This document shows positions 1 to 64,000 of a DNA stretch of 64,000 bases, in pieces (the first letter of the stretch is position 1; each line of letters opens with the position of its first letter). Where the stretch lies: positions 116,075 to 180,074 of the forward strand of contig MFCA01000025.1 in assembly GCA_001775095.1 (NCBI GenBank). Direction: 5' to 3'. The translations under genes and the position numbers were made by a program. Below the pieces are notes generated by a model. The model searched no databases. It was not told the DNA's origin and worked only from the letters and a program-made list of their open reading frames with translations. The DNA is from Candidatus Curtissbacteria bacterium RIFOXYA1_FULL_41_14. GTDB taxonomy: Bacteria; Patescibacteriota; Microgenomatia; Curtissbacterales; GWA2-41-24.

Positions 1-272
1 ACAAAACGCTTTAATCTTTTTAAATTCATAAAGTCTTCCACTTTCTTTTATTCTGGGGAGTCGAGTTCCTCGAATATGAGTGGTCTCGGAATCGAAGATC
101 TGAACTCGACGACTCCAGAATCTAATTTGGGCCAGAATTTCAGGGGCAGAAAAAATCAAGAGGCAGGCAGATCGTTGATGAAGTATTCTATACTAAGTCT
201 TGATCCTACGCAAGTACAACGAGGTCCGACCTCGTCAAACTCCTCGGAGGTGAAGTAACGTATAATTAGACC

Positions 273-968
273 GTGCTTTCTTACCAACAGAAACAGCTTC
301 TGTTATTTGAAAAATTAGAAAAACAATTTAAGCAAGCTCAAACACCTACCACCCTCGTTATTCCGTCTTCCAACTATGTAAATGACAAAAGAATTTGTTT
401 AACCTGTGTCGTTTTCATTCCCGAAAATTTGCAAAGGTTAATTTTGAAAGAAATTATCAAGCCGCTCAAAAATGCGGATCCTAGTCAATATTATTACCTG
501 CCCCAATCTCTACACTTAACAATCCAAAACATAAGAACTATTAATTTGCCCCCTTTATTCATTGATGATGATATTGAAAAAGTGAAAACTGTTTTTGCCC
601 AAATAATACCAAAATATCAAGCGTTTGAATTTAACCTCGAAGGCCTCTTTGAATTACCAACCGGAATATCTATTCGAGGATTTACAAGTGAGGTTCTTGG
701 ACACTTAGTTATGGAACTTCGGGACAATTTAAAAAGAGTAGGTTTTGCCGATAATAAAACCTACTCGTCAGAGATAGTTTTTGGCAATATCAGCGTCTGT
801 CGTTATTACTTTAAAAAACCCAACTTGGCCTTTTTCAGAAAAGTTAAAGAGCTGAAAAAAATAAAAGTGGGAAAAATGAAAATAGAAGCAGTTTCTTTAA
901 TCACGGCCAATTGCGTTTGTCACCCTAACCTTACCAAAATCCTCAAAGAGTACAATTTACTTCCTTAA
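273..968 (+). CDS. hypothetical protein; weak 2H-phosphoesterase-like HxT ('HLTI') motif only
   Basis: Intact 231-aa ORF with no diagnostic motifs beyond a single H-x-T. Function not supported. Confidence 0.4.
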   Translation: MLSYQQKQLLLFEKLEKQFKQAQTPTTLVIPSSNYVNDKRICLTCVVFIPENLQRLILKEIIKPLKNADPSQYYYLPQSLHLTIQNIRTINLPPLFIDDDIEKVKTVFAQIIPKYQAFEFNLEGLFELPTGISIRGFTSEVLGHLVMELRDNLKRVGFADNKTYSSEIVFGNISVCRYYFKKPNLAFFRKVKELKKIKVGKMKIEAVSLITANCVCHPNLTKILKEYNLLP

Positions 969-1906
969 TTCACTACATTACTCGGAGAACCTTTTAGGAA
1001 GTTTTCCATATTTTTAATGAGAATCTCTTGTTTTGTCTGCCCCGCCTCTTTGGAAATGTACGCGATTGGCGGATAAATAATGCAGTTTTTGTATTTTGAG
1101 AGCCTTTTTAAATTCGCGCTCGACATTTCGTCGGAATGATCAAGAATAAAAGTAATATCCCCTGCTTTTAACCGCGTCTCTAATGCATCCAAATCCACCA
1201 GCTCCATCGGCGCGGTATTGATTACAACCGCTCCCTTTTTAACTTTTGCAATTCTTTTTTTATTTAAAAAATTCTCGGTCTCCTTATTTAAGGCAAAATG
1301 CAACGAAAGAAAATCACATTTGGGAATTAGAGTATCGGCATTTTCAAACTTTATCCCTTTTTTCTCTAAGACCCTTTTTCTTTCTCTTGACCAATAGCAA
1401 ACATTTGCTCCGAAACCCAAAGCCAGCTCTGCTACTCTTGACCCAATTCGTCCCAATCCCAAAATTCCAAAAGTTTTATCTTTAATTTCTGTTGCGCTAA
1501 ATCCGGATTCGGAATAATTACCCTTTCTTGCCTGCGCTTTTGCCTTTTCCAACTGGCGGATGTGTTCCAAAATTACTGCTATGACAAATTCCGCCACCGA
1601 CTCCGCGCTGTATCTAGGAACATTTGTCACCACAATTCCCTTGCTTTTTGCATAATTTGTATCGACTTTGGCATAACCGGTCGACATGACGCCGATGTAT
1701 TTTAAATTTGGTAAAGAATCGATAGTATTTTTATCAACAGGATTAAACTTACAGAGCAAACAATCAGTATTCTTTCGATCATTTGTATTGGGGTTAGAAG
1801 AAAAAATTACTTTTTGTACGAGAGAATTTAACTGTTTTAAAGTTGAGGGAGACAGCTCACTTTTCTCAAAGCCCGTAACCAGTACTTTCCCAAATTTCAC
1901 AGGCAA
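965..1906 (-). CDS. D-isomer-specific 2-hydroxyacid dehydrogenase (glycerate/phosphoglycerate dehydrogenase family)
   Basis: NAD-binding Rossmann motif 'GILGLGRIGSRVA'. Length and catalytic-domain layout are typical of the D-2-hydroxyacid dehydrogenase family. Confidence 0.8.
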   Translation of the reverse strand: MPVKFGKVLVTGFEKSELSPSTLKQLNSLVQKVIFSSNPNTNDRKNTDCLLCKFNPVDKNTIDSLPNLKYIGVMSTGYAKVDTNYAKSKGIVVTNVPRYSAESVAEFVIAVILEHIRQLEKAKAQARKGNYSESGFSATEIKDKTFGILGLGRIGSRVAELALGFGANVCYWSRERKRVLEKKGIKFENADTLIPKCDFLSLHFALNKETENFLNKKRIAKVKKGAVVINTAPMELVDLDALETRLKAGDITFILDHSDEMSSANLKRLSKYKNCIIYPPIAYISKEAGQTKQEILIKNMENFLKGSPSNVVN

Positions 1907-1990
1907 ATTATAGCAAAAGGCAGTTGAGGAGTCGATTTGCGAGAAAAAGTCCGATCTCGTTTAAGAAATTTTAAGGCTCAAGTTGATAAT

Positions 1991-2590
1991 TTAAAGAAAT
2001 AGCATGCGCCTGTAGACTTGGCGGGTTAACACGACATCTTTTTTACAATAAGTGTAGATTTCTTCGTAGCGTTTTTTAAGATAAAAATCATAAACTTGAG
2101 AACCGTCCATTTTATCTTTGGATGTTGGCAGATCTAAGGCAATGGATAAATTGTGAAGACTGGTTTGGGAAAAATTATCCCAGCGGCTCCATTCCTTAGC
2201 CGTATCAAAAATATTTTCAGTAGAAAATCTTTTTACGGGAAGTTGTTGGGAAGGTTTAATTTTGTTAACAACTGAGCGTTTATAAAGAAAAGGGATATCA
2301 AAATCGATAATATTGTGGCCGATAAATACATGGGCATCGCGGGCAATTGGCCACCATTTTTTAAGAATCTCGTCTTCTGAACCGGATATAATTTGGACAG
2401 GATCATCATCGATCGCGTAACCGATACAGAAAATTCTGCCAAAGTCTCCTGAAATGGCACTTGTGCGATATAGCGCTTCATCATCACCAGCGATTTCGCG
2501 ATTCCGAAACTTTTTGCGCTCAGCTTCAATTACAATTTGGCGTAATTTTTCCGGCGCCGGAATAGTTTCTAGATCAAAAAATAATTTCAT
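1991..2590 (-). CDS. DEDDy-type 3'-5' exonuclease (DnaQ/PolB-exonuclease-like)
   Basis: Exo I 'FFDLET', Exo II 'GHNIIDFDIPFL', Exo III 'YCKKD' motifs in order. Start lies 21 nt downstream of the stop of the 2612..3193 gene. Confidence 0.65.
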   Translation of the reverse strand: MKLFFDLETIPAPEKLRQIVIEAERKKFRNREIAGDDEALYRTSAISGDFGRIFCIGYAIDDDPVQIISGSEDEILKKWWPIARDAHVFIGHNIIDFDIPFLYKRSVVNKIKPSQQLPVKRFSTENIFDTAKEWSRWDNFSQTSLHNLSIALDLPTSKDKMDGSQVYDFYLKKRYEEIYTYCKKDVVLTRQVYRRMLFL

Positions 2591-2611
2591 ATGATACCTG
2601 AAATTCTACAA

Positions 2612-3193
2612 TTATCGTTCGAGCTTGTCGAGAACTTTTAAGTATAACCCCTGGCCAGTGGTAAGGGGTTGGGTGGTAAGAGTAATTGGGTCCGGGTTAA
2701 GAGTCAGGGTAGTTTCCAAAATATTATTGACTTGTCTCCAAGAGAAAACATTTCTATCTGCTTTACGTCGAGCATCTGCATCTTGCCCAGTTTTTGCGTC
2801 TACAATTGCAGCAGCGAGTCGGACTCTGGCAAAATCAATCAAGCTTTTGAGGGTGGTAGATCGAACAACTAGGGTATCTCTGGTAAGATCTTTGTCAGGC
2901 TCAGCATGTCCTTCTTTTAACTCTTTAAACTTGTCCAAGAAATCATTGGCTATCTTAAGATGGGAGTCTCCCATCTTAACTCTGGAGCGAATATAAGTTA
3001 CCACAAGGGGTGTCCAATACTCGGTAAAATCTTGTCTATAAGATTCTAAAGCATCTATTTGGTGTTGCTCTTCTTGTGGACTTGATACTGAGGGTTTGAT
3101 AAGACAAAGTTTGGGTCGCTCAGATTGATCTGGCCTGAAATGACCGATGTTTCCCTTCTGCTCTGCCGACATGGACGGACTTACTATGTCCAA
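2612..3193 (-). CDS. hypothetical protein in a GC-richer islet; has one R-x6-H string ('RSRVKMGDSH') but no recognisable fold
   Basis: 193-aa ORF, visibly GC-richer than its neighbours. Preceded on the minus strand by TTGCAA-18 nt-CATAAT promoter-like signals. Confidence 0.45.
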   Translation of the reverse strand: MDIVSPSMSAEQKGNIGHFRPDQSERPKLCLIKPSVSSPQEEQHQIDALESYRQDFTEYWTPLVVTYIRSRVKMGDSHLKIANDFLDKFKELKEGHAEPDKDLTRDTLVVRSTTLKSLIDFARVRLAAAIVDAKTGQDADARRKADRNVFSWRQVNNILETTLTLNPDPITLTTQPLTTGQGLYLKVLDKLER

Positions 3194-3198
3194 TTAAA

Positions 3199-3240
3199 AT
3201 TATGGCTACTTTTTGTGAAAATTTGCAAGGGGTGATTTTT
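3199..3240 (-). promoter_or_regulatory. sigma70-like promoter (TTGCAA / CATAAT) for the 2612..3193 gene; shares a 'CCCCTTGCAA(A)TTTTCA' box with 3505..3549
   Basis: Near-identical ~25-nt motif present twice, each immediately upstream of one islet gene. Confidence 0.4.
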
Positions 3241-3499
3241 ACTTGTGAGTTGCTGTCAAAAATGGCCTATCGTTAACGCTCACAGTTACCGGATGCCCCT
3301 GTGTAACAATTTTTTTTCGGGTACTACAACTGCCCGGAACCCGAGCCTCGATAGTGCTACGAGAACCGTCGCTCTCGCAGGAAGCTGCAACTTCAACTTC
3401 TGTGCTTAGTACCCCATATTGAAAACCAGGCTTGACAGTTTTAGGATCTGGTATCCGGCCGTCTACTTCCCTGTAAAATCTAATCTCCAATGGTGCCAT
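3239..3499 (-). CDS. hypothetical small protein (86 aa), apparently leaderless
   Basis: ORF in the GC-richer islet. On the minus strand TTGCAA-17 nt-TATAAT lies 8 nt before the ATG. Confidence 0.4.
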   Translation of the reverse strand: MAPLEIRFYREVDGRIPDPKTVKPGFQYGVLSTEVEVAASCESDGSRSTIEARVPGSCSTRKKIVTQGHPVTVSVNDRPFLTATHK

Positions 3500-3504
3500 A
3501 AATT

Positions 3505-3549
3505 ATAATTATAGGGTATTCCTTTGAAAATTGCAAGGGGGTTGTGTTT
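3505..3549 (-). promoter_or_regulatory. sigma70-like promoter (TTGCAA-17-TATAAT) giving a leaderless transcript for the 3239..3499 gene
   Basis: Consensus -10 lies 8 nt upstream of the ATG. Duplicate of the 3199..3240 motif. Confidence 0.45.
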
Positions 3550-4662
3550 TCATCTGAGATCTAAAGTTTCGCCCTTGAATGTAATATTTTTGGGTTTGAT
3601 GATGACTTGGCGGGGTCCTTTTTCTACGTAGCCGGCATTAAGACTTTTAAATCCGTTTTTGGGGATGATTTTTAGAGCTCTCGCGACGTCCCGTGACGGG
3701 AGGAAAATGGCGTAGTCCTGACCCATGTTAAAAGTCTGGTACATTTCAAAATCGTTGATTTTGGCATGTTTTTGAATAAAAAGAAATACTTCCTGAGGAT
3801 CAAAAATCTTTTCAACAACATAAGAACATTTTTGGCGCGCGCGCATGATCTTTCGCAAACCATGACCGGTAATATTTGAGATGTAATGGATTTGAATGCC
3901 AGCATCCAAAAGATCCTGGATTAATTTGGCATAGATGTTTGTTTTGGTAAGGATAGCTTCACCAAACGTTTTTCCATTTTTAAGTTTCGTTGCATAACCT
4001 TTTGGTAATTTAGCGGCAACTGCCCGGGCAAGGGAAATTCCATTGGCATTAATACCGGCAGACCTTATGAGTATAATTCTATCACCAATTTTAAGGTTTT
4101 GGTCTGTTACAAGGCGCTTTTTACTTTCGATTATTCCGACTGCAGAACCGGCTAAATCAACAGTGTTCGGCTTAATGATTCCTTTGAGTGTTGGTGTCTC
4201 CCCACCGCCCCAAGTCGCGCCCGCAAGATCACAAGCCTTTTTCCAGCCACTGATAAAATCTGTCATTCTATCCCTGTCATGTAACCAGTTATTATCTTCA
4301 ACTGCCCAATAAGCATGGACTACCAAAGGTTTTGCTCCAACCGTTGAAAGATCATTGATAAATGTAGCGACCGTATCCTGGGCAATAACATCATAGTAAG
4401 TTTTGCCGGTTATCTTTCTTACATCATCAGCAATTAAATTTTTGGTTCCAAGACATTCGACGACCGACGCCATATACACATCGCCCTGCTTCCAGACGAA
4501 GGCCGATTCACCGCGGGTTGCAGATACTTCAGAAAAGTTTGCTTTTTTAAGATGAACAGCAGTTTTTGCTGCGGCCTGTTGAGAAAGCTTGTTTACAGGA
4601 TCCTTCGTGTAATAATTATCGCCGACTTGGGCGTAAGTAATTTTTTGTCTCTTCATAATCAA
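3550..4662 (-). CDS. purM: phosphoribosylformylglycinamidine cyclo-ligase (AIR synthetase)
   Basis: PurM-like N- and C-domains over the expected length, within the pur operon. Confidence 0.8.
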   Translation of the reverse strand: MIMKRQKITYAQVGDNYYTKDPVNKLSQQAAAKTAVHLKKANFSEVSATRGESAFVWKQGDVYMASVVECLGTKNLIADDVRKITGKTYYDVIAQDTVATFINDLSTVGAKPLVVHAYWAVEDNNWLHDRDRMTDFISGWKKACDLAGATWGGGETPTLKGIIKPNTVDLAGSAVGIIESKKRLVTDQNLKIGDRIILIRSAGINANGISLARAVAAKLPKGYATKLKNGKTFGEAILTKTNIYAKLIQDLLDAGIQIHYISNITGHGLRKIMRARQKCSYVVEKIFDPQEVFLFIQKHAKINDFEMYQTFNMGQDYAIFLPSRDVARALKIIPKNGFKSLNAGYVEKGPRQVIIKPKNITFKGETLDLR

Positions 4663-4670
4663 CTCAATAT

Positions 4671-4734
4671 GTCATTCTGAGTGAAACGAAGAATCTCTAG
4701 TTCGTTACAGATCCTTCACTTCGTTCAGGATGAC
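4671..4734. repeat. miniature palindromic repeat 'GTCATTCTGAGTGAAACGAAGAATCT...CAGATCCTTCACTTCGTTCAGGATGAC'
   Basis: 64-bp imperfect palindrome, intergenic. Same family as 5412..5477 and 48533..48596. Resembles the widespread 'GTCATCCTGAGCG..GAAGGATCTC' repeat that generates spurious ORFs. Confidence 0.7.
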
Positions 4735-4738
4735 ATCC

Positions 4739-5401
4739 TCATAAACTTTGTAACAATTCTGGTGTCACGTCCGATAAGCTTTTTACTATTTTATCAGCTT
4801 TTGCGAAATTATGACTTTTTGTGTATTTATTGGGAATAGCAATTACTTTCATACCGGCTTTTTTTGCCGCAACAATTCCCGTTTCTGCATCTTCCAAAGC
4901 AACACAATCAGCGGGTTTTATTTTCAGTTCCCTTGCAACTTGTAAGTAAATATCAGGAGAGGGTTTTGGCTTTATTTCATCACTTGCCCCGACGATTACA
5001 TCAAATAGATCTTTTGCTTTTATTTTGTTTAGCATAAAAAAGACTAGATCGACAAATCTATTTGAAGCTAAAGCGATCTTCATTTTTTCTTCCTTTAGCA
5101 TCCTGACAAGATCAATAAAACCCGGTATGACTGTGAGCTTTTTCTCTACAAGATCTCGAAATATCTTTCTTTTTATCTTCTTTAATACTTCTATGTCCTC
5201 TTTCAGATTATATTTTTTACTAACTTGTTTATACGTCTCACCCGCCAGTCCGACAGTGTGGATTAGGCCTTCTTTGTTATATTGTGGAGTCTTTCCATAC
5301 TTTCGCAGGAGCTTTTCCAAGGACAATGATTCTATTGGTTCGCTGTCTACAATAACTCCATCCATATCAAAAATGACCGCTTTTATCTTTTTGCTCTTCA
5401 T
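4739..5401 (-). CDS. HAD-superfamily hydrolase (beta-phosphoglucomutase/phosphatase-like)
   Basis: Motif I 'VIFDMDGVIVDSEP'. Start moved to 'MKSKKIK' because the upstream codons lie inside the palindromic repeat. Confidence 0.7.
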   Translation of the reverse strand: MKSKKIKAVIFDMDGVIVDSEPIESLSLEKLLRKYGKTPQYNKEGLIHTVGLAGETYKQVSKKYNLKEDIEVLKKIKRKIFRDLVEKKLTVIPGFIDLVRMLKEEKMKIALASNRFVDLVFFMLNKIKAKDLFDVIVGASDEIKPKPSPDIYLQVARELKIKPADCVALEDAETGIVAAKKAGMKVIAIPNKYTKSHNFAKADKIVKSLSDVTPELLQSL

Positions 5402-5411
5402 AACATCGACT

Positions 5412-5477
5412 GTCATTCTGAGAGAAACAAAGAATCTATTATTTCAATGCAGATCCTTCACTTCCGTTCAGGATGAC
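5412..5477. repeat. miniature palindromic repeat, second copy of the 4671..4734 family
   Basis: 'GTCATTCTGAGAGAAACAAAGAATCT...CAGATCCTTCACTTCCGTTCAGGATGAC'. Confidence 0.7.
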
Positions 5478-5484
5478 AAAAAAG

Positions 5485-6261
5485 TTAATTCTGTTGCGCA
5501 AACTTTATCATTTCCTCGAAAATAAACGCTCCGTGGGGTTTGGTAATTTTCTCCCTTCGCCAGTTTGGATATTGGGTGATGTCGACAAATTTTTCCGGGT
5601 GAGGCATCAGACCTAAAATTCGGCCTGTCGGATCGCAAATGCCGGCAATAGCGTTTTGCGATCCATTGGGATTCTGCGGATAAGTCTGTGTCGGTTGACC
5701 GCTCTCGTCAACATACCTGAAAACGACTAAACTTTCATCTTCGACCTTTTGGATTGTTTTTGGCTCGGCGTAAAACTTGCCTTCGCCATGATTGACTGCG
5801 ATTCTAATAAGTTCATCTGAACCGTTGACAAAAAGACATTTGCTATCCCCTGTTTTTATTGTCACCCAGCGGCATTCAAAACGGCCGCTGTCATTACCAG
5901 CCAAAGTAACATCCATTTGGCCAAAGTTGTTAAAAGGTAAAAGACCGGTTCTGACCAGGGTTTGAAAACCGTTACAAATTCCCAAAATTAATCCCTTTTT
6001 TGAAATGAATTCTTGAAGTTCATTTTTCAAAAAACTAATAAGCTCCACTGCCAGAATTTTCCCGGAAGCGACATCGTCTCCATAAGAAAACCCGCCGGGA
6101 AGAGCCAAAATTTGGAAAGAGGATAACTTTTTACTTTTGCCTCTTAGTTGGTTAACATGAACCATCTCCGGCGCTGCCCCGAACTTTTCAAAAGCATAGA
6201 AAAGCTCCTCGTCACAATTAGTTCCGTCAGTTCTAAGAATGCAAATTTTCGGCTTGATCAT
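5485..6261 (-). CDS. purQ: phosphoribosylformylglycinamidine synthase, glutamine amidotransferase subunit
   Basis: Class-I GATase with catalytic 'GICNGFQ' Cys and 'HPE' His/Glu. Sits directly downstream of purL. Confidence 0.85.
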   Translation of the reverse strand: MIKPKICILRTDGTNCDEELFYAFEKFGAAPEMVHVNQLRGKSKKLSSFQILALPGGFSYGDDVASGKILAVELISFLKNELQEFISKKGLILGICNGFQTLVRTGLLPFNNFGQMDVTLAGNDSGRFECRWVTIKTGDSKCLFVNGSDELIRIAVNHGEGKFYAEPKTIQKVEDESLVVFRYVDESGQPTQTYPQNPNGSQNAIAGICDPTGRILGLMPHPEKFVDITQYPNWRREKITKPHGAFIFEEMIKFAQQN

Positions 6262-6262
6262 G

Positions 6263-9199
6263 TTAATGAAATATCTCCCTCATTGGTTTTTGCCAAGCAT
6301 TTTTGAGTTTATCTAAATCAAGATTACACAGATTCTTGCTACCACTGAATACACTGATTGTTTTGTCGGCTACTGTTTTTCCAAAAATAGCGTACGGTAT
6401 TCCAGTAAAAAGTTTTTTGGCAATTTGCGGATTTTCAACTTCAACTAAAAATGTTCCGGCTGTTTCAGAAAAAAGGATAAAGTCGGGACGTAGATTCACC
6501 CCCGGGGTGTCCTCATGGTGTCGTCCTGACTTCACCCCGGGGGTGTCAGTCTGGGTGACTACTGAAGACAGGTCGACCTCTGTCCCGCAATTTCCTCCAA
6601 AACACATTTCGGCAAGTGCCGCAGCCAAACCGCCTTCAGATATGTCATGACAGGATAAAATTTGACCTTGTGTTATTCCTTTTGTGACCGAGCCAAAAAC
6701 TTTCGTAAGAGACTTGAGATCAATCTTTGGAATTTCTGGATCTTTCGTGCCGAGAACATCGAAATAAGTAGATCCGCCAAGATTTTTAAAATCAGGTTTA
6801 CCAACTAAAACTATCGTTGATCCTTCTGATTTGAAATCAGAGCTGACTGTTTTTCTAACATCGGGAATTTTGCCAAAGACAGAAATAAGAAGGACAGGTG
6901 GTATCTTGAGAATTTTCCCCGAGGGGTACCTGTAAGTTGACGAAAGACTGTCTTTACCTGAAATAAATGGCATTTTTAAAAGTCTGGCCATATCAGAGCA
7001 GGCATCCACTGACTGGTCTAAGTCAAAAAGTGATTCTTCGTCGGGAAATGGCCAAATGAAATTGTCGATAAGAGCGGCGTTTTTAATATCACCACCGCAG
7101 GAGATGAAATTTGAAACCGCTTCAACAATTGCCCAAATGCTTCCCCCGTATGGATCAATAAGGTTAAGGGTGGGATTTAAACCATGGGTTATTACAACAC
7201 CGTATGGTTTTTTGAGGATTGGTCTAACAATAGTCCCGTCATTGGGTCCGTCTAAATTCACCCCGCTAAATGGATGCAGGGCATTTGTCCCTTGGACATT
7301 GTGGTCATACATTCTGACAATTGGTTCTTTGGAGCAGACATTGCCATGAGAAAGAACCTTCTCAAAAATCTCCTGCCAGTCATCTGCCTTTTTAGGAAGA
7401 GGTGGTAGTTTCTTGTTTCTTGTTTCTCCCGACCTCGTCTCGACTCGGTCGAGGACGGGTTGTTGCTTGTTTCTTGTTGTCTTCATGACTCTTTGAGGTA
7501 GTCCGTGATGTAAAAATTGCATTTCCAGATCACAAACTGGCTTTTTATCAAAAGTAACTCTTAGACGTTTAGAACCGTCGAATTTACCAATTACAGTCGC
7601 CTCAACGTTGTGAAGTTGGCAGATTTGAACAGCCTTTTTGAGATTTTGGGGATCAATTGCTAAAACCATTCGTTCCTGCGATTCGGAAATAAAAATTTCC
7701 CAAGGGGAAAGACCGGAATATTTAAGCGGCGCTTTCTCCAAAAAGACACGGGCGCCGATTTTTTGGCCCATCTCACCGATTGCCGACGAAAATCCACCGG
7801 CTCCGCAATCGGTGATTGCTCTTATTAATCCTTGATCGCGAAGGTCGTAAACTGCATCGATCATTCTTTTTTCCTCAATGGCATTGCCGATCTGAACCGC
7901 TGAACCTAAGACCGTTATTGTCCGATCTGTCATTTCTCCGGAGGAAAAAGTTGCTCCATGGATACCGTCTCGGCCAGTTCTACCCCCGATTGTTACAATT
8001 AGATCCCCTACTTTGGGGAATTGTTTTTTAGCGATTTTTTTGGGGATCAAACCGTAAGAACCGACCCCCACTGTGCATTTGGCGCGAAAATCCGGATGAA
8101 AATGCACGGATCCGTTATTTGTAGGGATGCCTACCCTGTTTCCGTAATCGCGGACTCCGGCAACAACTTTGCGCAGGATGTAGTCGGGAGGTAAACATCC
8201 GGGAGGAATAGATTTTGATGGAAGATCAGGCGGCGCAAAACAAAAAATATCAGTTGATGCGATAATTTTTGCACCTTTACCTGTTCCTAAAACATCACGA
8301 AAAACTCCACCGGAACCGGTCATTGCCCCACCGTACGGTTCAATTGCGCTAGGACTGTTGTGAGTTTCGACTTTGCCGGAAATTGCCCATCCGTCATAGA
8401 AATCAATGACACCGGAGTTATCGACAAATGCCGAAATGATCAGTTTTTTATTGTAGTTTGCTGTTTGCCGAATCCTGTCTATCAAGGGTTTTTTGACTTT
8501 TCCATCAACAATCAATTTTGCTTTGAAAGTCTTGTGGACGCAGTGTTCACTCCAGGTTTGAGCCAGGACTTCAATTTCGCAATCAGTCGGATCACGGCTG
8601 ATTTTGGCAAAATAGTTTTTAATTATCTTCATTTCCTGGCGGTTTAAGAAAAGACGATCTTTGGAAAGTTCCATTAACTGGCTATCTGATAGATTTCGAA
8701 CTGGGATTTTTTCGACTTTACCCTTTTGACCGGAAATCATCAGTGTCTTAGGAGGTTTTTTGACAACTTGTTCGACCGTTTCATTAACCAGAAGCCTATT
8801 CGTTATTATTGAGAGATCTTTGTCTTTCACCTTTCCCCAAAAGGCGTATTCGGTTGAGGTATCGGCAGCAGTCAATTTAATTTTCAAATCAGATGCTGCC
8901 TTGAGGAGCGATCCAACTTCAGGATTCATTACGCCGGGTTTATAGGCGACTTCGATTTTTTTATCGAAGCTGGAGAAAATTGGTTTGTTAAAAGACATTT
9001 GTTGATTAATTGGTTCAAATAAAACAGCTTGAGAAAATTTTTGGGCATCAGAGAAAGAGATTCCTTCAAGGCGGTAGACTTTGGATGAGCGGATATTTTT
9101 GATTGATTTGATGCCAAGCGTCCTTTTAATTTCGGCGAGGAGCTCCTGGCCTTTGGAATCGGTGGGGCTATTTGCAGTAATCCTTATTTCATAAATCAT
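6263..9199 (-). CDS. purL: PurS-PurL fusion: FGAM synthase II with an N-terminal PurS domain, carrying two in-frame repeat insertions
   Basis: First ~80 aa are PurS-like, followed by PurL AIRS/AIRS_C domains. At 978 aa it is ~150 aa longer than PurS+PurL. The extra length includes 'TDTPGVKSGRHHEDTPGV' and 'QQPVLDRVETRSGETRNKK', both encoded by palindromic repeats. Confidence 0.85.
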   Translation of the reverse strand: MIYEIRITANSPTDSKGQELLAEIKRTLGIKSIKNIRSSKVYRLEGISFSDAQKFSQAVLFEPINQQMSFNKPIFSSFDKKIEVAYKPGVMNPEVGSLLKAASDLKIKLTAADTSTEYAFWGKVKDKDLSIITNRLLVNETVEQVVKKPPKTLMISGQKGKVEKIPVRNLSDSQLMELSKDRLFLNRQEMKIIKNYFAKISRDPTDCEIEVLAQTWSEHCVHKTFKAKLIVDGKVKKPLIDRIRQTANYNKKLIISAFVDNSGVIDFYDGWAISGKVETHNSPSAIEPYGGAMTGSGGVFRDVLGTGKGAKIIASTDIFCFAPPDLPSKSIPPGCLPPDYILRKVVAGVRDYGNRVGIPTNNGSVHFHPDFRAKCTVGVGSYGLIPKKIAKKQFPKVGDLIVTIGGRTGRDGIHGATFSSGEMTDRTITVLGSAVQIGNAIEEKRMIDAVYDLRDQGLIRAITDCGAGGFSSAIGEMGQKIGARVFLEKAPLKYSGLSPWEIFISESQERMVLAIDPQNLKKAVQICQLHNVEATVIGKFDGSKRLRVTFDKKPVCDLEMQFLHHGLPQRVMKTTRNKQQPVLDRVETRSGETRNKKLPPLPKKADDWQEIFEKVLSHGNVCSKEPIVRMYDHNVQGTNALHPFSGVNLDGPNDGTIVRPILKKPYGVVITHGLNPTLNLIDPYGGSIWAIVEAVSNFISCGGDIKNAALIDNFIWPFPDEESLFDLDQSVDACSDMARLLKMPFISGKDSLSSTYRYPSGKILKIPPVLLISVFGKIPDVRKTVSSDFKSEGSTIVLVGKPDFKNLGGSTYFDVLGTKDPEIPKIDLKSLTKVFGSVTKGITQGQILSCHDISEGGLAAALAEMCFGGNCGTEVDLSSVVTQTDTPGVKSGRHHEDTPGVNLRPDFILFSETAGTFLVEVENPQIAKKLFTGIPYAIFGKTVADKTISVFSGSKNLCNLDLDKLKNAWQKPMREIFH

Positions 9200-10550
9200 A
9201 AAATCTCTCTAGATCACGAAAGCCTATGTCGGTGCGGTAATGTAAATTATTACCCTCGACATAGACTAAAGATAACGCATTATAAGTTTTTTGTCGGGCT
9301 TGCGCAACGTTTTTCCCTTGGCCGACAACATAAAAAAGGCGGCCGCCATTTACCAGATATTGACCGTTCGAGATCTTTACTCCGGCTCCAAAAATTTTGA
9401 TAGATCCTTTTCCTTCGACAAGCTCGGGATCGGGATGACGAAGAGAAGGAGCAGAATAGTCTAGGAGACGATCTAGTCCGAAAATTCGTTTTCCGATGAC
9501 GACTTTATAATCCTCTGGATAACCGCGGGAAGTAGCAGCTACCACGATTCGAAAGGTATTATCTTTTCTAATTTTAATTTTGTTGAATTGGTTATTTAGG
9601 ACGTAACTTGCGAGCTGAAAAAAATCGTCTTTTATGGCTGGGATTATAACCTGTGCTTCTGGATCTCCCCAGCGGGCATTAAATTCGATAACCCAAACAT
9701 TACCTTTTACGTCTATCATTCCTCCAAGATAAAGAATCCCTCGATACGGTCGATCCATTTTGGCCAGGCCTTCGACTGTTTTTTGGAAAATTGATTTTAT
9801 CTGATTTTCCATTTCGGAATTGATGACCATCGGCGGCGAAGAACAACCCATGCCGCCTGTATTCGGTCCAAGATTACCATCATAAACTTGTTTATGATCC
9901 TGAGCGTGGCCGACGACAATAAAATTCGGACCATCAACAATAGCAAATGAAGAAAACTCTTCACCGCGAAGACACTCTTCAATTAAAAATATCTCTCCGC
10001 TTTTGCCAAAATTTTTCATCTCGTGAATTTTCTCAATAGCATCAGAATTGTCTTTTGCGTAAAGCGCTCCTTTGCCTGCTGCTAAACCTGAAGCTTTAAC
10101 ATACCACTCACTTTCTTTTCGGGATTTAATGAATTTAATTCCATCTTGTTCTGATTTACAGATTTTAAAAGCCGGAGTCGGAATATCAAATTTTTCCATA
10201 AACCTCCGGGCAAAGGCCTTATCCCACTCAATTTGACCTGCGGTTTTAGTCGGACCAAAAACCTTGAAGCCTCCTTTCAAAAGAGTATCAGTTACACCAA
10301 CTGCAACCGCATCATCCTGGGCAACATCAACTAGATCGATTTTTTCCCTCTTGGCAATGGAGGCGATTTGATCAACATCGGTAGTTTTTATTTGAGGAAA
10401 GATCACAACTTTTTTTTTGTTTTGTGAAAGCATCAGATCATTGCCGGGAATGGCTAAGACTTTTGCGACATGGGGACTTTGTAGGTATTTGTCAACAAGA
10501 ACTGATCCGCGTCCGCCGCCGTCAATGACTAAAACTGTAGCTTTGTGCAT
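9189..10550 (-). CDS. purD: phosphoribosylamine--glycine ligase
   Basis: ATP-grasp fold with N-terminal 'VLVIDGGGRG'. Length is typical for PurD. Confidence 0.85.
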   Translation of the reverse strand: MHKATVLVIDGGGRGSVLVDKYLQSPHVAKVLAIPGNDLMLSQNKKKVVIFPQIKTTDVDQIASIAKREKIDLVDVAQDDAVAVGVTDTLLKGGFKVFGPTKTAGQIEWDKAFARRFMEKFDIPTPAFKICKSEQDGIKFIKSRKESEWYVKASGLAAGKGALYAKDNSDAIEKIHEMKNFGKSGEIFLIEECLRGEEFSSFAIVDGPNFIVVGHAQDHKQVYDGNLGPNTGGMGCSSPPMVINSEMENQIKSIFQKTVEGLAKMDRPYRGILYLGGMIDVKGNVWVIEFNARWGDPEAQVIIPAIKDDFFQLASYVLNNQFNKIKIRKDNTFRIVVAATSRGYPEDYKVVIGKRIFGLDRLLDYSAPSLRHPDPELVEGKGSIKIFGAGVKISNGQYLVNGGRLFYVVGQGKNVAQARQKTYNALSLVYVEGNNLHYRTDIGFRDLERFYDL

Positions 10551-10709
10551 AGATAAATTTCTAAATCCTAAATCCTAAATCCTAAATCCTAAACAAATTC
10601 TAATGACCAAAATCCAAATTTCAAAACTTTTTATTTTTTTTGAATTTAGATTTTTGATATTGTTTAGAGTTTAGATATTAGTGCTTAGGATTTATTTAGG
10701 TCAATTAGG

Positions 10710-11411
10710 TCAATTTAAATACCTGCTTATAACTTCATCAATTGCTTCGATAAATATTTCGTCCTCAATTGGCATAAATTTTGCCCGAAGATCCTCGATT
10801 GTTTTTATATCCCCTACTCTAATAAATTTTCTTCTGATAACTGCCCCCGTATCGTAAACTGTCGGCTTCATGAAATGAATCGTTGGACCAAAGTAAGTCA
10901 GTCTCTTAGCCAAGACCGCTTTGAAAACATCTGTTTGTTCCCCTTTGATAACTGGGCTGATTGTACCATCGGGGAGGGTAATTTTATCGCCTTCACCCTT
11001 TTTAGGTAGTAGTGCCGGATGTGCATTAATTGCCGCATACCCTTCACCGAAATTGCACTTGAAAAAATTGAAAAAGTTATCATCCATTACTAAATCCCAA
11101 CCGCCGAAAACCAGAAGCTTTGGCCTGTATTGCGGCTGAGATATGAACCAGCCCAAGTCCTTCATGTAGTTGGACCTTGCTTTTGAGTCACCACTGGCCA
11201 TCCTGCTGCGATAATCAGGAAGATTCCAATAAACTGCCGGTATTTGATTTTCAAGAGCAAATTTAAGTCCCCAAGATTCCTTCTTATGACTAACCACTAA
11301 TCTAATATAGAATTTACTTTGAGGCTTTTGGGCAGCTTTTATGATTGCCGGCAGCTTTGCACCTCCTCCAATCATAATAGCAATAGGAGTTTTTTGGGAT
11401 TGAGAGGCCAT
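10710..11411 (-). CDS. purN: formyltransferase, phosphoribosylglycinamide formyltransferase-like
   Basis: Formyl_trans_N signature 'INAHPALLP', in pur-operon context. Confidence 0.65.
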   Translation of the reverse strand: MASQSQKTPIAIMIGGGAKLPAIIKAAQKPQSKFYIRLVVSHKKESWGLKFALENQIPAVYWNLPDYRSRMASGDSKARSNYMKDLGWFISQPQYRPKLLVFGGWDLVMDDNFFNFFKCNFGEGYAAINAHPALLPKKGEGDKITLPDGTISPVIKGEQTDVFKAVLAKRLTYFGPTIHFMKPTVYDTGAVIRRKFIRVGDIKTIEDLRAKFMPIEDEIFIEAIDEVISRYLN

Positions 11412-11458
11412 TAATTTAGACCTAATATAACAATAGGTAGCTTCTAGTGCAAGAGGAG

Positions 11459-11695
11459 TTACTTTTCGTCTTTAAGGTAAAGTCCCAAAATCCCCAGAAC
11501 ACCGGCAACCAAAAAAAGCTGTGTAGGAGCGATCGATGTAAAGTCGTTTTGAGTAACAAACTCAAAAGCTCCAACCAGAATAATCACAGCTGTCGCTGCA
11601 ATTAATAGTTGCGACAAAGGGGCGCTTTTGGACCTTTTTAAAAGCGCTTTTTTGGCCATATAAATTATAATTGCATTTTTTGCCAAAAGTGTCAA
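11459..11695 (-). CDS. small two-TM membrane protein, first gene of the pur operon, leaderless
   Basis: 78-aa hydrophobic ORF. On the minus strand TTGACA-~17-AATTAT/TATAAT sits immediately before the ATG. Confidence 0.4.
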   Translation of the reverse strand: MTLLAKNAIIIYMAKKALLKRSKSAPLSQLLIAATAVIILVGAFEFVTQNDFTSIAPTQLFLVAGVLGILGLYLKDEK

Positions 11696-11770
11696 CTTCC
11701 ACTCTCTGCGTCATTCCCGCAAATGCGGGAATCTATACAATAATTTGATTTGGGGAATAAAAAAGATTAC

Positions 11771-12241
11771 GGGAAGAGAGTAAGCCAGATTCTGTTTTAC
11801 CCTTCGATTACACTCAGGGTAAAACCCTGAGCTTGTCGAATGGGTTTTAACGATCATCTATCTCGAAATGACAATTTGATCATTTCGGCTCGCCTTTTGG
11901 GCGGGCTGCCCCTACTTAGAACCTCCCGGAAGCATGGTCAAACGGTTCTAGTCTGGGTTGCAACAGGTAGGATTGTCAGCGTTTCACTCCCGCTCGTCTC
12001 TGTGACTCTCAAGTCTTGTCAGTTCAAGACCTGTTCTAAACCCCGTATGCGGGGAACATCTGCTGTGGAGCAGACAAGGGTCTAGACACCAGCTATTAGC
12101 CTTCGACTGTACTCAGGCTACCCTGAATTACATTGAAGGGTACTAGTCGGAGCTTACACTCCGTCCCTTGCTTCCTGTTGTCTGGACTTTCCTCCAGGTA
12201 CCGTACGGTACCTGGCGATCGTTCTTCTTCCCGAAATCAGA
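11771..12241 (-). ncRNA. rnpB: RNase P RNA (bacterial type)
   Basis: Minus strand carries the conserved 'GGAGGAAAGUCCAGAC' (P4 5' strand) near the 5' end and 'ACAGAAUCUGGCUUA' (P4 3' strand) near the 3' end, plus 'GUGAAACGCUG'-like segments. A T-run and the hairpin 'GATTCCCGCATTTGCGGGAATG' follow the 3' end. Confidence 0.7.
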
Positions 12242-12342
12242 TATGGATTATATCAAAAAATAGGCAAATCTTCCACTAACCGATAACACCCCGGGGTGCG
12301 CAAAGATACACCCAGGCTCACCTCGGGGGTGGATCTTTGACT

Positions 12343-13374
12343 TTACTGTTCCTTTAATCCGTCTTCAAATTTCTGATCTTCTTCTAAGAATTCTCTAAAA
12401 ATAATCCTGGCGACAACTACTGTCGGTACTGCCAGAACGGCTCCCCCAATCCCGGCAAGTTTGGCGCCAATTAAAAGGGCTAGAATAACCACAGGAGGTT
12501 GCAGTCCAACCGCTTTGGACATAACCACAGGAACAATAAGGTGGTTTTCCAGTTGCTGGACTATAAAGAACAAGGCAGCGATTGCTAAACCAATGAGTGG
12601 GGAGATAGTTAAACCGACAAGAATTGCCGGAATGGAAGAAACGATTGGTCCGACAATTGGTACAATTTCCAAGAGTCCGGCAACTAGAGCCAGTGGCAGC
12701 GCGAATGGAATTTGCAAGATTGTCAAACCAATAAATATTAATATACCCACAATAAATGACAGGGCGATTTGTCCTCTAACCCAGCTCCCTAAACCGGCCT
12801 CTACTTTTGAAATCGCACTGCTGACCTTTTTTTCTTGTTTCCCGGAAAATGGCGAAGCGATAAATTTGATGGCGCTTTTGTGCTCTAGAAGAAGATAGAA
12901 GGTAAATACAAAAATTGTAATTAATAAAAATATGCTTGAAAAAATCGCAGTCGATATTGAAATTAAATTGCCGATAACTGCTTGAATTTGTCTGGTTAAA
13001 ATGTCCGAAAGGTTCTGAACGGGGATTTGGTAAAAGACTAAAAAGTCATTAATCTTGGAGATGATTTGCGGTAATTTTGAAATAAAATCGGATGTCTGGG
13101 ATATCAGAGGCGGAATGATAATACCGACAATAAAGGAAATAACTGCAATGAGTATTATGTAAACGAATAAAATCGACAGGACTCTTGGAATTCGTCTTAC
13201 GTTTAACCATTCGACAGGTTTAAGAAGCGCCGAGAGCAGAATTATTGAGAAAAAAACAAAAACTAAAATTTGACGGATTTGAATTAGAAACCAAAGGCCA
13301 ATCAGAACCGAAACCGTAAAAATAACTGTTTTGTAGGAAATTTCGATTCTCAATGGCGTGTTATCTTGCGGCAT
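12343..13374 (-). CDS. AI-2E family transporter (PerM/YhhT-like permease)
   Basis: ~8-TM protein with the characteristic AI-2E topology and length. Confidence 0.65.
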   Translation of the reverse strand: MPQDNTPLRIEISYKTVIFTVSVLIGLWFLIQIRQILVFVFFSIILLSALLKPVEWLNVRRIPRVLSILFVYIILIAVISFIVGIIIPPLISQTSDFISKLPQIISKINDFLVFYQIPVQNLSDILTRQIQAVIGNLISISTAIFSSIFLLITIFVFTFYLLLEHKSAIKFIASPFSGKQEKKVSSAISKVEAGLGSWVRGQIALSFIVGILIFIGLTILQIPFALPLALVAGLLEIVPIVGPIVSSIPAILVGLTISPLIGLAIAALFFIVQQLENHLIVPVVMSKAVGLQPPVVILALLIGAKLAGIGGAVLAVPTVVVARIIFREFLEEDQKFEDGLKEQ

Positions 13375-13474
13375 TTGTCCTTCAGTATATCAGGAAGCCC
13401 ATTCAAGCGAAAGCTTGAAGCGCAATCTCGCCCTCCAAGAGACACACCCGGTGTGTGCTCGGATGGGACTTGGC

Positions 13475-14488
13475 TCACACCGGGTGCGAAACAAGTTTTT
13501 TCAACTCTTGCTGCCAGTTGGGTTTTGAAATATCAAAAAGCCTAATTTTGGGAAACTTTTTAAACCAGGTTTTTTGGCGTCTGATAAAACTATGAACGTT
13601 GCCTCTTAGGCGGTTAATCGCTTCTCTCTGACTGATTTTGCCCGAAAGGTATCTTGATATCCAGCGACATTCAAGGCCAAGATCATCAAGCCACTGGGGG
13701 CTAACCCTTTTCTCTAGAAGTGTTTGAACTTCTTCAATCATTCCGTGCTCCAATCGTTCCTCAAGCCATTTATCAGCGCGGCTGTAAAGATAATTGTTTG
13801 GTGCGGTTAAGCCGATGATTTGATATTCCCCATCAAGCGACACACCCGGTGTGCGCTTTGACGCGACCCCGCTCACACCGGGTGTGAGATAGGAAGCGCG
13901 AGCGATTTCAATCGCGCGAATCAAGCGTCTTGGGTTTTGACGATCCGACTCATTCATACTCTTCGCTCTTTTTGGATCAATCTTTTCAAGTTTTTGATAA
14001 AGATGATCAATCGATAATTTCTCAAGCTCTCGGCGAAGTGTTAAGTCAGAAGGAATGCCGACTGATCCAATTCCATCGAGCAATGCTTTAATATAAAATC
14101 CTGTACCGCCCACTACAATCGGTAATTTCTTTGATACTATGATTTGAATCATAGTATCAGAAGCAAATTTTAAAAAATCTGATACCGAAAAAATTCCTTG
14201 CTCCGAACCCGGTTCGCGCAAAGATCCATCTGGGCTCGAATCGGGTTCGTATCTGGGTGGTTCCACAAGGTCGAAGCCGTGGATTTTGACACCATCGACA
14301 ATCCAGAAACCTTTGTGCTTTTCGACTTTTGATTTGAAGGAGGCTTTACCTGTTGTGATATCAAGATTCTGATATACCTGTCTTGAATCGGCTGAAATAA
14401 GTTCACCCTGAAACTTGCGTGCAAGTTGAAGGGCTAAGGCAGTTTTACCTGTTGCTGTCGGTCCATAAATAATCAATCTCTTTTTCAT
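13475..14488 (-). CDS. miaA: tRNA dimethylallyltransferase, with in-frame palindromic-repeat insertions
   Basis: P-loop 'GPTATGKT' and IPPT core. About 30 aa longer than typical MiaA. Carries a repeated 'TPGVS' peptide encoded by GC-rich palindromes. Confidence 0.85.
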   Translation of the reverse strand: MKKRLIIYGPTATGKTALALQLARKFQGELISADSRQVYQNLDITTGKASFKSKVEKHKGFWIVDGVKIHGFDLVEPPRYEPDSSPDGSLREPGSEQGIFSVSDFLKFASDTMIQIIVSKKLPIVVGGTGFYIKALLDGIGSVGIPSDLTLRRELEKLSIDHLYQKLEKIDPKRAKSMNESDRQNPRRLIRAIEIARASYLTPGVSGVASKRTPGVSLDGEYQIIGLTAPNNYLYSRADKWLEERLEHGMIEEVQTLLEKRVSPQWLDDLGLECRWISRYLSGKISQREAINRLRGNVHSFIRRQKTWFKKFPKIRLFDISKPNWQQELKKLVSHPV

Positions 14489-16383
14489 CTAATTTGATAG
14501 AGCTTGTAATCAGGTCCGCCAGAAACAAAAGTAAAATTTTTGGCAAAATAATCTTCATTGAGTCGTGGTTCAAAATTGCGTTCGCGAGGACTTATTAATA
14601 CATAGTCAACCTTATACTTATTAAAAAGAAAGGATGGGCCACCTTTAAACATTGTGTGCACATCGGTTTCTCTTTGACTCCAATCGGCAAGTCCCCAAGA
14701 CCAGGCATTACCTGGAAATCCAATGATAATTTTTCTACCGGCAAGGGCAGTAACTGGGTGATCATGAATTGCTGCTGTTAAGATAAGAGACCTTGGTTCT
14801 GTTTTTGCTATGATTACATCGGCAAGTTCGATATCATTTCGAGACCATAGATTTATTTTGGTTTTTTGAGTGTTAAATATCCTTGTTACCTCAATAACTC
14901 CGGAAATGATAAGTGTTATAAACAATACTGTTGCGATAATTTTTCCTAGATCGTTTTTTTTATAAAAATATAACAAAGATTCTGCAACAAAGAATGCTCC
15001 AATTAGATACCAATAGGTCATTATTTTCAAATTATCGTATGGCCAAGGTGCAAAACGGATAATATTTGGCAAAATGAATAAAATGACTGAGGCTATCAGT
15101 ACATTTCTGGCAACCGGAGCCAGCTTTATTTTAAAAATAGCAAAAATAAAAAGAGGCCAGAAGAATCCAGTGTTTTTAAACCAGAATAAAAAAATATTCT
15201 CATGTCCTTTCATCCATCCCCAATTAAGTCCAACTGTCTGGCTCAAATTCAAAGATATGAATAAAGGTAACTGAATAAGACCAAGGGTTACTATCGGCAA
15301 CAAAAAACAAAAGATAATTGCTGCTAAATGACTTTTGGCTTTCGCCAAACCGTATTGAATAAAATCAGTAAGAATTGTAAGAGGAATTAAAACGCTAATT
15401 AAGAATAAGAAGCTAAGATATGAATGCATGTGGAAAAAGGGCATAATGGCTACTAAACAACCAGAGGCCAGTAAGTACGAATTTTTGTTCCTAGAAATAC
15501 CCAGAATCAAAAATATCAAGCCAAGTAAGAACATCGGCAAACCAAAAAGGAATCCTCTTTGAGGGAGAAGCTCTGAATATAAGAATGAGAAAAACCATAA
15601 ATTTTTCTCCCCATAAAAAGTGTATTCATGGGGAGGAAATAATAAAGTTTGCCAAAAGTTTGATGATGTCAGCAGGTCTTGCAAGAAGTACAAAAAACCC
15701 AATCCACCCCAAAAAATACCTATAAATAAACCAACTATTGCTGTTTTTTTTGAGCCGGTTAAGATAATTCCTAGAAAGTAAATCAAGACTATGACAGATA
15801 TACCCAAAATTATCCCAGGTATTATTAAAGATGTTTTTAAACTAGCCCCTAAAACCTGCAGAACAGCGGATAAGAAATCGGCGAAAAAAGGATAGGAGAT
15901 AGTTTGACCAGCATAAAGTGGATTTTGGGGAGGAAAATTATTCCCATGAACAAATGAGGAAATAATTGCTATATGGACCGGCCAATCTGTCCAAACGAGG
16001 CGGTTACCGGCAATGATACCATTTTCGTTAACATAGATTGATTTGAAAAAAAAGACGACTATAAATATTCCCAGAACTAAAAGACTGCCAACAATAAAGG
16101 GATTCTTTTTAACTTCTAATTTTCCAAAAATTTCGAAAGCTCCAGGTCTTTTAGTTAAAAAAATTAATGATGGGAAAAATGTCAAGGAGGTTGCTATTAA
16201 AACATTCGTTATATTAAGGCCGAACACTTGTGAAATCCCAAAAATTACAAGAATATTTACAATAACTCCAAGAATGATTGCAAAGAAAATTTTTATATAT
16301 GAGGGAAGAACTATTTTTACTGCTTCCATAATGGCCAGGCCGAGACCCATGGAGGCGAAAAAGAAAAGTAGTGTGAGTGGCAT
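14485..16383 (-). CDS. large polytopic membrane protein with a periplasmic C-terminal domain; paralog of 16422..18152; GT-C-like glycosyltransferase only suspected
   Basis: ~13 predicted TM segments. Shared motifs with its paralog: 'NFPPQNPLYAG..YPFFADFLSA' and C-terminal 'GFPGNAWSWG'. Confidence 0.5.
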   Translation of the reverse strand: MPLTLLFFFASMGLGLAIMEAVKIVLPSYIKIFFAIILGVIVNILVIFGISQVFGLNITNVLIATSLTFFPSLIFLTKRPGAFEIFGKLEVKKNPFIVGSLLVLGIFIVVFFFKSIYVNENGIIAGNRLVWTDWPVHIAIISSFVHGNNFPPQNPLYAGQTISYPFFADFLSAVLQVLGASLKTSLIIPGIILGISVIVLIYFLGIILTGSKKTAIVGLFIGIFWGGLGFLYFLQDLLTSSNFWQTLLFPPHEYTFYGEKNLWFFSFLYSELLPQRGFLFGLPMFLLGLIFLILGISRNKNSYLLASGCLVAIMPFFHMHSYLSFLFLISVLIPLTILTDFIQYGLAKAKSHLAAIIFCFLLPIVTLGLIQLPLFISLNLSQTVGLNWGWMKGHENIFLFWFKNTGFFWPLFIFAIFKIKLAPVARNVLIASVILFILPNIIRFAPWPYDNLKIMTYWYLIGAFFVAESLLYFYKKNDLGKIIATVLFITLIISGVIEVTRIFNTQKTKINLWSRNDIELADVIIAKTEPRSLILTAAIHDHPVTALAGRKIIIGFPGNAWSWGLADWSQRETDVHTMFKGGPSFLFNKYKVDYVLISPRERNFEPRLNEDYFAKNFTFVSGGPDYKLYQIR

Positions 16384-16421
16384 CTAATTATTTATTTTAA
16401 TACAGTTGATATACTATTAAC

Positions 16422-18152
16422 ATGTGGGTATTGCTCTCTCCTGCACTGGGACTTTTTGTTTTTACCCAATTGGCCCTGATTCTCGCCTTCATTTTTGGGG
16501 TCGGTTATACTTCAATCTCTCTTGCCTTGTTATTGACAGTAGTTTTATCCTTATTTTGCTTTCTCAAATTCAAACAAGAATTTTTACTCAAAAATATTTC
16601 AGTCCTGTTTCTTTCAACCATCTTTTTGGTAACGATTTTTTTTGCGTATATCTGGCTAACACAAACCCTGGCAGTTTCTCCTGAAGGATTCAAAACCGGC
16701 GGTGGAGGAATGTATGGGGATACCGCATTGCATGCTGCTTATACTTCTCGTCTAGAGACTGATAATTTTCCAATCCAAAATCCTCTTTTTGCTGGCCATG
16801 TTCTTGTTTATCCTTTTGCCAATGATTTGCTTTCGGCAACTCTCAAAATCATAGGCTTAAATTTTAACCTGGCTTTTTCTTTGCCGCAGATTTTGTTTTT
16901 AATTGGGTTTTTGGCGCTGTTTTATCAGATTACAAGAAAGTTTACTTCTGATTTTGGATTTTTGGCAGCCTTATTTATTCTATTCCTGGGCTGGGGTATC
17001 GGGGCGTTATTTTTCTCTAAAGAATGGATGGTATCCGGCTCATCTTTCTGGCAATTTTTGACCCATGATTATACAGATAATTCTCAATACAATTTATACT
17101 TTCATAATATTTTGACAGGGCTGGTATTCCCCGAGCGCAGTTTCCTACCGGGATTATTTTTGGGACTTTTTATGTTTTGGAATTTCTTGGAATATTTCAA
17201 AAGGCAAAATCGGATACTTCTTGTAATAAATGGGGTAGTTCTCGGGGCTTTACCGTTTTGGCATACTCATACTTTTATTTTCTTTCTGTTTGCCAGTGTG
17301 ATTTTTGCCCTGTGGTTAATGGGAAAAAATTTCAAAAAGGCTTTTATCGATTTTTTCTTAATGTCGATAGTGGCTTTGGTGATGACGATCCCTTTTCTAA
17401 TTTTGTTTTTCTCAAATCATGAGGTTGGTCAATTCTTGCATACAAATTTTGGGTGGCAAAACGGAAATGAGAATATTTTAGTCTTTTGGTTTAAGAATTC
17501 GTTCCTTACTATTCCATTGGCAATTCTAGGATTTATCCTGATTCCCAGAAATCAAAAAATATTTTTTATTCCTGCCTTCGTTGTCTTCGTAATTGCAAAC
17601 TTTGTTATCTTCCAACCTTGGGATTGGGATAACATAAAATTACTCTCATGGTCTTTTATCTTCTTTGCTATTCTAATGGGATTTTTACTCGCAAAATTCG
17701 CGCAAAAAGGAATAGTTGCAAAAATTATTGTTGGGTTTATCATTCTAACTTCTGTAGCTAGCGGATCTTTGTCTTTAGCATTGCAATTAAAAAATAAGTA
17801 CATGATTTATGATAAAGCGGATATCGATCTTGCCGACTGGGCAAGGAAAAACTCAGGCGTTGATGAGGTTTTTTTAATTGAACCCACCCCGAACCATCCA
17901 ATTCCGGGACTTGCCGGAAGGTTAGTTTATATGGGTTATCCTGGACATCTTTGGGTACATGGAATTAATTACCAAAAGAGAGAAACTGAAAATAGTCTAA
18001 TTTTGGCTGGTGATTTTACGCAAATTAATAATCTAGAGACACCAATTTCATACATCGTACTTTCAAGAAGCGATTTGACTTTTAAAATACCATCAGATAT
18101 TCAGGCAGCTTATCAAAATCAAAAATATAGGGTTGTAAGAATTAATCAATAA
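16422..18152 (+). CDS. large polytopic membrane protein, paralog of 14485..16383, divergently transcribed
   Basis: 'NFPIQNPLFAG..YPFANDLLSA' and 'GYPGHLWVHG' match the neighbouring paralog. Confidence 0.5.
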   Translation: MWVLLSPALGLFVFTQLALILAFIFGVGYTSISLALLLTVVLSLFCFLKFKQEFLLKNISVLFLSTIFLVTIFFAYIWLTQTLAVSPEGFKTGGGGMYGDTALHAAYTSRLETDNFPIQNPLFAGHVLVYPFANDLLSATLKIIGLNFNLAFSLPQILFLIGFLALFYQITRKFTSDFGFLAALFILFLGWGIGALFFSKEWMVSGSSFWQFLTHDYTDNSQYNLYFHNILTGLVFPERSFLPGLFLGLFMFWNFLEYFKRQNRILLVINGVVLGALPFWHTHTFIFFLFASVIFALWLMGKNFKKAFIDFFLMSIVALVMTIPFLILFFSNHEVGQFLHTNFGWQNGNENILVFWFKNSFLTIPLAILGFILIPRNQKIFFIPAFVVFVIANFVIFQPWDWDNIKLLSWSFIFFAILMGFLLAKFAQKGIVAKIIVGFIILTSVASGSLSLALQLKNKYMIYDKADIDLADWARKNSGVDEVFLIEPTPNHPIPGLAGRLVYMGYPGHLWVHGINYQKRETENSLILAGDFTQINNLETPISYIVLSRSDLTFKIPSDIQAAYQNQKYRVVRINQ

Positions 18153-18158
18153 TTGAGA

Positions 18159-19544
18159 TTAGTCGAATGGCTGGGGAGAACTTGGGTAAATTTGGTCAAG
18201 ATTTAAGATAATAATTATGTTAACGGCTAAAAAGATAATAAAAATCGTCATAAGAATTATCTTCTGATAGGCTGGTTTTAGAAAAAAGCTGCCAGTTAAA
18301 ATTAATAAAGGTACTGCTAAAATCCACTGCCATGTTTTTGCAAGCTGCGGAGTAAGCAGTAGAAAAAATCTGATCGTTGAAGATCCAATAATTAAATAGA
18401 AAAATAAAGATTTTAGTAAGTCTGGGTTTTGCCAAAGATCATGGAGGAGTTTTGCAAGAACAATTACGAGGAATGGAAAGAAGGGGAAGTAGTGCCATCC
18501 ATAAAAAGTTACATCTCCACCTTCTAGAATAGCTGAAACAGAAAGCAGGGAGAATGGGATTGCTAAGAACAGTTTAAAATTGTCATCATTCTTCGTATTT
18601 TTTAATAGCCAAAACGGGGAAGTAAAAAGTAATAGGTAACCAGCCAGGATTGATCCATCGAGAAAAATCTTCTCTTTATGGCCGATTACTGGGTATTGAA
18701 TAATTGAATATATAATTTGAGGAAGCCCAAGCGAATGAGCCTTTCGATAATCCTCAAGAACAGCCAAAAATAAATCCCAATCGTAATAAAGACCAATTAG
18801 CGGGTGTATGAGACCAGAGACTAAGGAAATAATGCTTATAATCACTACGTATCTCCATTTTTTTTTCAAAAGTAAGATTCCTATTAAGGCGATTGGCAGA
18901 AAGACACCAATGTCTTTAGTCAAAAGTGCCAGACCAGAACAGAGCCCTAACAGGTATGGTTTGGCAGTCTGCCATTTTCCTTTAGTTCTCAGAGAAAAAA
19001 TTAATAGAGCCAATAAAGTTATCGGGGTGAGTAAGTTTTCAGTTATCGATAGCCGATTGGCCATGACAATGGTTGGAATTGTTGCATAAAGGCTAGCGGC
19101 GATTAGGGCGGCTATGCTGTTAAAGAGTCTTTGAGTAACTAGCCCGATTAAAATTATGGTGATAACGCTTAAAGTTATCGGCACCAATCTGATTGTTGAA
19201 AGCCGTACTTCTTGGAGATTATCTTGGCCAAACATTAAGGCAACTATACCGGTTATTAGTGGATAAAGAGGTGGCTTTTCCATCCACGGAGAAACGATAT
19301 AATACCCTATTCCCCACGAGCTGAATAGTCCAACTGTATGCTCTTCTCCATATGAAGGGAACATCGACCAAGAAGATGGCGTACCTTTTGTCAGGAAAGT
19401 AATTCCTGCCCACGGATACATGAACTCATCCATTGTTTCTTTAAAAGGAGGTAATCTATCATAATTAATTAATCGAAGCGTTAAGCTGAGAAAGGCAATA
19501 AGGGCAAGCAAGAGATAGAACCCTGATTTGGACATTAAAAACAT
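18159..19544 (-). CDS. GT-C-fold membrane glycosyltransferase, ArnT/PMT-like
   Basis: Multi-TM protein with an N-terminal loop 'DEFMYPWAG' (DE motif). Confidence 0.5.
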   Translation of the reverse strand: MFLMSKSGFYLLLALIAFLSLTLRLINYDRLPPFKETMDEFMYPWAGITFLTKGTPSSWSMFPSYGEEHTVGLFSSWGIGYYIVSPWMEKPPLYPLITGIVALMFGQDNLQEVRLSTIRLVPITLSVITIILIGLVTQRLFNSIAALIAASLYATIPTIVMANRLSITENLLTPITLLALLIFSLRTKGKWQTAKPYLLGLCSGLALLTKDIGVFLPIALIGILLLKKKWRYVVIISIISLVSGLIHPLIGLYYDWDLFLAVLEDYRKAHSLGLPQIIYSIIQYPVIGHKEKIFLDGSILAGYLLLFTSPFWLLKNTKNDDNFKLFLAIPFSLLSVSAILEGGDVTFYGWHYFPFFPFLVIVLAKLLHDLWQNPDLLKSLFFYLIIGSSTIRFFLLLTPQLAKTWQWILAVPLLILTGSFFLKPAYQKIILMTIFIIFLAVNIIIILNLDQIYPSSPQPFD

Positions 19545-19571
19545 TATAGAGATTTAAGGTAAAATAAAAAA

Positions 19572-21080
19572 GTGAATCTGTGTAAAGCTTCAATAGTATT
19601 TTTGTTTGGAATAACCTTTTTAGGTTTTATATTGCGAATTTCTAACCTGGCCTCCAGTCCTGCCGGCCTATATATTGATGAAACATCTATTGGTTATAAT
19701 GCTTACTCTTTAATTACTACAGGTGGTGACGAACACGGCAAATTTTTGCCGCTTTTTTTTGAGGCATTTGGAGAATATAAGCTCCCTATTTATATTTACT
19801 CTGTGGCATTTGTTCAATTATTTCTTGGACCAACTGATCTTTCTGTTCGCCTACCCGCTGTCATCTTTGGGACACTTACGATACTACTTATTTTTTTTCT
19901 TTCAAAGGAGCTACTAAGGAATAACTCTAATCAGACTCTAAAAGTGTATGTGCCCCATCTGGCAGCATTTCTTCTAGCTATTTCTTCATGGCATCTACAA
20001 TTTTCAAGACCTGGGTTTGAAGCAAGTGTAGGTCTCTTTTTCCTGACACTTGCTTTATACACTTTTTTCAGGGCAGTTAGAGAAAACTCTACTTTTGTTT
20101 TGAGTATCTCGACCTTGAGTTTCGTCCTGACTCTCTATTCCTATAATAGCGCGAGGATTGTAACACCGATAGTTCTTGCGACATTACTAATTCTTTATTT
20201 TAAGAAGTTCCCTTTATTTACCTGGGTGAAGGTTCTTTTGATCGGCACAGTTATTGCTTTACCTTTTATTATTTTCTCGGTAAGCCTCGAAGGTTTACTA
20301 AGGGCAAGGCAGGTTTCTATTTTTTTTCAATCTACCAATAACTCAATTTTAAAACAGTTTCTCATAAACTACTGGGCAAATATTTCGCCCTTTTATCTTT
20401 TCATGAAAGGTGACCCAACGATAGCCCATTTGACTTCCCATCGGATGAGTCTTCTATATTTGGTCGAATCTCCATTTTTCTTTTTCGGTTTTGCAATGTT
20501 ATTTATTAAAAGATCGAGAGAATATTTTTTTGTCTTGATACTCCTTTTAACAGCGTTTATTCCACCTGCAATTTCTACTCTAAACCCTCATGCTCTTCGC
20601 TCTGTCTTGGTTTTGCCTGCAACAGTTTTTATCTCTGCTTTGGGATTTGGATATTTTTTGGCAATATTTAAAAGTAAAGATTTTCAAAAAATTGCTGCGG
20701 GAGTATTCGTTGCCATACTATCAATATCAACATTGCGATTTTTGAATGTTTATCATAATAAGTATGTAATCGATGCGGGCTGGGATTGGCAGGTAGGGAT
20801 CAGAAGGGCGAGTCAACGGGTTTTGGAAGTCGAGAATAAATATAATGATATATATTTTGATTTGGATCCTCGACGAATTCCTTTAGTTTGGTACTTGAAA
20901 ATCAATCCTAAACTTTATCAAACCAATCCAAACAAAAATCATCTAGGAAAGTACCATATAAACGAGAATATTTCCTCTGTACATGGTTTATATATCGGTC
21001 TTCAGCAACCTGAAGGGAAATTATTAGAATACGTATATTATCCTAATAATACAGTTGCATATGGAATTTGGGAATTCTAA
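19572..21080 (+). CDS. glycosyltransferase family 39-like (PMT_2 / ArnT-like) membrane protein
   Basis: GTG start. First-loop motif 'YIDETSIGYNAYSL', ~11 TM. Confidence 0.55.
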   Translation: MNLCKASIVFLFGITFLGFILRISNLASSPAGLYIDETSIGYNAYSLITTGGDEHGKFLPLFFEAFGEYKLPIYIYSVAFVQLFLGPTDLSVRLPAVIFGTLTILLIFFLSKELLRNNSNQTLKVYVPHLAAFLLAISSWHLQFSRPGFEASVGLFFLTLALYTFFRAVRENSTFVLSISTLSFVLTLYSYNSARIVTPIVLATLLILYFKKFPLFTWVKVLLIGTVIALPFIIFSVSLEGLLRARQVSIFFQSTNNSILKQFLINYWANISPFYLFMKGDPTIAHLTSHRMSLLYLVESPFFFFGFAMLFIKRSREYFFVLILLLTAFIPPAISTLNPHALRSVLVLPATVFISALGFGYFLAIFKSKDFQKIAAGVFVAILSISTLRFLNVYHNKYVIDAGWDWQVGIRRASQRVLEVENKYNDIYFDLDPRRIPLVWYLKINPKLYQTNPNKNHLGKYHINENISSVHGLYIGLQQPEGKLLEYVYYPNNTVAYGIWEF

Positions 21081-21098
21081 AAAGATAAAATAGAAAAA

Positions 21099-22403
21099 GT
21101 GATAAACATTGACAGATTTTCCATTGCTTTTATCATTTTTCTGACATTTTTTTCGCTTATTCTTCGCACCTACCGGCTGACTGAGCCGAATCATTATTAC
21201 TTTGATGAGGTTTATCATGCGGTTACTGCCAAGGCTTATGCAGATAATAATCCGGCAGCATATAATCCTTTTTCACCGCCGCCTAAAGAAGGGACAGCTT
21301 ATGACTGGCTTCACCCGCCTCTTGCGAAATTAATCCAGGCAGGATCAATAAAAATCTACGGGGATGTGTCTTTCGGGTGGCGTTTGCCAAGTTTGGTCTT
21401 TGGAACTGCAATTATTCCTGCTACTTTTATTCTTGCCTATATCCTTTTTGGTCCACTGGCAGCCATTTTTGCATCGACTGTTATTGCCTTTGAAAATCTG
21501 ACGTTTGTGATGAGCCGTATTACGATGAACGATGTATTTGTGACCTTTTTTGTGATTGTGTCGTTCATTTTTGCTGCTTTGTATGTTAAATCCACCTCCC
21601 AAGAGTCAAAGTCCACCTCGAAGGTTACTCTCTATTTATTATTGACAAGTATTTTCTTAGGACTTGCCTTGGCATCGAAGTGGACCGGACTTTACGCCAT
21701 AGTTGTTATTTTCGGGTATATTGTCTGGCCAAGTATCAAGAAGAATGAATTCTATTTTAAATTTTTACTGCTTTTAATAGTTCCAATTCTGATTTATCTT
21801 GGCAGTTACGGACAGTTTTGGATTCAAGGCCATAGCATCCGACAGTTTATTGATCTTCACAAACAAATTTGGTGGTATCAAAATACACGAAATCTTAAGC
21901 ATTCCTATTCAACAACACCGCTTTACTGTGTTCCAGAAGGTTTGGACGGACCTAAAACTTGGTGCCCGTGGGCCTTGGATACTCGGGGCGTCTATTTTTC
22001 ATATGAACAGTACGGCACTAAGGCCGGCTACATTTATGCGCTGGGGAATCCGTTGATTCTATGGGCAGGAATTGTGGCTGTTTCTTATCTTATTGGAAAA
22101 TTTATTGAGGAAAAATCAAAAACATATCTTTTGGTGCTTGCGGGTTATTTTATCTTTTGGCTGCCCTGGATTTTTACTCCGCGGGTTTTATTTTTTTACC
22201 ATTATCTTTCCTCAATACCGTTTCTGTCGATTGCGCTTGGATTAACCCTCGCTAAATTATTTGGAACAAAACTTGTGTTTATTTCGATTTTAATCCTGGG
22301 AATTTTTATAGCGGTCTTTTTCTATTTTTACCCGATATCATCCGGTTGGCCAATTGAGGTTGCGGCTATTGAAAAATACATGTGGCTTAAGACCTGGCGT
22401 TAG
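21099..22403 (+). CDS. glycosyltransferase family 39 (polyprenyl-phosphate-mannose protein mannosyltransferase-like)
   Basis: Canonical PMT first-loop motif 'YFDEVYHAVTA', polytopic. Confidence 0.7.
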   Translation: MINIDRFSIAFIIFLTFFSLILRTYRLTEPNHYYFDEVYHAVTAKAYADNNPAAYNPFSPPPKEGTAYDWLHPPLAKLIQAGSIKIYGDVSFGWRLPSLVFGTAIIPATFILAYILFGPLAAIFASTVIAFENLTFVMSRITMNDVFVTFFVIVSFIFAALYVKSTSQESKSTSKVTLYLLLTSIFLGLALASKWTGLYAIVVIFGYIVWPSIKKNEFYFKFLLLLIVPILIYLGSYGQFWIQGHSIRQFIDLHKQIWWYQNTRNLKHSYSTTPLYCVPEGLDGPKTWCPWALDTRGVYFSYEQYGTKAGYIYALGNPLILWAGIVAVSYLIGKFIEEKSKTYLLVLAGYFIFWLPWIFTPRVLFFYHYLSSIPFLSIALGLTLAKLFGTKLVFISILILGIFIAVFFYFYPISSGWPIEVAAIEKYMWLKTWR

Positions 22404-22472
22404 CTAAACTTCGCGAATTGGATGCGAATTTGATTAATGCGAATAGATGCGAATGAGCGTATGGGTACTGAC

Positions 22473-23747
22473 TTAGTGAACGGCACTTCGAGGATTACCT
22501 TTGTGATTAATTAGCTTATCAAGGATCTGGAAGCGGCGCTGTTTTTCTTTGTAGGAAACATCATCGTCAAACGCTTTCGCAGCGGCAGTATTTGGTCGAG
22601 GGGAGTATTTGGCAATATAAGCATAGGCAAAATTAACTGTTTGAGCTAACTTAACTGTGTTTTGAAAATTTCTTTCGCTTTCTTGGCAAAAGCCGACAAT
22701 AATATCTGTCGAAATCTGAGTGTCGGGAATCTCCTTTCTGATTTTTTTGACCAAATTGATATACTGGCTCGCTGTATACCATCTATTCATTTTTTTAAGC
22801 ATTTGGTCATCTCCGGACTGAACAGGCAGATGAATGTTTCTGTCAATTTTGGGATTTTTGGAGATTGTCTCGATGAGCTCATCGGAAAAATCCCAGGGAT
22901 TTGAAGAAATGAATTTAACCGTTTCAACTCCCCCACTTCGTCCGGCTTTGCCGGACTTCGAGGGGCAAGCTTCTATTTTGCAAACTTCTTCAAGAAGATA
23001 AGGAAACAATGTTGGAATTCGCAATTTTCCCAAATGCTTTACCATCACCGGTTTAACTACTCGACCATTAGGAAGCTTATAACCGGCTTTTGTATTTTTG
23101 ACTCGATCAGATCCATATGAATTAACATTTTGGCCAAGGAGGGTAATTTCTCGGCATCCTCTTTCCGCCAGTTCTTTGACTTCATCGATAACATCTTCAA
23201 ATGGCCTTGATACTTCTTGCCCTCTGGTAAAAGGTACGACGCAATAAGTACAAAAATTATTGCAGCCGTTGGAAATTGGTATCCAAGCATGAGTTGCGTC
23301 ACTTCGAAGTGCCGGATAATTAAAACCAACCTCTTCCAGAGGTAAAAATTCATCAACTTGGGGTATTCTCTTGTGAAGAGTATTAAGATACTTACCACTC
23401 GTGTCCCTGGCGACCATTCCAGTCATGCAGCCGGTAAGAACAATTTTAGGCCTCCGGCCCGGTCTCCGACGTAGAGACGTCTCTGACTCGGAACGAGGGC
23501 CTCCGGCCCGGTGGGCCTCTTTGATAATATTTCTGATAAATCCGGTCACTTTATCTTCTGCAGATTGACGGACCATGCAGGTGTTGATGATTATTTCAGA
23601 AGCTGATTTGAGATCCTTTGCCCTTTTAAAACCCCTTGCCAAATAGTAACTGGCAATTCTTTGGCTATCTGCCCAGTTTTGCTGGCAACCGAAAGTTTTG
23701 ATGTAAAATGTAGGAGATTTCATTGTTAAATTGTTAAATACGCACAA
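22473..23747 (-). CDS. radical-SAM methylthiotransferase (MiaB/RimO family), with two in-frame GC-rich repeat insertions
   Basis: N-terminal MTTase 'KTFGCQQNWADSQ', radical SAM core and TRAM-like C-terminus. Insertion peptides are 'RAGGPRSESETSLRRRPGRRP' and 'CPSKSGKAGRSGG'. Confidence 0.7.
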   Translation of the reverse strand: MCVFNNLTMKSPTFYIKTFGCQQNWADSQRIASYYLARGFKRAKDLKSASEIIINTCMVRQSAEDKVTGFIRNIIKEAHRAGGPRSESETSLRRRPGRRPKIVLTGCMTGMVARDTSGKYLNTLHKRIPQVDEFLPLEEVGFNYPALRSDATHAWIPISNGCNNFCTYCVVPFTRGQEVSRPFEDVIDEVKELAERGCREITLLGQNVNSYGSDRVKNTKAGYKLPNGRVVKPVMVKHLGKLRIPTLFPYLLEEVCKIEACPSKSGKAGRSGGVETVKFISSNPWDFSDELIETISKNPKIDRNIHLPVQSGDDQMLKKMNRWYTASQYINLVKKIRKEIPDTQISTDIIVGFCQESERNFQNTVKLAQTVNFAYAYIAKYSPRPNTAAAKAFDDDVSYKEKQRRFQILDKLINHKGNPRSAVH

Positions 23748-23796
23748 TATATCGATTTAACGATTTATGTCAGAGAAATTCTATCACAAGCAAAAC

Positions 23797-24204
23797 TCAG
23801 CCGAAAATCTTGGGGATAAAGATCAGTAATCCAATAATAACCGCTGCAATCGACAAAATTAAAACACCGCCGGCAGCACAGTGTTTGGCAAGTTTGGCTT
23901 TCGGATGTAAATCTGGATGCAGAAGGTTACAGGTTTCCTCGATAGCGGTATTTAGAGCCTCGGCTGCGATAACTGCTGATGAGATTAAGATTACTGCTAG
24001 CCATTCCAGAAGACTAATCGAGAAAATAAATCCCAAAACAGACACCAGAGCAAAGGCTAAAATATGGATCCTAAAATGTAACCCTTTTTGAAAACTGTAA
24101 ACCAGGCCCTCAATGGCATAGCCAAAACTATTAATTTGATGCTTAACAAAGCCATCCCGATGTTCCATGTAAATAATCTTATCACTTATTCGACTACACA
24201 GCAT
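23797..24204 (-). CDS. dgkA: diacylglycerol/undecaprenol kinase (DgkA family)
   Basis: 3-TM protein with the DgkA signature 'EALNTAIE'. Confidence 0.75.
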   Translation of the reverse strand: MLCSRISDKIIYMEHRDGFVKHQINSFGYAIEGLVYSFQKGLHFRIHILAFALVSVLGFIFSISLLEWLAVILISSAVIAAEALNTAIEETCNLLHPDLHPKAKLAKHCAAGGVLILSIAAVIIGLLIFIPKIFG

Positions 24205-24245
24205 CCGTCATCCTGAGTCCGGCTTTGCCGGACGAAGGATCTAGA

Positions 24246-25031
24246 CTATGTGGAAATAGACGAATATCTTCTAAGAGCAAAATGCCAAAATTTGATGCCT
24301 ATTCCAAAAAAAGTTAGACCGATAGCAAAAGAAATCAATATCCACTGCCAGGATAAAATTCCGAGAAGCACTTTGGCAGGAATCGAAACCATTACCGCAA
24401 TTGGGATAATAAAGGTTAAAACAAATTGGACTAGTGATGAATAAATATCAACAGGGAACCGCCCCATTGTCATTAAATCCCGATAAACCCAAATTTCGGA
24501 AGAGATTTCTTGAGTCAGAATAGAAAGGGCGATAATAACAACATGGATGGAGAAAGCGATTAGAAGTGCATTGAAGCAGAGAAGCAAATAGAAAATAAAG
24601 TTATAAAAAGTGATGGATGTTTCCAGTCTCGCAACGATTATTCCTAAAACTATTACCACTGGTACTAAAGTGGCTAAATCCAGAAGGTCAATAATATCTG
24701 AAACAATTCTAAATAATGTGTTTACCGGCTGAGTAAGAATATAATCTATTTCTCCTTTATTAATCATCCAGCCAATCGCATATGCACTCCTTAGGAAAAA
24801 CTGACTTACGATATCAATTAAATTGAATGTCATAAAAAAAAGTAAGGTTTGATAGAGGCTAAACCCGGCCAAGGTTTGGGTTTTGGTTAAAAGGGCAATA
24901 ATAAAAATAAAAAAGAAAGAGAAACGAATTAACTTTCCTGAAATCAAAAATATTGAATGGAGACGCGATTCAATGTAATATTCACGAAATCTCATCTTGG
25001 CTAATCTCGTCCATACTCGTAGGTATTTCAT
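24246..25031 (-). CDS. ABC-2 type transporter permease
   Basis: 6-TM ABC-2 topology. Start trimmed to 'MKYLRV' because the upstream codons are two palindromic repeats. Confidence 0.55.
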   Translation of the reverse strand: MKYLRVWTRLAKMRFREYYIESRLHSIFLISGKLIRFSFFFIFIIALLTKTQTLAGFSLYQTLLFFMTFNLIDIVSQFFLRSAYAIGWMINKGEIDYILTQPVNTLFRIVSDIIDLLDLATLVPVVIVLGIIVARLETSITFYNFIFYLLLCFNALLIAFSIHVVIIALSILTQEISSEIWVYRDLMTMGRFPVDIYSSLVQFVLTFIIPIAVMVSIPAKVLLGILSWQWILISFAIGLTFFGIGIKFWHFALRRYSSIST

Positions 25032-25134
25032 AATTTGAAATTCCTGCCTGCCGGCAGGCAGGTGCAATTTGACATTTGAAATTCCCGGCCTTGTCTCGAC
25101 TTTGTCGAGGACGGGTTGAAATTTGAAATTGATA

Positions 25135-25932
25135 TTAGCCTCCCCAGGCTTCATAAGCTTTTAAGCCTTTGTTCCAAACAAATTTTGTAACTGAAAAAAC
25201 CGCAAAAAGCCAAAGTGTTGAGATCAAGATTACCCGAATCGACTCAATATATGATAATTTACCAAGAAAAATACTGATCGGATAATATAAAAGATAAGGA
25301 AATGGGGTTAGTTTGATAACAGATTGAATGGTAGCTGGCAATACATCCAACGGAAAATAAGCGCCTGCTGAAAATTCCAGTATCAAGAGCATCATAAATT
25401 GTAAGCCCCAGACTTGAGGGGTCCAAAATCCCGTCGTTGACACTAAGATACCCATGTAAAAATAAATTAAAATTGCAATAAAGGTTGCTAGCAAAAATAA
25501 CAAAAAAGTTAATATTCCTGCCGGTTGAACAAAAGGAATTTGGAAAAAAATAGTTGGAATAATAATTATTAGAATAATTGAAACCAGGCTAGTTAATTTA
25601 TAGACTAAATCAACGGTAAACCAATAGGAAAAATAACCAATCGGTTTTAATAAGTAAGAGAAAAATTTTCCCCATGATTGTAGTTCCTGAGCAATCTGAT
25701 CAGTCGCGCTGATAATTACAAATTGGCGAAGAATAGTCGCTAAGAATACATAAGTAATAATCTGTTCCCTGTCAAAATTAAAAAGAATTATTCTTGTCTT
25801 AAAAACTTGTGTCCAAAGAAAATATAAAGTGATCAAAAGTAAAATAGCCCGAAATTGACTAATTAAATATTCCCAGCGGTAAACAAGAACATTAGCAAAT
25901 GTGATTCGCGCGACTGCGAGATATTTCCTCAT
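25135..25932 (-). CDS. ABC-2 type transporter permease
   Basis: 6-TM permease overlapping the ATPase gene. Confidence 0.6.
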   Translation of the reverse strand: MRKYLAVARITFANVLVYRWEYLISQFRAILLLITLYFLWTQVFKTRIILFNFDREQIITYVFLATILRQFVIISATDQIAQELQSWGKFFSYLLKPIGYFSYWFTVDLVYKLTSLVSIILIIIIPTIFFQIPFVQPAGILTFLLFLLATFIAILIYFYMGILVSTTGFWTPQVWGLQFMMLLILEFSAGAYFPLDVLPATIQSVIKLTPFPYLLYYPISIFLGKLSYIESIRVILISTLWLFAVFSVTKFVWNKGLKAYEAWGG

Positions 25933-26906
25933 TTATTTTTTGCAAAAATTAATCTGATTATTTCTTCGATCGGCGGTTCCTCTATCGAAAGATCGTTAAT
26001 CGGCAACCGCTTGAGAAGTTGGCCGGTGACATCAGCCACCCTGTTTCTTTCAACCTCAATTTTGGCATTTGAAAGATCAAAATTAATAATCGTTCCATAT
26101 TCCTTAAGATTTTCTTTATCGATTTCTTTTGTAAAATCAAGACTAATGATTTTATTCTTGGCAAACTTTGTTACTATTTTTGAAAGTTTACCGTCGTAGA
26201 TAATTTTCCCACTGTTAATAATAATTACACGCTCGCAAAGCTTTTCGACATCATCCATATAGTGAGATGTCAGAATTATTGTGGCATTAAATTTCTGGTT
26301 GTAGTCTTTAATAAAATCATGCATGTTTTTCTGGGCAATAATATCAAGACCGATTGTCGGCTCATCCAGGAAGAGAACTTTGGGTTGGTGAATCAGCGCC
26401 GCGACAAGTTCAGCCTTCATCCGTTGCCCAAGCGATAATTTTTTTACTTGGGTTTTCAAAAGGTCACCAATATCTAATATTTGTGAAAGATAGTCTATCC
26501 GCTGTCTGAAATCCTTATCGGAAACTTCATAGATTTCTTTATTGAGAAGAAATGTTTCATAAGCAGGTAGATCCCACCAGAGTTGATTTTTTTGACCAGC
26601 CACAAAGACAATTTGTTTTTGAAAATTGCTTTTTCTTTGCCAGGGGATAAATCCTAAAACTGAGATTTCGCCGGATGTTGGATAAAGAAGACCGGACAAA
26701 ACTTTGAGGGTTGTTGTTTTACCGGCCCCATTTGGCCCAATAAAACCTACTAATTCTCCCTCTTCAATTTTAAAAGATATGTTATCCACTGCTTTGGTTT
26801 CTTTGTATTTTCGATGAAAAAATGATTTTAGAGTTTGACCTATTCCGGGATTTTTTTGCGGAACTTTATATATTTTTGTCAGATTTTGAACCTTGATCAC
26901 AGTCAT
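25929..26906 (-). CDS. ABC transporter ATP-binding protein
   Basis: Walker A 'GPNGAGKTT', ABC signature 'LSLGQRMK', Walker B 'LFLDEPT'. Confidence 0.85.
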   Translation of the reverse strand: MTVIKVQNLTKIYKVPQKNPGIGQTLKSFFHRKYKETKAVDNISFKIEEGELVGFIGPNGAGKTTTLKVLSGLLYPTSGEISVLGFIPWQRKSNFQKQIVFVAGQKNQLWWDLPAYETFLLNKEIYEVSDKDFRQRIDYLSQILDIGDLLKTQVKKLSLGQRMKAELVAALIHQPKVLFLDEPTIGLDIIAQKNMHDFIKDYNQKFNATIILTSHYMDDVEKLCERVIIINSGKIIYDGKLSKIVTKFAKNKIISLDFTKEIDKENLKEYGTIINFDLSNAKIEVERNRVADVTGQLLKRLPINDLSIEEPPIEEIIRLIFAKNK

Positions 26907-26955
26907 GTCTGAATTCTAGCATAGACTTACGATATTAATTCTGTCCAGAAGTTAT

Positions 26956-27161
26956 GTCATCGCGAGTCGAATCTTGTTCGACGTGGCGATCTTTTATATT
27001 CGCTCGCAGAACACCGTGGACTATTAGTCCACGGATGAATGCGAGAGAATACATACTTCCGAGGAGCGGGATGTTCTGCTCGCTCATGTAAACTTAAAGA
27101 ACAATACCGAGGACTCTTAGCCCTCGGAAGTTTATAGATTGCTTCGCTGCGCTCGCAATGA
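26956..27161. repeat. ~206-bp structured element with terminal inverted repeats 'GTCATCGCGAG...CTCGCAATGAC' and several internal perfect hairpins
   Basis: Termini are reverse complements of each other. Internal palindromes include 'CCGTGGACTATTAGTCCACGG' and 'CCGAGGACTCTTAGCCCTCGG'. The 97-aa ORF inside it is likely spurious. Confidence 0.5.
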
Positions 27162-27233
27162 CAACATCTTCTTCTTTCAGTCGGGTTGATTTTTAGCCTT
27201 ATTTGGGGTATATTGCAGCCTTGGAGGGAACAA

Positions 27234-27617
27234 ATGCCGGAATATGACAAAGAGAGAGCTGCAGGGAGTCTGACTGGTGAAACAACTAGTACCAGTTCTG
27301 ACGAAGCGATCAGGGCAATTCTTAGAGATTTAGCTCGTGAATATCACGGTCTCCGTAACACAGAGAAGACTGATGACGCAGAATTGTTCTCAGCAACAGA
27401 ACAATTGCCTCCGAGACCGATAGGCAGTACATTCCAGCAACCCATAATTACTGAAATTAAGCTTCCTGATTCTTTGAGAGAACCTTCTGAGGAATTAACT
27501 GGAAATCAAATTGCGGGGATTAAAGCAGAACAAAAGGTAGCGTATGCGGAACAAGATGATAGGAAAAGACGAAAATTTCGTTTTCCCCTTGGACTTCTAA
27601 ACGTACTTTTGCATTAA
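27234..27617 (+). CDS. hypothetical acidic low-complexity protein
   Basis: Upstream 'TTGATT-17-TATATT' and RBS 'GGAGG' 7 nt before the ATG. No recognisable domain. Confidence 0.45.
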   Translation: MPEYDKERAAGSLTGETTSTSSDEAIRAILRDLAREYHGLRNTEKTDDAELFSATEQLPPRPIGSTFQQPIITEIKLPDSLREPSEELTGNQIAGIKAEQKVAYAEQDDRKRRKFRFPLGLLNVLLH

Positions 27618-27628
27618 GATTTTAGAAA

Positions 27629-27901
27629 TTACTTAATGAGTCTCTTGAGGGTTTTGCCTGCGGTAAAGCCGGGAAGTTTGTGGCCGGCTATTTGAATCGT
27701 GTCACCGGTTTGAGGGTTTCTGCCTTTACGAGTTGCTCTGCTTCTAACTTCGAAAGTCCCAAAACCGGTTATAACCACTTTGTCGCCTTTCGAAAGAGAC
27801 TCTTTAATTAACCCAAAAACTGAATTAACCGAATCAAAGGCAGCTTTTTTAGTTAGCCCTACTTTTTTGGAAAGTTTTTCTGTAAGTTCTTTTTTAGTCA
27901 T
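27629..27901 (-). CDS. hup: DNA-binding protein HU
   Basis: 90 aa with '[21 protein letters not shown]' arm motif. Confidence 0.9.
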   Translation of the reverse strand: [90 protein letters not shown]

Positions 27902-27961
27902 TTGTTAAATGCGAATGTATGCGAATGGTTAAAATCTATCTTACAAGATTAGATTGTTCTA

Positions 27962-27996
27962 ACAAAGCATTATATCTCAAAAAATATTATTGTCAA
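27962..27996 (-). promoter_or_regulatory. sigma70-like promoter (TTGACA-17-TATAAT) for hup, flanked by ATGCGAAT-type direct repeats
   Basis: Minus strand reads 'ATTCGCGTACATTCGCATTTGACAATAATATTTTTTGAGATATAAT'. The same ATTCGC(A/G)TACATTCGCATTT box recurs abutting the hup ATG. Confidence 0.55.
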
Positions 27997-28015
27997 ATGC
28001 GAATGTACGCGAATA

Positions 28016-29524
28016 TTACTTGGCGATGTCAACTGCTCGAGTTTCTCGAATAACTGTAACCGTAATTTGGCCAGGATATGTTAATTCCTTTTCCAGTTTT
28101 TCTCGAATAGCGTGTGAAAGAGTAACTATACCATCATCGTCAACCATGGTCGGCTCGACAATTACCCTAACTTCTCTGCCAGCCTGAATTGCGTAAGCTT
28201 TATCAACCCCCGAGAAAGAGGCCGCAATTTTTTCAATATCCGAAAGACGCCTCAGGTAGTCTTCAACTGGTTCATGCCGGGCTCCGGGTCTGGCACCGGA
28301 AACTGCATCGGCAATATGAACAATCACTGATTCTATAGAAGTGAAGGGCTCGTCTTCATGATGTTGAGCAATACAAGCAATAACTTCTTTGGGAAAACCC
28401 CATTTTTTAGCAAGTTCCACTCCTAGCTGGACATGAGTGCCCTCTTTTTCTACTTCGATTTTTCCGATGTCATGAAAAAGTCCGCCAGTTGCGCAAATGG
28501 TAACATTGGCGCCTAATTCTTCGGCAATTTTTTTGGCAATTTTGGCTGTTTCAATAGACGCTATCAGTTGATTTTGGCCGTAGGAATATCGGAATTTTAA
28601 TCGGCCTAATCCATCAAGGGCTTCTTGGGATAAGTTGTAAAGACCCAATTCACCGGCAGCCCGCCTGCCTGCTTCAGACATATCTTGGTCCACTAATCTT
28701 TTGGCTTTGGCAACTGATTCCTCTATCCTTGTGGGCTGGATCCTCGTATCTTTTACTAGCCACTCCAGTGCAATTCTGGCAATTTCACGGCGAATTGGAT
28801 CAAATGAAGAAAGCCTCACCTCATCTGGTACATCACTATCCAGTTCGACATCAACGCCGGTTGCCAGTTCAAAAGCCCGGATGTTGCGGCCTTCTTTGCC
28901 GATAATTCTGCCTTTAATATCTTCAGACTCCAGCTTTACAACAGAAACTGTGTATTCGGCTATCCAGTCAGTAGCACCGGCAATCATGGCATTGGCCAGT
29001 ATTTCGCGGGCCAGATGTTGCGACTGCGACTTAATTTCTTCTTCAGCCTCTTTTATCCTTTTGGCAACTTCATCTTTAAGTTGAGATTCTAAATTTTCGA
29101 TAATGAGTGTTTTTGCTTCTTCGGATGTCAAAGAGCTTGTTTTTTCAAGTTTGGTAACAAGATCGCTTCTTAGCCTGGAAATTGCATCCTCTTGAGTGGA
29201 TAAAGCAACCCTTAGGTCTGCTAACTGTTTCTCTTGTTTTTCGATTTGAGCTATTCGCTGATCAAGTGAATCTTCTTTGGCCGCTATTCTTTTTTCAAAC
29301 TCTAAGGATTCCTGTCTAATCCTGGTAGCTTCTTCTTCGGCGGCTTTTCTTATGCGGTAGGCTTCGTCTCTGGCGTCTTGAATTATCTCGCGAGCCGTAG
29401 CTTTTATATCGAACCGATCTTGTCGTCCTGTTGATTGTTTACCAACAGAAACCACTACCCTTTTAGGATTCTGGGTTAATCTTTTTTTCGGTTTTTGGCC
29501 TGGTAAAATTCCAAATGGTGCCAT
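28016..29524 (-). CDS. rny: ribonuclease Y
   Basis: N-terminal coiled-coil, KH domain and HD domain ('FHDIGK'). ~500 aa. Confidence 0.85.
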   Translation of the reverse strand: MAPFGILPGQKPKKRLTQNPKRVVVSVGKQSTGRQDRFDIKATAREIIQDARDEAYRIRKAAEEEATRIRQESLEFEKRIAAKEDSLDQRIAQIEKQEKQLADLRVALSTQEDAISRLRSDLVTKLEKTSSLTSEEAKTLIIENLESQLKDEVAKRIKEAEEEIKSQSQHLAREILANAMIAGATDWIAEYTVSVVKLESEDIKGRIIGKEGRNIRAFELATGVDVELDSDVPDEVRLSSFDPIRREIARIALEWLVKDTRIQPTRIEESVAKAKRLVDQDMSEAGRRAAGELGLYNLSQEALDGLGRLKFRYSYGQNQLIASIETAKIAKKIAEELGANVTICATGGLFHDIGKIEVEKEGTHVQLGVELAKKWGFPKEVIACIAQHHEDEPFTSIESVIVHIADAVSGARPGARHEPVEDYLRRLSDIEKIAASFSGVDKAYAIQAGREVRVIVEPTMVDDDGIVTLSHAIREKLEKELTYPGQITVTVIRETRAVDIAK

Positions 29525-29669
29525 ATTTTAAATTTTGGGAAAGAAACAGCAAGAATCCACCGCAACTAACGCGGTTCAAAAAGAAGTGCTTTTGTGGCTA
29601 TAGTTAAAAGCTTCATTTTTACTTATCACTTGCTTTTTTAACTTTTCTTTCCTTGTTTCTTTGTAAATT

Positions 29670-30326
29670 TTAATGTTTTTTTTCTAAATTTGCAAATACC
29701 TCTCCTATCGTCTCAAAATTAAAGCCGCGACTCGCAAGATATTGATATATTTTTTTCTTAAAATCTCCTTTTGGCAATTTTTGCCAGTTTGCCAGTTTTT
29801 TTTCAATCGCTCTTTTAGCAAGTACTGTCTGGTCGGGATACTTAGCGATAATTGAATTGATAATTTCATCGTCTATTCCTTTCTTTTCAAGATCGAACTT
29901 AACAAGTGACAAACCCTGCGGCTTTGATCTTATTCGGGACCTGACAAGCCAGTTGGCAAATTCAAAATCGTCAAGATACTTATATTTTTTGAGTTTTAAG
30001 ACTACCTGTTTGATTAGGGGACTTTCCTTTGCTTGGGAATATTTAATGTTTTCTTTTTGAGAAATTTTCCCGATTAAATAATCAACTACCTCTTTTTCGC
30101 TTCTGGGTCGATATGATAAAAATCTCAGTGATTGATCCATAAGCTTTCCAAGTTCGTTTTCTTTTATTAACTTTTCAATTTGGGATTGGGTTAGGCTTTG
30201 ACTAATTTTCAAGTTGTATTTGAGAAGAACATTTTCATCAGCTGCGAAACCAAATTCTTCGTCTAAAAAAATATTAAATCTATTTTTTCTTTTTTTCTGA
30301 GGCTCAATCGAAGTAATAAGGGGCAT
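29670..30326 (-). CDS. recX: regulatory protein RecX
   Basis: RecX-like helical repeats, immediately downstream of recA. Confidence 0.6.
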   Translation of the reverse strand: MPLITSIEPQKKRKNRFNIFLDEEFGFAADENVLLKYNLKISQSLTQSQIEKLIKENELGKLMDQSLRFLSYRPRSEKEVVDYLIGKISQKENIKYSQAKESPLIKQVVLKLKKYKYLDDFEFANWLVRSRIRSKPQGLSLVKFDLEKKGIDDEIINSIIAKYPDQTVLAKRAIEKKLANWQKLPKGDFKKKIYQYLASRGFNFETIGEVFANLEKKH

Positions 30327-31393
30327 TAAGCTGCGGCAATTTCTTCTAAAATTTCCTCATCTTCCGATTCTGAGTTGGTAACCTTGGGTTTTGTGGGTAG
30401 ACCCTTTTTAACTTTGGCCCAAATTTCCTTTTCCAAAACAGCAAATTCCTTTTTGTGTTCCCGGAAATATTCCTTGGCACTTTCCCTGCCCTGGCCTAGC
30501 ATTTTGGCGCCCCAGCGGAAGAATGCTCCGCTTTTGGTAACAAGACCTAATTCGAGTGCGACATCCAGAAGTCCACCCTCTTTTGAAATTCCTTCCTCGG
30601 CCATGATGTCGAATTCGGCGACTCTAAAAGGAGGGGCGATTTTATTTTTAACTATTTTTACCCGATGACGGGTACCGATCACCTTATCGCCTTCCTTTAT
30701 ATTATCTATCTTACGAATATCGATTCTGACTGACGAGTAGAATTTCAAAGCCCGCCCGCCGGGAGTAACTTCCGGATTGCCAAACATCACGCCGATTTTT
30801 TCCCGAAGTTGATTGGTAAAAATAACGACAGTTTTTGATTTGGAAATTGCACCGGTTAATTTTCTCAATGCCTGAGACATTAATCTTGCTTGAACCCCCA
30901 TCATCGAATCGCCCATTTCTCCTTCTATTTCAGCCCTTGGTACAAGAGCGGCAACAGAGTCAATAATAACAACGTCGATTGCGCCGGAACGAATTAAGGT
31001 TTCGGTTATTTCAAGTGCCTGTTCCCCCGTATCCGGCTGGGAAATAAGAAGATCGTCCAGAGTAACGCCAACTTTTTGAGCCCAAGCTGGATCAAGGGCA
31101 TGTTCGGCATCAATTAGTGCTGCCGAGCCGCCGTTTTTTTGGGCCTGGGCAATAATTGAAAGAGCCAAGGTTGTTTTACCGGATGCTTCCGGGCCAAAGA
31201 TTTCAATGATTCTGCCGCGAGGAAGTCCGCCGGCTCCTAAAGCCAGATCGACAGGCACTGCCCCGGTTGGAATTGTTTCAATTTCAAGTTTGCCTATTGA
31301 CTCGCCCATTTTCATAATGGAACCCTTGCCGTATGCTTTTTCGATTTGAGAAATTGCGGTGAGGATTGCTTGCTTTTTAGCGTCAGTGGTCAT
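30326..31393 (-). CDS. recA: recombinase RecA
   Basis: '[12 protein letters not shown]' P-loop with L1/L2 loops. Confidence 0.95.
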
Positions 31394-31510
31394 ATTTTCC
31401 CGCGGCAGTTCAGACTAGTTTTACTATAGATTTGCTAAAAATACAAGAGGTGATAGAATATCCTAGACTTTTTGTGTTTTAGAGTTATAATCAAATGCTT
31501 TAGCATTTGG

Positions 31511-31584
31511 CGGGGTGTAGTTCAGTTGGCCAGAACGCCAGGCTGGGGGTCTGGAAGTCGTCGGTTCAAGTCCGACCACCCCGA
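31511..31584 (+). tRNA. tRNA-Pro (anticodon GGG)
   Basis: Cloverleaf by hand: acceptor CGGGGTG/CACCCCG, D-arm GTTC..GAAC, anticodon arm CCAGG-CU GGG GG-TCTGG, T-arm GTCGG-TTCAAGT-CCGAC, discriminator A. No encoded CCA. Confidence 0.75.
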
Positions 31585-31807
31585 CCCTTCGACTCACTTC
31601 GTTCGCTCAGGGTCTTCGACCCGCGAAGTGGGGTGAAGGGCGTGGAGACAGCGCAGAATTCACTTGCAGAAATAAAACATTTAAAGTTGTATACAAAGAG
31701 GAATATGCAACTTTAAAAATTTCACCCCCGATGTGTACAAGCATTCATACGTCGGGATTAAAATTGCTATTTGACAAAGTTCAATTAAATAGGGTTATAT
31801 ATTAGGT

Positions 31808-31960
31808 ATGTCATTTCTAGACTTCTTTAAAAATCTGTTTGGCAAGAAAGACAAAGGACCAGATCAGCCGCAAGAAGGAATGGATCAGCCCTCACCACAG
31901 CAGACCCCACAAACAGGTCCTGCACAAACATCAACACCTCCCCCGACGAGCCAGTCCTAA
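31808..31960 (+). CDS. putative small protein (50 aa), N-terminal 'MSFLDFFKNLFGKK', Pro/Gln/Thr-rich tail
   Basis: Not in the ORF track (<60 aa). Preceded by TTGACA ... TATATA promoter-like signals. Confidence 0.3.
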   Translation: MSFLDFFKNLFGKKDKGPDQPQEGMDQPSPQQTPQTGPAQTSTPPPTSQS

Positions 31961-32037
31961 ACTCGGCTAGAATTGTGATTTTTTACTATCGATTTATTGG
32001 AAATTTTAATATGAAGTGATCTTTTTGCGATCGCTTA

Positions 32038-32478
32038 TTAACGTTTAGGACTCTGCTTTCCTTTTCTGGCCTTTTGGGCCAAGCCGTATTTGCGGCGTTC
32101 TTTAACTCTAGAATCACGGGTCAAAAGGTGGGCCTTTTTTAAAATGGGACGAAAGTCGGAATTTGCTAGAATAAGTGCACGCGACAGGCCATGAATAACA
32201 GCTTCGAGCTGGCCATTTTTACCAGATCCTTCAACTTTAATAGTTGCAAAATAAGCACCATCTGATTTTGTCAAAACAAAAGGCCTTTGCCATTTAATTT
32301 TAGCAATTTCTCCCGGAAAGTATTGCTCTATCGGTTTTTCATTAACAATCATCTGGCCCTTTCCTTTAAACAATCGTACTCTGGCTGCGGCTTCTTTTCT
32401 TCGACCATGGGCTACAACGAATTCTGCGTTCTTTTTTTTACTGGCAGATGTTGATTTTATCTGATCTTTTGGTTTCAT
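32038..32478 (-). CDS. rpsI: 30S ribosomal protein S9
   Basis: Conserved C-terminal 'KQSPKR'. Confidence 0.85.
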   Translation of the reverse strand: MKPKDQIKSTSASKKKNAEFVVAHGRRKEAAARVRLFKGKGQMIVNEKPIEQYFPGEIAKIKWQRPFVLTKSDGAYFATIKVEGSGKNGQLEAVIHGLSRALILANSDFRPILKKAHLLTRDSRVKERRKYGLAQKARKGKQSPKR

Positions 32479-32987
32479 TTTCTTGCAACCACTGAAGACA
32501 CTGATTTATTTTCAGTATTTTCAGTTTTCCTTTCAGTGATTTCAGTGGTTGCAGGTTTTTTGATCACTGAAGGCGCTGAGTCTTTGAATTTATCCTGGTA
32601 AGGGTGATCGGTATCCGGATAGATGTAGAGTTTCTTGAGCATAAGTTTACCAAGTTTGGACTTAGGAAGCATACCAATAACCGCATGTCTTATTAAATTT
32701 TCTGGTTTTTGTTTTCTCGCCTGAGAGGCGGTTTTAACATAAAGACCGCCCGGATATTGGGAATGGTGATAATATTTTTTCTGACTTTCTTTCTTGCCGG
32801 AAAGAATTATATCTTTGGCGTTAATGACAACAATATAATCCCCTGTATCCAGATTAGGGGTGTAATAGCTTTTATTTTTACCCATTAGGATCTGGGCGGT
32901 TTCCGATGATAAACGTCCTAAAATTTTATTTTTAGCATCAATAAGATGCCACTCTCTTTGAATGTCTGCTGATCTAATGTTTTTCAT
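32475..32987 (-). CDS. rplM: 50S ribosomal protein L13, with C-terminal extension
   Basis: L13 N-terminal 'WHLIDAKNKILGRL'. Confidence 0.85.
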   Translation of the reverse strand: MKNIRSADIQREWHLIDAKNKILGRLSSETAQILMGKNKSYYTPNLDTGDYIVVINAKDIILSGKKESQKKYYHHSQYPGGLYVKTASQARKQKPENLIRHAVIGMLPKSKLGKLMLKKLYIYPDTDHPYQDKFKDSAPSVIKKPATTEITERKTENTENKSVSSVVARK

Positions 32988-33471
32988 TTTTTGATTTTCG
33001 CGGATTTGTAGCGGATTTTCGCTGATTTTTGGTCGTCGCAGAGGACACAGAGGCTCTTTGCTTTTTCTTAATTCTCTGTGCCTTCTTTTTATTCTCTGTG
33101 TTTTCTGTGATCCCTTCTTTCCAGTCTAAAAGCTCAATTCTGGCCATTGGGGCATTATCTCCGCGCCTGGGACCCATTTTAGTAATCCTTGTAAATCCGG
33201 ATGTCCTATTCTCGTAAAGCCCTTTGGCCTGTTTAAATAGACTTTTAAATGCCTGGCTGGTTAATTTAGACGCCAGTAGTCTATTTGAGCTAAGGCGATT
33301 CTTTTTCGCTTCTGTTACTAATTTCTCAACCTGAGACCTGGCAAATTTAGCCTTCGCCAGGGTGGTATTAATAGAACCATTTACAAACAGGGAGCTTGTT
33401 AAATTACCAAGCAGCGCGTGTCTCGCGTTAGTGTCCCTGTTAAGCTTACGTCCAAATCTTGCGTGCCTCAC
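32974..33471 (-). CDS. rplQ: 50S ribosomal protein L17, with basic C-terminal extension
   Basis: 'MRHARFGRKLNRDTNARHALL'. Confidence 0.85.
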   Translation of the reverse strand: MRHARFGRKLNRDTNARHALLGNLTSSLFVNGSINTTLAKAKFARSQVEKLVTEAKKNRLSSNRLLASKLTSQAFKSLFKQAKGLYENRTSGFTRITKMGPRRGDNAPMARIELLDWKEGITENTENKKKAQRIKKKQRASVSSATTKNQRKSATNPRKSKNEKH

Positions 33472-34388
33472 TCTTTAATAAGTCCTTTCTCTTTTAATTT
33501 CTCTTCAACTAAACTAATCGACTTTGGACCCATGTTCTTCATCTTGAGAAGCTCTGTTTTCTGTTTAGCCATGAAATCACCAATGGTTTCAACTTTTTCT
33601 GACTTTAAACTATTAGTTAGCCTCACCGGTAAGTCTAATTCTTCAAGTGATGTTTTTAAGAGATCTTCGGAAATTGGCTCAACTTCGATTGCTTTTGGTT
33701 TTTTAACACCAGATGTTGGTTGATGAATCACCATAAAATGATCCGCTAAAATCTTCGCCGCTTCTTTTAGTGCTTGTGACGGTTTAATCGTTCCATCAGT
33801 TGTTATTTCAAGAGTTAACTTATCATAATTTGTCAGTCTTCCTACACGCGTTGCCTCAACTTTGTAATTGACGCTTAGAACAGGTGAGAAATTGGCGTCA
33901 ATTGGAATGACACCGATTTCACCACTTCTCCTTTCATCTGCCAGTGAATAGCCAGTCCCATTCTCAGCCATCAGATGAGATGATAACTTTGCTTTAGAAT
34001 CAACTAAATGGGCAAGAGTTAAATCACCATTAATAATCTCAACTCCGGCAGCTTTCTGGATATCTTTTGCTTTTACCTCTTTCGGTCCCCGGACGTCCAG
34101 AACCAACTTTACTGGCTTGTCCGACGAAATAGTTAATCTGACTTTTTTAAGATTTAGGATAAATTCAACAATGTCCTCGGCCATTCCAGTCATTGATGTA
34201 AACTGATGCCGAACGCCGGTGATTTTTGCTTGGGTAATGGCAGCACCGGGAAGTGAAGTCATAAGAACCCTGCGCAGAGAATTACCGAGAGTATGGCCAT
34301 AACCTTGATCTAAAGGTTCAATAACAAATTTTCCAAAATCCTGGGTTTCTTTTTCTGTTTGAACTTCAATTAGCGATAAATCAAGCAC
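33468..34388 (-). CDS. rpoA: DNA-directed RNA polymerase subunit alpha
   Basis: N-terminal dimerisation domain, alpha-CTD, and operon position. Confidence 0.9.
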   Translation of the reverse strand: MLDLSLIEVQTEKETQDFGKFVIEPLDQGYGHTLGNSLRRVLMTSLPGAAITQAKITGVRHQFTSMTGMAEDIVEFILNLKKVRLTISSDKPVKLVLDVRGPKEVKAKDIQKAAGVEIINGDLTLAHLVDSKAKLSSHLMAENGTGYSLADERRSGEIGVIPIDANFSPVLSVNYKVEATRVGRLTNYDKLTLEITTDGTIKPSQALKEAAKILADHFMVIHQPTSGVKKPKAIEVEPISEDLLKTSLEELDLPVRLTNSLKSEKVETIGDFMAKQKTELLKMKNMGPKSISLVEEKLKEKGLIKE

Positions 34389-34404
34389 TCAAATTTCACC
34401 TCCT

Positions 34405-35013
34405 TTATCTCGAGTAGTATTCTACAATCAACTTTTCATTAATATTTGCTTCTAAATCCTCACGTTTTGGTAATGCGATAATTTTTCCAACTAGCGCTTT
34501 TTTTTCAAGCCAGGATGGCAATTTTGCATCCTTTGTGTTTTCTGTTGTTTGTTTTATGAACTGAAAACCCGTGGCTTTAGTGGAAAGGGAAATAACATCG
34601 CTGATTTTAACATTAAATGAAGGAATAGTCACTTTTTTCCCATTAACCAAAACATGACCATGAGAAACTAGTTGTCTTGCCGCAGGACGACTGGCTGCTA
34701 AATTTAATCTATAAATAATATTATCGAGTCTGGTTTCCAAAAGTGTAAGCAGTGCTTCCCCGGTCAAACTCCTTTTGCGAGATGCTAAACTGAAATATCT
34801 TTTGAACTGTCTCTCTAAAAGTCCGTACATTCTTTTTACCTTTTGTTTTTCTCTCAGTTGCTGTCCATATTCAGAGATTTTTCTACGGCCCTTTAAACCA
34901 TGTTGGCCAGGAGGAGGTGCATTTTTTCTAATAACTGGGCACTTAGCTGAACCACAGATGGCAACTCCTTCTGCTCGACAAAGCCTATGTTTTGGACCTG
35001 TATAACGCGCCAT
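34405..35013 (-). CDS. rpsD: 30S ribosomal protein S4
   Basis: 'MARYTGPKHRLCR' and S4 domain. Confidence 0.9.
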   Translation of the reverse strand: MARYTGPKHRLCRAEGVAICGSAKCPVIRKNAPPPGQHGLKGRRKISEYGQQLREKQKVKRMYGLLERQFKRYFSLASRKRSLTGEALLTLLETRLDNIIYRLNLAASRPAARQLVSHGHVLVNGKKVTIPSFNVKISDVISLSTKATGFQFIKQTTENTKDAKLPSWLEKKALVGKIIALPKREDLEANINEKLIVEYYSR

Positions 35014-35015
35014 AG

Positions 35016-35414
35016 CTAGACCCTTCTCCTTTTTGAAGCTCGAGGACCATTATGTGGAATTGGTGTCACATCGGCAATCATAGAAATATTAATGCCCGCC
35101 GCTTTAAAGGCCCTGATTGCTCCGTCTCTTCCTGGTCCTGGCCCCTTGACATAAACTTCAACAGATGTGAGGCCTTTCTCTTTGGCCTTCTGGGCAACCT
35201 GCTCGACTGCGGTAGTCGCTGCATAGGGGGTTGATTTTCTGGCACCTTTAAAACCACTACTACCAGCTGAATTCCACAAAAGGGTATTACCATCCTGGTC
35301 GGTGATCGTCACAAGCGTGTTATTAAAAGTGGCTGTGACATAAGCACGGCCGCGGCCATTGGTAATCTTTAAATCTTTCGATTTTTTAACTTTTTTGTTA
35401 ATTTTTTTGGTCAT
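35016..35414 (-). CDS. rpsK: 30S ribosomal protein S11
   Basis: S11 core in conserved order. Confidence 0.9.
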
Positions 35415-35840
35415 TTACTTTCCAGACTCCTTTGTACTTTTCCCGGTTGGGGCTGTCCCCATTCGCGCAGTAACTTCTTTCCTGACGGTACCGATAGTTA
35501 CTTTTTTCCCTCTTTTTGTCCGGGCATTGACTCTTGTTCTTTGGCCTCTCACAGGTAAATTTTTACTGTGTCTTAAACCACGATAGCTTGCAATTTCCTG
35601 AAGTCTTTTGATATTACTTTGGGTTTCTCGCCTCAAGTCACCCTCCACTTTGTATTTTTCTATTTCTCTGGCAAGTTTATTGACTTCTTCTTCTGATAGG
35701 TTTTTAGTTCTCTTATTCGGGTCCAGACTGCAGTCTGCAAGAATTTTTTTTGCCAAAGTCGCACCGATTCCGTATATATACGGCAGCGCGGCCTCTATTC
35801 TTTTCTCACTTGGCAAATCTACACCAGCAATTCTAGCCAT
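35415..35840 (-). CDS. rpsM: 30S ribosomal protein S13
   Basis: '[10 protein letters not shown]'. Confidence 0.9.
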
Positions 35841-35841
35841 G

Positions 35842-35955
35842 CTAACCTTGACGCTGCTTGTGACGGGGATTACTGCAGATCACATACAGCCTGCCTTTCC
35901 TTTTAACTATTTTGCAGTTTATGCATCTTTTTTTAACGCTTGCTTGAACCTTCAT
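35842..35955 (-). CDS. rpmJ: 50S ribosomal protein L36
   Basis: Hand-translated 37 aa '[37 protein letters not shown]' with C4 zinc-ribbon. Not in the ORF track. Confidence 0.85.
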
Positions 35956-36191
35956 CTGTATCTAAAAGTTATTCTGCCTTTTGCTAAATCGTATGGTGTC
36001 ATTTCTATCTTTACTTTATCTCCGGGTAAAATGCGCACATAATGTATCCTCATCTTACCAGACAGATGACATAAAACATTTTTATCAGCTTCAACGCTAG
36101 GAAGTTGCCCAGCCTTTACCAAAACTCTAAACATGGTATTTGGTAGAGCCTCAATTACTTCTCCTTCAACTTCTATAACTCCCGCTTTCAT
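35952..36191 (-). CDS. infA: translation initiation factor IF-1
   Basis: S1-like OB fold, 79 aa. A perfect hairpin 'AAGGGGA...TCCCCTT' lies immediately upstream. Confidence 0.9.
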
Positions 36192-36314
36192 ACTTTAAGG
36201 GGACAACCTACGGTTTTTCCCCTTAATATTCTCCTTCCCCTTTAGTGGACAAATTTAAACTGGCAGAGCCAGATTCAAATTTAATTAAAGTAATAAATTC
36301 TAATTTTACCAGAT

Positions 36315-37085
36315 TCATAAATACGGCGTCAATACTATAGGGCCACTTTTAGTTACTGCGACAGTTTGTTCAAATAAGCCCGCAAGCGAGCCGTCAATAG
36401 TTGATATCGTCCAGTTATCTTCCTCCAGCTTGACATCGCCAGAACCTTGTGCGTAAATCACTTCTATTGCTAAAACCATATTTTCTAAAATTTTTGCCCC
36501 TGTTGCCTTTTTACCAAACCCTGGAATCATTGGTTCCTCATGAAGGTTTTGACCAATTCCATGTCCAGTCAGGTTTTTAACAATTGAAAATCCAGCTTTT
36601 TCAATTTGCTCCTGAATCGTTGCTGATATATCGCCAATTCTATTTCCTATTTTTGCCTGTCTAATGGCGTTTACTAAAGTACTCTTTCCAACTGATAAAA
36701 ATTTTTTAACATTGTCTTTGACTTCACCTATCGGAACCGTGATAGCCATATCACTATGAAAACCTTTAGAGAACACACCAATGTCAATCCCTAAGATATC
36801 ACCGTTTTTTAAAATGCGGTCTTTAGGAATTCCATGAACAACTTGTTCATTGACTGTCGTACAAATTGCCCATTTATAGTCATCAACTGTCATAAAAGAT
36901 GCAGCTGCCTTTCTTTTATTAATTTCTTCTTGTGCAATAATATCCAGATCACGACAGCTAATACCCACCTTTACATTTTTTAAAATAATTTTTAGTACTT
37001 GGGCACAAATTTGCCCTGACATTTTCATAAGTGCGATTTCTTCGTTGGTTTTAACTATACTAGGACTGTTTCGTAACTTTTGCAT
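36315..37085 (-). CDS. map: methionine aminopeptidase type I
   Basis: Pita-bread fold metal ligands. Start set at 'MQKLRNSP', overlapping the adk 3' end. Confidence 0.8.
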   Translation of the reverse strand: MQKLRNSPSIVKTNEEIALMKMSGQICAQVLKIILKNVKVGISCRDLDIIAQEEINKRKAAASFMTVDDYKWAICTTVNEQVVHGIPKDRILKNGDILGIDIGVFSKGFHSDMAITVPIGEVKDNVKKFLSVGKSTLVNAIRQAKIGNRIGDISATIQEQIEKAGFSIVKNLTGHGIGQNLHEEPMIPGFGKKATGAKILENMVLAIEVIYAQGSGDVKLEEDNWTISTIDGSLAGLFEQTVAVTKSGPIVLTPYL

Positions 37086-37611
37086 CTTCCAGCCGCCTTT
37101 CAATATCTTCTGCAACCTCCTCAATAGTCCTATCACCATTTATTTCTTCAAGAATTCCTCTTTGTCTGAAATAAGAAAGAAGGGGTTCAGTCAATTCATG
37201 ATAGACTTGTAGTCTTTTGGTTACCACAGGTAAATTATCATCGTCTCGGGCTCTTCTGATTAGTCTTTGAATACCTTCCTGGTCGGAGACTTTTATATAA
37301 AAAACTTTATCGATGTCTTTTTCTAAGCCTTCAATTTGAGCATAATTTCTTGGATAACCATCAAGGATGTAACCGCTTCCGTAATCAGATTGACTGATTC
37401 GAGACTTTAAAGTCTTAATGGCAATTTCATCAGGAACAAGTACCCCGACTTCCAGGGCTCTTTTAATTTGGAATGACTCAGAGTCTTGACTTGCGGCTTT
37501 ATCCCGAAACAACTGACCCATTTCAATAACGGGAAGTTTAAGCTTCTTCGCAGCAAGCTTTGCCTGCGTCGATTTCCCTGAACCTTGGCTTCCTAAAAAA
37601 ATAATTTTCAT
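37060..37611 (-). CDS. adk: adenylate kinase (short form, no Zn lid)
   Basis: 'GSQGSGKSTQ' P-loop. Confidence 0.9.
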   Translation of the reverse strand: MKIIFLGSQGSGKSTQAKLAAKKLKLPVIEMGQLFRDKAASQDSESFQIKRALEVGVLVPDEIAIKTLKSRISQSDYGSGYILDGYPRNYAQIEGLEKDIDKVFYIKVSDQEGIQRLIRRARDDDNLPVVTKRLQVYHELTEPLLSYFRQRGILEEINGDRTIEEVAEDIERRLEDAKVTKQS

Positions 37612-37615
37612 AGAT

Positions 37616-38899
37616 TTACTTTGATCTCCTTAAAAAGGAATCGTAATCTCTCATTACAAGATGAGACTCAACTTGCTTGGAAGTCTCAAGAATTACGGCA
37701 ACCACTATCAAAAGTCCTGTACCGCCGATTAACAGCGTTGTAATACCTGTGAACGCCTGTCCAATTGAAGGAAGTATTGCAATAAGTCCTAAAAATATTG
37801 CACCAAAAAGGGTAACTCTCAAGGACACATAATCCAAAAAGGCCTTTGTCGGAGTTCCGGGTCTTATTCCTGGCAAAAATCCTCCTTGTTTCATTAACAT
37901 CTCCGAGATTTGTTTGGTATTAAAAACAACTGTGGTGTAAAAATATGTAAAAGCAACTACTAATAAAAAGTAGGTAATATTATAGGCATAACCTTCCGGG
38001 GAAAAGAATCTTTGAATATCTTGCGCGAAATTGGCTAGGGACACACTGGGCGAACTTTCAAAAAATCTAGCAAAGGTTGTCGGCAGTAGAATTAGGGAAA
38101 TTGCAAAAATAATAGGGATAACGCCGGCTTGATTAACTCTATATGGAATATAGCTGGTCACCGCTGCTCCTGTGCCTGCGCGCCTTGAATAATTTACTTG
38201 AATAGGACGTCTTGCCTCTGTAACTATCACAATCGAAACAACTACAATAATAGCCATTGCGATAAAGATTAAAATATTCCTAAACTGAGAGGGATCAAAG
38301 ACCGAGGCTGTCTGGGCAAAACCTATTGGCAGTCTTCCGACTATTCCGGCAAAAATTATCATCGAAATGCCATTACCGATACCTTTTTCTGAAATTAATT
38401 CGCCTAACCACATTAAAAATATGGTACCGGCGGTTATAGTGGCTATCAGAGACAACAAGGTTAGTGGGGTAACTTGAGTAATAATTTGCGAATTTCGGAG
38501 AAGTATATACATACCAAAGGCTTGAATAGTAGTTAAAGGGACAGTCAGATATCGTGTATACATATTAATTTTCTCCCGTCCAGCTTCGCCTTCTTTAGCT
38601 AACTGTTCCAGTTTAGGAAATACTAACTGTAAAAGTTGTATTATGATGCTGGCATTAATATAAGGATTTAAACCAAGAGACATTACAGAAAAATTTGCCA
38701 GCGTTCCTCCGGAAAAGATATCAAGAAGTGAAAGCAGTTGACTTTCGGAAAAAAGTTGTTTCAGTGAGGCTACATCGACCCCAGGCACTGGTATGTGAGC
38801 AAATATTCTAAAAATAAGAAAGATAAAGGCTGTAAACAGAATTCTTCTTCTCAGATCTTTAACTTCAAAAATTTTCAGTATTGCTTTTAGATATTTCAT
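37616..38899 (-). CDS. secY: preprotein translocase subunit SecY
   Basis: 10-TM SecY in operon context. Confidence 0.9.
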
Positions 38900-39367
38900 T
38901 TACTTTTTGGGTGCACTGTTGTTGATTTTGCCTCCCGACTTTATAATTTTTTTAGCTGCGCTTTTTGAAACTGGCAAATTATTAATAGTAAATGCTCTGC
39001 TAATCTGTCCATCGCCCAATATTTTTACTCCATAAATTTTTGCTTCAGATTCTGTTACAATTCCGAATTTAATCAAGGCCTCAAGGTCAATACCGGAAAC
39101 ATTATTGGGTAGAATATTTAATGCTTTCAAATTTACGATAAGGGGTTTTGTAGAAATTTTAGAATTATTTTTACCGCGCCTTACGGGAAGCCTTTTAATA
39201 AGCGGTCTTGTACCCCCTTCAAAGTGCGGATGGGTGATGGGTAGTTTGCCTCTTGCATTCTGTCCTTTCGTCCCACGACCTGCTGTTTTCCCTTTGCCAG
39301 AACCGTGGCCGCGTCCAATTCTCTTTGTCCTCTTTGTGGTTAGTTTTGGTAGAGTATCTAGTTTCAT
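38900..39367 (-). CDS. rplO: 50S ribosomal protein L15
   Basis: Gly/Arg-rich L15 N-terminus. Directly follows rpsE with no L30 gene between them. Confidence 0.85.
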   Translation of the reverse strand: MKLDTLPKLTTKRTKRIGRGHGSGKGKTAGRGTKGQNARGKLPITHPHFEGGTRPLIKRLPVRRGKNNSKISTKPLIVNLKALNILPNNVSGIDLEALIKFGIVTESEAKIYGVKILGDGQISRAFTINNLPVSKSAAKKIIKSGGKINNSAPKK

Positions 39368-39822
39368 TTCATTAGTTTTTGTAAAGCTTGCAGTGTCGCA
39401 TAAACATTAGATGCTTGATTTTTAGTTCCTAAAACTTTACTGGAAATATTTCTTATACCAGCTGCCTCAACGACGGTGCGAACAGCCCCGCCAGCAATAA
39501 TGCCTGATCCTTCCGGTGCTGGTTTGAGTAATACTTTTGCGGCTCCTCTTTTTAGAAAGATGTCGTGGGTAATAGTCCCGTTTATCATATGTACGGATAT
39601 TAGATGTTTTTTAGCATAGCTGGCTGCTTTTCTGATGGCAGAGGCCACATCTCTGGCTTTGCCCAGCCCGACTCCAACCTGGCCTTTTTTATCACCTACG
39701 ACAACTAAAACTGAAAAGCCTATTTTATTCCCGCCTTTTGTTTTTTTAGAAACGCGATTAACCTGTACGACCTTTTCTTCGTATTCATTTGCCTGTTGGA
39801 TGAATCGACCTTCTGCAGTCAT
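39364..39822 (-). CDS. rpsE: 30S ribosomal protein S5
   Basis: S5 dsRBD and C-terminal domain. Confidence 0.9.
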   Translation of the reverse strand: MTAEGRFIQQANEYEEKVVQVNRVSKKTKGGNKIGFSVLVVVGDKKGQVGVGLGKARDVASAIRKAASYAKKHLISVHMINGTITHDIFLKRGAAKVLLKPAPEGSGIIAGGAVRTVVEAAGIRNISSKVLGTKNQASNVYATLQALQKLMK

Positions 39823-40179
39823 TTAAAAATTTAATCCTCCCTTCCTTGCGCCTTCGGCTAGTGATTTAACTCTTCCATGGTACTTAAAACCGCCACGGTC
39901 AAAAATAACCTTTTTGATGTTTTTTTTGGTTGCCTCTTTTGCCAAATTGGCACCAACCTCAAAAGCTTTATTTAACTTACTAGCTTTTTTACTAGCGTCA
40001 GCAGGTAAATCCATGTCTGATGAAGCAACAACTGTCACTTTTGAAACATCATCGACTAGTTGTGCATAAATATATTTGTTAGAACGAAATACAGCCAGTC
40101 TGAGTACTTTAGGTGAGCCCATTATTTTTTTTCTTACTCTTTTGTGTTTTAAGATCCTCTGTGATTTCTTATTTATCAT
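39823..40179 (-). CDS. rplR: 50S ribosomal protein L18
   Basis: L18 family, conserved position. Confidence 0.85.
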   Translation of the reverse strand: MINKKSQRILKHKRVRKKIMGSPKVLRLAVFRSNKYIYAQLVDDVSKVTVVASSDMDLPADASKKASKLNKAFEVGANLAKEATKKNIKKVIFDRGGFKYHGRVKSLAEGARKGGLNF

Positions 40180-40727
40180 ATACTACCCCCGACAGCCTTA
40201 ACTGTCTTGCCGGCTTTTCTTCTAACTATTTCGTCAATATACTTAATCCCCTTGCCTTTATAAGGTTCCGGCGGCCTGACTCTTCTTATTTTCGCTGCTG
40301 TCTCGCCGACCAGTGCCTTGTCTGTGCCAGAAACAATAATTTTGTTTTCTTTTGTTTCAATCTGAATTCCTGGAACCGAATTGATAGTAACTGGATGAGA
40401 ATAACCAACGTTTAGTACCAAATCTTCACCTTCTTTTGCGGCGCGATAACCGGTACCAACTATTTCTAAAGTTTTCTGATGACCATCAAGGGCCCCTTTA
40501 ATCATATTAGCAATCAAGCTCCTGGTTAAACCATGAAGAGATTTAGAAAATTTATTTTCCGATTTTCGGGAAACTCTTATTTTATCCTCTGTCACTTCGA
40601 CTTTTACTTCCGGACGAAATCTAAAAGAAAGATTCCCTTTCGGGCCGGAAACATTAATTTCTGAGTTCTCGACTTTAACGCTTACTCCTTGCGGTATTAA
40701 TATAGGTTGTTTGCCGATCTTTGACAT
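40176..40727 (-). CDS. rplF: 50S ribosomal protein L6
   Basis: Two L6 repeats. Confidence 0.9.
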   Translation of the reverse strand: MSKIGKQPILIPQGVSVKVENSEINVSGPKGNLSFRFRPEVKVEVTEDKIRVSRKSENKFSKSLHGLTRSLIANMIKGALDGHQKTLEIVGTGYRAAKEGEDLVLNVGYSHPVTINSVPGIQIETKENKIIVSGTDKALVGETAAKIRRVRPPEPYKGKGIKYIDEIVRRKAGKTVKAVGGSI

Positions 40728-40733
40728 ATTTCT

Positions 40734-41129
40734 TTACCAAATCTGGCAGATGATTTCACCGCCAAGATTTTTTGCTTTCGCCTCGCTTCCGGTCATTACA
40801 CCATTTGGCGTAGAAATAATAACAATACCCCTACCCCCTTTTAATTTTTTGATATTTTTACTTTTTGTATAGACACGCAGACCCAATTTTGAAACTCGTT
40901 TAATCTGCCAAACTTTGGGTTTTCGGCCTTCATACAAAAGTTCGATTTCGATCTCTGGCTTGTCTTTCAGGTCGCGGGTACTTTTTTTAGTAACTTTACT
41001 CACAACTTTCTCCTTTTCCAAGACTTTAGCAATTTGCAATTTAAAACCTGAATAGGGAACAAAAACCTTCGGCTTTTGCGCCATGTACCCATTTTTGATA
41101 GTAACCAACATATCAGCTATCGGATCCAT
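40734..41129 (-). CDS. rpsH: 30S ribosomal protein S8
   Basis: S8 family. SD 'AAGGAGG' upstream. Confidence 0.9.
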   Translation of the reverse strand: MDPIADMLVTIKNGYMAQKPKVFVPYSGFKLQIAKVLEKEKVVSKVTKKSTRDLKDKPEIEIELLYEGRKPKVWQIKRVSKLGLRVYTKSKNIKKLKGGRGIVIISTPNGVMTGSEAKAKNLGGEIICQIW

Positions 41130-41184
41130 ACGCCCTCCTTCGTCGGGAATTTTAAATTTAAAATTTCAAATTTAAAATTAATTA

Positions 41185-41370
41185 TCACCATGATGCTTTT
41201 TTGACTCCCGGTATTTCACCACGATGAACAAGATCCCTGAAACAAAGACGGCAGATACCGAATTTTCGCAAGTATCCTCTGGGTCTTCCACAGAGCCGGC
41301 AACGATTCCGATGTCTTATTTCAAATTTTAACTTTTGTTCGTTTTTAACAATTTTTGATTTTTTAGCCAT
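41185..41370 (-). CDS. rpsZ: 30S ribosomal protein S14 type Z (zinc-binding)
   Basis: 61 aa with '[20 protein letters not shown]'. Confidence 0.9.
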
Positions 41371-41388
41371 TGTAACCTCCTGTTAATT

Positions 41389-41931
41389 CTAATTTTTTTT
41401 GAATGGGATCCCTAAAAGTTCAAATAGTCTTTGTGATTTTTGCTTATTACTATTTCTGATAACTATTGTAGCCACTAAACCTCTAATCTTATCAATTTTA
41501 GAGTAGTCAATTTCTGGAAAAAGGATCTGTTCATCAATTCCTAAACTATAATTGCCAAACTCGTCGAAGCTAGAGGGTGTTAGTCCTCGAAAATCACGCA
41601 TTCTGGGCAAAACAATTGAAATTAATTTTTCAAAAAAGTACCAAGCCTTTTTACCACGCAAGGTCACCATTGCCCCGATTGGGTCTTTTTCTTTTAACTT
41701 AAAAGAAGAAATTGATTTTTTCGCTTGTCTAGTAGCAGGTCTTTGTCCCGTAATTGTCGCAAGCTGATCCTTGACTCTTTCAAGTACCTCTTTGTTGCTG
41801 ATGGCTTCGACCACGCTGCTATTTATAACAATTTTCTCAATTCTTGGCACTGCCAGATCATTTGACAGTTCAAATTCTTCCTTCAATTTGGGCAATGCTA
41901 CTTCTTGATACTTTTTATTAAGATTCGTCAT
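41389..41931 (-). CDS. rplE: 50S ribosomal protein L5
   Basis: L5 family. Confidence 0.9.
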   Translation of the reverse strand: MTNLNKKYQEVALPKLKEEFELSNDLAVPRIEKIVINSSVVEAISNKEVLERVKDQLATITGQRPATRQAKKSISSFKLKEKDPIGAMVTLRGKKAWYFFEKLISIVLPRMRDFRGLTPSSFDEFGNYSLGIDEQILFPEIDYSKIDKIRGLVATIVIRNSNKQKSQRLFELLGIPFKKN

Positions 41932-41932
41932 G

Positions 41933-42253
41933 CTAGCTCCTCTGGGCTGTTAATTCACCTTTACATTTTTTACAGAGTCTCGTTTTTGTTTTTCCTTCAA
42001 TAATAAATCCTATCCTAGTTAATTTTGAACATTTTGGGCAAATAATTCTAACCTTAGAAACAGGAATTGGTCTGGCGATTTCATAAATACCAGCGCTTTG
42101 ACTCCTGGTAGCTTTTCGGTGCCTTTTGTAAATATTTACGCCACTAACGATAAGCTTATTTTCAGATGGAAGAACTTTTTCGACTGTTCCTTTTTTCCCC
42201 TTATCCCGACCGGATACTATTTGTAATTGGTCTCCAACTTTAAATTTAAACAC
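41933..42253 (-). CDS. rplX: 50S ribosomal protein L24, with CxxC...CxxC zinc-ribbon in the C-terminal half
   Basis: KOW motif 'GDQLQIVSGRDKGKKG'. GTG start overlaps the L14 stop. 'CPKCSKL...CKKCKGE'. Confidence 0.8.
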   Translation of the reverse strand: MFKFKVGDQLQIVSGRDKGKKGTVEKVLPSENKLIVSGVNIYKRHRKATRSQSAGIYEIARPIPVSKVRIICPKCSKLTRIGFIIEGKTKTRLCKKCKGELTAQRS

Positions 42254-42254
42254 T

Positions 42255-42623
42255 TTAGATAACCTCCTTTGCCAGGGATGCAATTTTAACAAATCCCTTA
42301 TCTTTAATTTCTGAGGCCATTGGTCCAAAAATCCTCGTTGCTCTAGGTATCTTATTTGCATCCACAATCACGGCAGCATTATCGGAAAATCTTATATATG
42401 AACCATCCTTGCGGCGTGTTTCTTTTTTGGTTCTAACGATTACGGCTTTCACAATTTCATGGTCCTTAACTTGACCCATAGGATTTGCACCAAAAACAGC
42501 ACATGTTACTAAATCCCCAAGTTTGGCAAATCGGGTACCGGAGCCTTTCCCGATTCCGATAACTCTAAGGCGTTTGGCGCCACTATTGTCGGCAACTTTT
42601 AATATCGACCTTTTTGCGACCAT
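42255..42623 (-). CDS. rplN: 50S ribosomal protein L14
   Basis: L14 family. Confidence 0.9.
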   Translation of the reverse strand: MVAKRSILKVADNSGAKRLRVIGIGKGSGTRFAKLGDLVTCAVFGANPMGQVKDHEIVKAVIVRTKKETRRKDGSYIRFSDNAAVIVDANKIPRATRIFGPMASEIKDKGFVKIASLAKEVI

Positions 42624-42884
42624 TTATTTCAAAACCTCCATCACCTTAAAATGAATATCTTTTGAAATTGGTTTGGTCTCCATAATTTTGACTTTTTGGC
42701 CAACCTTAACTTCTAAATCATTGCGGGCTTTAAATTTCTTAGTCTTGGTAATTAATTTTTTATAAAGCGGATGCCTAACTTTTGTACTAACTTTGACAAC
42801 AACTGTTTTTTGCATCTTGTCGGAAATTACAATTCCCGTTTTAACTTGAGGCATTTTTCTCCTTTCCTGTTTCTGTCTTTTCAT
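42624..42884 (-). CDS. rpsQ: 30S ribosomal protein S17
   Basis: Start chosen at '[10 protein letters not shown]', by analogy with the Bacillus-type 'ERNQRK' N-terminus. Overlaps the rpmC tail. Confidence 0.8.
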   Translation of the reverse strand: MKRQKQERRKMPQVKTGIVISDKMQKTVVVKVSTKVRHPLYKKLITKTKKFKARNDLEVKVGQKVKIMETKPISKDIHFKVMEVLK

Positions 42885-43101
42885 GGTCGTCTGTGCTTTT
42901 CTGAATGAAAATTTTGGCATTCAATATAGTCTTCACTTTGGCGATATCCTTTTTTATTTGTTTTAGGCAGTGAACATTTTTAGCCTTTCCCATTCGCAGC
43001 TCTATAAGAGCATCGGTTTTTTCTTTCTCTAACTGGCCAATTTTTTTCTCTAGATCACTAGTGCTACCGGTCTTTAGGTTACCAAAATCTTGTTTTTTCA
43101 T
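42841..43101 (-). CDS. rpmC: 50S ribosomal protein L29, with C-terminal extension
   Basis: L29 helical hairpin in conserved position. Confidence 0.75.
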
Positions 43102-43502
43102 CTTGAGATCATCTTAGTTTTTATTGGTAATTTATTTGCTGCTAATCTCATTGCTTCCTGGGCAATTTTTGCATCAATCGCTCCCATTTCAAACAGGATT
43201 AAGCCAGGTTTTACAACTGCAACATAGCCTTCGACATCCCCCTTGCCTGATCCCATTCTCGTTTCGGCGGGTTTTTTGGTTACCGGTTTATCCGGAAAAA
43301 CTCTGATCCAAATACGACCGCCTCTTTTGGTATAGTGGGTCATTGCCCGACGGGCAGCCTCAATTTGTCTGGCAGTTAACCAAGCTGTCTCCAGACTCTT
43401 TAATCCATATGTGCCAAAGGAGATGGTGCTGCCACGAGTAGCTATACCCTTCATCCTGTTTCTAAATTGTTTTCTATATTTTGCTCTTTTAGGCGCTAAC
43501 AT
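43098..43502 (-). CDS. rplP: 50S ribosomal protein L16
   Basis: '[11 protein letters not shown]'. Confidence 0.9.
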
Positions 43503-43595
43503 ATGCTCTCCTTCGGAGGAATTTCTAATTTCTAATTTCTAATTTCCAATATTTGAAATTTGACATTTGAAATTGGTAATTATTTGAAATTCTCA

Positions 43596-44237
43596 TTAGC
43601 TCTCCCCCTTAAATATCCAAACCTTAACACCAATAATCCCGGATCTGGGTACCTTGGCATCAATTTTTGCAAAGTCAATTTCAGCTCTAAGAGTCTGCAG
43701 AGGTATCGAACCTTCTTTGATCGTTTCACGCCGGGCAATTTCCGAGCCGCCAAGTCTTCCAGCTAAAGAAATTTTAACGCCTTTTGCTCCAGATCTTTTG
43801 ACCCGTTCTAAAGATTGTTTCATCACCCTTCTAAAGGGGAATCGTCTTGCAAGTTGGTCAGCAATATTAACTGCAATCAGGTAAGCATCTAAATCTGGGG
43901 ATTTTACCTCTTCAAATCTAATATCTAATTTGCTTGCATCGGTAATCTTAAATTTCTTCATCAGGGCCGATTTTAACTGTTCATGACCCGTCCCCCCCCG
44001 GCCAATAGCAACCCCAGGCCTCGAAACATGAATTGCGATAATTCTTTTGTCAAAGGAACGCTCAATTTCGACCTTAGAAATTCCAGCTGCTTTTAAGATC
44101 TCCATCAAAAACTTTCTAATTTTTTGATCCTCTAAAAGCTGCTGCGCATAAATATTATCTTTAGCGGCGAACCAACGCGAACTCCAGGTATAAACATTAC
44201 CAAGCCTGAAGCCAATAGGATTAACTTTTTGTCCCAC
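43596..44237 (-). CDS. rpsC: 30S ribosomal protein S3
   Basis: GTG start preceded by SD 'AAGGGAGG'. KH and S3-C domains. Confidence 0.9.
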   Translation of the reverse strand: MGQKVNPIGFRLGNVYTWSSRWFAAKDNIYAQQLLEDQKIRKFLMEILKAAGISKVEIERSFDKRIIAIHVSRPGVAIGRGGTGHEQLKSALMKKFKITDASKLDIRFEEVKSPDLDAYLIAVNIADQLARRFPFRRVMKQSLERVKRSGAKGVKISLAGRLGGSEIARRETIKEGSIPLQTLRAEIDFAKIDAKVPRSGIIGVKVWIFKGES

Positions 44238-44318
44238 AGAACCTCCCTTCGATCGGTAGTGAAAAGTGAAAAGTGAAAAGTGAAAAGTTATTGAAAAATT
44301 TTTCTAAATTTTGATTTG

Positions 44319-44741
44319 TCATTTTGTCGCTTTTGACTCCTTTGATACTTTTGATACTGATCCTCTTGATGCTTCTGGTACTTCTGGCACCTTTGATACT
44401 TCTTTCCTTTGTTCTCCTTCGAGTACTACTTTAATATGGCTTGTTCTTTTTAGAATCGGATGAGCGCGCCCTCGTGCCACGGCTTTAAACCTCTTAAAAA
44501 CAATACCCTTAGTTACCGAAATTTCCCTGAAAGTTAAACTATTTTCAGTAAGATCAAAATTGTTTTTAGCGTTGGCAATAGCTGACGCTATGACTTTTTT
44601 GAGAGGCAATGAAGATCTTTTGGAAACGTAGTTTAGGATCTCCACGGCTTCTTTCGGTGGTAATTTCTTTATTTGTGCAACGACAAGTCTCACTTTCTCT
44701 GGTGATATTCGGACATTTTTCGCAGTTGCCGTTACTTCCAT
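44319..44741 (-). CDS. rplV: 50S ribosomal protein L22, with low-complexity C-terminal tail
   Basis: L22 family. Confidence 0.85.
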   Translation of the reverse strand: MEVTATAKNVRISPEKVRLVVAQIKKLPPKEAVEILNYVSKRSSLPLKKVIASAIANAKNNFDLTENSLTFREISVTKGIVFKRFKAVARGRAHPILKRTSHIKVVLEGEQRKEVSKVPEVPEASRGSVSKVSKESKATK

Positions 44742-44750
44742 GATTCCTCC

Positions 44751-45035
44751 TTATTTTTTAGAGGTAGATTTCTCAGTAATTTTGCCATGTCCTCTGAAAG
44801 TTCTCGTAGGTGCAAATTCGCCGAGTCTATGACCGACCATTGGTTCACTAACGAAAACATTGATAAATATCCTGCCGTTATGAACTGCGAGAGTATGATT
44901 GACAAACTCCGGCGGAATTTGTGAATGTCTGGCCCAAGTCTTAACAGGCTCTTTCTTGCCAGATTCTTTCTGAGCCATAACTTTTTTTAATAATTTCTGA
45001 TCCACATACGGACCTTTTTTAGACGAACGACTCAT
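44751..45035 (-). CDS. rpsS: 30S ribosomal protein S19
   Basis: S19 family. Confidence 0.9.
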
Positions 45036-45077
45036 GTTTGCATAAGATTCTTAAGTCACCTAAGTCACTTAAGTAAC

Positions 45078-45899
45078 TTATTTTCTCTTCCTTTGCAGGA
45101 TGAATTTCCCTGACGGTTTATTCTTACTTCTGGTCTTTTTAAAAGCCGGTTTACCCCAGGGGGTCTTAGGATGCATACCAATGCCGGATTTACCTTCACC
45201 GCCTCCATGCGGATGCGAGCCCGGATCCATGGCTACGCCTCTAACTTTTGGTTTTTTGCCCATGTGGCGGAGCCTGCCGGCTTTACCAAAAGTAATATTT
45301 TTCCAATCAGCATTGCCCACTTGACCAATAGTCGCAAAACAGGCGGCATTAATTTTTCTAAGCTCCTTTGAAGGAAGTTTAAGGTGAATCCATTTGCCTT
45401 CTTTAGCTGCAATAATTGCTCCTGTTCCGGCGCTTCTAACTATTTGGGCACCAGCCCCAGGTGTTAATTCGACATTATGAACGACTGTTCCGATTGGCAT
45501 TTTTCCTACCGGTAGTGCATTTCCTACTTTAATATCAGCTTTTTCTCCAGCAATAATCTGATTGCCTACCTCAAGACCTAGCGGTGCCAAAATGTACTTT
45601 TTCTCGCCATCCAAATAATGCAGAAGGGCAACATTGGCTGATCTATTTGGATCATATTCAATAGCGGCAACACGAGCCTTAATATCTCGTTTATTGCGGG
45701 TAAAATCAACTATTCTTAGATTTCTTTTATGCCCCCCTCCTTTGCCTCTCACTGTGACTCGACCACCAGATCTGCCTCCGGCTTTTGACAAAGGCGCAAC
45801 CAGACTTTTTTCCGGTTTAGTTTTGGTAATCTGCGAAAAATCTAAACCGGTTTTAAATCTGGTTCCCGGTGTTTTTGGTTTATAAACTTTGATTGTCAT
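45078..45899 (-). CDS. rplB: 50S ribosomal protein L2
   Basis: L2 family, 273 aa. Confidence 0.9.
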
Positions 45900-45908
45900 T
45901 TCTCCTTC

Positions 45909-46271
45909 TTACCCTCGGCTTTTTTGTATATCTTTCTCTTTGCCTTTATCTTTGTCTTTTTGTTTTTTACCTTTTGTTTCTGATTTTGGCATAAGCATAG
46001 CAATCGTTTGCCCTGATTTAAGATAAACAATTGCCTTTTTGCCGCCGCCGGTCTTTACTTGCTTTCGAGTCTTGGCAACTCTTTTAGTCTTTGGTGCAAT
46101 ATTGGTCATATTTACTCGCATAACATCGACACCGAACTGAGAAAAAACCTGTTTTGCTACCGCGTTTTTGGTTGCCTGCGTTACCACTAGAAAAGTATAA
46201 ATACCTTTCTCCATCTGCTTATAAGCTTTTTCCGAAAGTATGGCTTTTTTGATAACACTTTTTAATTTCAT
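45909..46271 (-). CDS. rplW: 50S ribosomal protein L23, with Lys-rich C-terminal tail
   Basis: L23 family. Confidence 0.85.
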   Translation of the reverse strand: MKLKSVIKKAILSEKAYKQMEKGIYTFLVVTQATKNAVAKQVFSQFGVDVMRVNMTNIAPKTKRVAKTRKQVKTGGGKKAIVYLKSGQTIAMLMPKSETKGKKQKDKDKGKEKDIQKSRG

Positions 46272-47110
46272 TTAGCGACTCCTATTGCCTCTTTGGATAG
46301 CAATATATTTCTATTCTTAATAATTTCGAAGGCATTGAGATTGGCCATACGACTGACTAGTATTCTCTGAATATTTCGCGTCGCCAGTTTCACATCTTGT
46401 CCATTGTTTACCGGTTTGTCGGAAATTACTAAAAGACAATTTCCTTGTAAATCTAATTTTTTAAGTAAACTTGCAATAATTTTCGTCTTAGCTTGAATTT
46501 TTTCGATATTAGTAATTACTTTGACACTTCCTTCTTGGGCTTTTAATGAAAATGCACTCACCAGAGCCTTTCTTTTCATTTTCTTAGGCAAAGTTAAAGT
46601 TACCTTTCTGAATTTAGGGCCATGGGCAACACCTCCGCCTACCCAAAGCGGTGAGCGGATTGATCCTGCGCGGGCTCTGCCAGTGCCTTTTTGGCGCCAG
46701 GGCTTGCGGCCCCCGCCTCTTGTCTGGGAACGAGTTTTTGTAGAACCCGCGTGAACTGACTGGTTTACCGAATAGATGCGAATTGCCTGGGCTAAAAGCT
46801 TTTCGTTTGGCTTTTGACCGAAAATTTCGCGAGGAAGAGCAACTTTGCCAATAGATCGGCCGTTTATGTCAAAAGCAGGAGCCAAAAGTCCTCCACCAGC
46901 GGATTTAACCTGCCTGCCGGCAGGCAGGCTCTTGACGGTTTTTGTCTTTCTCGGTGCCTTCTGTTTATCTTCTGTGCCTTCTGTGATTATCTTTTTATCC
47001 ACGATCTTAGAACTGGTCTTCGATCTAATTTTGACCTGTTTAGATTTTGCTATCTTTGTTATTTTTTTTGCTGCTGCCATAATTATTTCTCTTGAAACCA
47101 CTGAGAGCAC
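46268..47110 (-). CDS. rplD: 50S ribosomal protein L4, with ~75-aa N-terminal extension containing an in-frame palindromic repeat ('LPAGRQ')
   Basis: L4 core begins near 'FDINGRSIGKVALP'. The extension contains 'CTGCCTGCCGGCAGGCAGG'. Confidence 0.8.
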   Translation of the reverse strand: MLSVVSREIIMAAAKKITKIAKSKQVKIRSKTSSKIVDKKIITEGTEDKQKAPRKTKTVKSLPAGRQVKSAGGGLLAPAFDINGRSIGKVALPREIFGQKPNEKLLAQAIRIYSVNQSVHAGSTKTRSQTRGGGRKPWRQKGTGRARAGSIRSPLWVGGGVAHGPKFRKVTLTLPKKMKRKALVSAFSLKAQEGSVKVITNIEKIQAKTKIIASLLKKLDLQGNCLLVISDKPVNNGQDVKLATRNIQRILVSRMANLNAFEIIKNRNILLSKEAIGVAK

Positions 47111-47137
47111 TGAACGTTACTGAATACACTGAAATAT

Positions 47138-47917
47138 TTATTCAGTGGTTTCAGGTCTTTTCTCAGTGACTTCAGTGGTTACAGGCTTTGTCCCTTCTGT
47201 TCCTTTTGTTTTCTCTGATACTTCTGATACCTGTGATGCTTCTTCTTTTGTCTCCTCTTCTTCTTTCTCCTTAGGAGGTGGAGGAGGTGTGTATCCCTTT
47301 ACCTTTCCAGTTTTCTTAATAACCAAAAGGCCATTTATCGCACCGGGAACTGAACCCTTGACTAAAAGTAGATTTTTACCAGGATCAACTTCAATAACTT
47401 CAAGACCACCAATTGTTAATTTTGAAACGCCCATATGACCAGCCATCTTTTTACCCTTAAACACTCTTCCAGGGGTGGTAGTTTGTCCGATCGATCCCGG
47501 TGCCCGATGGCGGTCGGATTGCCCGTGAGTTTTTGGACCCCCTGCAAATCCCCATCTTTTGACTACCCCTGCAAATCCTTTCCCTTTCGTAATACCTGTC
47601 ACTTTAACTTGATCTCCAGGTTCAAAAATTGAAACCGTTAGCTTTTCACCGGCGCAGTATTTTGACGATTGATCTTCCAATGGTTTGACTACTAGTACTT
47701 CTTTGACAACTCTTGGGGCAAATCCGCAAATCTTTACAAACGCATTTTCGGTTTTTTTAACTTTTTTCTTCTTCCCAAACCCCAGTTGTACCCGATCGTC
47801 GCGAGTTCCTAAAATAATATTAGGTTCGGCCACTACCTGAGTTACCGGAATGCGATGACCAAATTGGTCAAACCGGACTGACATTTCCTTTTTTAAACCG
47901 ATCAATGTATTAATCAT
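47138..47917 (-). CDS. rplC: 50S ribosomal protein L3, with Pro/Glu/Lys-rich C-terminal extension
   Basis: Start set at 'MINTLIGLKKEMSVRF'. ~50-aa low-complexity tail. Confidence 0.85.
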   Translation of the reverse strand: MINTLIGLKKEMSVRFDQFGHRIPVTQVVAEPNIILGTRDDRVQLGFGKKKKVKKTENAFVKICGFAPRVVKEVLVVKPLEDQSSKYCAGEKLTVSIFEPGDQVKVTGITKGKGFAGVVKRWGFAGGPKTHGQSDRHRAPGSIGQTTTPGRVFKGKKMAGHMGVSKLTIGGLEVIEVDPGKNLLLVKGSVPGAINGLLVIKKTGKVKGYTPPPPPKEKEEEETKEEASQVSEVSEKTKGTEGTKPVTTEVTEKRPETTE

Positions 47918-48147
47918 TTTTACACCAAAAAGGCAGGACTCCTTAGATGTCTTCAGGTGTCCCACCACAACGATTTTAAAATGTTCTGTTAATCGTTAAT
48001 GGCCAGTTGTTATTAAATTTTTTACTTATTAACCTCCGCCGTAAAATTTCTAATTTCTAATTATTCTAATTTCTAATCAATTCCTAAATTTAAAAATTTC
48101 TAAATTATTTAGGTCAATTAGGTTACTTAGAGCAATTAGAAATTAAC

Positions 48148-48456
48148 CTACATCTTAAGTTCTATATTCACCCCGGCAGGTAGATCCAAATGAGTTAAAG
48201 AGTCAATTGTCTTATTCGTCGGCTCAATGATATCGATCAACCTTTTGTGAATTCGCATCTCAAATTGTTCACGCGCATCCTTATCTGTATGCGGGCTGGT
48301 AAGAACCGTGAATCTTTCAATTCTCGTCGGCAATGGAATTGGCCCGGAAATTTTAGCGCCGGTCGACAGCGCCGTGTTGATGATATCACGGCATGCCGCA
48401 TCGATTACCCGCGCGTCATATGCTTTAAGTTTGACTCGAATTCTTCCTTTTGGCAT
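48148..48456 (-). CDS. rpsJ: 30S ribosomal protein S10
   Basis: S10 family, 102 aa. Confidence 0.9.
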
Positions 48457-48532
48457 AGTTATCTTCTTTTAATGTGCTACTCTTATTGACTAATGATTAG
48501 AGACTAAGGACTATACAAGTTTCGCACTTTTT

Positions 48533-48596
48533 GTCATTCTGGCTTGTCCAGAATCTGATTCTGGATGCGCTCGTTTCACTCGCTTACCAGAATGAC
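48533..48596. repeat. miniature palindromic repeat 'GTCATTCTGG...CCAGAATGAC', related to 4671..4734
   Basis: 64-bp inverted repeat in the tuf-rpsJ spacer. A partial copy lies at 48738..48765. Confidence 0.6.
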
Positions 48597-48848
48597 AAAT
48601 ACGGTTCGAGTTGGAAAGTCGAGAAGAAAACTATTCTAAGCGGTTAGGCTTGAAGTAAAATCTTGTGATTATCATACCTTTATAGTTCTCGACTATGCTC
48701 GAACAATAATTAGATTCTATCGTCCTTCGATAAACTCAGGACTCCAGAATGACATTTGATTGTCAATTCTATATCAGCAGGTCGCCCTTCGACAAGCTCA
48801 GGGCGCTCCTCTGATATATCAGACTCAGCGGAGCTGAGGGCTGATATC

Positions 48849-48881
48849 AAAAAAAAGACCCCTGAGGCAAAGCTTAGGGGT
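48849..48881 (-). terminator. rho-independent terminator downstream of tuf
   Basis: Minus strand: GACCCCTAAGCTTTGCCTCAGGGGTC followed by T8. Confidence 0.75.
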
Positions 48882-48893
48882 CGATTCTGCCAT

Positions 48894-50078
48894 TTAAGCA
48901 AGAATCTTGGAAACCACTCCGGCACCAACCGTGTGGCCGCCTTCGCGGATTGCAAACCTTAAGCCTTCTTCAAGAGCAACGGGGGAAATTAACTTTACCT
49001 TCATTTTAATATTATCACCCGGCATAACCATCTCAGTGCCCTCGGGTAAAGTGGCTTCGCCGGTAACATCAGTCGTTCGAATATAAAATTGAGGCCTGTA
49101 GCCGGTAAAGAACGGTGTGTGACGACCGCCTTCTTCCTTGGCTAGAATATAAACTTCCGACTCGAATTCGGTGTGCGGAGTAGTGGTGCCGGGTTTTGCC
49201 AAAACCTGCCCTCTTTCAACTTGATCTTTTTCGACGCCCCTAAGCAAAACGCCGATATTGTCCCCGGCCTGACCTTCGTCCATCGACTTTCTGAACATTT
49301 CAACTCCGGTGACCACAGTTTTTTTAGTTGCTTTAATTCCGACAATTTCAACCTCTTCATTAACTTTAACAACTCCCCGCTCGACACGACCGGTGACCAC
49401 CGTTCCCCGACCCTTGATTGAAAAGACATCTTCAACCGGCATCAGGAAAGGTTTGTCTAGATCGCGGGCAGGAGTTGGGATTTTCTCATCAACTGCAGCC
49501 ATTAATTCTTCGATTGACTTAACTGCTTCGGCATCGCCTTCCAGGGCTTTTAAGGCTGAACCGCGGATAATAGTGGCATTTTTGCCGTCAAACTGGTATT
49601 TATCTAAAAGCTCACGGATCTCCAACTCGACAAGATCTAAAAGTTCCTTATCCTGGACCATATCCGTCTTGTTCAAATAGACTACCATTGCCGGAACATT
49701 AACTTGGCGGGCCAAAAGAACGTGTTCCCGGGTTTGAGGCATCGGGCCGTCGGGAGCGCTAACAACTAAAATAGCGCCGTCCATTTGGGCGGCACCGGTA
49801 ATCATGTTTTTGATGTAATCTGCGTGTCCGGGAGCGTCAATATGGGCATAATGTCGTTTTTCGGTTTCGTATTCGACGTGGGTGATATTGATGGTGATTC
49901 CGCGCTGTTTTTCCTCCGGTGCATTGTCGATCTGATCGAAAGACTTGGCCTGAGCCAGACCTTTTTTGGAGAGAACCTGAGTGATTGCGGAAGTTAACGT
50001 GGTCTTGCCATGGTCGACGTGACCAATCGTTCCGATATTAACGTGCGGTTTAGTTCTTTCAAATTTTCCTTCAGCCAT
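48894..50078 (-). CDS. tuf: elongation factor Tu
   Basis: '[10 protein letters not shown]', 394 aa. Confidence 0.95.
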
Positions 50079-50168
50079 TTTTGATTAAAACAAAACATCA
50101 GTCGATTAGACTGATTGTATTGGATAGTTTATACGATTCCCGCAGCAAAATGCAAGAGGTGAAAAAAA

Positions 50169-52304
50169 TTAGCTGTCCTTGGTCTCACCCTTGGCTTTTG
50201 CGACTATTTTCTCCGTAATATTTTGCGGGACTTCCTGATAGTGAGACGGCTCCATATAAGTTGATCCACGACCTTGGGTCATTGACCGCAGGGTGGTCAC
50301 ATAACCTGACATTTCGGCTAAGGGCACTAAGGCAGTAATGATGACGCTGTTTGCCCGATGGTCGCTTGATAAAATTTGAGCTCTTTTGGAGGACAGATCA
50401 CCGATCACATCGCCCATAAATTCTTCCGGGATTGTTACTTCAACCTTCATAATTGGCTCAAGAAGAGTGAGGTTAGCCTTTTTGACAGCTTCCTCAAAAC
50501 CTATACTGCCGGCAATTTTAAAGGCAATATCCGAGGAGTCTACATCGTGATAAGTACCATCATATACCGCAACTTTCATATCAACCATCGGGTATCCGGC
50601 CAGTACGCCCATTTCCATTTTTTCCTTAACCCCTTTTTCAATTGAAGGAATAAATTCGGAAGGGATGGCTCCGCCCCTAATCTCGGATTTAAATTGGAAT
50701 CCTTCTCCTCGCGGCAGAGGCTCAACCCTTAAGAAACAATGACCGTATTGACCACGACCGCCGGATTGCTTGATATATTTACCTTCACCCGTTGCTTCTT
50801 TGGCAATGGTTTCTTTATAGGCAACTTGCGGACTACCGACTTTTGCACCGACAGCAAACTCCCGTTTCATGCGGTCAACAAGAATCTCCAGATGTAATTC
50901 CCCCATGCCGGATATAATCGTCTGGCCTGTTTCTGAGTCACTTTTTATTCTAAAGGTTGGATCTTCTTCGGAAAGACGGTTTAGAGCGTAACCTAACTTT
51001 TCCTGATCAGCTTTGGTATTAGGTTCAATTGCCATGGCAATTACCGGCTCGGGGAAAGAAATTGATTCCAGAGTGATCGGTGCCCCCTCACTGCATAAGG
51101 TATCGCCGGTTTGCGTATTTTTAAGGCCGATAACAGCAATAATTTCTCCTGCATATGCTTCAGGTATTTCCTCTCTGGTATTGGCGTACATCAAAAGAAT
51201 CCGGCCAATTCTCTCACGGTCCCTTTTTGTAGCATTTAAGGTTGACATTCCGGATTTAAGGGTTCCCGAGTAAACTCTTACATAAGTAAGTTTTCCGACA
51301 TGCGGATCTATTTGAATCTTGAATGCCAGACCGCAAAACGGAGCGTCAATATCCTGTTTGCGTACCTCTTTCTCATTATTTTTGGGGTTGACCCCTTCGA
51401 TTTGGGTAATGTCCAAGGGAGAGGGAAGATATTCGACAATCGCATCAAGAAGAGGCTGGACGCCTTTATTTCTAAGACTGGAACCGGCTAGAACAGGAAC
51501 AATTTTGTAATCAATGACTGCTTTCCTCAAGGCCTTTTTGACCTCATCAATTTTTAACTCTTCCCCTTTCAAATATTTTTCAAGAAGGACATCATCGTTT
51601 TCCGCAATTTTTTCTACCAGTTCATGCCGGTATTTTTTGACATTAGCTTTATCCTCATCGGGAATCGGCGCTTGCGAAAATTTCATACCTGTTGCATCGT
51701 CGGCCCACTCATAGGCTTTTTCTGACAGGAGATCAATTACACCCCTAAATTCATTTTCCTTACCAAGAGGAAGATTGTAAGGGTAAGCTGGAGCACCGAG
51801 TCGTTCTCTTATAGACTTTAGAGTCGCAAAGTAATCGGCACCAAGTTTGTCCATTTTATTAATAAAGCAAAGCCGGGGAACTTTGTATTTGTCGGCTTGT
51901 CGCCAGACTGTTTCCGATTGGGACTGAACACCTTCTTCGGCATCAAGAACCGTCACGCCTCCATCCAAAACTCGCAGGGATCGTTCGACTTCTGCCGTAA
52001 AATCAACGTGTCCTGGGGTATCAATAATGTTAATTCTGCTTTCAATATCCTTATAAGGACCGGTTGTTGGAGTCCAAAAGGTAGTAACTGCTGCCGAAAC
52101 AATTGTGATTCCCCTCTCTTTTTCCTGGGCCATCCAATCGGTAACAGTGGTCCCCTCGTCGATATTGCCAAGCTTGTAGGTCTTGCCGGTGTAGTAGAGA
52201 ATCCGCTCGGTGGTCGTAGTTTTACCGGCATCAATATGGGCAATAATGCCAATATTTCTTATCCTGTCTAATGGATATAGCCGACTTTTAATATTTGTTG
52301 CCAT
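50169..52304 (-). CDS. fusA: elongation factor G
   Basis: 'AHIDAGKTTTTE', five-domain 711 aa. Confidence 0.95.
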   Translation of the reverse strand: MATNIKSRLYPLDRIRNIGIIAHIDAGKTTTTERILYYTGKTYKLGNIDEGTTVTDWMAQEKERGITIVSAAVTTFWTPTTGPYKDIESRINIIDTPGHVDFTAEVERSLRVLDGGVTVLDAEEGVQSQSETVWRQADKYKVPRLCFINKMDKLGADYFATLKSIRERLGAPAYPYNLPLGKENEFRGVIDLLSEKAYEWADDATGMKFSQAPIPDEDKANVKKYRHELVEKIAENDDVLLEKYLKGEELKIDEVKKALRKAVIDYKIVPVLAGSSLRNKGVQPLLDAIVEYLPSPLDITQIEGVNPKNNEKEVRKQDIDAPFCGLAFKIQIDPHVGKLTYVRVYSGTLKSGMSTLNATKRDRERIGRILLMYANTREEIPEAYAGEIIAVIGLKNTQTGDTLCSEGAPITLESISFPEPVIAMAIEPNTKADQEKLGYALNRLSEEDPTFRIKSDSETGQTIISGMGELHLEILVDRMKREFAVGAKVGSPQVAYKETIAKEATGEGKYIKQSGGRGQYGHCFLRVEPLPRGEGFQFKSEIRGGAIPSEFIPSIEKGVKEKMEMGVLAGYPMVDMKVAVYDGTYHDVDSSDIAFKIAGSIGFEEAVKKANLTLLEPIMKVEVTIPEEFMGDVIGDLSSKRAQILSSDHRANSVIITALVPLAEMSGYVTTLRSMTQGRGSTYMEPSHYQEVPQNITEKIVAKAKGETKDS

Positions 52305-52404
52305 AACTTTTACTTCTCTTATTTAACCTTCTTTTGTACAGCCTTGAGCTTTTGTCTACCATATTAGTTCTGTTTTTTAACAATTATCATAATTTTTGCC
52401 GGAA

Positions 52405-52674
52405 TTATTTTGCTTTTTTGCCGTTTTGCTCCAGAGGGGCTAATGGGCGAGGATGTTCTAGGGTGTGGATCTCATTTTTAATTTCGGTGACCATTGCTCT
52501 TAGAACAGAAACTTCCTCATCGGCAAGTTCCCAGGCGGCATTTTCATTCCACGCCGAACCAGACTCTTGATAGGCCTCACCGTATTTGGCTAAGGCCTCT
52601 CTGAGCTTTACTTCTTCAAGCTCTTTGAGCTTATTTTTGAGTTGTTTTAACTTCTGTGCTTTTGTCATTGGCAT
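52405..52674 (-). CDS. hypothetical small coiled-coil protein between rpsG and fusA
   Basis: 89-aa Lys/Glu-rich ORF with no known domain. Occupies a normally tight intercistronic junction. Confidence 0.4.
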   Translation of the reverse strand: MPMTKAQKLKQLKNKLKELEEVKLREALAKYGEAYQESGSAWNENAAWELADEEVSVLRAMVTEIKNEIHTLEHPRPLAPLEQNGKKAK

Positions 52675-52775
52675 ATTACAAGTAAACTGTTTTTACAAAT
52701 TTTATTTAAGCAGAAAATAGCCGGTTGTGACAACAATTAAAAACTAAGCGGGAATTATATCATAAATGAGGCTGA

Positions 52776-53270
52776 TTACCAACGAAAATGTGCAAAAGCC
52801 TTATTTGCTTCGGCCATGCGGTGCATTTCCTCCTTCTTGGATACTGCTTTGCCCGTACCCTGCGCCGCTTCTAAAATTTCAGTGGCAAGCTTGACAATCA
52901 TCAACGGTTTGTTTTTGAGCTGTTCGGTCTCTTTGGACGAGCGATTTCTGGCTGAAGTGACCAGCCATGAAATGGCCAAAGACTGCCTTCTCGGTCCTCT
53001 AACTTCCATTGGTACCATATAAGAAGCTCCGCCAACTCTTCTTGGTCTAACTTCCATTCTGGGAGTTATGTTCTCTAGAGCCGATTCAAAGGTTGCCAGC
53101 GGATCTTTGTCTTTTTGCGCAATTAATTTAAATGCTTCATAGACAATTTTTTGCGCTAGGGATTTCTTGCCGCTAACCATTAGTTTATTAATTAATTTAG
53201 CTACTTGCGGCTTTTGATAAATAGGATCTGGTTGGATTTGTTTTTTTTCTATTCTTCCGGTTCTTGACAT
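52776..53270 (-). CDS. rpsG: 30S ribosomal protein S7
   Basis: S7 family. Confidence 0.9.
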   Translation of the reverse strand: MSRTGRIEKKQIQPDPIYQKPQVAKLINKLMVSGKKSLAQKIVYEAFKLIAQKDKDPLATFESALENITPRMEVRPRRVGGASYMVPMEVRGPRRQSLAISWLVTSARNRSSKETEQLKNKPLMIVKLATEILEAAQGTGKAVSKKEEMHRMAEANKAFAHFRW

Positions 53271-53305
53271 AGTACTTTCTCCCTTTGGTCGCTACATTTG
53301 AAATT

Positions 53306-53800
53306 TTATTCCGCCGGTTGCGCCGGCGTTGGAGCCTGATTTGCAGCGGCGGTTGCCCCGACAGTAGCTGCTGCCTGAACACCAGTAACAGCCCCTGATT
53401 TTTTAGTTCCATACAGGGAACGTCCCTGCTTTCTGCTAACAACGCCGGTAGTATCGTATCTGCCGCGAATTATGTGATATTTAACTCCAGGCAAATCTTT
53501 AACCCGTCCGCCTCGTATTAAGACTACTGAGTGTTCAGCCAGTTCGTGTCCTATTCCGGGAATGTAAGCAGTAACTTCTTGTTTATTGGACAGACGGACT
53601 CTTGCTACTTTCCTAAGTGCCGAATTGGGTTTTTTTGGTGTCATTGTTTTAACAACAACACACACACCCCTCTTTTGTCCGGAAGGGTAATAAACATATC
53701 TATTTTTGTGTGTGTTAAAAGCACGCCGAAGAGCTGTCGCTCTAACCCTTTTGGGTTTTGCTTTTCGGCCTTTTCTCACAAGTTGATTTACTGTCGGCAT
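53306..53800 (-). CDS. rpsL: 30S ribosomal protein S12, with ~13-aa internal insertion and Ala-rich ~35-aa C-terminal extension
   Basis: '[11 protein letters not shown]...[10 protein letters not shown]...[11 protein letters not shown]'. 164 aa against the usual ~124. Confidence 0.9.
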
Positions 53801-53805
53801 GATAT

Positions 53806-53850
53806 TAAGTTATAAGTTATAAGTTATAAGTTGTAAGTTAAAAGTTAAAA
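53806..53850 (-). repeat. heptamer tandem array (AACTTAT/AACTTTT x7 on the minus strand) in the rpsL 5' leader
   Basis: Perfect and near-perfect 7-bp units between a 'TGATATAAT' extended -10 and the rpsL ATG. Confidence 0.7.
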
Positions 53851-53993
53851 GTTGTTGAGAAATTATATCAGAAACTTGGCCGCTTTTCATTGTATTTTTG
53901 CCCTTTCCGGACTAGTAGGAATTAAGCGGCCAATTATATCAGCTGTCGCCTTCTGAAATGCAGAAGTATACTCCACTGATATAATTGTCAGGC

Positions 53994-56900
53994 TCATTGG
54001 ATTTTAGCCCTTTCGGGGCTCGTTGGTATTAGCCTTCCAATTATGACGTTTTCTTTAAGACCAAGAAGTTTGTCTTCTTTGCCTTCAATGGCAGCGTCGG
54101 TCAAGATTCGAGTCGTTTCTTGAAATGATGCGGCCGAAAGAAAACTCTCGGTGTACAGGGCAGCCCTAGTGATACCAAGGATAATTACCTGAGCAGTCGC
54201 TGGCTCCCCACCTTCGGCTAATACTTTGGCATTTTCTTCTTCAAAGCGGTTCTTATCAATTAATTCTCCCGGCAAAAGAACCGTGTCTCCAGGAGTCTCG
54301 ATTCTAACTTTGTCACTCATCTTTCTGACAATTACCTCAAAATGTTTGTCGTTGATAGCCACACCCTGACTTTCATAAACTTCCTGAGCACCACTCGTAA
54401 TATATTTCTGGGCCATTCTTAAACCTGAGATACTCAACATTTCTTTAACATCGAGATAACCGCTGGACAGGGGAGTGCCGGCAGCAACTAATTGACCATC
54501 CTCAACAGTCAATTCGGAGGTCGGAGGGATAAAATATTCCTTTTCTATAGGCGGTTTCAAGTTCGTGCTTTTGACTATAATCAGAAATCCATCAGGTGAT
54601 TCTTCTATTTTGACCTTACCGGCAATTTCTGAGATATGGGCAGCAAATTTAGGTGTTCGTGCTTCAAAAAGCTCCTCAACTCTTGGCAAACCTTGAGTAA
54701 TATCCAGTCCAACGATACCGCCAGTATGAAATGTTCTCATAGTTAATTGGGTTCCCGGTTCACCAATTGATTGAGCGGCAATAACTCCTACTGGCGTACC
54801 GATAGCAACTAATTTTCTTGTGACCAGGTCTCTGCCATAGCACATACTACATAAACCATACCTAGCCTCGCATGTAAGAACAGATCTTACCAAGACTTTT
54901 TCGATGCCACTTTTTTCTATCTCGACAGCAACCTCTTCATCAATTAGAGTACTGGCTTTAACTAGAATCTTTTTGCCCTTAGGCTGAATAATATCCGCAG
55001 CAGCTACTCTGCCGGTTAGTCTTGCTGTAAAAGATGCTTGTCTTCTTTCATTTTTATCTATAATGATACCTTCCTTAGTTTGACAATCTTCCAGGCGAAT
55101 AATTGCGTCGTGGGCCACATCAACAAGTCTTCTAGTCAAATACCCTGATTCAGCGGTTTTGATCGCCCTATCAGCAAGACCTTTTCTGGCACCCCGTGCG
55201 GATGTGAAATACTCAAAAACAGAAAGGCCTTCTCTAAAGTTAGATTTGATCGGCAAGGGAACAATTTGTCCGGACGGATCCGTTACCAGTCCGCGGATTG
55301 CCGCCAGTTGTTTTATCTGTTCGGCGGTTGCTCTAGAGCCTCCAGAATCGGAAATGATCTTAATAGAATTATCTTTTGGCAAGCTTCTCCAGGTAAGATC
55401 TGCCAGATCATTAGTAACTGAAAGCCAAACTTCTTGAGAAAGACGTTTCTGTTCATCTTTAGTAATTAATCCCTGTTTAAAATTCTTTTCGATAGCTTCG
55501 ACCTCTTTTTCTGCCTTTTGGATTATCTGTTTTTTCTCGGCAACTATCATACAATCAAAGACAGAGACTGAAAGACCAGAGAAAGTAGCTCCTTCAAAGC
55601 CAAAGGCCTTAAGTCTGTCAATAAGATCACTTACTTCATCTTCTGTCAATTGGTCTATGGCTTTGCTAATTAACTTTTTAATAGCTGCTGCTCCTACTGC
55701 TTCATTAATAAAACGAAGTTTTTGAGGAAGTTGCATATTGAAAAGAACTCTACCGGCCGAAGTCTCAATAATCTCTTTGCCAATTTGTACTTTTACAGGC
55801 TGCCTGAGGCCAATTTTGTTCGAGTTCAAAGCAATAACCACGCCCAGTTCGTTTTCGAAAGGATTCTCAAAGGGAGAGCTTTCTGGGTCAATCGATGTTA
55901 GAAAATAAACACCGAGCGCCATTTCCTTATTGGGTAAGGTGATTGGTGAACCATCAGCAGGTCGCAGCAGGTTTCTGCCTGCCATCATTAAGCCCGTTGC
56001 TTCTTCCTTTGATTTAGCAGAAAGAGGTACATGAATAGCCATCTGATCACCGTCAAAATCGGCATTAAAGCCTGCACAGATACAAGGATGAATCCTAATT
56101 GCATCGCCCTCAATTAAAATTGGATAAAACGCCTGGATACCCAGACGATGCAGAGTTGGCGCTCTGTTGAGAAGAATGGGGTGATTTTTGGTAATCTCTT
56201 CTAAAATATCCCAAATTTCGCCGCTTCTCCTTTCAAGGTAATGCTTGGCACTTTTGACATTGGGAGCAAAACCCCGGCCAATTACTTCTCGAAGAACGAA
56301 CGGTTTGAATATTTCAAGAGCCATTTCTTTAGGAATACCGGCTTGATTAAGAGAAAGTTCCGGCCCGACAACAATAACTGACCTTCCTGAGTAGTCAACG
56401 CGTTTACCCAAAAGATTCTGTCTAAATCTTCCTTGTTTGCCTCGAAGCATGTCGGAAAGAGACCTTAAGTCTTGAGAAGCTCTGGTTGATTTAACCCTCT
56501 GGGAATCAACAAGGGCATCAGCGGCTTCCTGTAACATTCTCTTTTCATTCCTAAGAATAATCTCCGGAGCCCCAAGTTCTATTAATTTCTTCAACCTATT
56601 ATTTCTATTAATTACCCTCCTATAGAGATCGTTGAGGTCGGAAGTTGCAAACCGGCCACCGGAAAGTTGAACCATCGGACGCAGGTCAGGCGGGAGAACA
56701 GGTAAGGTCTTGATTATCATCCAGGTAGGACTAATACCGGCTTTTCTCATACTTTCAACAACTCTCAATTTTTTAGTCGCCCGGATATATTTCTGGCCGC
56801 TTGCTCTTCCAATTTCTTCACGAAGACTTGTGGACAATTGAGAAAGATCAATTTTTTCAAGAACCGCGTATAGAGCCTCTGCTCCCATGCCAATTTTAAC

Positions 56901-57677
56901 AAAATCCCCAACCTCGTAATCTGCAAGTTTCTGATATTCTTCCTCTGAAAGAAGATTCAGGGGCTTAATCGCTGAAACCATATCTGAAATATTTTTGTAA
57001 ATTTCTTCAAGCCTGCTAATTTCCTGGGCATTTTCGTCTCTAAGTCTTGCTTGTCTTTGTCGCATAGAAAGCTGTATTTCTTCGATGTGCAATTCGGTCT
57101 GTTCTTTAATCTTGCCTTTTGACTTAACTTGCGAGACTTCTTTTTGAACTTCTTTTTCCTCTTCTTCTAATTTCTTTTGAAGGACTTTTTGTTGTTCCTT
57201 GCGCTTTCTTTCAAGCTCGTCATGTAGTTTTTTAAGAATTTGCTTTTTCTTTTCAATATCGACTTCAAGTACTAAATAAGAGGCAAAATAAACAACCGCG
57301 TCCAAACTCCTTGGAGAAAGGTCAAGTATTAATCCTAATTTCGAGGGACTTCCTTTAAAAAACCAGTTATGGGCCACAGGTGCGGCCAGTGTGATATGTC
57401 CCATACGCTCGCGCCTGACGCGAGACTGAGTAACCTCGACTCCACATTTATCACAAATAATTCCGCGATATCTGATTCGTTTATATTTGCCACAGTAACA
57501 CTCCCAGTCTTTGGTCGGCCCAAATATTCGTTCATCGAAAAGACCGTCTTTTTCCGGTTTTAATGTCCGGTAATTGATAGTTTCCGGCTTGGTAACCTCG
57601 CCAAATGACCACGCTTTGATGTCATCTGTCGATGCCAGTGTCAATTTCAGTGCTTCAAAATCAATTAGCTCATTCAT
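53994..57677 (-). CDS. rpoC: DNA-directed RNA polymerase subunit beta'
   Basis: Zinc-finger 'CYCGKYKRIRYRGIICDKCG', 'NADFDGDQM' catalytic loop. 1227 aa. Confidence 0.95.
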   Translation of the reverse strand: MNELIDFEALKLTLASTDDIKAWSFGEVTKPETINYRTLKPEKDGLFDERIFGPTKDWECYCGKYKRIRYRGIICDKCGVEVTQSRVRRERMGHITLAAPVAHNWFFKGSPSKLGLILDLSPRSLDAVVYFASYLVLEVDIEKKKQILKKLHDELERKRKEQQKVLQKKLEEEEKEVQKEVSQVKSKGKIKEQTELHIEEIQLSMRQRQARLRDENAQEISRLEEIYKNISDMVSAIKPLNLLSEEEYQKLADYEVGDFVKIGMGAEALYAVLEKIDLSQLSTSLREEIGRASGQKYIRATKKLRVVESMRKAGISPTWMIIKTLPVLPPDLRPMVQLSGGRFATSDLNDLYRRVINRNNRLKKLIELGAPEIILRNEKRMLQEAADALVDSQRVKSTRASQDLRSLSDMLRGKQGRFRQNLLGKRVDYSGRSVIVVGPELSLNQAGIPKEMALEIFKPFVLREVIGRGFAPNVKSAKHYLERRSGEIWDILEEITKNHPILLNRAPTLHRLGIQAFYPILIEGDAIRIHPCICAGFNADFDGDQMAIHVPLSAKSKEEATGLMMAGRNLLRPADGSPITLPNKEMALGVYFLTSIDPESSPFENPFENELGVVIALNSNKIGLRQPVKVQIGKEIIETSAGRVLFNMQLPQKLRFINEAVGAAAIKKLISKAIDQLTEDEVSDLIDRLKAFGFEGATFSGLSVSVFDCMIVAEKKQIIQKAEKEVEAIEKNFKQGLITKDEQKRLSQEVWLSVTNDLADLTWRSLPKDNSIKIISDSGGSRATAEQIKQLAAIRGLVTDPSGQIVPLPIKSNFREGLSVFEYFTSARGARKGLADRAIKTAESGYLTRRLVDVAHDAIIRLEDCQTKEGIIIDKNERRQASFTARLTGRVAAADIIQPKGKKILVKASTLIDEEVAVEIEKSGIEKVLVRSVLTCEARYGLCSMCYGRDLVTRKLVAIGTPVGVIAAQSIGEPGTQLTMRTFHTGGIVGLDITQGLPRVEELFEARTPKFAAHISEIAGKVKIEESPDGFLIIVKSTNLKPPIEKEYFIPPTSELTVEDGQLVAAGTPLSSGYLDVKEMLSISGLRMAQKYITSGAQEVYESQGVAINDKHFEVIVRKMSDKVRIETPGDTVLLPGELIDKNRFEEENAKVLAEGGEPATAQVIILGITRAALYTESFLSAASFQETTRILTDAAIEGKEDKLLGLKENVIIGRLIPTSPERAKIQ

Positions 57678-60600
57678 TTTGATGGCCCCGCTTCTTCAAT
57701 TTCCATTGCGCTTTCACTTCTTGCGATTTCTGAATTTTCAGCAACCACTTGCGCTCCGGCAATCTGGGCAAACTCCTGCGCGCGTTTTGATTCCTCTTCG
57801 GTCCGCGGCTCAACTTTTGCCTCCTCGATAGTCCTGGCACCAATTGTGCTGACATTGAGGCTAAGACTGTTTAATTCCTTAACTAACACCTTAAATGATT
57901 CCGGTATTAATGCTTGGGGTATTTCTTCACCTTTAATAATGGCTTCGAAAGCTTTGGCTCTGCCCACAATATCATCTGATTTAATCGTGAGCATTTCCTG
58001 CAGTGTATAGGCTGAGCCGTAAGCTTCCAGTGCCCAAACTTCCATCTCCCCAAGCCTTTGACCACCCATTTGGGCTTTTCCTCCCAAAGGCTGCTGAGTA
58101 ATTAGAGAATAGGGGCCTGTTGATCTCGCATGGGTTTTATCCTCTACCATGTGAATTAACTTCATAATGTAGGCGTTGCCGACAACAATTGGCCTGTCAA
58201 ACGGCAAACCGGTTCTGCCATCATAAAGGGTAATCCGGCCATCATTCGGCAGATTAGCCTTTACTAGCTCCCTAATAATTCTTTCCTCTTGGACATGTTC
58301 AAAAACCGGCAGGGCAACCTTGTAGCCCAATTCATAAGCAGCCCATCCAAGATGAGCCTCCAAAAGCTGTCCTAAATTCATTCTTGATAGTACTGATAGA
58401 GAGCTAATAATAATGTCAATTGGTGTACCGTCTGCAAGATAAGGCATGTCAGATGTAGGAACAATTTTTGAGATAACTCCTTTATTGCCATGGCGTCCGG
58501 CCAGTTTGTCGCCGACAACGACCTTGCGCATCTGAGCAACTTTGACAATTATTTTTGTAAGTGCTCCGTGTTCAAGTTCGTCGCCTTTCTCATGCGAAAG
58601 AACCTTAACGTCAATAACTGTTCCTTTTTCGCCGTGAGGTACACGAAGCGAGGTATCCCTAACTTCACGAGCCTTCTCACCAAAGATCGTCCGAAGCAGT
58701 CTTTCTTCGGCAGTCAATTCAGTTTCACCCTTCGGAGCAATCTTGCCGACTAAAATATCATTCGGTCCAACTTCAGCACCGACAACGACAATACCCTTTT
58801 CGTCCAGTTTCGACAGGTCTTCCTCGGAGACATTGGGAATATCGCGGGTTGTTTCTTCCGGTCCCAGCTTAGTTTCGACAACTGTGGTCTCATATTCTTC
58901 GATATGAATTGAGGTTAAAACATCTTCTTTGAAGAGCCTATCGGAAATAACAATGGCATCTTCATAACCCAAGCCGTCAAAACTCATATAGGCGATAGTT
59001 AGATTTTGTCCGAGCGCCAGTTCACCATTATCGGTTGTCGAACCATCGATAAGAATTTCTCCCCTTTTCACCTTTTGACCCCTAACCACTTTTGGCCTTT
59101 GGGAATAGCAGGTGCTTTGGGGGGATCTGGTGAACTTTGCAAGCGGGAATGTTACCTCCTGGGATTTGCCGGGCGAGCCGGATTTATTTTTCAAAATAAT
59201 TTTTTTACTATCAACATAAATGACTTCCCCGTCAAAAGGTGAACGAACTACCCGTCCCATATTTGTACCAACTACCTCCTCCATACCGGTACCGATAAGT
59301 GGTGACTCGGGTTTGATAAGAGGAACTGCCTGACACTGCATGTGAGTGCCCATAAGTGCACGGTTAGTTTCATCGTGGGCTAAAAATGGAATTAAAGAGG
59401 CTGATGTCCCAACTACCTGTCTGGGAACAACATCAATAAAATTAACCATATCCCGGCTGGCGGTTGTAAATTCACCTTGATAACGAACCGGTACAACTTC
59501 ATCTTCAAAATAGCCTTTAGAATCAACTGGAATTTGTGCATGGGTAATATAATAATCCTCTTCATCATCGGCGGCTAAGTAAACAATTTCATCGGTAACT
59601 TTAGCCTTGCCATTTTTATCTTTGGAGACTTTACGATAAGGAGCTTCTAAAAAACCATATTCGTTAACCCGGCAGTAAAGGGCCATATAGGTAACGAGAC
59701 CAATGTTGGGTCCTTCCGGCGAACGGATCGGGCAAATCCTTGAGTACTGAGAATGGTTAATGTCTCGGATGGAAAAGGCCGCTCTTTCTCTAGCGATTCC
59801 TCCTGTACCCATGACTGTCAGTCGCCTGAGATTATCCAGTTCTGAAAGAGGGTTAGTTTGGTCTAAGATTGTTGAAAGCTGGCTGGATCTAAAAAATTCG
59901 TTAATTGCGGAAATAATTGGCCGCGCATTAATAAGAGAAGCTGGCGAAGGTACCGTATCTGCCGGTGTCAGGCTCATTCTCTCTTTAATAACTCTTTCGA
60001 GTCTTAGTATGCCGACCCTAAATGCATTTTGGGCGACTAATTCACCTACACGCCTGACTCTTCGATTGCCAAGATGGTCAATATCGTCAACCCGGCCGTT
60101 ACCCGCTATTAACTCAAAGAGATAAGCAATCGTAGCAACAAAATCAGATGGGGTAAGGATCTGGCTATCTTTGTCATTATCCCCAAGCGCCATTTTTTCC
60201 TTGATACTTGCCAGGCGCTTCTCCATTTTGTATCTGCCGACTCTACCTAAAGAGTATCGGCGGGGACTGAAAAACATATTTTCAATCAGGGCTTTGGCAT
60301 TATCAAGAATGACATGATCACCCGGACGCATCCTTCTGTAGATTTCCAGTAGTGCTTCTTCTTGAGAGGAAGTCGCATCCTTGGCGAAAGTGTTTTTCAG
60401 AAGTTGCTCGGTATATTCATTTTTTGCGAAGCTAAAAAGCTTAGCGATCTGGGCATCTTCGGAAAAACCGATGGCTCTTAAAAATGTGGTTACCGGGAAT
60501 TTTCTGCGCCTGTCGATTTTAACAGTGATAATATCGTTTTTGGTTATGGCAAACTCCAGCCATGAACCATGAAGGGGTCTTATCTCGCAGCTGTAGATCA

Positions 60601-61051
60601 TTTTACCGGTAGAAATATCGATCTCTCCTGAATAATAAACTCCGGGCGCCCTGACAAGCTGACTGACTACTGCTCTTTCAATTCCATTAACTACAAAAGA
60701 CCCTTTATCAAGCATCATCGGCAGATCACACAAGAATACTTCTTGGGTATTTTTACCGCCTGTCTGCTTATTAACAACTTGAGTTTCGAGCCTGAGAGGC
60801 ACATCGTAAGTGACACCTTTTTCTATGGCTTCTTCCGGAGTATATTTGGCTTTGCCGAAGCTATATTCACCAAAGGTCAGGATGAAGTTTTTACCGGTAA
60901 AATCTTCGATTGGGGAAACTTCGTTCAATATCTGGCGAATTCCGGTATTTAAAAATTCCTCGAATGACTCCCTCTGGACCCTAACTAAGTCTAGAGTAGG
61001 TAGGTTAATACTATCAAATTTTCCCCAGGAAATTCTGTTGGTCACTGGCAA
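57674..61051 (-). CDS. rpoB: DNA-directed RNA polymerase subunit beta
   Basis: Conserved beta-subunit blocks. 1125 aa. Overlaps the rpoC start. Confidence 0.95.
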   Translation of the reverse strand: MPVTNRISWGKFDSINLPTLDLVRVQRESFEEFLNTGIRQILNEVSPIEDFTGKNFILTFGEYSFGKAKYTPEEAIEKGVTYDVPLRLETQVVNKQTGGKNTQEVFLCDLPMMLDKGSFVVNGIERAVVSQLVRAPGVYYSGEIDISTGKMIYSCEIRPLHGSWLEFAITKNDIITVKIDRRRKFPVTTFLRAIGFSEDAQIAKLFSFAKNEYTEQLLKNTFAKDATSSQEEALLEIYRRMRPGDHVILDNAKALIENMFFSPRRYSLGRVGRYKMEKRLASIKEKMALGDNDKDSQILTPSDFVATIAYLFELIAGNGRVDDIDHLGNRRVRRVGELVAQNAFRVGILRLERVIKERMSLTPADTVPSPASLINARPIISAINEFFRSSQLSTILDQTNPLSELDNLRRLTVMGTGGIARERAAFSIRDINHSQYSRICPIRSPEGPNIGLVTYMALYCRVNEYGFLEAPYRKVSKDKNGKAKVTDEIVYLAADDEEDYYITHAQIPVDSKGYFEDEVVPVRYQGEFTTASRDMVNFIDVVPRQVVGTSASLIPFLAHDETNRALMGTHMQCQAVPLIKPESPLIGTGMEEVVGTNMGRVVRSPFDGEVIYVDSKKIILKNKSGSPGKSQEVTFPLAKFTRSPQSTCYSQRPKVVRGQKVKRGEILIDGSTTDNGELALGQNLTIAYMSFDGLGYEDAIVISDRLFKEDVLTSIHIEEYETTVVETKLGPEETTRDIPNVSEEDLSKLDEKGIVVVGAEVGPNDILVGKIAPKGETELTAEERLLRTIFGEKAREVRDTSLRVPHGEKGTVIDVKVLSHEKGDELEHGALTKIIVKVAQMRKVVVGDKLAGRHGNKGVISKIVPTSDMPYLADGTPIDIIISSLSVLSRMNLGQLLEAHLGWAAYELGYKVALPVFEHVQEERIIRELVKANLPNDGRITLYDGRTGLPFDRPIVVGNAYIMKLIHMVEDKTHARSTGPYSLITQQPLGGKAQMGGQRLGEMEVWALEAYGSAYTLQEMLTIKSDDIVGRAKAFEAIIKGEEIPQALIPESFKVLVKELNSLSLNVSTIGARTIEEAKVEPRTEEESKRAQEFAQIAGAQVVAENSEIARSESAMEIEEAGPSK

Positions 61052-61189
61052 TTAAAAATGAGACTTTCTTTAGAGGATCCCCTAAGACCAAAGGTCTTTC
61101 GAATCTAGTTGTAGGGATGATCCACAGGATTCTTTACAACAACAACAAGAAGGTACAAAAAATACCTCCTTGTTCAGGATTTGTCTAGT

Positions 61190-61225
61190 TTGATTTTATA
61201 CCACTTGGTGAATGCTTTGTCAACT
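61190..61225 (-). promoter_or_regulatory. sigma70-like promoter for rpoBC (TTGACA-17-TATAAA) with ~140-nt leader
   Basis: Minus strand: TTGACAAAGCATTCACCAAGTGGTATAAAATC. Confidence 0.5.
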
Positions 61226-61679
61226 AAGATGATTCGGGAGGTCGTAGGTTATTCAAGATCCAATCAGGTATGATGACAGGTTTTCCATCTCTATTTACCA
61301 ATGCCACACCAACAATAGCTTCAACTAGATCTTGTCCATCTATATTAATGGTCTGATGGAAAGACAACAGTGCCGGACGGCTAAGAAATATTCGCGAGGT
61401 AACTTCTACTTCAGCACCTTTGGCAATCTGCCCACTGTATCTTACAGAAATTTCATAAACAAAACCCCACAACCCATGTTCCTCAGCCATCATTTTTGCA
61501 GGCATACCGTGTTCTTCAAAAATATGGGTTCTCACTTTCTCAAACAGTTTAAGTGAACCGGTATGATGTAGGTGTTGTCCGTAAGGGTCAATATTTGTTT
61601 CTATGGTATATTTCTCTGTCGATTCCACCAATAGTTCTTTTTGTTCTAGTTCTGCTAGACGCTCTTTTATACTGCTCAT
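61224..61679 (-). CDS. acyl-CoA thioesterase (4HBT/YbgC hotdog family)
   Basis: Hotdog-fold hallmarks 'DPYGQHLHHTGSLKLFE' and 'GLWGFVYEISVRY'. Start trimmed to 'MSSIKERL'. Confidence 0.6.
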   Translation of the reverse strand: MSSIKERLAELEQKELLVESTEKYTIETNIDPYGQHLHHTGSLKLFEKVRTHIFEEHGMPAKMMAEEHGLWGFVYEISVRYSGQIAKGAEVEVTSRIFLSRPALLSFHQTINIDGQDLVEAIVGVALVNRDGKPVIIPDWILNNLRPPESS

Positions 61680-61745
61680 GGGAGATAATTCTAGCAGCAT
61701 CGCAAGATTTTGACTAATCTGCCAATTTTCTGCTAAAGTTCGACT

Positions 61746-62060
61746 ATGACAGATAGAGATCATGGCTGTAGTCCAAACGAACCGGTAGTATTATTCGCAC
61801 CAGTAGAAAGCAGGGTTCACAGTGACGGAACAGAACACGTAATTATTCGATCTTATACGCTTGCAAATGATGAGCAAACAGCAGTGAAAGCAACAGAAGA
61901 ATTTAGACAAATAATGGGTCTACGGAAACTAACAACCCGGGAACGGAGATCACTGCACGTACTTTCTTCTGAAAAGTGGACTTCTCCTTGGGACCCTCCG
62001 CACAAACCGATTAATCACCAATCTTCAAAAGATCCCCACTCTAATAATCTAGATAATTAG
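61746..62060 (+). CDS. hypothetical protein (low confidence)
   Basis: 104-aa ORF, the only plus-strand ORF in a minus-strand block. No motifs. Confidence 0.25.
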   Translation: MTDRDHGCSPNEPVVLFAPVESRVHSDGTEHVIIRSYTLANDEQTAVKATEEFRQIMGLRKLTTRERRSLHVLSSEKWTSPWDPPHKPINHQSSKDPHSNNLDN

Positions 62061-62157
62061 AGTTTTTAGGCGAAGAGTCTGGTATGTTATGATAGCAAAT
62101 TGGAACCAATTGTACTCCGGATTATGGGAAGGGGACAACAAAGAGGAAAAATGGGGA

Positions 62158-63273
62158 TTAGGGAGTAGCGGATGTTGTGGCTGATGCGGTTGATTCGGAG
62201 GGCTGGGCTGAAGGTGTTGCAGGTTGCGCCGAAGGTGTGGATTCTTGTTCTGGTGTTGGAGAAGGGACGGGAATGTCAACATCCAAATTCTTAAATTCTT
62301 CAAGCACTTTTGCCTCTAAATCCGGTAATTTAGCAAAACCTATGGCTGACTCTGACTCAACAACAAATCTATTGGCTAATTCCTGAATTCCTTCATTCAA
62401 TTTTTTAGTTCTTTTTCCAAAAGCACTGATGAGTTCCAGCCCAGCCTGATCATTCCGTTGTTCAAAAAGCAAAGCTGCCTCTCTATAAGACTGGCCGAGA
62501 TCTTGAAAATATTGGATTCTTGATTTGATCTGAACTTCCTCTAGCGAATCGGTATTGCTTATAAGCTCTGTTCTTGCTTTTGCTGCAAATGCTTCATCGG
62601 ATATTTTCCTCAGTAGGCTAATATATTCAATTCTTTCAACATCCCCTACTATTGCTTCTTGTTTTATAAGTAAATCGTACAATTCCTGTCCGTGGGCATC
62701 TATTTCTTTAAGCTGAAGGTTTTCCTGCTCCAGTAAATTTTCAAGAGTTACCTTCAAGGTCGAATAATAGTCTTGGAGGGCGGTTGCTAATTTTTCTACC
62801 TTTTGCGGTTTTTCCAAGTTTTCAATTTGTGCTTTGGCTTCTTTAACTTTGGGGAGAACTGTGGATATATCATTGATATCCTCCTGCGTATCTTTTTTTG
62901 TGTAGTTGTAATCCTTAGTGGTTTTGGTAATTTCAGTAAAGGCAGCTTTGGCCAAGGTGCCTTCTTCCTTAATTTTTTGAAAATTGGCAAAAACCGTGTC
63001 GACCTCACCATTTATCTGGGAAAAGCTGGCACTAGTTTTTTCAATAAATTCTTTTGCGGCGGCCTCTGGCACCCACCAGAAAAAATAACCGGAGGAAAGA
63101 GTAAGAATAAGCAATAATGATACCGCCGATATAAGTAGTGTCTTAAATTTGAATCTTTTCGGGGATACGGGTTGATCTTGAGGAAGAGATTCTGCGGTTG
63201 GTTCTTGGGTGTTTATAGATTGGGGATCAAAGGTTTGTATGGGTTGTGGCGGTTGATTCTGGACAGGTTCCAT
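62158..63273 (-). CDS. hypothetical membrane-anchored protein with coiled-coil middle and Pro/Thr/Ser-rich C-terminus
   Basis: Single N-terminal TM ('LLISAVSLLLILTLSSGYFFWW'). 371 aa. Confidence 0.5.
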   Translation of the reverse strand: MEPVQNQPPQPIQTFDPQSINTQEPTAESLPQDQPVSPKRFKFKTLLISAVSLLLILTLSSGYFFWWVPEAAAKEFIEKTSASFSQINGEVDTVFANFQKIKEEGTLAKAAFTEITKTTKDYNYTKKDTQEDINDISTVLPKVKEAKAQIENLEKPQKVEKLATALQDYYSTLKVTLENLLEQENLQLKEIDAHGQELYDLLIKQEAIVGDVERIEYISLLRKISDEAFAAKARTELISNTDSLEEVQIKSRIQYFQDLGQSYREAALLFEQRNDQAGLELISAFGKRTKKLNEGIQELANRFVVESESAIGFAKLPDLEAKVLEEFKNLDVDIPVPSPTPEQESTPSAQPATPSAQPSESTASATTSATP

Positions 63274-63276
63274 TTG

Positions 63277-63999
63277 TTAGAGGAAATCTTGGATGTTTTG
63301 GTTGTGTTCTTCGGCGGTTGTGGCGTAGTGGACTTTGCCCTCGGCGTCATGCAGGTAATAGAAATATTCGGTTTGAGCCGGTTCGGCTGCTGCTTGGAGC
63401 GATTCTAAACCCGGATTGGCAATTGGTGCTGGCGGCAGACCTGGATAAAGATAAGTGTTGAAGCGGGATTTGACCGTTTCGTACTCGCTGGGTGTTACTT
63501 GTCCCCACCAAGTGTTTTCGTTTGAATCATAGCCTTTGGCGTACTGGATAGTGGCATCAACCTGCAGAGCCATACCAGTATTTAAGCGGTTAAGCAAAAT
63601 GCCGGCAATAATTGGTCTTTCCTGGGGAGACTTTGACTCGCGTTCCACAAGCGAGGCTAAAATTAAAACTTCTTCTTCTGTTAGACTGTTCTTTTCTCCT
63701 TTTGCAAGAAGTGTGTCTACTTTTTCGTCAAAAGTTTGGCGGAGTCTTTGGGCAACATCGGCAGCAGTTGCATCTTTGGCTACCAGGTAAGTATCCGGAA
63801 ACATATAGCCTTCTTGGGCTGTTTTTATGTACTGGCCTTTATCGAATTGATATTTTTCGTTTGAACCAAATTTAAGCTTTTCTTCCAAACGCGCCGCTTG
63901 CTCTTCTATACGCATGCCCTCAGGCAATGTAATCCAAACATCTATGGCGCCATGAGTTAGCTCTGTGGCGATTTCACGGGAAGTTTTATCGGGCGACAA
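63277..63999 (-). CDS. mltG: endolytic murein transglycosylase MltG (YceG-like), C-terminal portion; 5' end beyond the window
   Basis: YceG signature 'ERPIIAGILLNRLNTGMALQVDATIQY'. ORF runs to the window edge. Confidence 0.75.
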   Translation of the reverse strand: MSPDKTSREIATELTHGAIDVWITLPEGMRIEEQAARLEEKLKFGSNEKYQFDKGQYIKTAQEGYMFPDTYLVAKDATAADVAQRLRQTFDEKVDTLLAKGEKNSLTEEEVLILASLVERESKSPQERPIIAGILLNRLNTGMALQVDATIQYAKGYDSNENTWWGQVTPSEYETVKSRFNTYLYPGLPPAPIANPGLESLQAAAEPAQTEYFYYLHDAEGKVHYATTAEEHNQNIQDFL

Positions 64000-64000
64000 G

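What the first reader, a model, noticed from the sequence alone, without database searches (positions are those of the whole stretch)
46909..46930. Perfect palindrome CTGCCTGCCGGCAGGCAG in the N-terminal extension of L4 and again at an ABC-permease start
The 20-bp palindrome is translated in frame as 'LPAGRQ' within a ~75-aa N-terminal extension of rplD. An identical copy sits at 25043..25062, directly abutting the start region of the ABC-2 permease. There it would read 'HLPAGRQ' if the long ORF were used. A third repeat family colonising a ribosomal protein gene suggests a general tolerance of, or use for, such elements.
Basis: seen in the sequence. Interest (0 to 1): 0.55.

Follow-up and report, generated by a model that had tools for sequence, protein, structure and literature searches.

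The report
Tiny palindromic insert inside ribosomal protein L4
A 20-base GC-rich perfect palindrome, found letter for letter in bacteria of many phyla, was inserted in frame as 7 extra amino acids into the floppy N-terminal tail of ribosomal protein L4 of a Curtissbacteria (CPR) genome. A second copy lies untranslated between two transporter genes, so it behaves like a very small selfish DNA insert, not like a gene signal.

Summary
CCTGCCTGCCGGCAGGCAGG occurs exactly at 46909-46928 and 25043-25062 (2 hits against 0.01 expected).

**L4 copy.** Genes here are on the minus strand. Four relatives lack exactly 21 nt at this spot, so the palindrome is a derived in-frame insertion giving LPAGRQV (uL4 residues 52-58). 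It lies in a K/S/T-rich tail that is general in Curtissbacteria. In four sequenced relatives the tail keeps its frame: all indels are multiples of 3 and the L3 stop abuts the L4 ATG. It evolves almost freely and is predicted disordered. The rival downstream TTG start, used by one public annotation, is not conserved.

**ABC copy.** This copy is not translated. It lies 11 nt upstream of the conserved ATG, in a 103-nt repeat-built spacer. The spacer separates two genes that abut in a relative.

**Wider distribution.** The exact 20-mer occurs in at least 120 stretches of species-representative genomes from many phyla and in 35 stretches of viral contigs. Two matched control palindromes gave 0. It has no conserved flanks and no recurrent neighbouring gene. 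It also sits in frame inside FtsK, GatB, RfbB and ScpB domains, almost always reading LPAGRQ.

**Best reading.** It is a minimal REP/RPE/GC-cluster-like palindromic insert tolerated in permissive sites. How it spreads is unknown.

The parts
46909..46928 (.). Copy 1 of the 20-bp perfect palindrome CCTGCCTGCCGGCAGGCAGG, inside the uL4 reading frame.
   Evidence: The RNA hairpin is -17.7 kcal/mol.
46907..46927 (-). The 21 nt (codons 52-58, LPAGRQV) that are absent from four relatives. Equivalently this is the palindrome plus one T, 46908-46928.
   Evidence: Alignment A2: GTCAAGAG|TAAATCC in L001 against GTCAAGAG[CCTGCCTGCCGGCAGGCAGGT]TAAATCC in the window; L238, L002 and L239 have the same 21-nt gap with slightly different flanks. 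Proteins P0125 and P0054 lack the 7 residues.
46886..47080 (-). N-terminal K/S/T-rich extension of uL4, from the ATG at 47080-47078 up to the conserved core.
   Evidence: The extension is present in most of 120 Curtissbacteria homologues. Indels are 3, 21, 15, 12 and 3 nt, and substitutions are spread evenly over codon positions. pLDDT is below 55 with no secondary structure for residues 1-64.
46268..47080 (-). rplD (uL4), 270 aa. It is identical to P0121, Candidatus Curtissbacteria bacterium GW2011_GWA1_40_47 and others.
46883..46894 (-). GGAGGA followed 3 nt later by TTG. This is the alternative internal start used by the 205-aa public annotation (P0122).
   Evidence: The TTG is TCG in L001 and absent in L002 and L239.
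47081..47137 (-). 57-nt L3-L4 spacer. It is part of a 59-nt AT-rich inverted repeat (47092-47150) that also supplies the L3 stop codon.
   Evidence: In relatives the L3 stop is 2 nt (1 nt in L239) before the L4 ATG.
25043..25062 (.). Copy 2 of the palindrome. It is intergenic, 11 nt upstream of the permease ATG.
   Evidence: The RNA hairpin is -15 kcal/mol.
25032..25134 (-). 103-nt spacer between two ABC-2 permease genes. It is built of AATTTCAAAT motifs and two GC-rich palindromes.
   Evidence: In L245 the stop and the ATG abut (TAGATG). L244 has a 59-nt spacer holding other hairpins.
25083..25118 (.). A second, unrelated GC-rich palindrome in the same spacer. Its sister copy at 7427-7462 lies in frame in the PurL-like ORF.
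   Evidence: (family D9).
24246..25031 (-). ABC-2 permease gene, 261 aa, starting MKYLRVW.
   Evidence: Pfam ABC2_membrane_6. Homologues are mostly 249-265 aa and most cover the 261-aa query in full.
25135..25932 (-). Upstream ABC-2 permease gene of the same operon, with stop TAA at 25135-25137.

Best explanation
Both sites hold copies of one very small GC-rich palindromic insert: a 20-bp core, often flanked A...T to give 22 bp. It behaves as selfish or passenger DNA, not as a signal of either gene.

**L4 copy.** In rplD it arrived as a 21-nt insertion, the palindrome plus one T. It landed in the lysine-rich, disordered, fast-evolving N-terminal tail of uL4 and is translated as LPAGRQV. It survives because it keeps the frame, contains no stop in any frame, and sits in a segment with almost no constraint on residue identity.

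**ABC copy.** In the ABC operon it is one module of a 103-nt block of repeats. That block has pushed apart two permease genes that were once translationally coupled. This copy is transcribed but not translated.

**Shown here:** the insertion and its exact size; the frame-keeping of the tail; the intergenic position of copy 2; the cross-phylum spread; the LPAGRQ frame bias inside real genes.

**Inferred:** that the tail is translated in this particular strain; that the element is neutral there; and how it moves. For movement my preferred guess is a trans-acting enzyme working on DNA hairpins that leaves no target duplication, like the IS200/IS605 and REP-associated Y1 transposases. A second guess is capture of a short self-complementary duplex at DNA breaks.
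For: **Insertion.** Relatives L238 (P0125, 87% identical overall), L001, L002 and L239 all lack the same 21 nt.

**The tail is coding.**
- K/S/T-rich extensions of about 20-115 aa occur in most of 120 homologues.
- All five indels in the tail are multiples of 3.
- The L3 stop lies 1-2 nt before the L4 ATG in four relatives.
- The internal TTG is lost in L001, L002 and L239.

**The tail is permissive.**
- Substitutions are 16, 13 and 17 of 58 at codon positions 1, 2 and 3, against 1, 1 and 2 of 27 in the core.
- AlphaFold2 gives pLDDT below 55 and no secondary structure for residues 1-64.
- Other palindromes sit in frame in the tails of L242 and L243.

**Copy 2 is intergenic.**

**It is an element, not chance.**
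- At least 120 stretches in species-representative genomes of CPR lineages, Bacteroidota (including cultured isolates), Omnitrophota, Planctomycetes, proteobacterial groups, Chloroflexi and others.
- 35 stretches in viral contigs, against 0 for two matched control palindromes.
- No conserved flanks and no recurrent neighbouring gene.

**In frame in real domains elsewhere.** FtsK, GatB, RfbB, ScpB, PMT_2 and a Sortilin/BNR protein all read LPAGRQ. That makes 7 of 8 Pfam-confirmed cases in one frame, P about 0.008.

**Mostly no target duplication.** 145 of 164 distinct copies have 0-1 nt of abutting repeat.
Against: - No transposase or any other mobility gene is linked to it. None appeared in the 30 window ORFs scanned with Pfam, and none recurs next to the 155 fetched copies.
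- Only 2 copies lie in 64 kb, and the genome-wide count is unknown.
- Junctions are heterogeneous: a clean +21 nt in L4, 21 nt replacing 9 nt in GatB, and 7-, 8- or 14-nt abutting repeats in 7 copies. One simple transposition chemistry does not explain all of these.
- In this strain the L3 stop has moved 57 nt away from the L4 ATG. The sequence before the ATG is only AAGAG, while GGAGGA precedes the internal TTG. A downstream start is therefore not excluded here.
- The collection scans were for exact matches only, so divergent copies were not seen.
Confidence: 0.72

Rival explanations
1. uL4 of this strain starts at the TTG at 46885-46883, after GGAGGA. The upstream 195 nt are then a leader, and the palindrome is a 5'-UTR hairpin that could tune L4 or S10-operon expression.
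For: - GGAGGA lies 3 nt before the TTG.
- NCBI annotates a 205-aa product from the same sequence (P0122).
- In this strain L3 ends 57 nt before the ATG, and the sequence preceding the ATG is weak (AAGAG) compared with GAGGAG in relatives.
- The hairpin is stable, at -17.7 kcal/mol.
Against: - The TTG is TCG in L001 and absent in L002 and L239, which still keep the long open frame.
- All indels in the tail are multiples of 3, including the 21-nt insert itself.
- The tail is general in the clade and starts right after the L3 stop in relatives.
- No Rfam leader family matches.
- The same 20-mer sits inside enzyme domains in other genomes, so it needs no leader role.
Confidence: 0.13
2. The palindrome is a functional cis-element selected at both sites. 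It could be an operator for a dimeric DNA-binding protein, an mRNA-stabilising or processing hairpin, or a terminator or attenuator inside operons.
For: - The sequence is kept exactly across phyla.
- Both window copies lie inside operons.
- Copy 2 sits 11 nt before a start codon, and its 3' arm (AGGCAGGAA) is the only Shine-Dalgarno-like sequence there.
- It forms a stable hairpin.
Against: - There is no U-tract, and the terminator scan does not flag it.
- Its positions relative to genes are inconsistent. It lies in intergenic DNA, inside FtsK, GatB, RfbB and ScpB domains, in tRNA-like fragments, nested in other palindromes and nested in itself.
- No gene recurs next to it.
- Close relatives do without it at both window sites.
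Confidence: 0.08
3. The two copies are a coincidence, a by-product of simple (CCTG)n sequence, or an assembly or sequencing artefact.
For: The sequence is internally repetitive: (CCTG)2CC followed by its complement. Most carriers are metagenome-assembled genomes.
Against: - 2 hits against 0.01 expected in the window.
- The inside-out palindrome GGCAGGCAGGCCTGCCTGCC and the permuted CCGTCCGTCCGGACGGACGG give 0 hits where the real one gives 35 stretches.
- It is present in cultured isolates: Winogradskyella, Flagellimonas, Longitalea and Flavivirga.
- The identical L4 protein carrying the insert was seen on 61 contigs from several sources.
Confidence: 0.02

Closest known systems
Rickettsia palindromic elements (RPEs)
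   Same: Both are palindromic repeats that insert in frame into unrelated, often essential, protein-coding genes, and also into intergenic DNA, without destroying the products. They are usually read as selfish DNA tolerated at permissive protein sites (review PMC10969869).
   Different: RPEs are about 100-150 bp, fall into genus-restricted families and encode a sizeable conserved peptide. The present element is 20-22 bp (7 residues), has no sequence similarity to RPEs, and the identical sequence occurs in many phyla and in viral contigs.
GC clusters of yeast and fungal mitochondrial genomes
   Same: Both are short GC-rich palindromes scattered through a more AT-rich genome, mostly intergenic. 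GC clusters are also found as in-frame insertions in the ribosomal protein gene var1, form mergers and tandem arrays, and in Neurospora are associated with tRNA genes (PMC8811140 and references cited there). Here the palindrome is in frame in uL4, nested in other palindromes and in itself, next to tRNA-like fragments, and in a 21-nt tandem array in L156.
   Different: GC clusters are organellar, about 30-50 bp, highly variable in sequence, and usually carry AG/TAG terminal repeats read as target duplications. This element is bacterial or viral, invariant in its 20-bp core, and 145 of 164 copies show 0-1 nt of duplication. No translational bypass is needed, because the insert keeps the frame.
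REP (repetitive extragenic palindromic) sequences and their RAYT (Y1 HUH) transposases
   Same: Size class (21-65 nt), hairpin shape, occurrence singly or in clusters with other palindromes in short intergenic spacers of operons, and no target-site duplication.
   Different: REPs are extragenic, imperfect, carry a conserved GTAG-type head, are specific to a species or genus, and co-occur with a RAYT gene. Here the core is perfect, there is no conserved head, copies lie inside genes, the same sequence crosses phyla, and no Y1 transposase was seen in the window or near other copies.
MITEs
   Same: Both are small non-autonomous repeats made essentially of two inverted arms, and both are capable of in-frame fusions.
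   Different: MITEs have terminal inverted repeats around an internal segment, a fixed-length target duplication and a parent IS. This element is only 2 x 10 bp, usually without duplication, and has no identifiable parent.

Membership tests
REP / RAYT system | Short (about 20-65 nt) palindromic repeat able to form a hairpin. | tested here: met
   20-bp perfect palindrome. The RNA hairpin is -15 to -17.7 kcal/mol.
REP / RAYT system | Extragenic location. | tested here: not met
   Copy 1 lies inside the uL4 frame. Other copies lie inside FtsK, GatB, RfbB and ScpB domains.
REP / RAYT system | Conserved GTAG-like tetranucleotide head next to the palindrome. | tested here: not met
   Flank composition over 125 copies shows only a weak preference for A at position -1 (103 of 250) and no conserved tetranucleotide.
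REP / RAYT system | Cognate Y1 (HUH) transposase gene in the genome, typically flanked by the repeats. | tested here: inconclusive
   None among the 30 window ORFs scanned with Pfam. No recurrent gene family appears beside 155 PAL-bearing loci. The rest of the genome could not be searched.
REP / RAYT system | Tens to hundreds of copies per genome, restricted to a species or genus. | tested here: inconclusive
   2 copies in 64 kb, and the genome-wide count is not available. The restriction part is not met, because the identical 20-mer occurs in many phyla.
Rickettsia palindromic elements | In-frame insertion into protein-coding genes, with the product retained. | tested here: met
   21-nt in-frame insertion in uL4. 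In-frame copies in six Pfam-confirmed genes elsewhere.
Rickettsia palindromic elements | Element of about 100-150 bp belonging to the RPE sequence families of Rickettsia. | tested here: not met
   The element is 20-22 bp in a Curtissbacteria genome, with no conserved flanks beyond the core.
MITE | Terminal inverted repeats flanked by a fixed-length target-site duplication. | tested here: not met
   The L4 insertion has no duplication. 145 of 164 copies have 0-1 nt of abutting repeat, and only 7 have 7, 8 or 14 nt.
Intrinsic (Rho-independent) terminator | GC-rich hairpin followed by a U-tract. | tested here: not met
   The terminator scan of 24700-25500 does not flag copy 2. Copy 1 is followed by UUAAAUCCGC.
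Ribosomal-protein leader (L4/S10-type autoregulatory RNA) | Match to a described leader RNA family, located in an untranslated leader. | tested here: not met
   The Rfam gathering-threshold scan of the window finds only one tRNA. Comparative evidence shows the region to be coding.
Mitochondrial GC clusters | GC-rich palindrome in a more AT-rich genome, intergenic or in frame in genes, prone to nesting and tandem arrays. | tested here: met
   The window is 35-45% GC and the element 80% GC. For nesting and arrays. This shows it works like a GC cluster, not that it is homologous to one.
Mitochondrial GC clusters | Organellar origin, with AG/TAG terminal repeats. | tested here: not met
   The hosts are bacteria and viruses, and there is no such terminal repeat.

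The most novel reading that the evidence does not exclude
The 20-22-bp palindrome is a previously undescribed kind of minimal mobile DNA. It has no gene of its own, no conserved flanks and usually no target duplication. One exact sequence has been exchanged among many bacterial phyla and their viruses. It inserts into hairpin loops, tRNA-like sequences and essential genes, where selection keeps the Cys-free LPAGRQ frame, so it would be a steady source of 7-residue insertions in proteins. Its movement would depend on a widely shared host or phage enzyme, or on break repair.
Probability: 0.3. Interest if true: 0.8.

Novelty: new variant of a known kind. Interest (0 to 1): 0.6.

Why it matters
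**For this genome.** The work settles a real annotation conflict. Public records give 205, 270 or 280 aa for the same uL4 gene. It also shows that the long ORF at the ABC permease is an artefact of stop-free repeats.

**More generally.**
- Ribosomal-protein tails in CPR bacteria act as landing pads for GC-rich palindromes.
- Such inserts reach into catalytic domains of housekeeping enzymes, as RPEs do in Rickettsia and GC clusters do in yeast mitochondria.
- One exact 20-mer is shared across phyla and viruses with no associated gene. No mechanism I know of explains this. If it is mobile, it would be among the smallest mobile DNA units known, and a useful marker of DNA exchange between CPR bacteria, their hosts and phages.
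- It is also a practical warning for gene callers. These repeats have no stop codon in any frame, so they extend ORFs artificially.

Tried and rejected
- **Metagenome scan for L4 relatives.** It returned mostly distant L4 genes (35-45% identity) and none carried the palindrome. The useful empty sites came from exact-protein look-ups instead.
- **All-against-all BLAST of 3223 ORFs from 155 palindrome-bearing loci.** No family recurs beyond related phage contigs, so the idea that the palindrome is the end of a larger element or sits beside its transposase was dropped.
- **Simple-sequence origin.** Rejected by the two control palindromes.
- **Terminator and leader-RNA readings.** Rejected.
- **Functional tRNAs carrying the palindrome in the D-loop.** ARAGORN restores no tRNA across the junction when the palindrome is removed. 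These are tRNA 5' fragments, and in two loci they lie next to an intact tRNA. Only L147 is called, as a 92-nt tRNA-Met with the palindrome as an extra arm.
- **Other repeats of this window in viral contigs.** The 25083-type palindrome gave 0 stretches and the GTCATTCTGAG type gave 2, so the wide spread is particular to this 20-mer.
- **Literature.** A full-text search for the sequence found nothing. Searches for in-frame palindromes in CPR and for CPR uL4 extensions found nothing specific.
- **Fixed 7-bp target duplication.** Considered because 5 copies have exactly 7 abutting nt, but 145 of 164 have 0-1 nt, so it is not the rule.
Full report
**1. The observation**

The 20-bp perfect palindrome CCTGCCTGCCGGCAGGCAGG is present at window 46909-46928 and at 25043-25062. 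A search for the 18-mer core with up to 3 mismatches returns only these two sites, against 0.01 expected from dinucleotide-preserving shuffles. At the L4 site the symmetry extends to 46907-46930 with 11 of 12 pairs. The window has 35-45% GC, so an 80% GC palindrome stands out.

All relevant genes are on the minus strand. L4 hits place the window in Candidatus Curtissbacteria (CPR, Microgenomates). The uL4 translation is identical to P0121, which sources name as uL4 of Curtissbacteria bacterium GW2011_GWA1_40_47 and others, seen on 61 contigs.

**2. The L4 copy is a derived 21-nt in-frame insertion**

The ORF 46268-47080 (ATG, 270 aa) reads ...KTKTVKS-LPAGRQV-KSAGGGLLAPAFDING....

- The closest relatives lack these seven residues. 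They are P0125/P0126/P0130, which share a 90% cluster with the window protein (P0125 is 87% identical overall), and P0054.
- At the DNA level, L001 reads GTCAAGAG|TAAATCC where the window reads GTCAAGAG[CCTGCCTGCCGGCAGGCAGGT]TAAATCC, and L238, L002 and L239 share the same 21-nt gap with slightly different flanks.
- The insert is therefore the palindrome plus one T. It makes up codons 52-58 and has no target duplication.

**3. Is the tail translated?**

Evidence for translation:
- Most of 120 Curtissbacteria uL4 homologues carry a K/S/T-rich N-terminal extension of about 20-115 residues before the conserved FD(I/L)xG...LPKEIFGQ core.
- In relatives L001, L002, L238 and L239 the L3 stop codon lies 1-2 nt before the ATG of this extension. 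That is the arrangement expected for coupled genes of the S10 operon.
- Within the extension every indel among five sequences is a multiple of three: 3, 21, 15, 12 and 3 nt.
- Substitutions are spread evenly over codon positions. Window against L238 gives 16, 13 and 17 of 58, whereas the adjacent core gives 1, 1 and 2 of 27 and is third-position-biased in the more distant pairs.
- The frame and the composition are therefore kept while residue identity is nearly free. This is the behaviour of a disordered tail.
- AlphaFold2 with a 40-sequence alignment agrees. pLDDT is below 55 with no secondary structure for residues 1-64, which include the insert. From residue 65 the fold is confident, except for the long loop at residues 121-150.

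The rival start:
- It is TTG at 46885-46883, 3 nt after GGAGGA.
- The 205-aa NCBI annotation P0122 uses it for what is evidently the same sequence, while other sources or 280 aa.
- This TTG is TCG in L001 and absent in L002 and L239, which nevertheless keep the long frame.

I conclude that the tail is translated in the clade and probably in this strain.

The caveat is specific to this strain:
- A 59-nt AT-rich inverted repeat (47092-47150, -18.2 kcal/mol) has been inserted at the L3/L4 junction.
- It supplies the L3 stop and leaves 57 nt before an ATG preceded only by AAGAG.
- A contribution from the internal start therefore cannot be excluded without peptide data.

**4. The ABC-site copy is intergenic**

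- The long ORF 24246-25154 that would read HLPAGRQ overlaps the upstream gene.
- Its first 41 codons consist only of repeats.
- The Pfam ABC2_membrane_6 match begins at residue 80 of that ORF.
- Homologues are mostly 249-265 aa, and most cover in full the 261-aa product that starts at ATG 25031-25029 (MKYLRVW). The 302-aa form occurs only as a call on the same sequence.
- In relative L245 the two permease genes abut (GGAGGATAGATG), with the Shine-Dalgarno sequence inside the upstream gene.
- L244 has a 59-nt spacer that shares the AATTTCAAATTTCA motif but holds different hairpins.
- The window has 103 nt (25032-25134) made of AATTTCAAAT motifs, the palindrome 25083-25118 and our 20-mer, which lies 11 nt before the ATG.
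- Compared with L244, the 20-mer looks like an insertion of about 20 nt without duplication.
- It is not followed by a U-tract and is not flagged as a terminator.

**5. What the 20-mer is**

Distribution:
- Carriers include many CPR lineages, Bacteroidota (with cultured Winogradskyella, Flagellimonas, Longitalea and Flavivirga), Omnitrophota, Planctomycetes, Gamma- and Deltaproteobacteria, Bdellovibrionales, Thermodesulfovibrionales and Chloroflexi.
- IMG/VR holds 35 stretches.
- The inside-out palindrome and a permuted palindrome of the same composition give none.

Flanks and neighbours:
- Flanks are not conserved beyond a preference for A...T, which extends the palindrome to 22 bp in 33 of 125 copies.
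- No protein family recurs next to it.

Position:
- Most copies are intergenic, often among other GC-rich hairpins.
- Several lie deep inside Pfam-confirmed domains: FtsK_SpoIIIE (L015), GatB_N (L106), the dTDP-glucose dehydratase type (L023), ScpB (L055), PMT_2 (L073) and a Sortilin/BNR protein (L016).
- Counting uL4, 7 of 8 such cases use the frame LPAGRQ and not the two Cys-containing frames, P about 0.008.
- The palindrome has no stop codon in any frame.

Junctions:
- In GatB the palindrome-bearing 21 nt replace 9 nt of the closest relatives, a net +12 nt. Junctions are therefore not uniform, and only frame-keeping outcomes are seen in genes.
- Among 164 distinct copies, 145 have 0-1 nt of abutting repeat.
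- Five have exactly 7 nt, one has 8 and one has 14, where 0.02 copies with 7 nt are expected.
- Flanks share direct words of at least 7 nt in 16.5% of copies against 2.3% in permutations. They share inverted words in 9.1% against 2.5%.

Nesting and unusual contexts:
- Some copies are nested in the loops of other palindromes (L051, L093, L021, L069) or within the palindrome itself (L020, L044).
- The 20-mer also interrupts D-arm-like sequences of tRNA 5' fragments, and forms an extra arm in a 92-nt tRNA-Met call in L147.

**6. Context in this genome**

Other GC-rich palindromes are in frame in genes of the same window:
- 23449-23508 in the MiaB-like gene, inside its UPF0004 domain.
- 13829-13887 in the MiaA-like gene, inside IPPT.
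- 7427-7462 in the PurL-like gene.

L4 tails of other Curtissbacteria hold yet other palindromes in frame (L242, L243). No transposase, integrase or Y1 HUH domain was found in the 30 non-ribosomal ORFs of the window that I scanned.

**7. Interpretation**

The simplest account is a minimal selfish palindromic insert. It lands widely and persists where it does little harm. In uL4 that place is a disordered, unconstrained tail, where the 21-nt form keeps the frame. In the ABC operon it is a spacer already built of such modules. I found no sign that either gene uses it.

The mode of spread is not established. The lack of target duplication, the hairpin shape and the nesting in hairpin loops recall enzymes that act on single-stranded hairpins (IS200/IS605, REP/RAYT; established knowledge). 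The mixed junctions (clean, small deletion, variable duplication) would also fit capture of a short self-complementary duplex at breaks. Both ideas are inferences.

**8. Comparison with known systems**

- **RPEs.** It works like Rickettsia palindromic elements in making in-frame insertions in essential genes.
- **GC clusters.** It also works like the GC clusters of yeast mitochondria. These are GC-rich palindromes in an AT-rich genome and include in-frame insertions in the ribosomal protein gene var1.
- **REPs.** It is in the size class of REPs.
- **Where membership fails.** It fails defining features of each family: element size and host range for RPEs, extragenic location and a GTAG head for REPs, a fixed target duplication for MITEs, and an organellar host with AG/TAG repeats for GC clusters. 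I therefore file it as a new variant of this general kind, not as a member of any of them.
- **Literature.** I found no paper containing the sequence. The searched library lacks most subscription-journal papers, so a prior description cannot be excluded.

**9. Verdict**

- The suggestion that the ABC copy might be read as HLPAGRQ is rejected.
- The unexpected part is the cross-phylum, gene-less distribution of one exact 20-mer and its frame-biased presence inside housekeeping proteins.
- Interest is 0.6.

Noticed in passing
window 47092-47150 (minus strand): A 59-nt AT-rich inverted repeat (GAAACCACTGA...TCAGTGGTTTC, -18.2 kcal/mol) lies at the L3/L4 junction. It supplies the L3 stop codon and moves the L4 ATG 57 nt away. 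It is absent from four relatives, where the L3 stop and the L4 ATG are 1-2 nt apart.
   Followed up: partly
window 23449-23508: A 60-nt GC-rich palindrome lies in frame inside the MiaB-like radical-SAM gene (22473-23747, minus strand). It reads RAGGPRSESETSLRRRPGRRP and sits within the UPF0004 domain.
   Followed up: partly
window 7427-7462 and 25083-25118: Two copies (89% identical) of another GC-rich palindrome (core CCCGTCCTCGAC, 3 nt, GTCGAGAC). One is in frame in the PurL-like ORF, reads QPVLDRVETRSG and is flanked by direct repeats ACAAGAAACAAG. The other lies beside the 20-mer in the ABC spacer, flanked by AATTTCAAAT. An exact scan of viral contigs found none.
   Followed up: partly
window 13431-13489 and 13829-13887: A 59-nt repeat pair rich in CACACCCGGTGTG. 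The second copy is in frame inside the IPPT domain of the MiaA-like gene (13475-14488, minus strand).
   Followed up: no
L242 680-745; L243 315-395: The uL4 N-terminal tails of other Curtissbacteria contain different GC-rich palindromes in frame (gtcattgcgagcgaag...gcaatc, gtcattcccgcaaaagcgggaatc). They are translated as SLRAKRSNL, VIPAKAGIQ and IATTRKTGLAMT. The tail is thus a recurrent landing pad.
   Followed up: partly
window 46883-47110 (public proteins P0121, P0122, P0123): Public databases annotate the same uL4 gene with three different starts: 270 aa (ATG), 280 aa (GTG) and 205 aa (TTG after GGAGGA).
   Followed up: yes
L106 3773 (Shapirobacteria GatB) against L240 and L241: The palindrome-bearing 21 nt replace 9 nt (GGTCAAACT) of the closest relatives, a net +12 nt. 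This junction type differs from the clean insertion in uL4.
   Followed up: yes
L017, L032, L039, L087, L101, L154; L124 and L147: The 20-mer interrupts D-arm-like sequences of tRNA 5' fragments. In L017 and L032 these lie 30-65 nt from an intact tRNA. In two related viral contigs (L124, L147) the 20-mer follows the anticodon arm of a tRNA-Met-like sequence; only L147 is called by ARAGORN, as a 92-nt tRNA-Met with the 20-mer as an extra arm.
   Followed up: partly
L156 3916-4125: A tandem array of ten 21-nt units (CCATGCCTACCGGCAGGCAGG, a 2-mismatch variant plus 1 nt) lies at the end of a viral contig. Its 21-nt period equals the size of the uL4 insert.
   Followed up: no
window 46950-46982, 33054-33106, 40137-40169: A 33-nt direct-repeat family (CTCTGTGCCTTCT...) links the uL4 tail (ITEGTEDKQKAPRK; a KK-ITEGTE-K-KAQK motif recurs in many Curtissbacteria uL4 tails) with the region of the L17 C-terminal tail and with the 5' end of another ribosomal-protein ORF.
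   Followed up: no
PAL-bearing loci, e.g. L103 1815, L084 346, L131 8396, L141 3391: In some genomes the 20-mer is embedded in short tandem heptamer repeats (aattacg, tctaaaa, tctcgtc). This gives exact 7- or 14-nt abutting direct repeats. It is not clear whether these are target duplications or slippage products.
   Followed up: partly
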